The notes under the pieces are model-generated. The model searched no databases and had not been told where the DNA came from. It saw only the letters and a program-made list of their open reading frames with translations. The translations under genes and the position numbers were made by a program. A stretch of 64,000 bases of DNA from Alphaproteobacteria bacterium (lineage in GTDB: Bacteria > Pseudomonadota > Alphaproteobacteria > MPNO01 > UBA830): positions 1,088,001-1,152,000 of the forward strand of contig OZ219790.1 in NCBI GenBank assembly GCA_964291215.2, read 5' to 3'. Shown piece by piece: positions 1 to 64,000 of the stretch (positions are counted from its first letter, which is position 1; the number at the start of each line of letters is the position of its first letter).

Positions 1-242
1 AATCGTACATCTGCAACATGGAATAGTCGCCGACAAGCGATGCACGATACCCTGCGGCCCCTTTTCGCGAGTTTCAATCTGAGGAATGAATATCTCATGG
101 ATATCCTCGACGTCAAACAATGCGCACGACCTCCTATGTTTAAATATATCAAATTAAATTTTTGTTTTTATAAACAATTCGTAAACTTATTTCTTCCATT
201 GTTTAGATGAATGATTTGTCAATGTGCCAGAACCCCGGATAA

Positions 243-863
243 TCACCTCCTCTCTTGATCAGAACGGCAGGTGTCGGTGGATTTTTTGCTGACAACAGCG
301 ACATGGGGCAAAGGGGCCGATCCCTTCCAAAAGGAAGCCGGATCAAGTTCATTCGCCGTCCGATGCGCTGGTTGGCTAAAGCGGTGGGAATGGTGTTCGA
401 TGATTATATCGTCTTCAGTGCGCTGCTCGGTCAGAGCTCGAGCAAGCGGAGATTGCGAGAGTCTCTTTTGCAGACTGTCGAAGCTCATCCCGCGGAGCTG
501 GAACAGGAGCATCAGGTCACGATCAAGCAGGGAAGCAATCTTGTAGTACACCCCAGCCACGTGTTTGCAGGGCGATGCCCGATCCGGACATGAACATGTG
601 CTGATCAACTCACCAGAATCATGCGGTAACAGGCTTTTGCCCGTTTCGACAGACACCTTGTAACGCGGTTCCTTGTAGACGCCGAAATACGGGTTGATAT
701 TCCCACGCATCACCGCTCGCACCTTGCTGCCCGCAATCTCGAATTCCAGCAACCGGTTCGGGCCGGAATATGACCGGCCGCGTCGCAAACGACCTTCGTC
801 CATGCACCCCTCCAGGACGTCCAGGAAGACCTCGCCCCACCATGTTCTGCTCTTTCTGACCAT
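243..863 (-). CDS. SWIM zinc-finger protein, partner of the SNF2 helicase; possibly internally deleted or C-terminally frameshifted
   Basis: N-terminal TWWG..RL.RGRSY motif and CSCPD-x4-CKH SWIM motif; directly downstream of the SNF2 gene. Confidence 0.8.
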   Translation of the reverse strand: MVRKSRTWWGEVFLDVLEGCMDEGRLRRGRSYSGPNRLLEFEIAGSKVRAVMRGNINPYFGVYKEPRYKVSVETGKSLLPHDSGELISTCSCPDRASPCKHVAGVYYKIASLLDRDLMLLFQLRGMSFDSLQKRLSQSPLARALTEQRTEDDIIIEHHSHRFSQPAHRTANELDPASFWKGSAPLPHVAVVSKKSTDTCRSDQERR

Positions 864-865
864 GA

Positions 866-3800
866 TCAGGTCTCCAGTATCAGTTGTCGGTTCAACGCGA
901 TCAGATCCCGGAAAGCCGCGTTGTCCATCTCGGTCAGCCAGTCTTCGTTTGAACCGACGATATTCTCTGCGAGCGCCTGTTTGGATTCGATCATTGAATC
1001 GATCCGCTCTTCGAGGGTGCCGAGGACCACCATCTTATGGGCGAATACCGTCTTTTCCTGTCCGATTCTGTAGGCCCGATCGGTAGCCTGGTTCTCGACA
1101 GCCGGATTCCACCAACGGTCAAAATGAAAGACGTGATTGGCCTGCATCAGGGTGATGCCGACCCCGCCCGCCCTGAGCGAGAGGATGAAGATGCCGGGAG
1201 ACGCCTGCGGGTCCTGAAAACTCTCGATCATTTTCTCTCGACGGCTGCGGCTCGTCCCGCCATGCAGATAATGAACCGGACAACCATGACGCTCTCTCAA
1301 GAGTGTCTCGAGCCGATGGCCGACATCGGTAAACTGGGTAAAGACAAGCAGGCTGTCAGACCCGTCAAGCGCCTCCTCGATCATTTCGTTGAGGCGAGTC
1401 AGCTTGTGCGAGCGCGAAGCCTCAAAGGCGCTTCCGTCCTGGAGAAACTGGGAGGGATGATTGCAAATCTGCTTGAGCTTCATGAGCGTCGAGAGAATCA
1501 GTCCGCGGCGCTGCATGGACTCGGCCTCTTCGATCTGCTTTTGGACATCGTCGACAACCGCCTGATAGAGTGACGCCTGCTCTCTGGTTAGATTGCAGTA
1601 CACCTTCTGTTCGACCTTGTCCGGCAGATCGCTAATGATCGACTTGTCTGTCTTCAGGCGCCGAAGGATGAAAGGCCGCACCAAACTTTGAAGCTGTCGG
1701 CTGCGCGAGGGATCGGAGTCCCGCTGGATGGGCGTTTCGTAGGCACGCTTGAACCGGGCAACCGTGCCAAGGTAGCCAGGGTTGAGAAAGTTAAACAGTG
1801 ACCACAGGTCCATCAGCCGGTTTTCAACCGGTGTTCCGGTCACAGCGATTCGACGCGGGGCGCGCAGCGCGCAGATCGCACGTGCTTGTGCCGACTTCGG
1901 ATTCTTGATGTTCTGCGCCTCGTCTACCACCACTCTGTGCCAGTCAGTTGATTTCAACAGGTCCTTGTCGGACCGGGCAAGTGCAAATGAGGTAACGATC
2001 AGATCAGCGTGGTCGATCGCCGCAGCGAACGCCTCTGGATCCCGTGCCCGGTCAGAGCCATGATGGATCACACACGCCAGATCGGGAGCAAATTTCCCGA
2101 CCTCGCGTTTCCAGTTGCTGAGCACCGATGTCGGTGCAATAAGCAGGGTTGGCGCAGGCGCTTCAGGGTGCAGTTCTTGGCGCTCGCGCAGCAACAGCGC
2201 GATCAACTGTATGGTTTTGCCGAGCCCCATGTCGTCCGCGAGGCACGGGTTGAGCCCTAAGGCCTCCTGCATCGCGAGCCACGCCAACCCTTTCTTCTGA
2301 TAGGTTCTCAGGCTTCCCTGCAGGCCATGCGGGTCATCGGCCGGATCGATTGCATCCTGGTTTTGCAGCTGGCGCAGGGTCTTGTTCAAGACTTCGTCAA
2401 ACTCGAATGTGACAGCATCCTCGTCAGCTTCCGCGATGTCTTTCACAAGCTGGTTGAATCCGATACTGTCGTCATCAGTGCCCTTGCCACGCCACAGTTC
2501 CAGCATACCCGACAACTGCTCGCTGTTGATTTCCATCCATTCGCCACGAAACCGGACCAATGGTGATTTCGCGCTAACGAGCGCCAGCCATTCCTGTTCG
2601 CTGACCGGCTCACCGTCGATGGACAGGTCGTACTGATAGTCCACAAGAGAGTCGAGGCTGAGCATGCCGTGGCCTGTCTCGGTGGCCTTCGCCGGGTGCG
2701 CGGCCGCCTTGATCCGGATCCGTGCGCGGCGTCTTCCTTCCAGCGTCCACCAGCTTGGAAGCACGATCTTGAATCCGGCAGATTCGAGTACCGCCGCATC
2801 GTCTTTCAGGAACTCATACGCGGTATCGAGATTGATGCGCAGCCCTGTCGGCCTTGCAGATTCCATTCCCTGCCACAGGAGCGGACACATGCGTGCCGCA
2901 TGGCCGAGCCCGATCAGCAGATTGCGTTCAAACTGGGCGCCGAACTCCTTCAGCCATTGCTCCCTGTCGGCATCGGACAGTTTCCACCATTCCTCCAGAT
3001 CGAGTCTGAGTGACGGGTCGCGTCCGGACGACACGAAAAAATGCAAGCTCCAGTAGCCGTCATCACCTTCCTTGACCTCGTCAAGACGCACGCCAAGAAC
3101 AAAGCCCGGTTCATGAGTCCGAGCAACTATTTTGTCGTACCATGCTCGCCACTGCTTCAAATCCTCCGCTGACGGATTGTCTGGAGTCGTACCGTCGGCA
3201 GCGGCCTTTGATCCTCCAAGAGCACATACGAGCCAGGTGTCCTTGATTTTGTTCAGAAAACCCCGGGTAAAAGAGGTGTTGGCGACCAAGGATTCAAGCT
3301 GCTGTTCACTAAAATGCCTGAGCATTCCCAGTCGATCGAGCAGTATCGGTTTCGTGACCTGAAACACCTTTGTGCCCGTCGCCATAGCCTGGATCGCACA
3401 GACGTCTGGCATCGCCTGCGCAAACTCATGCAGCCCGCTTTCATAATGTCGTGCAACCGGAGCCCATCCGGTCAAAATCTCAACCCGGTCTTTCTTTGCG
3501 TCAACCTGGCGGGACTTCATGACCGGCAGAAACTGGTGTTGGCGCACGATATATCTGAGTTGTCGAGCATATCGGGTCCAAAACTGCAGACTGTACCCGG
3601 GTTGGGTTTGCTCAACTCCGTAACCAAACAACACTTCAAGTTCGCGCAGAAATGCAAGGGGTCTTGCAATCTCGATCGCACTGATCTCCCACGTTTCCCA
3701 AGTGCAGCTGTCCGGCAGGTACTCACCAGTCAATTGTGCCATCTCAAGACTGGGCAATGGTCGTCCGTTTTCGGTCGGGAGCGCTGCCCGAAACGTCGCG

Positions 3801-4018
3801 TTTCGCGCCTCAGCCAGAGTTATCGCTGAGTTCGACAAACCAAGTCTTGAAACCAGGAATTCTCGAATCCGGTCAGAGTGCAAGAGACTTCCCGGATGCT
3901 GGTACAACCTCCCCGTTTTCCCATCGGGACGGGATGTCTCAACCCAGAACAAAAATCGTCCGGGATTATCGAACGCAGGATCGGAAGGAACCGACCACAC
4001 TCCATGACAGATATCCAT
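866..4018 (-). CDS. SNF2-family (Swi2/Snf2) ATP-dependent helicase, 1050 aa
   Basis: LADDMGLGKT, VVDEAQNIKN, TGTPVENR, DRWWNPAVENQATDRAYRIGQ motifs. Confidence 0.95.
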   Translation of the reverse strand: MDICHGVWSVPSDPAFDNPGRFLFWVETSRPDGKTGRLYQHPGSLLHSDRIREFLVSRLGLSNSAITLAEARNATFRAALPTENGRPLPSLEMAQLTGEYLPDSCTWETWEISAIEIARPLAFLRELEVLFGYGVEQTQPGYSLQFWTRYARQLRYIVRQHQFLPVMKSRQVDAKKDRVEILTGWAPVARHYESGLHEFAQAMPDVCAIQAMATGTKVFQVTKPILLDRLGMLRHFSEQQLESLVANTSFTRGFLNKIKDTWLVCALGGSKAAADGTTPDNPSAEDLKQWRAWYDKIVARTHEPGFVLGVRLDEVKEGDDGYWSLHFFVSSGRDPSLRLDLEEWWKLSDADREQWLKEFGAQFERNLLIGLGHAARMCPLLWQGMESARPTGLRINLDTAYEFLKDDAAVLESAGFKIVLPSWWTLEGRRRARIRIKAAAHPAKATETGHGMLSLDSLVDYQYDLSIDGEPVSEQEWLALVSAKSPLVRFRGEWMEINSEQLSGMLELWRGKGTDDDSIGFNQLVKDIAEADEDAVTFEFDEVLNKTLRQLQNQDAIDPADDPHGLQGSLRTYQKKGLAWLAMQEALGLNPCLADDMGLGKTIQLIALLLRERQELHPEAPAPTLLIAPTSVLSNWKREVGKFAPDLACVIHHGSDRARDPEAFAAAIDHADLIVTSFALARSDKDLLKSTDWHRVVVDEAQNIKNPKSAQARAICALRAPRRIAVTGTPVENRLMDLWSLFNFLNPGYLGTVARFKRAYETPIQRDSDPSRSRQLQSLVRPFILRRLKTDKSIISDLPDKVEQKVYCNLTREQASLYQAVVDDVQKQIEEAESMQRRGLILSTLMKLKQICNHPSQFLQDGSAFEASRSHKLTRLNEMIEEALDGSDSLLVFTQFTDVGHRLETLLRERHGCPVHYLHGGTSRSRREKMIESFQDPQASPGIFILSLRAGGVGITLMQANHVFHFDRWWNPAVENQATDRAYRIGQEKTVFAHKMVVLGTLEERIDSMIESKQALAENIVGSNEDWLTEMDNAAFRDLIALNRQLILET

Positions 4019-4478
4019 GCAGCAGGACCTTTCACCTCACGACGAGCTATAAGCCCGAGGCGGCATTGTCCAGACCCCCGAGGCAACCGCTTACTCATCG
4101 CATATTCCGCACCGTGCACACAATTTGTTGCCAGAAGAGTGCGGTTGTCGGCTCCAACCCGCCCACAAGCGGGGACATCCGTTGCAACTCATCCACAGCC
4201 ATGGGACCACCGCCACGCGTCTGACCGTCAGCTGCGGGGTCGAGGCGCTAACGGGCTCCCGGGTCTCGGACGCTTGCTGGACGACCTGCGCCTGCAGGAG
4301 CGCCTGTTCTGGCGCGCGGGGACGCAGCTACGGGCCCGGGCGCGTGACCTCGGTACTTGCGGACGATCAGGATTGTGTTGTCTATCAATTTGCGGATGAA
4401 ACCGCACGTCAAGGTTGGCGCACAAGATGGTGTAGGACCAGGCAAGCGGCGGGCACCGTATCAATACGCAACATGCAC

Positions 4479-6026
4479 CTACTCGGCGGCCAGCGTCGGC
4501 GCTTCGGCGAGTTCCGCCATCGCCTTGTCGAGCGCCTCACCGTCCGGATCGGCCAGCGCTGCCGCGCGTGCAGATGCGACTGCATGTGCGGCCGATGCCG
4601 GTTCGCGCTCTCCGCGAGCTGAGGGCCTGGCGATCTCGCGCATCACGCGCTCGAAATTCGCCGCCCCGCGGCGGTGGGTATCCGAATACCCCTTGCGGAG
4701 ATTGGCGAGTTCGGCGGTCTCAACGGCCAAACGATAGTGCCGCGCCGCAGCCTTGCAAACCGTGTCGAGCCAGTTCTCTATAACCTGCTGTTCCTCGACG
4801 TAGCGAAAGGTCTTCGGACGGTAGAAGCGCAGTTTCGCGAGCACCCACAGCCGCAGGAACCCGAAAACGGTATCGGTGCGCACGCGCATCGCGAAGTGGA
4901 AGCCGCGCGCCCAGTCGTTGGTGCGCGCCCAAGCCATGATCGGCCGCCCGAGCCACGGCGGCATGACCGACGTGAACTCATCGAATCCCGGTTTGAGAAA
5001 CTCGCTGACGTGCACCGGCTCGCTGCTTCCCGCCGCCACCTCACGGCGCACCCGTTCCATGCGCGAACGCCGCGTTTTCAGGTCGGCGACCCGAATGATG
5101 TCCTCGTAGGCCATCATGAGAGCGAGATAGCGTGCGGTTTCCCGGGTCAGCGTCCAGTCTTCCGCTTCCCCGCCCCGTTCGCGGTCAGCGGCGACGACCG
5201 CGGCGAGGCGGTCGAGATAGAGGCGGGCATATACGGCATTCTGGTAGTCGGCGAGCCGCTTGACGCCTTCCGACACGATCATCTGGACATCGGCGGGAAA
5301 GGTCGACGCGACCTCGGCAAGAAGGTTTTCGGCACTTGGCCTTGCGGGACCGCTCCGGCGCTCCCGCTCCTCCGCCGGAGGACACAACTCGCCTTTCATG
5401 AAGGCGAGCCCGGCTTCGAACCCCCGAAGATTGGACTCTACCGCCACGCCGGCCTCACCGATTGCAGCCTCGAAATTCTCGATCGGAATCGGAAGTTCGC
5501 CGGATCCCGCAATGACGCCGAGAACGATCGCATTGAGCACCGTCCCCCGCTCCTCAGCAAGCCTCGCCATGTCGAACATCACGGCGCGCTTGGCAAGCTT
5601 TTCGGCTGCGTTGTGGAGACTGTCGCCCCGGAACAGCTCGTCGCTCATCGCCGACTTTTCGAGTATCGAATAGACGCGATGGGTCGAACTCACGAGAGTC
5701 GTCCGGTCCGGGGTGACCATGCCCCTTTCCAGCATGCGTCCGGCTTCCATGAGTTCCGAGGTGACAACGATGTCCATGTTGCCGGGCGCCGGATAGAGGG
5801 CCATGACCGGGCGCCGGCCGTCGAGTTCCTCGTGCTTCGCGGGGTAGATCTCGATGTAGTAGGTCGTCGCGCCGGTCCGCTGGGCGACGCCGGGGATGGA
5901 GGTCGACTGGATCGGATAGCCGCAGATCTCGGCGGCCCGCACGATCCAGGCGGTCAGAACGCCGCCGCCCTCGCCGCCGAGGGCGCCGACGACCATCGAG
6001 ACCGGACGTTCGGGCAGCGCCGTCAT
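4479..6026 (-). CDS. Indolepyruvate:ferredoxin oxidoreductase beta-subunit family protein
   Basis: ALGGEGGGVL and SIPGVAQRTGAT POR-gamma motifs; overlaps the alpha-subunit stop. Confidence 0.9.
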   Translation of the reverse strand: MTALPERPVSMVVGALGGEGGGVLTAWIVRAAEICGYPIQSTSIPGVAQRTGATTYYIEIYPAKHEELDGRRPVMALYPAPGNMDIVVTSELMEAGRMLERGMVTPDRTTLVSSTHRVYSILEKSAMSDELFRGDSLHNAAEKLAKRAVMFDMARLAEERGTVLNAIVLGVIAGSGELPIPIENFEAAIGEAGVAVESNLRGFEAGLAFMKGELCPPAEERERRSGPARPSAENLLAEVASTFPADVQMIVSEGVKRLADYQNAVYARLYLDRLAAVVAADRERGGEAEDWTLTRETARYLALMMAYEDIIRVADLKTRRSRMERVRREVAAGSSEPVHVSEFLKPGFDEFTSVMPPWLGRPIMAWARTNDWARGFHFAMRVRTDTVFGFLRLWVLAKLRFYRPKTFRYVEEQQVIENWLDTVCKAAARHYRLAVETAELANLRKGYSDTHRRGAANFERVMREIARPSARGEREPASAAHAVASARAAALADPDGEALDKAMAELAEAPTLAAE

Positions 6027-8230
6027 TCGGCCGCCACCCCGACCCCATCGGGCACCGAACCGGGCATCCCGGCCTCCTCCGCCGGCGCCTTTTCATCGCG
6101 GCCCTGGAGAAGGCCGATGACCGCGGTGCGGATGCGATGAAGGAGGGTATCGACGACGGACGGATTCTGGACGATGTCCGCCTTGAAGAAGGACGGGCAC
6201 AGCACGGCGGCATCGGAGACCTCACCGCACAGGCCGCAGCCGACACAGGAATTGAGAACCGTGGCCACCGGATCCTTGCGCAAGGGATCAGGATTGGGCT
6301 TGACCGACAGCGACGGGCATCCGGAGAGGCGGATGCAGGAATGGTCACCCGTGCAGGTGTCCTCATCGACACCGAAGCGAGTACGCACCACACGTTTTCC
6401 GGACCGGAGCGCCTTCGCGACCACCGGCTTCTCGCGCCGCTGCTTGGCGATCTGGCATTCGGCCTCGGCGATGATCACCTTGAGACCCTTTTCCGGCGAG
6501 GTCAGCGCCTCCTTGATCAGCGCGCGCATCTTGCCGACCTTGTAGGTGTACTGCTTGCGGATCCACTTGACGCCGACGCCCTTGAGCGCCGATTCGATCG
6601 GGATCACGGTGTCGGGCGGCCGCGCTCCGCCGGCAGTCGATGACGGCAGCTGCTGCTGTCCGGTAGCCGAGGAATAGCCGTTGGCCATCACGATCAGAAG
6701 ATTGTCGTGCTTGTTGAAGACGGCGCCGGTGATGCCGGTCGAGAGCCCATTGTGCCAGAACCCGCCGTCGCCCATGATCGAGATCGTGTGCCCTTTCATC
6801 GAGTCCTTGACGCCGGCTGAACTTGCGAGGCCGAGCCCGTAACCGGTGACCGTGTTGCCGAGGTTGAATGGCGGCAGGGCCGCGAACGTATGACAGCCGA
6901 TGTCAGCGGAGATATGCATCTTGCCGATTTCGGGATCCTGCTGCGCCAGCTTGAGGGCCGAGAACACAGGCCGTTCCGGACAGCCGGTGCAGAAGCCAGG
7001 CGGACGCGGAGGCACCGGGGAGCCAAGCAGGTCGGCTGCCAGCGCCTTGTTGTCGTCTATCGACTTGACGACGGCGGCGACAGTCGAGAGATCGATGCCC
7101 TTCGGCGCCGAACCCTCGATGAAGCCGGCAAGGCCCCGGATCATGACTTCGGACTGGTACTCGCCGGCCTCAGGAAACACCCCCTTGCCGACAATGGTGG
7201 TGTTCAGGTCAGCCTTGCGCAGCGCGGCGTTCAGGGCCTGCTCAAGATAGTCCGGAAAGCCCTCCTCGACGATGGCGACCGAGTGCTTTCCGGCGCAGAA
7301 TGCGACGATCTCGTCCGGGACCATCGGATAGGTGACGTTCATGCAGTAGATCGGAATGCGCGACGCGCCAAAGGGATCGGCCAGCCCGAGCTGCTGCAGC
7401 CCGCGAATCACCGAGTTGTAAAGGCCACCCTGGCAGATGATGCCGACATCGTGGCAGTCGCCTTCGAAGACTTCGTTGAGGCGATTCTCGCGAATGAAGT
7501 CGATCGCCGCGGGGAAGCGCTTCTCGACCTTCATCCGCTCCTGCATGTAGGTTGCCGGCGGCAGCGCAATACGGTCAAGGCTGTTGTCCGGCATCGGGAT
7601 CCGATCGTTCATCGAGTAGCGCGGTTTGCGGTTGTCCTTGGTCGCGAACCTGCCGGTCACGTGACACGCGCGGATTCGGAACTCCATCATCACGGGGCTG
7701 TTGCTGACCTCCGACAGCTCGAAAGCCTTTTCGACCAGTTCGACGATTCTGGGATGGTCGACGCGGGGATCCATCAACCACACTGAACACTTCATGGCGA
7801 AGGCGTGGCTGCGCTCCTGGATGATCGACGAGCCCTCGCCATAGTCCTCGCCGAGGATGATCAGCGCACCGCCCTTCACGCCGACAGAGGCGATATTCGA
7901 AAGCGCGTCCGAAGCAACATTGGTTCCAACCGTGGACTTCCAGGTCACGGCGCCACGAATCGGATAGTTGACAGAGGCCGCGAGCATGGCGCAGGCCGCG
8001 GCCTCGTTGGCGCAGACCTCGGCATGGACGCCGAGTTCCGACATGAGTCCCTTCGAATCGGACGTCAGCACATCCATCAGGTGCGAGACCGGCGCCCCCT
8101 GATAGCCGCCGACATAGGAAACCCCGGACTGCAGCAGGGCCTTGGTGATCGCGAGAATGCCCTCGCCCTCGAAATACTCCCCGTCGCCCCGGCGCAGCAT
8201 TTCGACTTCGCGTGCGAACGAACGTTCCAT
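6023..8230 (-). CDS. Indolepyruvate:ferredoxin oxidoreductase alpha subunit
   Basis: Likely start MERSFAREV at 8230; GYQGAP, CTGCPER, TPP-binding GDGG..N and C-terminal ferredoxin CxxCxxC. Confidence 0.92.
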   Translation of the reverse strand: MERSFAREVEMLRRGDGEYFEGEGILAITKALLQSGVSYVGGYQGAPVSHLMDVLTSDSKGLMSELGVHAEVCANEAAACAMLAASVNYPIRGAVTWKSTVGTNVASDALSNIASVGVKGGALIILGEDYGEGSSIIQERSHAFAMKCSVWLMDPRVDHPRIVELVEKAFELSEVSNSPVMMEFRIRACHVTGRFATKDNRKPRYSMNDRIPMPDNSLDRIALPPATYMQERMKVEKRFPAAIDFIRENRLNEVFEGDCHDVGIICQGGLYNSVIRGLQQLGLADPFGASRIPIYCMNVTYPMVPDEIVAFCAGKHSVAIVEEGFPDYLEQALNAALRKADLNTTIVGKGVFPEAGEYQSEVMIRGLAGFIEGSAPKGIDLSTVAAVVKSIDDNKALAADLLGSPVPPRPPGFCTGCPERPVFSALKLAQQDPEIGKMHISADIGCHTFAALPPFNLGNTVTGYGLGLASSAGVKDSMKGHTISIMGDGGFWHNGLSTGITGAVFNKHDNLLIVMANGYSSATGQQQLPSSTAGGARPPDTVIPIESALKGVGVKWIRKQYTYKVGKMRALIKEALTSPEKGLKVIIAEAECQIAKQRREKPVVAKALRSGKRVVRTRFGVDEDTCTGDHSCIRLSGCPSLSVKPNPDPLRKDPVATVLNSCVGCGLCGEVSDAAVLCPSFFKADIVQNPSVVDTLLHRIRTAVIGLLQGRDEKAPAEEAGMPGSVPDGVGVAAE

Positions 8231-8357
8231 TTCGCGCCTCCGCTTGGCCACCGAGCCAGATGTGCCACCCGACCAGATCGGATAATACAGGATCGCAGGC
8301 CATATACAAGCTGACGGCACCCGCAAAAACAGCGCCGGGCGCCAGTCGAACCGACCG

Positions 8358-9197
8358 CTACCCGGCCTCCGGTAGCCTCTGCAGGGCCATCGCCTCCTGG
8401 GCGTAGCAAGGATCGGTATAGCGTTCGCTCGCCGCCCGGATATGGGCAAGCACCGCCATGTCGCGGTCGCCGACTGGCACCGGATCGGCATCCCAGTGGC
8501 CAAACTCGTCCCGCCCCCGCACCAGGCTGGCCGGGCGCCGGCCTATCGTCGAACGCACATGGGTCGGAAAATAGAAGAAGGCGAGCCCTATCCTGGTGTC
8601 CGGCGAGACGTTGGGAGGCGAGCCATGGACGATCCGCTCGTGGTGGCAGGAGAACTGCCCGGCCCTGAGAACGAGGTCGACGGCCTCGCGGTCGTCGATA
8701 CCCTCTATGGACTGGCCGCGCGCGAGCAGGTTCTTTTCCGCAAATGTCTCGACATGGGAATGGGCGCGGCCGCGGTGCGAGCCCGGAATGACGCGCATGC
8801 AGCCGTTGTTCCGGTTGCTGTCGGTCAGCGCCAGCCACACGGTCACCAACTCGTGGGGATCGAGGCCGAAATACGCCGAATCCTGGTGCCACGAGACATA
8901 GGAATCATCGCCGCCCGGCTTGATCCAGAAACGCGACGACAACACGAGTATGTTCGGCCCGATGAGGTCCTCGACCACATCGAGAATGCGTGGATCACGC
9001 GAGAACTCCCAGGATCTCTGGAAGCCGAGATGTCCCTTCACCACGAGAGCCGCCGCCGACATCCGCTCTTCGCGTTCGAAGGCTTCGAGATCCCGACACA
9101 TCGCGGTCGCCTCCGCCGGATCAACGCCGTCGAAGGGCGCCAGATAGCCCTGTTCGTCGTAGGCGTGTAGCTGGCTTTCGGTGAGAACGCTGGGCAT
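8358..9197 (-). CDS. Phytanoyl-CoA dioxygenase (PhyH) family Fe(II)/2-oxoglutarate oxygenase
   Basis: WHQD (HxD), NGCMRVIPGSH and distal HGS motifs; start placed at MPSVLTESQ. Confidence 0.9.
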   Translation of the reverse strand: MPSVLTESQLHAYDEQGYLAPFDGVDPAEATAMCRDLEAFEREERMSAAALVVKGHLGFQRSWEFSRDPRILDVVEDLIGPNILVLSSRFWIKPGGDDSYVSWHQDSAYFGLDPHELVTVWLALTDSNRNNGCMRVIPGSHRGRAHSHVETFAEKNLLARGQSIEGIDDREAVDLVLRAGQFSCHHERIVHGSPPNVSPDTRIGLAFFYFPTHVRSTIGRRPASLVRGRDEFGHWDADPVPVGDRDMAVLAHIRAASERYTDPCYAQEAMALQRLPEAG

Positions 9198-9330
9198 GAA
9201 CGACCTCGCAACAGGCGGCGGCGGAGCCATACCGCCGGCCCCGGCTCACATTCTCTGCCGGGCGGCGGCCAAGCGCCGCGATTTTACCACGAAGGGTATA
9301 GAAGTCAGCGCCCGCACCGACCTGCGATCC

Positions 9331-9903
9331 TCAGCCCGTGCCGGACGGCCCCGTGTAATGCTCGGGAAACTCGGTCCGCACCACTTCGCTGTCGGATGCC
9401 CAGGCATGGCAGGTATTGAGCGGCGGACGCTGCGCGACCTTCTCCGTGGTGTCGTCCCGGTTGGCGGGCGAGGATCGCGACCAAAGCACCGAGTGGAGAG
9501 CGACCGTCGCAAGCGGTCGCAGGAGATCGACGAGATGCGTGCAGCCGAGCACACCGCCCAGGTGCTCGCGCACGCGCCGGTTCCAGCCGGGGCCGATCTT
9601 CAGGCCTGTGAGCTTCTGGAACGACGGCAGGATCGCGGGGCATATCTCGTAGGGCCCGGCGTCGGTCACCGCCTCGACGCCGCAGACGACCAGATCCGCA
9701 TCAACGGTCAGGCGAATCCACATGTCATGAAGAGGCTCCCCCGCCTCGATGCGGCCGCGGAAGATGTTGGAGAAAGGATAGGCCTTGACGTCGGTGAGAT
9801 GGCCCTCGATGTCCCACAGCCCGTCGCTGCGGCGATAGCTGCGACACGCGATCTCGCGCGCTGCGATCGGCTCCCGTTCGGGGTCCGGGTCGGTTAGCGG
9901 CAT
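9331..9903 (-). CDS. DUF2889 family protein
   Basis: R.DGLWDIEGHL.D.K and GCTHL.DLL motifs. Confidence 0.85.
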   Translation of the reverse strand: MPLTDPDPEREPIAAREIACRSYRRSDGLWDIEGHLTDVKAYPFSNIFRGRIEAGEPLHDMWIRLTVDADLVVCGVEAVTDAGPYEICPAILPSFQKLTGLKIGPGWNRRVREHLGGVLGCTHLVDLLRPLATVALHSVLWSRSSPANRDDTTEKVAQRPPLNTCHAWASDSEVVRTEFPEHYTGPSGTG

Positions 9904-9940
9904 GCCATACCTCCATATGTTTCGGTGCCTCGAGGCGGTT

Positions 9941-11245
9941 TCAGGTGACCGGCGTGGCGTCGTCGGCCGCTGCCATTTCGGTCATTCGTATCTGGGTGAT
10001 GCGGTTGCTCTGACGGCCGACGATCTCAAGGCGGAAGCCGCAGAAGCTGAATATCTGCCCGACTTCCGGGATGAGCCGCGCCTCGTGAATGACAAGACCG
10101 GCGATCGTTGCAAAGTCCTGGTCCGGCAGATCCCAGCCGAAACGCCGGTTGAGATCGCGAAGCGTGACGTCGCCGGCGACAACGAACGAGCCGTCGCGCT
10201 GCGGATACACACCGACGGGGACGACGTCATGTTCGTCGGATATGTCGCCGACGATTTCCTCGAGGATGTCCTCGAGCGTGACGACGCCCATCAGCGCGCC
10301 GTATTCGTCCACCACCAGCGCAAAATGCTCGCGGCGCCGACGGAAAGCGTGGAGTTGATCGAGCAGCGAAGTGGTGTCGGGAATGAACCACGGCGGTGTG
10401 AGCACGCGATCGAGAACAAGCCTGTCGGGATTTCCGTCGCGGGCCTGGATTTCGCGCAGCAGCGCACGTGCATGCATGACGCCGATCACATCGTCGGGCG
10501 AGTCGCGCCACAGGGGTATCCGCGTATAGGGGCTTTCGAGCGCCTGCTCGACGATCGCCCGAGTCGGCTGCGACGCATCGATCATGAAGACGTCCCGGCG
10601 GTGGCGCATGACCATGCTGACATCGACATCAGCAAGGTCCAGAATGCTGTGAAGCATCGCCCGCTGATGGCCCTCGCGCTCCTCCCCGTCGCCGGCCTGG
10701 TCGGGATGGAGTTCGATGGCCCCGCGGAGTTCCTCGATGTTCGCCGCCGAATCCTCCTGCCGATCCTTTTCCACTCCGAACAGGTAGGCGATGGCGCGAA
10801 ACGCCCATTGGACGACCGTCATGACCGGCGACAGCACGACGACGAGAAAATGGAAGACGGGCGCGACCACGAGCGCCAGCCGGTCGGCATTGCGGAACGC
10901 GTAGGTCTTCGGCAGCATCTCGCCGAACAGCAGCACGAGCAGCGTCATCGCGAGCGTGGCATAGACAACGCCAGCTTCGCCGAAATGCGCAATGAGCACG
11001 CTCGTGGCCAGCGCCGACGCGAGGATGTTCACCAGATTGTTGCCGAGCAGCACAGTACCGAGCAGGTGCTCTTCCCGCTCGCGCAAACGGTTCACGGTGC
11101 GTGCGCGCCGGTTTCCCTTGACCTCAAGTTGATGCATGCGCGGACGTGAAGCCGCGGTCAACGCGGTCTCCGAGCCCGAAAAGAATGCCGAGAGCACCAG
11201 CAGCAGCAGGATGCCGGCCAGGATTGCCAACAGCGCGATTTCCAT
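9941..11245 (-). CDS. HlyC/CorC (CNNM-CBS) family transporter
   Basis: SAFFSGSETAL DUF21 domain, CBS pair (VVDEYG..GVVTLEDILEEIVGDI), CorC C-terminus. Confidence 0.93.
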   Translation of the reverse strand: MEIALLAILAGILLLLVLSAFFSGSETALTAASRPRMHQLEVKGNRRARTVNRLREREEHLLGTVLLGNNLVNILASALATSVLIAHFGEAGVVYATLAMTLLVLLFGEMLPKTYAFRNADRLALVVAPVFHFLVVVLSPVMTVVQWAFRAIAYLFGVEKDRQEDSAANIEELRGAIELHPDQAGDGEEREGHQRAMLHSILDLADVDVSMVMRHRRDVFMIDASQPTRAIVEQALESPYTRIPLWRDSPDDVIGVMHARALLREIQARDGNPDRLVLDRVLTPPWFIPDTTSLLDQLHAFRRRREHFALVVDEYGALMGVVTLEDILEEIVGDISDEHDVVPVGVYPQRDGSFVVAGDVTLRDLNRRFGWDLPDQDFATIAGLVIHEARLIPEVGQIFSFCGFRLEIVGRQSNRITQIRMTEMAAADDATPVT

Positions 11246-11300
11246 CAGTCCATGTCCATGTCGGTGCGTCGGACCCCGGCATCCCTCCCGCAGGTGCGCC

Positions 11301-12428
11301 TCATGCCGCGACGGCCCTGGCGAGCACCGTTCTCACGTCGGCGGGGTCGACGTCCGCAGTCACGAAGGCCTCGCCGATGGCGCGCGCGAGCACGAAGACC
11401 ATGTGCCCGTCACGCACTTTCTTGTCGTGCCTCATGTGATCAAGCAGCCTGTCCGGATCCCATACCCGGCCCGGCGCCGACGGCAGCCCGACCGGCAGTC
11501 CGACATGGGCGAAGTGACGGCGTATCCGCTCGATGTCGCCGGCCGCGCACAGTCCGATCGCGGAGGACAGTTCGAACGCCATCATCATGCCGATGGCTAC
11601 CGCCTCGCCGTGCAGCAGCTCCGATCCGTAGCCGGTCTCGGTTTCGAGGGCATGTCCGAATGTATGGCCCAAATTTAACAGCGCCCTTGCACCGGCCTCG
11701 CGCTCGTCGCGACCGACAATCGCCGCCTTGGCGGCGCAGCAGGCACGAACGGCCTGGCGGCGGGCATCCGCATCGCCGGCAATCACGCTGACGGCATTGT
11801 CCTCAAGCCAGTCGAAGAATCCGCGATCGCCGAGAAGCGCGTATTTCACGACTTCCGCATAGCCGGCAAGAATCTCCCGCCTTGGCAACGATTCGAGCAG
11901 GCCGGTATCGGCGATGACAAGCCGCGGCTGATAGTACGCTCCGACCAGATTCTTGCCGTGCGCGGTATTGATTCCGGTCTTGCCACCGACCGAACTGTCG
12001 ATCTGGGCCAGAAGCGTACTCGGCACCTGGATGAAACCGATGCCGCGGAGAATCATGCTCGCGGCAAAGCCTGCGAGATCTCCAACCACACCGCCGCCGA
12101 GGGCAATGATGCTCGATGACCGCTCCGGCACGCCGTCGAGGACGGTGCCGACGATCCGTTCCACCGATGCCATGGTCTTCGCCGATTCTCCGGCCGGCAG
12201 GATCAGGGGCGTCGCATCCACGTCTGCGGCGGCGAGCGCCGAGAGGACAGGTCGCAGGTGCAGGTCAGCCACGGTCGCATCGGTCACGATCCAGGCCGGC
12301 CCGGAACCGGCGATCTTGGCGATGCGCGCAGCACCGCTGCCGCCGCGCGCCAGCAGGCCGGCGCCAATCACGATGTCGTAGGAGCGGTCACCGAGTTCGA
12401 CGCGAACTGTGTCTTCGGCCCGATTCAT
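11301..12428 (-). CDS. aroB: 3-dehydroquinate synthase
   Basis: GGGVVGDLAGF, QIDSSVGGKTGIN, LNLGHTFGHALE; start MNRAEDT overlaps aroK stop. Confidence 0.96.
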   Translation of the reverse strand: MNRAEDTVRVELGDRSYDIVIGAGLLARGGSGAARIAKIAGSGPAWIVTDATVADLHLRPVLSALAAADVDATPLILPAGESAKTMASVERIVGTVLDGVPERSSSIIALGGGVVGDLAGFAASMILRGIGFIQVPSTLLAQIDSSVGGKTGINTAHGKNLVGAYYQPRLVIADTGLLESLPRREILAGYAEVVKYALLGDRGFFDWLEDNAVSVIAGDADARRQAVRACCAAKAAIVGRDEREAGARALLNLGHTFGHALETETGYGSELLHGEAVAIGMMMAFELSSAIGLCAAGDIERIRRHFAHVGLPVGLPSAPGRVWDPDRLLDHMRHDKKVRDGHMVFVLARAIGEAFVTADVDPADVRTVLARAVAA

Positions 12429-12994
12429 CCGCTGGACGCTTCCAAGGAGCCGGTTTGGCAGTGTGCGTAAAGCGCGCTCAGAATGCTCTCGACCACCGTA
12501 TCCGGGCCGTCGGTTCCCGATTCGACGGTGATGTCGGCCTCGGCATACTGGGGGTAACGCTCCGTCATCAGCCGCGCGAGTGTCGCCCGCTTGTCCCCAT
12601 CCCTGAGGAGCGGCCGGTTGTTTCGCTCCGAGACGCGTTCGACGAGCATGTCGAGATCCGCCCGAAGCCATACGGAGAGCCCTTGAGCGAGGACATTGGC
12701 GCGAGTCTCGGCGCAGGTGAAGGCACCGCCACCGGTAGCGATCACGCTGTTTTTCGTCTTCATCAGCCGTTCGATCACGCGGCGTTCGCCGTCGCGGAAT
12801 GCTCCCTCGCCGTAGCGCACGAAGATATCCTCGATCGAACACTTGGCGCTTGCTTCGATCTCGCTGTCCACATCGATGAATTTGCGATTCAGCCGGCTTG
12901 CCAGCAGCCGTCCCACGCGGGTCTTTCCCGCCCCCATGAGACCAACCAGGACCACAGGCTGGTCGGGAAGCCTTTCAAGCAACACGCACCTCAC
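12425..12994 (-). CDS. aroK: Shikimate kinase (start approximate)
   Basis: GLMGAGKT P-loop, GE..FR..E, ATGGG, RPLL; upstream of aroB. Confidence 0.94.
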   Translation of the reverse strand: MRCVLLERLPDQPVVLVGLMGAGKTRVGRLLASRLNRKFIDVDSEIEASAKCSIEDIFVRYGEGAFRDGERRVIERLMKTKNSVIATGGGAFTCAETRANVLAQGLSVWLRADLDMLVERVSERNNRPLLRDGDKRATLARLMTERYPQYAEADITVESGTDGPDTVVESILSALYAHCQTGSLEASSG

Positions 12995-13220
12995 AATGCG
13001 GCCCGTACCACCCTCGATAGCCGGAATCCGGACCGCCGCGGCATTGAACGCGCATCCTGCAGCCTGTAGACTGAAGGGCACGCGAAGGTTGGGTGCACAA
13101 TACACCGAACGGCAGGAAAATCGAAGACACGATGAAGACTGGCAAGTGCCGCGCGCGCCGCAATCGTCGTCGAGGGCCGCAACGCTGCCCGGCGCCACCG
13201 AGTCTATCGGGACTGCCGGC

Positions 13221-13361
13221 ATGAGGACCGTCTGGGGCATTGCCGTGGCAGGCGTTGTCGCCATCTTGGTCGCGGCCGGGGCCTATGTGGCATTCGTCGG
13301 AATCCCCGCGCCCACGGCCGGGACAGAGAAAGTAATTCCAAATGACCGCTTTCAGCGCTAG
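13221..13361 (+). CDS. Small single-TM membrane protein, 46 aa
   Basis: MRTVWGIAVAGVVAILVAAGAYVAF..IPAP..EKVIPNDRF; hydrophobic helix; overlaps start of next gene. Confidence 0.65.
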   Translation: MRTVWGIAVAGVVAILVAAGAYVAFVGIPAPTAGTEKVIPNDRFQR

Positions 13362-15150
13362 CCCACGGCTCGGTCTGAGCAGCGGCCTGCTAATCCTCGT
13401 CCTGTCTTCAGCCGCGTTGGCCCAGCCTGTGGAGCTTCGCCGGCCGACTCCTGAACTCGTCGCGGACACTCCGGACGACGGCGCCCCTCCGCCCCAACAA
13501 GCCCAACCCGATCCCGATACGCCGCTGCGGGCCCAGCAACCGCTGATCAAGGACGGGATCGTGATCGATGTGCTGGAGAGTTTCAATCCGGACGGCTTCG
13601 GCCCCCTCGACGAGAAGCAGGGCGGCCTGCCGACCGACCTGTGGCAGGACGTGGGCTGGAACGTCATACGCGGCCTGCTGCCGCGGGTGCCCGGCCACAC
13701 CAGGTCCCGGGCGATGCGCACCCTTGCTTCCCGGCTCCTCCTGTCGCGTGCGATCCTGCCGGTCGACAAGCCAAAAGACGAAAGCTATCTGGGTCTGCGC
13801 GCGGACCGGCTGCTCGCCATGGCGGATGTAGCCGGCGCCCTCTCGCTCATGCAGGCGGTTCCGGAACAGGACCGCGACGAGGCGTTCTCCATGACCGAGA
13901 TCGAAGCGCTGTTCTTCCACAACCGCAATGGCGAAGCCTGCGCCCGCGCGGTTGCGCTCGACGGACGATACAGGGGGACCTACTGGAGGCAGCTGGAAGC
14001 ATTCTGCCTCGCCCTCGGGGGTAACCATGTACGGGCCGGACTGATCAGCGATCTGCTGCGCGAGCGCGAACAGCAGATCGAGCCGGCCTTCTTTGCCGCC
14101 ATTGACGTGCTCGCCGGACGCGGATCAAGCGAGGTCGATACGGTCGGAGCACCGAGCGGCCTGGTGCTTGCCATGATGCGCGCCGCCAGCATCGGACTTC
14201 CTCCGGCGATCGCGGAAACGGACTCGCCGATCGTGCTGCGCTGGATCGCGAGGTCTCCGAACGCCGATCTGGACACGCGCCTCGCAGCGGCAGAAAAGGC
14301 GCTGGCTCTCGGCGCGATGACGTCCGAGGAGATGATCGGCATTTACGGTTCACTGCCGTTCCTCGACCAGGAACTGAAAGCACCGGTGGCGCACGCCCAG
14401 GCAAACTGGGGACCGCGCGGGCGAGCGCTGCTCCTGAGCGCCGCCACAGCTCAGGAAACGCCGGCAGCGAAGGCCGAGACATTGCGGCAAGGCTGGGACA
14501 TCGCCCGCGAGAAAGGCGGCTATGACGAACTGTCCCGCGCCAGCGCGGCCGTGGTCACGACCGTCGAGGCGACGCCGGAATTGATCTGGTTTGCCCGCAA
14601 TGCCGCCCGCGTGCTGCTCGCGGCCGGGCGCGTTGATGCGGCAATGGCATGGTACAACACGGCAGTCGGCGCACGCGCCGATAGCGAGGAAGCAGAGGCC
14701 GTCGAGGCCGACCTGTGGCCATTGGCAACACTGGTGCGCGCGGCAGACGGCGAAGCCCCGGATCCGGCCCGGCTCGACAGCTGGAACGAGGATGTCCGCG
14801 GCGCCGATGGGGAGGAGGCTCTTGCCAAGGCTGCAACCCTGCTGGCGCTGCTCGGCGCCTTAGGAAACAAGTTGCCGCCCGCGACGTGGCAGGCGTTGCT
14901 CACCGCACCACTCGTCGACAGCGCGCCCGCACTCAATGCGATCTGGCACAAAAGGCTCGCGGCAGCGGCAGCCGAAATGCAGGTCGGCGAGACGGCTCTT
15001 CTGGTCACCGCTGCCGCCACCGCCGCCGGTGGCGCCGCCTACGAATCGAGCGCCAACGCAGCCGCTGCCGTGGCCGCACTTCACCGGGCCGGGCTCCGCG
15101 ACGACGCCATGCGCCTAGCGCTCGAGGGCGCCATGGCGGCGGGCCTCTGA
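13342..15150 (+). CDS. Conserved exported alanine-rich alpha-helical hypothetical protein, upstream of xerD
   Basis: Signal peptide (..SSAALAQ), GGLP.DLW motif, 602 aa ORF. Confidence 0.8.
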   Translation: MTAFSASPRLGLSSGLLILVLSSAALAQPVELRRPTPELVADTPDDGAPPPQQAQPDPDTPLRAQQPLIKDGIVIDVLESFNPDGFGPLDEKQGGLPTDLWQDVGWNVIRGLLPRVPGHTRSRAMRTLASRLLLSRAILPVDKPKDESYLGLRADRLLAMADVAGALSLMQAVPEQDRDEAFSMTEIEALFFHNRNGEACARAVALDGRYRGTYWRQLEAFCLALGGNHVRAGLISDLLREREQQIEPAFFAAIDVLAGRGSSEVDTVGAPSGLVLAMMRAASIGLPPAIAETDSPIVLRWIARSPNADLDTRLAAAEKALALGAMTSEEMIGIYGSLPFLDQELKAPVAHAQANWGPRGRALLLSAATAQETPAAKAETLRQGWDIAREKGGYDELSRASAAVVTTVEATPELIWFARNAARVLLAAGRVDAAMAWYNTAVGARADSEEAEAVEADLWPLATLVRAADGEAPDPARLDSWNEDVRGADGEEALAKAATLLALLGALGNKLPPATWQALLTAPLVDSAPALNAIWHKRLAAAAAEMQVGETALLVTAAATAAGGAAYESSANAAAAVAALHRAGLRDDAMRLALEGAMAAGL

Positions 15151-15152
15151 AC

Positions 15153-16154
15153 GTGAGGACCGGCAGCGGTCCGGCCGCCGGCGGGCGACGCCACGATTCC
15201 GCCCTGGAAAAGTTGCACGGCGTCACTGCCTCCGATCGGCATCTTGTCGAGATGTTTCTCGAGGCGATGTCGGCAGAACGCGGCGCCGCTGCCAATACCC
15301 GTGACGCCTACGCGCTCGATATCGGTCAGTACCTGTGCCATCTGACGAAGTCCGGGACTTCGTCAACCGACGCCGACACCTCCCATATCCGCGATTTTGT
15401 CGCGGATATGGCCGTACGAGGACTGTCGGCGCGCAGCCAGACGCGGAAGCTCTCGGCCCTGCGCCAGTTCCACGGTTTTCTGGTGGCGGAGGGGCATCGC
15501 GACAACGATCCGACGATGACGATAGAATCGCCAATGCGCGGACAGCCGCTGCCGAAGTTTCTGACCGCGGACGAAGTCGATCGCCTGTTCGAAGCCGTTC
15601 AGGTGGTACCCGGCTGGCGCGGCGTGCGTCTGAGGGCGATGGTCGAGATCCTCTACGCAACCGGACTCCGGGTATCGGAGCTGGTGTCGCTGAAATGCGC
15701 TTCGGTGGCACGCGACGGACGCACCATCGTCGTTCGTGGCAAGGGGGGCAAGGAGCGGCTGGTGCCACTAAACGTTCCCGCCCGCGATGCCCTGGAGGCG
15801 TGGCTTCCGGTGCGCAAGCAACTGCTCGAATCGAGCGGCGTGGCGCGTCCGGCTCTCGTCTCATGGCTGTTCCCGTCGCGTTCGGCCGCGGGATATCTTA
15901 CACGCGACCGCTTTGCCAAGCTGCTGCGCGACCTGGCGATCCCGGCCGGCATCGAGCCGCGCCGGATCTCACCTCATGTACTGCGTCATGCCTTCGCGAC
16001 GCATCTTCTCGCCAACGGAGCCGATCTCCGCAGCGTTCAGCAGATGCTCGGCCACGCCGACATCTCGACAACGGAAATCTACACGCGCGTCCTCGATGAC
16101 CGGCTCCGGTCGCTGGTGCGCGATGTCCATCCCCTGTCCGATCTGCGGATCTGA
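15153..16154 (+). CDS. xerD: Tyrosine recombinase XerD (start uncertain)
   Basis: YATGLRVSEL, GKGGKER, SPHVLRHAFATHLL, LGHADISTTEIY; xerD-accA synteny. Confidence 0.92.
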   Translation: MRTGSGPAAGGRRHDSALEKLHGVTASDRHLVEMFLEAMSAERGAAANTRDAYALDIGQYLCHLTKSGTSSTDADTSHIRDFVADMAVRGLSARSQTRKLSALRQFHGFLVAEGHRDNDPTMTIESPMRGQPLPKFLTADEVDRLFEAVQVVPGWRGVRLRAMVEILYATGLRVSELVSLKCASVARDGRTIVVRGKGGKERLVPLNVPARDALEAWLPVRKQLLESSGVARPALVSWLFPSRSAAGYLTRDRFAKLLRDLAIPAGIEPRRISPHVLRHAFATHLLANGADLRSVQQMLGHADISTTEIYTRVLDDRLRSLVRDVHPLSDLRI

Positions 16155-16184
16155 CGGCCGGCAGCGGAACGATACAGTCAGACC

Positions 16185-17150
16185 ATGGCCGACAACCCGG
16201 TTCATTCCTTCCTCGACTTCGAGAAACCGATTGTCGAACTCGAAGGCAAGATAAGAGAGTTACGCCATCTTAGCGACGACGGCGAGATCCGGATTGCCGG
16301 CGAGGTGGAGCGGCTTCAGAACCGCGTCGACCGGCTGATCGCCCAGACCTACGCCCGCCTCACGCCATGGCAGCAGGTGCAGCTGGCGCGCCATCCGCAA
16401 CGTCCGCACTGCATCGACTACGTCAAGGGCCTCGTGAGTGACTTCACGCCACTCGCCGGCGACCGCAATTTCGGCGAGGACCAGGCCATCATCGGCGGCC
16501 TTGGCCGGCTCGACGGCCGATCAGTCGTAATCCTTGGGCAGGAAAAGGGAATCGATACGGAGACGCGGCTAAAGCACAATTTCGGGATGGCGCGGCCCGA
16601 AGGATACCGCAAGGCCCGGCGCCTTATGGAACTTGCGGACCGTTTCGGTCTGCCGATAGTCACGTTCGTCGACACCTCGGGCGCCTATCCGGGCGTCGGC
16701 GCCGAGGAACGGGGCCAAGCCGAAGCGATCGCCAGGGCGATAGAAGTCGGGCTCCGGCTGAGCATACCGGTCGTCAGCGTCGTCATCGGCGAGGGAGGTT
16801 CGGGCGGAGCGATCGCGATCGCCGTCGCCAACCGCGTGCTGATGCTCGAACACGCCATCTATTCGGTGATCTCGCCCGAAGGATGCGCGTCGATCCTGTG
16901 GCGCGACGCCGCCCACGCGACGGAAGCAGCCGAAGCCCTGAAGCTGACCGCACGCGACCTGCTGGAACACGGCGTTATCGACGAGATCATCCCGGAACCG
17001 CCGGGAGCGGCGCACCGCAACCGCGAAGACACCGTCGCCGCGGTCGGCAGGGCTATTTCCGCCGCCCTGGAGGAGTTGTGCAGCGAGAACGGGGACGCGC
17101 TGCGCCAGCAGCGCCGCGAGAAGTTCCTAAGCATGGGAAAGGGCGGTTGA
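16185..17150 (+). CDS. accA: Acetyl-CoA carboxylase carboxyltransferase alpha subunit
   Basis: [36 protein letters not shown]. Confidence 0.97.
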
Positions 17151-17288
17151 GCACCGCGGCCCCCGCGGATGAAAGCCAGCGGCAACATCGGAAAACCACG
17201 AGATCACTGTCCGACCTCGGCAACAGATTCTCAACCCGGGACTGCGCCGCAGCGAGAACAGCGGCCCCGGAAGTGAAACTTATCGGGA

Positions 17289-18212
17289 TCAGCGTATGCT
17301 GAACACGAGCTTCCCCCGGAGGTGGCGACCTTCGCTCACGCGATGGGCGGCCGCTGCTTCCTCAAGCCCGTAGGTAATGACTTCCGGCGCGGTCACCGCG
17401 CCGGCATCAACGAGTTCCAGAATCCGTTCCAGATGCGGCCGGTCACGGCCGACCCGAGGCCTGAGCGAATGCACGTCATCGCGCGGAGATTCGGGCGCTG
17501 TGGAGCCTGAGGCTATGAACGCAGCCCGTCCGCCACTCCTGATGACAGAAAACGAACGCATCGCGACTTCGCCGCCCACGGTGTCGAACACCGCATCGAC
17601 GTTCGAGACCGCTTGCGTGAAGTCCCGGACATTGTAGTCGATGACTTCGTCAGCTCCGAGACTGCGGACATAGTCGTGGTTCCTTGCACTCGCGGTCGTA
17701 ATCACGTATGCGCCGATATGCTTGGCGAGTTGGATAGCGAAACCGGCGACGCCCCCCGCCCCGCCCTGGATCAGAATGGTCTCGCCGGAATGAAGCGCCA
17801 GCGTGTCCTCGACCGAAACCAGCGCGGTCAACCCGATCAGCGAGAGCGCGGCAGCATCGACATGCGAGACGCCATCGGGCTTGCGGGCGACCAGCGCCGC
17901 ATCCATGGCGATCTTCTCCGCGTAAGTTCCTTCCTGTCCAACTTGGCAGACGCCGAAGACCGGGTCCCCAAGAACAAATTCGTCGACATCGTCGCCGATT
18001 CCGCTCACGCTTCCGGAGAAATCGCGTCCACAGACATAGGGAAACTCAGTGATCTGGCTGTAGGCTCCGGCCCGAACTTTCCAGTCGGCGCCGTTGATGC
18101 TGGCGGCATGGATGTCGATGACAACCTCCCCCTTGCGCGCGACCGGATCAGGCAGATCATCGTATTCGAGGACCTCCGGACCGCCATGCCGTTCGAAATA
18201 AGCTGCTTTCAT
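17289..18212 (-). CDS. NADP-dependent quinone-oxidoreductase-like medium-chain dehydrogenase
   Basis: GGPEVL, GRDFSG, GGAGGV..FAIQLAK, GKLV. Confidence 0.9.
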   Translation of the reverse strand: MKAAYFERHGGPEVLEYDDLPDPVARKGEVVIDIHAASINGADWKVRAGAYSQITEFPYVCGRDFSGSVSGIGDDVDEFVLGDPVFGVCQVGQEGTYAEKIAMDAALVARKPDGVSHVDAAALSLIGLTALVSVEDTLALHSGETILIQGGAGGVAGFAIQLAKHIGAYVITTASARNHDYVRSLGADEVIDYNVRDFTQAVSNVDAVFDTVGGEVAMRSFSVIRSGGRAAFIASGSTAPESPRDDVHSLRPRVGRDRPHLERILELVDAGAVTAPEVITYGLEEAAAAHRVSEGRHLRGKLVFSIR

Positions 18213-18551
18213 TCGCTGATTCCCTTCTCTTCAACAATGGACGCGCGGACCACGGAGGATCGCAGGCGGAGCATGTTTCTCCAAGCCCTTGAGAACATGC
18301 TTGTATACTGTCGCCCGCGGCATTCGGTCAATCAATGCATGCGGGTACAGGCGTATAATCACACCCGACGCGCCAAGGGCGCAAATCCCGCAAGCGTCCG
18401 CCCGTGTGTGAACCGGAGGAAACTCCCGCAACACCATAGGGTTGCGGATCAGCCTCTCCCGCTCCGCCGCACGGCTTCCCCGACGAAACGCCGCCGCGGC
18501 TGCTTCCTGCATTACCGCTCAGCCGCGCGGCCCGAACAGGGAGCCGCGACC

Positions 18552-20516
18552 ATGGGCGACAATCCGAAGTCCACCTTCGCCCGGTGCGTCCGCATCGCGA
18601 AGCCCCGAACGACGAAATACGAAATCCGCGACGATGTCGTGAGCGGACTCGCACTGACGGTCCAGCCTACCGGAGTCCGAACCTTCTTCCTCGCCCGCAT
18701 GGTGTGCGGGCGCAGGCGCTACGCCACCATCGGCAGCGCCGACACGATGACGGTTCCCGAGGCGCGGCGCGAGGCCCGCAGGCTCATCGCCAGCTATATC
18801 GAACCGGCGAAGACGGACAACGGACCCCGCACACCGGGACATCCGATGGACGCCTTCGCCGCCGAGTTCCTCGACCGGCAGCCCCCCCCCCCCCGGCGGT
18901 CCCAGCGGTACTGTAACTTGATGTCTGGAAATTTGTCTGAGGTTTGCGCTTTGAGGCGTTTCACTGGGGGGGCTAGCCCCCCAGTGAAACGCGGCGCCAT
19001 CGTACTATCCCATGGAGTTGTAAAACCTTCATGGAGGAAGCGAATGGACCTGCGACACACCACGACGATTGAGGCCGTTTTGGAACATCTGATCGCAAAC
19101 GGAGCAACGGATCTGGGGCGGGTCTTTGGCCAGCTCTTCGAGCTTGCGATGCAAATCGAGCGCGAGCAGTACTTGAAAGCGGGCCACCGGACACCGGAGC
19201 GACAGGGCTATGCCAACGGCTACAAGCGGATCGACACCCCCACTGTTACCGTTCAGGTGCCAAACGGTCACGGGGACGACCCGTCCCCAGTCGCTTGAAC
19301 GCGGCCAGCGATCTTCTCGCGCCGTGGCCGAGATGTACATCAAGGGTGTTTCCACGCGGCAGGATGTAATGCGCGAGTTCGGGAGCCTGTCCTCTTCTCA
19401 GGGGGCCACCAGGTTGCTCGATGAAGAACTCGCCGCGCAACCGGCCCCTGATGAAATACCTGATCCTGGATGCGCGCTACGAAAAAGCCCGCCATGACGG
19501 CGTTGTGCGCGATGTTGCAGTGCTCTCGGCCATCGGAATAGGGGCTGCAGGCACGTTCTGGGGCTCTCTGTGGCGCTCTCCGAGGCCGAGGTCCATTGGA
19601 GAGCCTTCCTGGAAAGCTTGCTAGCCCGTGGCCTGCATGGTACGACCTTCATCGTCTCGGATGCCGGGCTGAAAGCGGCACGGTGCTGGGCGCGGCGACA
19701 TGGCAGCGCTGCCAGTTCCACTTGGCACAAAACGCCGTGCACCGAACAACGACATCAGGAAACGTATTGGAAAACAGCTCAGAGCCATGCGTCCTCACTC
19801 CAAACCGCCGAGGCTGAACTGGCCGCCCTCGTGGCCAGCTATCGCAACAAGCATCCAGGCTTCCTGGCTGGAAAACAATGCGGGGCTCGCTGTCTTCACC
19901 TTGCCCGATGCTCACCACAAACGTATGCGAACCTCGAACGGCATCGAGCGACCGATCCAGCAAGAACTCAAGCGGCGCACCTCCAAAGTCAGGGTCTTTC
20001 CGAACCTTGCCTCGTTGGAGCACCTCTCAACCGCAGTCCTCATCGACGAAAAATGGGAAACCGAAACCAAGATCAAATGGGAACAGCTCGATCAGCTTCA
20101 CGACAATTTCCAGACATCAGGTTGCGTAATCCTGGCGCTCACCGATGCCAAGACCGGGCCGAGGACGGTTCCACTCAGCAGCCGGGCCAAGACCATTCTC
20201 GACCGGCAACCGCGCACGAGCAGCGCGTCCGTGTTTCCCTCGCCGCACGACCCCGCCCGCCCGCGCGGTCCAGACCTCCCGTTCTGGTATCGCGTGCGCC
20301 GCGAAGCAGGGATGGAAGACATCCGTCTTCATGACCTCCGTCATATCATGGCCAGCCATGCCATCATGAACGGGCGTGCCCGTCCCGGTGGTCTCCCGGT
20401 TGCTCGGCCATTCCAATGTGCGCATGACGCTGCGCTACGCCCATCTCGCCGACCGCGACATCGAAGCCGCCGCGGAACGCGTCGGGCAGGCCATGAGCGC
20501 CGTGCTGGAGGCGTGA
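18552..20516 (+). pseudogene. Phage-type tyrosine integrase (arm-binding N-domain) split by IS256, middle missing
   Basis: 5' part MGDNPK..EARREARR to ~18880; 3' part KTGPRTVPL..RLHDLRH..LLGHSNVRMTLRYAH at 20133-20516 with one frameshift. Confidence 0.85.
18907..20132 (+). mobile_element. IS256-family element, copy 1 (decayed)
   Basis: IRs ..TAACTTGATGTCTGGAAATT / AATTTCCAGACATCAGGTTGCG; transposase fragments EMYIKGVSTR, RTSNGIER, RVFPN. Confidence 0.9.
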
Positions 20517-20557
20517 TCTACGACCCGGCCCGATGCAGCTGCTATCGGCGTGTCCGG

Positions 20558-20770
20558 TCAGAACTGCCGCACGAAGGAGAGTTCGGCGCGGTTGCGGTCG
20601 TAGTCGAGGGCCTGGGCGTTGCTCGCGGATGAGCGAGAGGCGGGGGCTGAAGCCGGCCAAGGTGAAGGCGCGGTTGTGCGCGGAGAGCGAGAGGGTGCGC
20701 GTCTCGTCCCGGCGCGGCCTGCGGTCGATGGTGTTGTGGGCGAAGCCCTGTCCCTGGTATGCGGCGTGCT
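20558..20770 (-). pseudogene. C-terminal fragment of a Slam/DUF560-like outer-membrane beta-barrel
   Basis: Ends SNAQALDYDRNRAELSFVRQF*, resembling the Slam terminal beta strands; frameshifted, no N-terminus. Confidence 0.55.
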
Positions 20771-21316
20771 GCGGTGAGCAGCAGCAATCCCCGCTGGCGG
20801 CGGCGGATGTCCCGGCCCCCACTCGGCCAGCCACTCGACGAAATGGTCTACCGGGGTGTCTCCGCCCCCGGCTTCCAGCGCATGTTCCTCGACGGCTTGG
20901 CGCAGCAGGTCGTGCCAGGGACCGGCGGGCCGCCGCGCGTCCACGCGGGCGCGCAGGGCCATGCCGTCGACGATCCGGGGGTCCCGCCCGTGCAGCCATC
21001 GAACGAACGCCCGAGCCTCCCGCAGGCGCCAGAAACTCGAGATCTCCTCGTTCGCCATCTGAAGCGAAATATCATGCGCCTCGCAAAACGCCCGTACGGG
21101 AACCAGATACTCCCACTCGCGCGCGATCACCGCACAGCGCGACCAATCCCACGCGGGCACAAGCCCGAAGAGACGCAGAAACTCCGCCATGACGGCGCGC
21201 GCCTGACAGACCGGACCGCCGCCCGTCGGCAGGATTTGCACCCGCCCGCACGAAACCAGGTCCAGCGCCGCCCACTCACCGAAGCTCGCCGATCAGGGGT
21301 TACCGCCGCGGCTTGA
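20771..21316 (-). pseudogene. Internal fragment of a large RecQ/UvrD-type helicase
   Basis: WDWSRCAVIAREW..FVEWLAEWG..RRRQRGLLLLTA, breaking just before the expected HRAKGLEF motif. Confidence 0.55.
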
Positions 21317-21365
21317 TCAGGCAGGTGCGACGGGGATAGAATTAGCGCGAGAAGGAAGGGAAACG

Positions 21366-53416: not shown

Positions 53417-54628
53417 TCACGCCCGCCTCCCGTCGACCTCGAATTCGATCGCGGCGAGCCGGTCACCCGCGATCGCGCGCTCGAATGCAGCCAGCCGCTT
53501 GTAGATGGACATCAGCTCGACGATGGTGGTCCAGGACTTGACGAGATACTGGAAGGAGTCCTCCACACGCCCGAACGCGCGAATGATCTGCTGCATCACA
53601 CCGAGCGTGAAACCGGCCGCGACGATCGAAGGACCGAGCACGATGTAGGGAAGCACCACTCCCACCTGGAGGTAACTGTAACGGACAATATCGAAATACA
53701 GATAGTTGAGGAACAGCCTGAAGTAGTTCCGGCGTACGTTCGAAAAAAGCTGCCCGAGCGACGGTGGCCTTGCGTGTTCGGTGTCATCCTCGCCCAAAAC
53801 CAGTTCCTTGCGGTAGGCCGCCTCGACGCGCTGGTTGCGGAATTCGAGCCCGGGCAGCCGTATGCCGGCCAACGCCAGGATCGTCGTCCCGAACACGGAC
53901 CAGAGTATCGCGACGAAGACCAGGGGTTGGGGCACATGGCCCACGAGGGGCAGTTCGGTGATATGTCCCGACAGGTGCCAAAGAATCGGCAGGAAGGCGA
54001 GCAGCGTCATTACCGCATCGATGAATCTCGAGCCGAGGGATTCCACGATGGCAGCGAATTTCATCGTGTCTTCCTGGATCCGTTGCGACGCTCCCTCGAC
54101 ATGGCGGATGCGGGACCAGACCGAAACATAGTAGTCGTTCATCGCGGTTCGCCAGCGGAACACGTAGTGTTTCGTCAGAAAGGCCGCCAGAACCGCGGTC
54201 AGGATGTAGACCATTGCGATCGTTACGAAGGTCAGAAGCTGCCCGAAATACTCGTCCACGGTCACCGAGTTGGGCTTTCCGAGGGCTTTCTGAATAATGT
54301 CATAGAACCTGCCGAACCACTCATTGATCATCACGTCCAGCTGGACCTGAAACCAGATGGCGAAGACGATGAGAGTGGAGCCTCCCACCGACCAGCGCGC
54401 CCAGGGATGGCGCGCCAGCATCAGCCAAGCGAACGCGAACACGGCGTAGCAGGCGACGACGAATTCATAGAGCCAGACCTTGGCCGGCGCCCAGCCCGTC
54501 AGTTCGGCGACTCCGGACGGTTCAGCCCAGTCCGACGCGACGGAATGCCAGAAAACGATGCAGGCGATGGCCCATGCTGTTGCGGAGAGAACGAAAATGC
54601 GCGGTCGGGGAAAGAATGACTGAAACAT
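53417..54628 (-). CDS. sbmA: Peptide transporter SbmA/BacA
   Basis: MF.SFFP.PR.F start, HYVFRWRTAMN, EGASQRIQEDTM, EFRNQRVEAAYRKELV.GED. Confidence 0.93.
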   Translation of the reverse strand: MFQSFFPRPRIFVLSATAWAIACIVFWHSVASDWAEPSGVAELTGWAPAKVWLYEFVVACYAVFAFAWLMLARHPWARWSVGGSTLIVFAIWFQVQLDVMINEWFGRFYDIIQKALGKPNSVTVDEYFGQLLTFVTIAMVYILTAVLAAFLTKHYVFRWRTAMNDYYVSVWSRIRHVEGASQRIQEDTMKFAAIVESLGSRFIDAVMTLLAFLPILWHLSGHITELPLVGHVPQPLVFVAILWSVFGTTILALAGIRLPGLEFRNQRVEAAYRKELVLGEDDTEHARPPSLGQLFSNVRRNYFRLFLNYLYFDIVRYSYLQVGVVLPYIVLGPSIVAAGFTLGVMQQIIRAFGRVEDSFQYLVKSWTTIVELMSIYKRLAAFERAIAGDRLAAIEFEVDGRRA

Positions 54629-54911
54629 GGGGGGGCCTCTTCGAACAGGAAAACCGGAAGGGAAAAGCGGCGCTGCGCCGGAGGCAAAGGACCGCAGCGT
54701 TTTCGACGGCCGCTGACAACCTGCCCGGCAGATCGCGACCTACATCAGATGCAGATCCAAGTCGAGCGCGCCGAGCCCGGCATGGGCCGGCCGACAAGAC
54801 AACAGGACGGTCCCGCCAGTCCTTCCGGCGCCCCCTTCGGGGCCCGGCATTGCGCACTGCCACCAGGCTCGTCATCATGCCCGTCCATCGAGAACCTTGC
54901 CGGTCAGGACA

Positions 54912-55793
54912 ATGAGGATATCGTGGCAGTCGCCCATCACGGGCTACATCATCGCTCTTGTCTCCGCCCTGGCCTTTGCCGGCCAGAACGCGTTTGCCGG
55001 ACTCGCCATCGAAAACGGCACGGCACCGCTGACGCTCGTCACGGTGCGAACTGCCTTTACCCTGTGCGCACTCGCCGTCCTGCTGAAGATCACGGGCGGT
55101 GAGCTGACCCTGCCTCGCCGGGACCGGTATGCGGCAATGGGCCTCGGCATCTTGAACGGGGTAATGGCCTTCTTCCTGATATCCGCCTTCGACCACATCG
55201 CGGTCGGCCTCGCGATTCTGATCTTCTACCTCTATCCCGTACTCACCGGCATCCTTTCCTGGACAACCGGAATGGATCGGCTCGACCGCAGCCTAGTGGT
55301 CGGCCTGATCGGCGGATTCGCCGGCCTCTCCCTTGCTCTCGAATTCTCCGGCGACGCCGACAGCACGCTGGGCATGGCAATGGCAGCGACCGCGGCGGCG
55401 ATGATGGCGGCGACGATCATACTGAGCACCCGCGTGCTCCGGAGCAACAACTCCCGGACCGTCACGCTATACATGCACCTCGCGGCAGCCGGCATGTTCG
55501 CTGTCCTGTACGCCGCGACGGGCGACCTGTCCGTGCCGGTGGCGTCGGAGGGATGGATCGGTGCGATCGGCGTCCTGATCCTCTATACCGTAGCGATTGC
55601 CACGTTCTTCGCCGGCATCGCAAGAATCGGAGGCGTGCGCGCGTCCCTCGTCATGAATCTCGAGCCGATTGCCAGTATCGGTCTCGGGTTCCTGCTCCTC
55701 GGTCAGGCTCTCACGCCGCGCCAGCTCATCGGCGCCGCCATCGTTCTCGCAGCCGTGACCGCGGTCAAATGGCTGAAGGGAAAGCCGCGTTGA
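54912..55793 (+). CDS. EamA/DMT family transporter
   Basis: About 10 TM helices; G..RAS..MNLEP motif. Confidence 0.88.
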   Translation: MRISWQSPITGYIIALVSALAFAGQNAFAGLAIENGTAPLTLVTVRTAFTLCALAVLLKITGGELTLPRRDRYAAMGLGILNGVMAFFLISAFDHIAVGLAILIFYLYPVLTGILSWTTGMDRLDRSLVVGLIGGFAGLSLALEFSGDADSTLGMAMAATAAAMMAATIILSTRVLRSNNSRTVTLYMHLAAAGMFAVLYAATGDLSVPVASEGWIGAIGVLILYTVAIATFFAGIARIGGVRASLVMNLEPIASIGLGFLLLGQALTPRQLIGAAIVLAAVTAVKWLKGKPR

Positions 55794-55929
55794 ACGGACT
55801 CGTCTCCGGCGGCCCGCCAGCCCCGTCCCGCCAACGCGACATGACCGGAGGCACCGCTGCGAGACCGGAGTTGCGCAAGGCCACGACAACCCGCAGACTC
55901 CCTTTCGCAACAACAGACTGGAAGGCCCG

Positions 55930-56352
55930 ATGACCAAGACGATTGAACATGTCCACTGGCCCGACGCGCCGGACATGTGGATGCCTTACGCCCCCGCCAT
56001 AAAGGTCACCGGCGGCACCACCGTGCATCTCGCGGGCGTCACCGCGGCGCCGGTCTACCACCACCACCCGCATCGCGCCGAAGAGTTCGATTCCATGCCG
56101 ACCGACATGCGCGGTCAGACCCGTGCGGCGCTCGCCAACCTCGAACGCGGGCTGGACGCCGTCGGAGCAGATTTTGCCAACATCGTCACCGCAACCCGAT
56201 TCGTGACGGACCTTGCCGACCAGGACGCAATGAACGAGGTCTGGGCAGAGTATTTCGGACAGGCCAAGCCGGCGACCACGACGGTGCAGGTCGTGCAGCT
56301 CGCGACCGACCCGCGCTGCCTGATCGAGATCAACGCCGTCGCCGTCATCTGA
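55930..56352 (+). CDS. RidA/YjgF family protein
   Basis: PY.PAI, QTRAAL.NL, MNEVWAEYF..PA.T, IEI.AVA. Confidence 0.9.
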   Translation: MTKTIEHVHWPDAPDMWMPYAPAIKVTGGTTVHLAGVTAAPVYHHHPHRAEEFDSMPTDMRGQTRAALANLERGLDAVGADFANIVTATRFVTDLADQDAMNEVWAEYFGQAKPATTTVQVVQLATDPRCLIEINAVAVI

Positions 56353-56379
56353 CGGTGGCAACAGGAGGAGACGAGCCAC

Positions 56380-57447
56380 ATGTCGCAGCCACCGGCGGAC
56401 GCGGACTTCGACCGGGAAATCCTCGACTACTGGATCCCTCGCCTCGTGGCCGACGGCATTGATGCCAACGATGCCCGAACAGCCCGAACGCAAATCAAGA
56501 GCTGGGCTGACTGGTCCGGCGTCTGGTCCGGCATTGCCGAAACCTACCAGTCCCTGGCTGCCGCCCGCCTGGCAGCGGATGCCCAACTGACTGCCGGCGA
56601 GGCGCTGGTCCGGTCCAGCCTCTGCTACCATGTTGCCCAACTGGTTCCGACCCGGACGCCCGAACTCAAGGCCGGCCTCCAGCAGCGCAAGGTCGAGCGA
56701 TTTCGGGAAGCTGCACCGCTGATTGATCCTCCGGCGAAGCGTCTCGAATTCCGGCACGGGAACAGTCTCTTCCCGGGATACTTACGCCTGCCGGCTGGTG
56801 TCGGGCCCCATGCCTGCGCGATTCTCGTGCCGGGGCTCGATTCGACCAAGGAGGATTTCATCACCGTCTCCGACATGTGCGTGCGTCGCGGGCTCGCCAC
56901 TTTCGCATTTGACGGGCCCGGTCAGGGCGAGGCGCGGTCGCACAGCGTGCTCGCGCCTGGCTACGAAGGCTGTATCGGTGATGTCTTCGAGCTAATGGCC
57001 GCTCGCGACGAGATCGACGGAAGCCGGATCGGCCTGCTCGGACGCAGCCTCGGAGGCCACTACATTCTGCGCGCCGCCGCGGCAGATGACCGCATCGCTG
57101 CCTGCACCGTCTTCGGTGGAGCCTACGACCTGTCGGACTGGGACAACATGCCGCAGACCATTCTCGACGGCTTCCGCCACGCCACCGGTTCAGCAACCGC
57201 CGACGAGGCCCGGAACCGGATGGAAGCGAGCTCGCTCGACGACTGCATCGATCGGGTCGGTTGTCCGACGCTGATCGTCCATGGCCGGCGCGACGCGATA
57301 TTTCACTGGACGCAGGCCGAACGGATCGCCGGGGCGCTCAAGTGCAACCCGACGCTCCTGATGGACGAGGACGGCGTGCATTGCTGCCACAATCACGCCT
57401 TCGAATACCGCACCGCGATGGCCGACTGGCTGGCCCAGATCCTGTGA
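56380..57447 (+). CDS. Alpha/beta hydrolase similar to 2,6-dihydroxypseudooxynicotine hydrolase
   Basis: PGLDSTKE, FDGPGQGE, GRSLGG nucleophile, G.HCC.N. Confidence 0.82.
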   Translation: MSQPPADADFDREILDYWIPRLVADGIDANDARTARTQIKSWADWSGVWSGIAETYQSLAAARLAADAQLTAGEALVRSSLCYHVAQLVPTRTPELKAGLQQRKVERFREAAPLIDPPAKRLEFRHGNSLFPGYLRLPAGVGPHACAILVPGLDSTKEDFITVSDMCVRRGLATFAFDGPGQGEARSHSVLAPGYEGCIGDVFELMAARDEIDGSRIGLLGRSLGGHYILRAAAADDRIAACTVFGGAYDLSDWDNMPQTILDGFRHATGSATADEARNRMEASSLDDCIDRVGCPTLIVHGRRDAIFHWTQAERIAGALKCNPTLLMDEDGVHCCHNHAFEYRTAMADWLAQIL

Positions 57448-57499
57448 CGGAGGCGCACGAAGGCGCTGCCTGTTCCGTTCGCCGCGAAAGCGGAACCGG

Positions 57500-57934
57500 T
57501 CAGTCGGCAACCAGTACGACGACCGGTATCTCGCGTATCGCCGACGCCTTCCTGCGATAGGCGTCATAAGGCGGATAGATCCCGGCCATCATTGGCCAGA
57601 GCCGTACTCGTTCCTCGGCACTCGCCGCGTGGGCCCGGGCCGTGAAGGTGTCGGCGCCGACTTGGACCGTGACCCGGGGGTCTGCCTCGATATTGAAAAA
57701 CCAGCCCGGATGGTTCGGAAGGCCTCCCTGGGAAGCGACCACGACATGGTCGTCGCCATCGCGCCCGTATATCAGCGGAGTCGTCCGCCGCTCGCCCGAT
57801 TTCCGTCCGGTTGTGGTTAGCAGGAGGCACGGGAAGTGCCCCTTGCCGTCGTGGCCGCGCCAGATATGACCGTCGGCGCCGCCGGTTTCGAGATAGCGGC
57901 GGACATGATCCCTAGTCCAGTCGAATTTTGCCAT
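57500..57934 (-). CDS. Deazaflavin (F420)-dependent nitroreductase family oxidoreductase (FDOR-A/Ddn-like)
   Basis: LLLTTTGRKSG..R.TPL, VVASQGG.P.HPGW..N, Y..Y....REIPVV. Confidence 0.88.
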   Translation of the reverse strand: MAKFDWTRDHVRRYLETGGADGHIWRGHDGKGHFPCLLLTTTGRKSGERRTTPLIYGRDGDDHVVVASQGGLPNHPGWFFNIEADPRVTVQVGADTFTARAHAASAEERVRLWPMMAGIYPPYDAYRRKASAIREIPVVVLVAD

Positions 57935-58061
57935 TGCCTGAAACTCGTGCGGTTGTGTGCCGGACATAACAGCAGACGCGGCGATTCTGCCACCTTCTGC
58001 CGGCCCGAACAATTCCGCCCGGGCCAGTTAATAGTGTGCCGGCGGCGTCGTGAAGAGCCGA

Positions 58062-58895
58062 CTACGCCGCCATCTTCCATTCCGCCAAACCGCAGCCGAT
58101 GAGGATCTCGGGAACCGGCCTGTAATCGATCAGGTCGAAACCGCGGCTGCCGCATGCGGCATGAACGATCAGCCAGTTTCGGAGCTCGGCGCTGCCATTG
58201 CCGGTCGTCTTGAGTCTGCGCTCGAGTTCGCTCGCGAACTCCTCGTCGGAAGCGTCGCGGAACATTCCGATGCAGGCGTCGTCGAACGGCTCATCGATCC
58301 AGCCCGTGGTGACCTCGCCGATGGAGTGGCTCAGCCCGCCGGTTCCGAGCATTGCAACGCGGAGTTTCCCCGGGAAACTCTCGATAGCCTGCCTGACCAT
58401 CTGACCCCAGCGGATACAGCGGCCGGGTTTCGGGAAGGGCTCTTCCATAAGATTGATGAACAGGGGCACGACCGCGACTTCGGGGCCGATGCCCGTTTGC
58501 CAGAGCGGCACGCAGATTCCATGGTCGAGCTTGAGCCGCTGCGCATAGGCGGGATCAAAGCCGGAGTCCAGCGCAACATCCAGGATATGGCGTCCGAGCG
58601 CTTCGTGGCCCGGCCACATACGGTGGGGAAACAGCGGCTTCATGAAGGGCTCCGGCGGGCCATCATGCTCATCGCCAATGCCGATGCAGAATGCCGGCAT
58701 GTTGTCGAGAAAGAAGTTGACCCAGTGATCGTTGGACTGCACGACCAGGACATCCGGTTCCAGCGCCTTCACGCGACGGCCGAGCTCGGTATAGGAGTCG
58801 ACGATCCAGTCACGCGTTCCCGGATCGAGAGTGGTCCAGTGACGGGCGATGTTGGGGCCGTGGCCGGCCGCGAAACCGCCGACGAATTCAGCCAT
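58062..58895 (-). CDS. LigB-type (class III) extradiol ring-cleavage dioxygenase, large subunit
   Basis: GHGP, NDHWVNFF, LDHG, TGGLSH, ELRNW. Confidence 0.9.
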   Translation of the reverse strand: MAEFVGGFAAGHGPNIARHWTTLDPGTRDWIVDSYTELGRRVKALEPDVLVVQSNDHWVNFFLDNMPAFCIGIGDEHDGPPEPFMKPLFPHRMWPGHEALGRHILDVALDSGFDPAYAQRLKLDHGICVPLWQTGIGPEVAVVPLFINLMEEPFPKPGRCIRWGQMVRQAIESFPGKLRVAMLGTGGLSHSIGEVTTGWIDEPFDDACIGMFRDASDEEFASELERRLKTTGNGSAELRNWLIVHAACGSRGFDLIDYRPVPEILIGCGLAEWKMAA

Positions 58896-59163
58896 TGGCG
58901 ACCTCCTGCTGTCGTTTTCCGATGTCGCTGAGAATCCTGATCGAGCCCGCGTCGTCATGGCCGCTGATCAGCAGAAAGAACCGCAGCAGGTAGGGATTGG
59001 CAAGCGGCTGAATCACGTCATAGTCGTCTTCGAGGAGCGCCTTGCGAACTTCGGGCGAAAGCGGATAGCTGTCGACGACATCCTCGCGGCTGTTCGTCCA
59101 CCGGTCCTTGCCGTCGTCGCCCTGGAGATCAAACATCAACTTGTTGAGCCAGTAGTCCGCCAT
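58888..59163 (-). CDS. LigA-like small subunit of the extradiol dioxygenase
   Basis: Y.LNKL.FDL..YPLSPE...ALL..D..ANPYLL; overlaps the LigB start. Confidence 0.75.
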   Translation of the reverse strand: MADYWLNKLMFDLQGDDGKDRWTNSREDVVDSYPLSPEVRKALLEDDYDVIQPLANPYLLRFFLLISGHDDAGSIRILSDIGKRQQEVANG

Positions 59164-59595
59164 TACCGCCTCCGCAATCGTAGCGAGAAAGAGGAGCGAT
59201 TGTAACGCCCAAGGGCAGCATGTCCACGAAAAAACCGGTCCAATGGACGCCATCGGCAAACCAGTTCCGTAGGCAGCCTCGGGCCCGCTGCCAAGACCAT
59301 TTTTGCTTGTGCCGGCCCGGGTCCTCGGCATGCAGTCAATCGGGATGATCGATGATGGCCGGAAGCCATTTCGATCATGATTTGACGAGAGCAGGAGAAA
59401 TTTCGAAGGCGCCAGACAGCATTTTCTCGCTTCAATGGTCAGTCCCTGATCAATTCCGGATACCTCTGCAATGCAGGCGTGATCGGGAGCAAAATCCACT
59501 GTTTAGGCGAACTTGACCCGGAGCAATGGAGCAACCTGTTGGAAGGCGCACTTGCGTAAGGTTACTGGCGACTGCGGCTATCCGGTTATGATACC

Positions 59596-62168
59596 GGCCT
59601 TATCGTTTCATGTTTCCCCCGTTCCATAGTGAAGTGCAACCCATGATGGGCTGTGGCCATGTGTTTTTAGACGCATGATGTTGCGGAGCGGTAGCGGCGA
59701 GAGTTTCTGTGCAAGATAAAGGGAGCTTGTTCATGTCCAAAGGCTACCGTTACCTACGAAGAGCGATGCCAGATTGAGGCAGAAAAGCGGTCTTTCACAA
59801 GGTGCGATTGCTCGGCAGCTGGGCCGATCAACAATTTTCCGGGAGATCAAGCGCAACACCGGGGGACGGGGTTACCGTCACAAGCAGGCGCAAAGGATGG
59901 CAGAAACGCAGGGCAGCCTCGTCTGTTTCCTGGCGGTTGACGCCTCGGGTTGAAGCTCAGAAAAAGCTGCGGGAGGGCCCCGAGCAGCGGCCGTTTTCGA
60001 CTGGAAGGCCGTGGGTCGGCAACGGATCCATGATCGCGCATTCATGAAGATCGGAGAGCTGGGGACGTCTTGTGGAAGAAGCTTCAGCGGCGCGGCAAGA
60101 AGCCGAACTGGAAGGGCGGATGCCATTCCGGCCGGGTGGACATTTCCGAGCGCCCTGCGGAGGCAAAGGAACGGATCGGCGACTGGGGGCCATCATCGGC
60201 AAAGCTCACAGTGGAGCTGTCGTGTCGCTCGTGCCACGAAATACACCTTGCTGGGTGGACAGAAAGACACGGTTGGTTCGGTCATGATCCGCCTGCTCGG
60301 CTCTGGTGCGCTATTGGTCCACACAATCACGTCAGACAACGGAGTTCGCAGACCACAGGCGTGTCGCTGAAGCACTTGATGCAGATTTCTTCTTCGCCTG
60401 TATCTACTCACCCCTAGTTGGGTTCTGATTGGCCATAGTGCTCGTTGATGATGTCTGCGGCTTTTCCGTCGAGGGCGATCTGGGTGGCGACGAGTGGGTT
60501 GTAGCCGAGTGCGGCCATGGAGGTGAGGTAGCTTGAGCCCCGGCACCATGCTTTTGCGTGGAGCGGAAGCATCCGGACACCTTGAGCTTGACCTTTGCCA
60601 TCCTGATTTTCTGTTCTCCGGCATTGTTGGTGAAGCTGACGTTGGGGTCGTCTGTGAAGCGCAGGTTTTCGTGTTTCACGAGACGTTCGTGCAGGTTGTG
60701 CGCGTCGGACTTGCGTCCACGTTTTCCTTTCGTCGGCGGCGGGATGTCGGGCAGTTCCCTGGCGCCCTGATGGTGCGGTAGCGCTTGCGCACGGCCCGGC
60801 GTCGTTCAGGGTTTTGGATGCGCTCTTGTTGACCTTGTGGCAGACCTCGCGGAGCAGGCTCTTCATCAGTCGCGCGGTAGCCTCGACGACAAAGGTCAGT
60901 TCGCGCAGCAGGTGGCTGCCGCACAGCTGGTGGCTACACTGGCCCATGTACGAGGTCCAGCAGTCAGGACGCCCTTGTAGCACGGGATGATGCCGATCTC
61001 TTGCCTCCCGGCCGCGCTTGCGGTGCGGGAACTTGCACGTCCCGTCAGTGACGACATGGAGCCACTTACTGTTGATCCGAAATCATCGACATCGGGCGTT
61101 GCAGGAGGTGCGCCACGGCGGCCTCCTCCCATGACGCATCGTGAAAGCATAGCCGAGGCAGGTTGCCTCGGAGAGCTTGATGCCGGAGACCGCCTGCACG
61201 AACGCGACGGCACGGCGCAGGGACAGCATCTGGGCGACCAGTAGGTTGATAACGAGGGCTTGGATGCCGATGCCGTACTGCACGGGGCCCGGCATGTTGT
61301 CGGGGAACCGGCCCCGGGCCTTGCACTTCGGGCATTCCTTGATCTCGGCGCGGCGCTCGACGACCTCGAACACGATGTCATAGAGGACGCGGCGCTCCCG
61401 ATCGACAGGGCCGTCGATGTCAGCGCCGCAGGCGTCGCAGGCCGCGACCGTCTCCTCGACGATGGTCTTGCGCAGGTTGTCGCCCATCTGCCGGTTCGGC
61501 TTCGGGCCCTTGCCGTTGCTTCCGGCACGCTCTCGTCCTTGTCCGTCTGTGACGGCGGCAGACCGGAGTTCCGGCTCGTGCGTGGTCTTCTCCAGAAGGA
61601 CGACGATGATGATGTCGAGCAGGATGACGAGGACGCGGATGACGGCCTCTTCCGCCACTTTGCCGGCCGCACGCAGCGCCGCGATCCGGGTTTTGGCCGC
61701 TTCGAACTCCTCGCGCGCCGCGTTGACCGTCGCCATCACCCGGCCTTGCGCTTCATCAGCGCGCCGCTTCCGAGATGCGTTTTCACATACAGATCATGCG
61801 GGGGCTGGAGCCCCGGAAGTAGCTGGCACAGCCCGCTCGTCGCCTTCGATCCAAAGTAGCCCACTGGCGGTCCCCGTCGTTCTCGATGACCACCACTAAA
61901 CGAATCGGCATGCAGTGTCAAATCTCCACGAAAACCCGTTCGTTGCTCTACCCCGACATCAAGCCGGAACCAGGGGGTGAGCAGTTACCTTCGCCTTTCC
62001 ATTCCTGGGAGCGCGGCTTGAATGAGCACACCAACGGCCTGGGGCGGGAGTACTTCCCGAAGGGCACGGACTTTCGCGCGACATGCAACGAAGATGTTCA
62101 GAAGGTGCGGCTCAACACTCGGAAAGTCCCGGGATCGCCGACGGAGGTAATCTTGAAGTGAAACCGCC
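59596..62168 (+). mobile_element. IS30-family element, decayed, interrupted by IS66 (left end approximate)
   Basis: MSKGY..TYEERCQIE, REIKRN, ITSDNG, SWERGLNEHTNGL.REYFPKGTDF; imperfect IRs. Confidence 0.82.
60400..61988 (-). mobile_element. IS66 copy 4 (least deleted)
   Basis: Both ends present; 8-bp TSD CTTCGCCT. Confidence 0.93.
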
Positions 62169-62310
62169 CTGACCATCTGCGTTCCAAAGCCGCAACGTGC
62201 AGCAGGGTCCATGCCGCGCGACGGCGGAATAGTGGCTTGAAGCCGACAAAGGCGTTGCATAAGCTTGATGTTGAAGGAACTGAAGCTGTTTCCAGGCGGA
62301 ATCGAGAGGG

Positions 62311-62337
62311 GCAGGGGGAAAAAAGAACTCCCCCTGC
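62311..62337 (-). terminator. GC-rich hairpin downstream of the tRNA, possible terminator
   Basis: GCAGGGGGA-N9-TCCCCCTGC; no clear U-tract. Confidence 0.35.
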
Positions 62338-62426
62338 CCGCCGGATCTTCGAGCGGCATTTCGGTGAGTGCAGTCAAGCAAAATCCGTGGCCGCCGGAAG
62401 GCTCGCTCGAGCCCCGGCCGATATCG

Positions 62427-62502
62427 TGGTGACCCCAACGGGAGTCGAACCCGTGTCTTCACCTTGAAAGGGTGATGTCCTAGGCCTCTAGACGATGGGG
62501 TC
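62427..62502 (-). tRNA. tRNA-Glu (UUC)
   Basis: GACCCCATCGTCTAGAGGCCTAGGACATCACCCTTTCAAGGTGAAGACACGGGTTCGACTCCCGTTGGGGTCACCA, 76 nt with encoded CCA. Confidence 0.96.
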
Positions 62503-62625
62503 TTCGGAGACGCGAAGTAAACGAGCACGGCGGGAAAATCAACCCCTGACCCACGATCAGGACGATTTTCTCCCGTATGGTTGGCGCGAGTCTCGTCCCT
62601 GCCCATCATCGAACCGGTCGGATGC

Positions 62626-63252
62626 TCAGCTGTCTCCAGCCCGGGCAGCGCGGCGCCGAAGCCGTCTTCCAGCCCTCGCCCGCCGCCGCTGCCGCCAGCG
62701 GCGCACCGTGCGCAGCGTCAACTGATATCCTATCAGGTAGGACAGGATTGCCACCGGGATCGAACCGACCACGGTCGAAAGTCCCCATCCCTGAACGACA
62801 AGTTCGAAAAAGGCGTCCCACAGGCCGCGGTCGACAAGTCTCGGACCGGTTGCCGTCGACGATTTCATCGTCTGCAGGAACTCGAGGAATCTATGGTATC
62901 CGGTCAGGTCGTGCCAGTTTCCGAGGAGGAGCTGGCCCATGAGGAAACAGACATAATAAACGGGCCCCACGGTGAACACGTTGGTTACCCATGTCCACGC
63001 CATCGCAATGACGACGCTGAAATCGCGGCAGAAGAACGTGCGCGAGATCCACCAGTGTACGCAGCACAACGCCATCTGGATGCCGAAGGTCGGCGTGAAG
63101 GCCCAGAACAGCCCTGTCGCCACGGCCGTCGCCGCATATTCTGGGCTCCGACGCGAGCGGACAACCGGTACGATGAGCCGCAGCCGAACTGCGCGCGTTA
63201 TCCGTTCCCGAAATGTCCGCTCTGGACGTTGGGGCGTCTGTCTTTCAGCCAT
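62626..63252 (-). CDS. DUF2062 family membrane protein
   Basis: SPE..A..VA.GLF.AFTP.FGIQ, TW.TN.FT..P.YY. Confidence 0.85.
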   Translation of the reverse strand: MAERQTPQRPERTFRERITRAVRLRLIVPVVRSRRSPEYAATAVATGLFWAFTPTFGIQMALCCVHWWISRTFFCRDFSVVIAMAWTWVTNVFTVGPVYYVCFLMGQLLLGNWHDLTGYHRFLEFLQTMKSSTATGPRLVDRGLWDAFFELVVQGWGLSTVVGSIPVAILSYLIGYQLTLRTVRRWRQRRRARAGRRLRRRAARAGDS

Positions 63253-63330
63253 TTGCCGGCGATCTCGCGAAGCGACGGATGCCCGGGCGCGACCGGACCT
63301 TCCACCTGTGGCAATTTGCGGCCAGCCCCG

Positions 63331-64000
63331 TCATGTCGCGACGGTGGCGTCCTCGATCACCAGTTGCGCCCGGCGATTACCCCGCCACGAATCTATGTCC
63401 GGATGCCCTGCCAGATGGAGCGGAGCGCCAGCGTTGTCGATCAGAATCTTGCCGAGTATGGTACCGGCAGATCGAAAGGCAATGGCACTGAGCCGCTCTC
63501 CACCCTCGGCCCGCTGAAGGAAACATCGGACATGGTCGCGGCCGACTACCCTGGCATGGACGGGTCTGACCGCCGGCAACGCCAGGCGTGGACGCGGATT
63601 TCCCGGTCCAAACGGCCCCGCCGCTTCAAGCTGCTCGATCAGCTCGGTCGTCACGCCACCGGGAGTCACCACAGCATCGATGCCGATCTCGGGAGAGAGG
63701 CCGGCGTCCCCGAGTTGTTCAGCCGCCCGGGTGGCAAGAAAACGGTGAAGCTCACCGAGCCTGTCCTCGCGGACGGTGAATCCCGCCGCCATCTCGTGGC
63801 CACCGCCATCAATGAGCAGGCCTGCGGCGCGGGCAGCGACAACAGCGGGCCCCAAGGCAACGCCGCGCACCGAACGGCCCGAGCCCTTGCCGATACCGTC
63901 GTGCAGCGAGACAACGCAAGCGGGACGATCAAAGGTCTCCCTGAGCCGGGAAGCAACGATTCCAATCACGCCGGGATGCCAGCCCTCAGACGCCACTAGG
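63331..64000 (-). CDS. recJ: ssDNA exonuclease RecJ, C-terminal part (runs off the window)
   Basis: WHPGVIGIVASRL, GKGSGRS, GGH.MAAG, GPFG.GNP.P. Confidence 0.93.
   Translation of the reverse strand, partial: LVASEGWHPGVIGIVASRLRETFDRPACVVSLHDGIGKGSGRSVRGVALGPAVVAARAAGLLIDGGGHEMAAGFTVREDRLGELHRFLATRAAEQLGDAGLSPEIGIDAVVTPGGVTTELIEQLEAAGPFGPGNPRPRLALPAVRPVHARVVGRDHVRCFLQRAEGGERLSAIAFRSAGTILGKILIDNAGAPLHLAGHPDIDSWRGNRRAQLVIEDATVAT

Follow-up and report, generated by a model that had tools for sequence, protein, structure and literature searches.

Why do the repeated sequences of a bacterial genome carry, copy after copy, small gaps of nearly one size? The question is raised by a 64,000-nucleotide stretch of DNA (the window) from an uncultured bacterium, 28% of whose genome consists of repeats. 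An earlier note, made from the letters by eye, had described the mobile elements there as riddled with gaps of 5–7 bp; the elements concerned are collected in Table 1. The family names it gave were supported by Pfam or Rfam for IS256 (78 full-length copies in the genome), IS66, IS630 (DDE_3, HTH_32) and the group II intron, and for IS30 by HTH_38 only, a Pfam match below the cut-off, whereas those of ISAs1 and IS5 found no Pfam match. As described, the inverted repeats are kept, and 8-bp target-site duplications were found at 12 of 14 scored isolated IS66 copies.

Table 1. Repeated elements of the window, with their deletions or gaps of 5–7 nt
Feature	Position	Strand	Deletions or gaps of 5–7 nt
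IS256-family copy 1	18907..20131	+	16 deletions, all common to other copies
IS66-family copy broken by group II intron	22650..25645	+	12.5 gaps per kb vs 175 homologs (22650-23911 part)
Group II intron, subfamily A	23911..25412	-	40 deletions, all shared, non-coding RNA domains included
Repeat-family fragment (ISAs1 in the earlier note, label unconfirmed)	26587..27450	.	4.9 gaps per kb
Multicopy host gene, fibronectin-III-repeat protein, ~7-10 copies	29197..33756	+	54 of 66 gaps in the class, mostly in-frame 6 nt
IS256 fragment broken by IS630 copy	39085..40755 (pieces 39085-39459, 40690-40755)	-	
IS630-family copy	39462..40685	+	14 deletions, 13 shared
ISAzo13-family remnant, ~5-9 copies	40760..41800	-	3.8 gaps per kb
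Repeat element (IS5 in the earlier note) split by IS256 copy 2	44787..46825 (pieces 44787-45108, 46356-46825)	.	
IS256-family copy 2	45109..46335	+	16 deletions, all shared
Repeat element (ISAs1 in the earlier note) split by IS66 copy	46826..49661 (pieces 46826-47778, 49315-49661)	.	
IS66-family copy	47779..49314	-	24 deletions, all shared
IS66-family copy	51206..52718	-	33 deletions, all shared
IS30-family copy split by IS66 copy	59616..62323 (pieces 59616-60399, 61989-62323)	+	
IS66-family copy	60400..61988	-	21 deletions, 20 shared

When the window repeats were aligned against the genome, 11,637 of 16,095 gaps measured 5–7 nt (1 nt, 1,598; 2 nt, 629; 3 nt, 593; 4 nt, 230; 5 nt, 2,869; 6 nt, 5,441; 7 nt, 3,327; 8 nt, 185), these being pairwise counts of non-independent events. 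Another 63 repeat windows, scored by distinct events, gave 872 deletions, of which 530 fell in the class, so that the narrow size class holds genome-wide. All six IS256 gaps quoted at the outset were recovered in the alignments, as were five of six from IS66, the sixth site being a compound 9/3-nt gap. The gaps are deletions: stop-free frames return when only 5–8-nt pieces are added back, to 440 codons in IS256, 533 in IS66 and 425 in the intron reverse transcriptase, and in part only in IS630 and IS30. The load per copy is 8–17 deletions per kb. Microhomology of at least 2 nt was present at 41% of junctions (20% by chance) and absent from 33%, in line with the earlier impression that many but not all junctions have it; it is enriched, yet not a requirement. 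Microhomology-mediated (alternative) end joining was rejected on the latter fraction and on the narrow sizes. Deletions in bacterial pseudogenes, in the available part of one study (PMC6054270), have a 3n bias and follow power-law sizes with bumps at 3, 6, 9 and 12 nt. That spectrum resembles the present one in having about 40% microhomology junctions and in favouring 6 nt over its neighbours, but the distinct events here show a trough at 3–4 nt, with 5 and 7 nt each 6–7 times as common as 3 nt.

The deletions had been thought copy-specific, which proved to be mistaken: of 164 in the seven full-length copies of the window, 162 recur in other copies, and private ones make up 47 of 6,495 occurrences in 345 copies genome-wide. 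Of 121 well-populated sites, 105 show a single deletion length, with the identical deletion in as many as 119 of 123 copies. A second length is present at the other 16, and five variants exist at one IS256 site, which indicates some recurrent cutting; an overlap test gave p = 0.008 for IS256 and was not significant for the other four families. Deletion haplotypes were unique in 78/78, 56/56, 44/47, 123/123 and 41/41 copies of the five families. At more than 50 nt, r2 between deletions was 0.01–0.04, with four-gamete violations in 67–97% of pairs (four IS families). Coupled SNP pairs numbered 46 of 100 at 2–5 nt, 18 of 182 at 16–25 nt and 48 of 2,737 beyond 200 nt. The copies are therefore mosaics of tracts of about 10–25 nt. 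Because each site tends to one length, a third of junctions lack microhomology and linkage falls off within about 25 nt, the deletions appear to have been copied between elements. Descent alone, with deleted copies mobilised in trans like MITEs and shared deletions marking ancestry, would suit the intact termini and the similar haplotypes of subgroups in intron subfamily B, but is very improbable given the four-gamete violations and the nearly copy-specific haplotypes; such allele sharing among paralogs is incompatible with descent, provided that the copies were not shuffled in assembly.

The spread was observed to have both a direction and a size filter. Clean private deletions (n = 46) were of 1 nt in 28 cases and 5–7 nt in eight, whereas 83 of 88 isolated majority-carried deletions were of 5–7 nt. 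Deletions of 5–7 nt alone were shifted to high frequency, 35% of 493 being present in more than half of the copies, against 3% of 35 (3–4 nt) and 6% of 54 (at least 15 nt); the ancestor reconstruction is blind to 1–2-nt deletions once more than 70% of copies carry them, and an IS66 deletion of this short kind is present in 78 of 123 copies. No insertion of at least 3 nt relative to the rebuilt ancestors, tandem duplications included, was found in more than one copy. Deletions thus spread more than insertions, a polarity read from one assembly and not from gains and losses between strains. One intron subfamily took up the deletions of the other at 190 of 286 site-copies, which are not independent events because subfamily B copies share ancestry, and its SNPs at 51 of 363. 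Most deletions that have a diagnostic SNP about 2–14 nt away failed to cross, the blocking window being roughly symmetric, with the exception of three that crossed despite such a SNP 4–6 nt off.

A dependence on copy number, which the earlier note had suggested examining, was borne out. In classes compared at 42–57 mismatches per kb, 5–7-nt gaps per kb rose from 0.73 for two copies to 2.6 (3–4), 3.9 (5–9), 6.8 (10–19) and 7.4 (20 or more), and in the 63 windows the correlation of gap load was rho 0.54 for copy number and rho -0.12 for divergence. Along the 1,465 bp of a two-copy IS256 there are 49 mismatches and zero gaps; two-copy repeats may be under selection. A young IS66 family (about 10 copies, at least 99.5% identity) likewise has zero gaps. 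Homology edges matter as well, the terminal 100–150 bp of IS copies being largely free of deletions although SNP-rich, and the ratio of observed to expected deletions in interrupted copies being 0.79–0.83 up to 200 bp from the break and 0.98 farther away. The effect had been taken as confined to mobile DNA, which did not hold: insertion sequences, intron, integrase and the multicopy fibronectin-III host gene are all affected, duplication rather than element type setting it, and single-copy DNA shows a faint excess.

In single-copy non-coding DNA compared with the close relative G001, whose assembly is fragmented, 5–8 nt were missing at 28 sites versus 5 (p 3.5e-4), while 1–4-nt indels were balanced (75 versus 74); in coding DNA 6 nt were missing at 15 sites versus 1. 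All 43 sites (versus 6 in total) lie in unique sequence, one being a tandem duplication. In 33 single-copy broken genes (44 kb), a set other than the Rieske, integrase and IS3 pseudogenes of the earlier note, 47 stops, 4 frameshifts and 8 two-residue gaps were counted. Deletions per substitution amount to about 0.016 in single-copy DNA and 0.3–1.4 in the five families, a rate far above ordinary mutation. Under neutral theory, unbiased conversion cannot raise this ratio. Unbiased conversion combined with locally elevated mutation, or host selection favouring inactive transposases, would be consistent with the single-copy background and with the evident frequency of conversion, which shuffles SNPs too. 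We nevertheless regard it as improbable: private deletions in repeats are mostly of 1 nt, equally inactivating 1–2-nt frameshifts mostly stay private, the load goes far beyond a first knockout, and the deletions also reach non-coding intron domains and a host gene.

Among close relatives, the trait is present in G000 and G002 and probably in G004, with none seen in G001 and G003; two congeners have a surplus of two-residue deletions. Repeats of G002 (13% of genome sampled) show a 5–6-nt peak (794 of 1,901 gaps), with 3-nt gaps common and most 5–6-nt deletions at low frequency. G036 retains more than 30 intact IS256 copies with one 5-nt event. These comparisons also bear on an assembly or polishing artefact, to which a metagenome-type assembly with error-prone repeats is exposed. 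Both alleles occur in independently built Logan contigs of three sequencing runs, evidence at contig level and not raw-read phasing of copies; all three runs belong to a single study, and the source sample may be among them. Seven of the 12 indel rows shown, out of 93, were of 5–7 nt, with depths in the thousands. With single-copy genes clean (99.3% complete), the IS256 copies of G036 largely intact and the end motif described next recurring in single-copy DNA and G002, an artefact is scarcely credible.

Breakpoint motifs, which the earlier note had suggested seeking, were found: a weak twofold-symmetric motif, S|D-Y-C...G-R-H|S, lies at both deletion ends (log-likelihood 232 versus 23–35 for shuffled sites). 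It occurs at 0.63–0.65 per end versus 0.37 and at both ends in 0.405, matching independence. In held-out families, 27 of 973 top-scoring and 4 of 2,431 bottom-scoring sites were deleted. The motif can be seen weakly at deletions of single-copy DNA (z 2.1, n = 30) and in the repeats of G002 (z 2.6, n = 20). Its score barely tracks deletion frequency (rho 0.12, p 0.08), and intact copies showed no excess of SNPs weakening it (36 versus 29, p 0.66). The symmetry of the motif might suggest a dedicated system like fungal RIP, in which a nuclease senses ectopic repeat pairing and recuts each copy at preferred sites, leaving a junction fixed by sequence and not by a template. Such a system would also explain the copy-number and edge dependence, the passage of deletions between subfamilies with few SNPs and the five variants at one IS256 site. 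We consider it unlikely, since most sites have one length despite a stagger varying from 5 to 7 nt, even the best motif sites are seldom used, certain deletions travel with nearby SNPs (for example 12 of 13 versus 0 of 32) or are enriched in one subfamily or the other, in both directions, and the young IS66 family, with its roughly 10 copies, has been spared. The RIP-like, near-fixed loss proposed in the earlier note thus survives as copy-number-dependent inactivation of high-copy elements, but not as independent cutting and rejoining of each copy.

None of the effectors proposed there was found in the genome. Neither Ku nor an ATP-dependent ligase (LigD) was detected, and Ku/LigD end joining was rejected. 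The mutS, mutL, uvrD, recJ and xseA frames are open, with the mismatch-binding motif of MutS present, contrary to the suspected loss of mutS/mutL; a mismatch-repair-deficient mutator was dismissed on this basis and on 1–4-nt indels equal to those of G001. No nucS gene was found and deletions are not centred on polymorphic sites, which disposed of NucS/EndoMS cleavage. Argonaute targeting of multicopy DNA was set aside, the Piwi searches giving 0/1 for PF02171 and 0/5 for PF13032 (no positive control) in a search that may miss short Argonautes. Guide-directed cleavage by CRISPR (type I-G, II-C or III-B) or Argonaute, with escape deletions, has in its favour two arrays, Cas9, a type I-G module and a full Cmr set, Cmr being known to cut RNA at 6-nt steps. 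It is nonetheless most improbable, and CRISPR self-targeting was rejected: apart from short chance matches, 0 of 112 spacers correspond to the genome or to any of the five rebuilt elements, deletions have a symmetric motif at the junction and no PAM-like flank at a fixed offset, no short guide-like fragment library was found, and gaps of 5 and 7 nt combined are about as frequent as those of 6 nt. Among the families tried, none separates signature-bearing genomes from the others and no enzyme was identified.

The data are probably best explained by rare deletions of staggered-cut type that seed the families and by deletion-biased gene conversion that then drives them through the copies. The seed would be a rare genome-wide event, a staggered double-strand cut by a putatively dimeric nuclease that loses its 5–7-nt overhang. 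Spread would proceed by short-tract conversion favouring the shorter allele, via a RecA-type heteroduplex from which the looped-out intact strand is lost. MutS binds loops of up to four nucleotides (PMC8235422, available part), and loops of 1–4 nt may fail to spread because MutS sees them. Such a blind spot fits the abrupt rise from 4 to 5 nt; as described in that part of the source, it offers no upper limit at 7–8 nt, no direction and no end motif, and the threshold alone would predict a peak at 5 rather than 6–7 nt. The lack of an identified enzyme, the weak relation of motif score to frequency and the low frequency of G002 deletions also count against seeding and spread. Every copy could receive any deletion seeded in any other, so that load would scale with copy number; large old families would then die, whereas two-copy and newly expanded elements would survive. 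It is possible, though doubtful, that this amounts to a lineage-specific anti-repeat system and counterpart of RIP, in which a dimeric nuclease makes 5–7-nt staggered cuts or removes loops in paired homologous DNA. Dead copies would then serve as heritable immune memory, writing deletions into newly arriving transposon or retroelement relatives.

Is such a process known? In the literature, no bacterial report of a pattern so locked in size was found. Fungal RIP inactivates repeats in a homology- and copy-number-dependent manner, host duplicates included. The outcome is the same here, but under RIP each copy acquires its C-to-T changes anew and single-copy DNA is left untouched, whereas the lesions here are small deletions shared in identical form between copies, and single-copy DNA has its excess. 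Deletion-biased nonallelic gene conversion, in the available part of its description, is closer: deletions seeded by mutation pass from paralog to paralog more rapidly than insertions do, and the paralogs become shorter in concert. Its bias is about 3.4-fold, acts between pairs and at all sizes, and is stronger for long indels in primates; the present case is bacterial, limited to 5–7 nt, sweeps families of 40–200 copies, is blocked by SNPs within about 10–15 nt and has a symmetric end motif. Gene conversion among Wolbachia insertion sequences is reportedly the context of a 2009 work by Cordaux, to go by its title in a reference list. Degraded Wolbachia copies also persist and exchange sequence (PMC3205602); the available part of that report describes decay through substitutions and through deletions, and gives neither a size class nor a direction. 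The IS-excision enhancer IEE (PMC9943667, available part) is similarly a trans-acting factor damaging IS loci through end-joining, but excises whole elements via at least 4 bp of homology, whereas here the elements stay and a third of junctions lack homology.

Such a process would give the genome an inherent check on transposons, and bears on how IS-laden bacteria curb runaway transposition without RIP or small-RNA silencing. It would offer a route to fixation of two-residue deletions in ordinary genes and a possible driver of bacterial deletional bias. One genome provides thousands of scorable events for size window, end motif, tract length and copy-number dose response; because close relatives differ in the trait, the responsible gene should be findable by comparison, and the loop-loss step is testable in vitro. 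If paired homologous DNA indeed loses exactly 5–7 nt to a nuclease or repair step, that step would be new to repair biochemistry.

Repeats of this genome carry deletions of a narrow size class. When the repeats of the window were aligned against the genome, 11,637 of 16,095 gaps, counted pairwise, were 5–7 nt long, the counts dipping to 230 at 4 nt and falling off to 185 at 8 nt, and in 63 other repeat windows 530 of 872 deletions, counted as distinct events, were of 5–7 nt, which bears out the size range claimed in the earlier note. All six gaps quoted there for IS256 and five of the six quoted for IS66 were seen in alignments of two IS256 and three IS66 copies. Restoring the longer allele reopened frames of 440 codons in IS256, 533 in IS66 and 425 in the group II intron reverse transcriptase, so the 5–7-nt gaps are deletions; the frames of IS630 and IS30 were restored only partially. 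All 345 full-length copies of these five families contain at least one deletion, at an average of 8–17 per kb. In Logan contigs from three runs of one study (one run possibly being the source sample itself), 5–7 nt was the length in 7 of the 12 indel rows listed (93 in total), and both alleles of indels were observed at high depth, this support being at the level of contigs. The flanking single-copy Logan contigs among those listed showed up to 21 substitutions and zero gaps. The sole common slippage-type change in the IS256 family is a G-run/C-run hairpin (see table).

The description of these deletions as copy-specific did not hold: 47 of 6,495 occurrences were private to one copy, the rest being common to several, and 162 of the 164 deletions in seven window copies were also found in other copies. 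A single deletion length was observed at 105 of the 121 sites with at least 20 deleted copies. This sharing does not follow a tree; almost every copy has a distinct haplotype, and r2 was 0.01–0.04 beyond 50 nt in four IS families. Coupling of SNP pairs fell with distance (46/100 at 2–5 nt, 18/182 at 16–25 nt and 48/2,737 beyond 200 nt), a hallmark of templated exchange, with tracts spanning about 10–25 nt. An impression by eye of hotspots at about 25-nt spacing was rejected, the spacing being unphased and the overlaps mostly due to chance.

Among deletions without a neighbour within 6 nt, 28 of 46 private ones were 1 nt long and 8 of 46 were 5–7 nt; of those present in more than half of the copies, 83 of 88 were 5–7 nt. 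That frequency was exceeded by 35% of 493 deletions of 5–7 nt, 3% of 35 of 3–4 nt and 6% of 54 of at least 15 nt; deletions of 1–2 nt are unscorable above 70% frequency, and one IS66 case reaches 78/123. Left-over insertions of at least 3 nt were each confined to a single copy. Those of 5–7 nt are mostly not duplications, four of them complete the IS256 frame, and they look like the last intact remnants of near-fixed deletions. In the group II intron, 11 subfamily B copies, scored against the one near-intact member of that subfamily, contained subfamily A deletions at 190 of 286 site-copies (one deletion site scored in one copy) and A SNPs at 51 of 363, counts that overstate independent events because these copies share ancestry. 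Deletions with a diagnostic SNP 2–14 nt away mostly failed to cross between the intron subfamilies (three crossed), and across families SNPs were over-represented on intact copies within about 10–15 nt on both sides of a deletion.

The genome consists of two contigs totalling 6.15 Mb, has 64% G+C and is 99.3% complete. Its 16S shares no more than 88.7% identity with any full-length named record among the matches listed, all of them Alphaproteobacteria, so the sequence places it as a deep-branching, probably uncultured alphaproteobacterium. Of its 20-mers, about 27.6% recur, in 683 regions that total 2.10 Mb; the repeat families were delineated by mapping k-mers and by a greedy search for families. 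The density of 5–7-nt gaps rose with copy number, from 0.73 per kb in two-copy repeats to 7.4 in those with at least 20 copies, with mismatches steady at 42–57 per kb, and across the 63 windows deletion load was correlated with copy number (rho 0.54) and not with divergence. A two-copy IS256 pair differing at 49 of 1,465 bases has no gap and both transposases open, and a young IS66 of about 10 copies at 99.5% identity or more has no 5–7-nt gap. Non-IS families are also deleted, namely a fibronectin-repeat host gene (mostly in frame) and an integrase family of about seven copies. The terminal 100–150 bp of IS are largely spared; the ends of the group II intron, which sits inside IS66 in the window, are not. 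In interrupted copies, 236 deletions were observed versus 290 expected less than 200 bp from the break, and 379 versus 388 beyond. No dependence of deletions on contig or strand was found. G036, from another family of the same order, has more than 30 intact IS256 copies, and its 88 pairwise 5-nt gaps represent essentially one site; since these elements are young, they are a weak control.

Does the size class extend to single-copy DNA? In 33 broken single-copy genes (44 kb), 47 stops, 4 frameshifts and 8 two-residue gaps were counted, the last far under the IS load. In comparison with the close relative G001 (239 kb aligned at about 93% identity), 28 non-coding sites were shorter by 5–8 nt in this genome and 5 in G001, differences of 1–4 nt being balanced at 75 versus 74 (p = 3.5e-4), and 15 coding sites were shorter by 6 nt in this genome and 1 in G001; the polarity is based, without an outgroup, on 42 of 43 sites not being tandem duplications. 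All 43 single-copy deletion sites are unique sequence; five pairs among them lie 25–40 bp apart, more such pairs than expected from uniform placement. Proteins of G002, of the same genus, showed 38 two-residue and 14 one-residue losses versus 4 and 12 on the side of this genome (p = 0.0009). The corresponding counts were 13 and 9 for G004 (second sample, 6 and 2), 1 and 4 for G003 (0 and 2), 0 and 3 for G036, 4 and 2 for G008, and 0 and 2 for G012. In intact single-copy genes of G002 and G004, two-residue deletions exceed one-residue ones, reversing the usual order. The size peak in G002 repeats (800 kb sampled) consisted of 581 gaps of 6 nt and 213 of 5 nt, with few such deletions at high frequency; G004 gave 2.8 kb only, and no usable repeat sample came from G003 or G001. 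The faint excess of 5–8-nt deletions is genome-wide and lineage-specific. Deletions per substitution amounted to about 0.016 in single-copy DNA versus 0.3–1.4 in the five families. Under neutral theory, unbiased gene conversion leaves this ratio unchanged, so the difference calls for a bias or for a locally raised rate.

No motif was detected in the deletion flanks in one orientation. With strands pooled and a microhomology-matched null, each end was found to read S|D-Y-C inward (log-likelihood 232 versus 23–35; 444 sites); the motif occurs at the ends with frequencies of 0.65 and 0.63, and at both with 0.405, against 0.37 each under the null, so the ends are independent. A matrix trained on other families ranked held-out sites 17-fold (27/973 versus 4/2,431 deleted) and was weakly above the null for single-copy deletions (z 2.1) and those of G002 (z 2.6). 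A twofold-symmetric preference 5–7 nt apart would be the trace expected of a dimeric staggered-cutting enzyme; the motif score barely predicts deletion frequency (rho 0.12), and motif-weakening SNPs conferred no detectable cut-resistance and are not favoured, so the motif marks origin more than spread. Several sources of the deletions were rejected: hairpin loops, the deletion ends not being mutually complementary; GANTC, CCWGG and GATC, which are not enriched; the target-site duplication of resident IS as a ruler (8 or 2–3 bp in scored families, 5 bp in one small family); and NucS, as the deletions are not centred on mismatches.

Seeding followed by spreading is the best account of the shared 5–7-nt deletions, and on balance a probable one: 1) a rare staggered cut would lose its overhang, with some slippage in addition; 2) two copies would pair over at least 100–200 bp; and 3) within a patch of 10–25 nt, the looped-out intact strand would be lost. 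Microhomology of at least 2 nt is present at 41% of junctions, twice chance. According to the available text of PMC8235422, MutS sees loops of up to 4 nt; sensing of these and of mismatches would account for the jump at 5 nt and for the failure of deletions to spread past nearby SNPs, and would not cover the 7–8-nt limit or the direction. The main rival explanation, considered improbable, is that a dedicated system cuts each paired copy anew. A dedicated homology-sensing anti-repeat nuclease system is possible but doubtful. No effector was found among the families tested: the genome has no match for Piwi, Ku, NucS, ComEC, S1/P1 nuclease, RecT, ATP-dependent ligase, topoisomerase IB or DUF559, and MutS, MutL, UvrD, RecJ, ExoVII and Smr occur throughout the genus, in each of its five genomes, and so do not discriminate. 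None of 112 CRISPR spacers matches the elements, and a search for a library of guide-like fragments gave only 19 short isolated matches, mostly to element ends. Natural transformation was rejected, ComEC being found in none of the five; it is present in 21 of 41 genomes searched.

Features of the window (window coordinates) and of contigs C1 and C2 of its genome
Location	Feature	Remark
window:243-4018	SWIM zinc-finger gene	adjoins SNF2-family helicase gene
window:18958-18982, 45167-45190	G-run/C-run hairpin upstream of IS256 start codon	run length differs between copies
window:33835-37623	two neighbouring ORFs, many RTX calcium-binding repeats (matches under all curated cut-offs)	3–4 paralogous loci, ~98% identity, no 5–7-nt gap versus paralogues
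window:37717-38532	single-copy 271-aa ORF	weak C-terminal GIY-YIG-like endonuclease match (E 5e-4)
window:62430-62502	tRNA gene, minus strand	just past IS30 copy
C1:751501/751541	single-copy deletion pair	
C2:3273335/3273363	single-copy deletion pair	
C2:2621013/2621049	single-copy deletion pair	
C1:674769/674803	single-copy deletion pair	
C2:3349330/3349355	single-copy deletion pair	
C2:1320039-1324962	head-to-tail tandem run of group II introns	
C2:151336-157105	head-to-tail tandem run of group II introns	
C2:3402931-3404766	nearly intact intron of subfamily B	all 12 subfamily copies on C2
C1:574174-600000	97-repeat CRISPR array by Cas4-Cas1 fusion, type I-G module, complete Cmr (III-B) set	all frames open; no spacer against the genome's own IS
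C2:2063981-2069579	Cas9 (1,046 aa), Cas1, 17-repeat array	IS66 copy immediately downstream
L096-L099	several restriction-modification-type loci, each as two diverged copies	MmeI-like, Mrr-helicase-methylase, DUF499, SNF2-PLD with methylase

The earlier note had proposed repeat inactivation resembling fungal RIP, or a slippage-prone repair defect, and this was supported in part: the outcome resembles that of RIP, whereas two features of RIP fail in this genome. The closest described process is the deletion-biased nonallelic gene conversion of flies and primates (about 3.4-fold), for which the available text reports no narrow size class (PMC3280953). In the accessible portions of other reports, deletion sizes in bacterial pseudogenes are distributed as a power law with 3n bumps (PMC6054270), IS copies of Wolbachia undergo decay and conversion (PMC3205602), and IEE excises whole IS (PMC9943667). 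No report of a 5–7-nt deletion class sweeping bacterial repeats was found in a search lying largely outside subscription journals.
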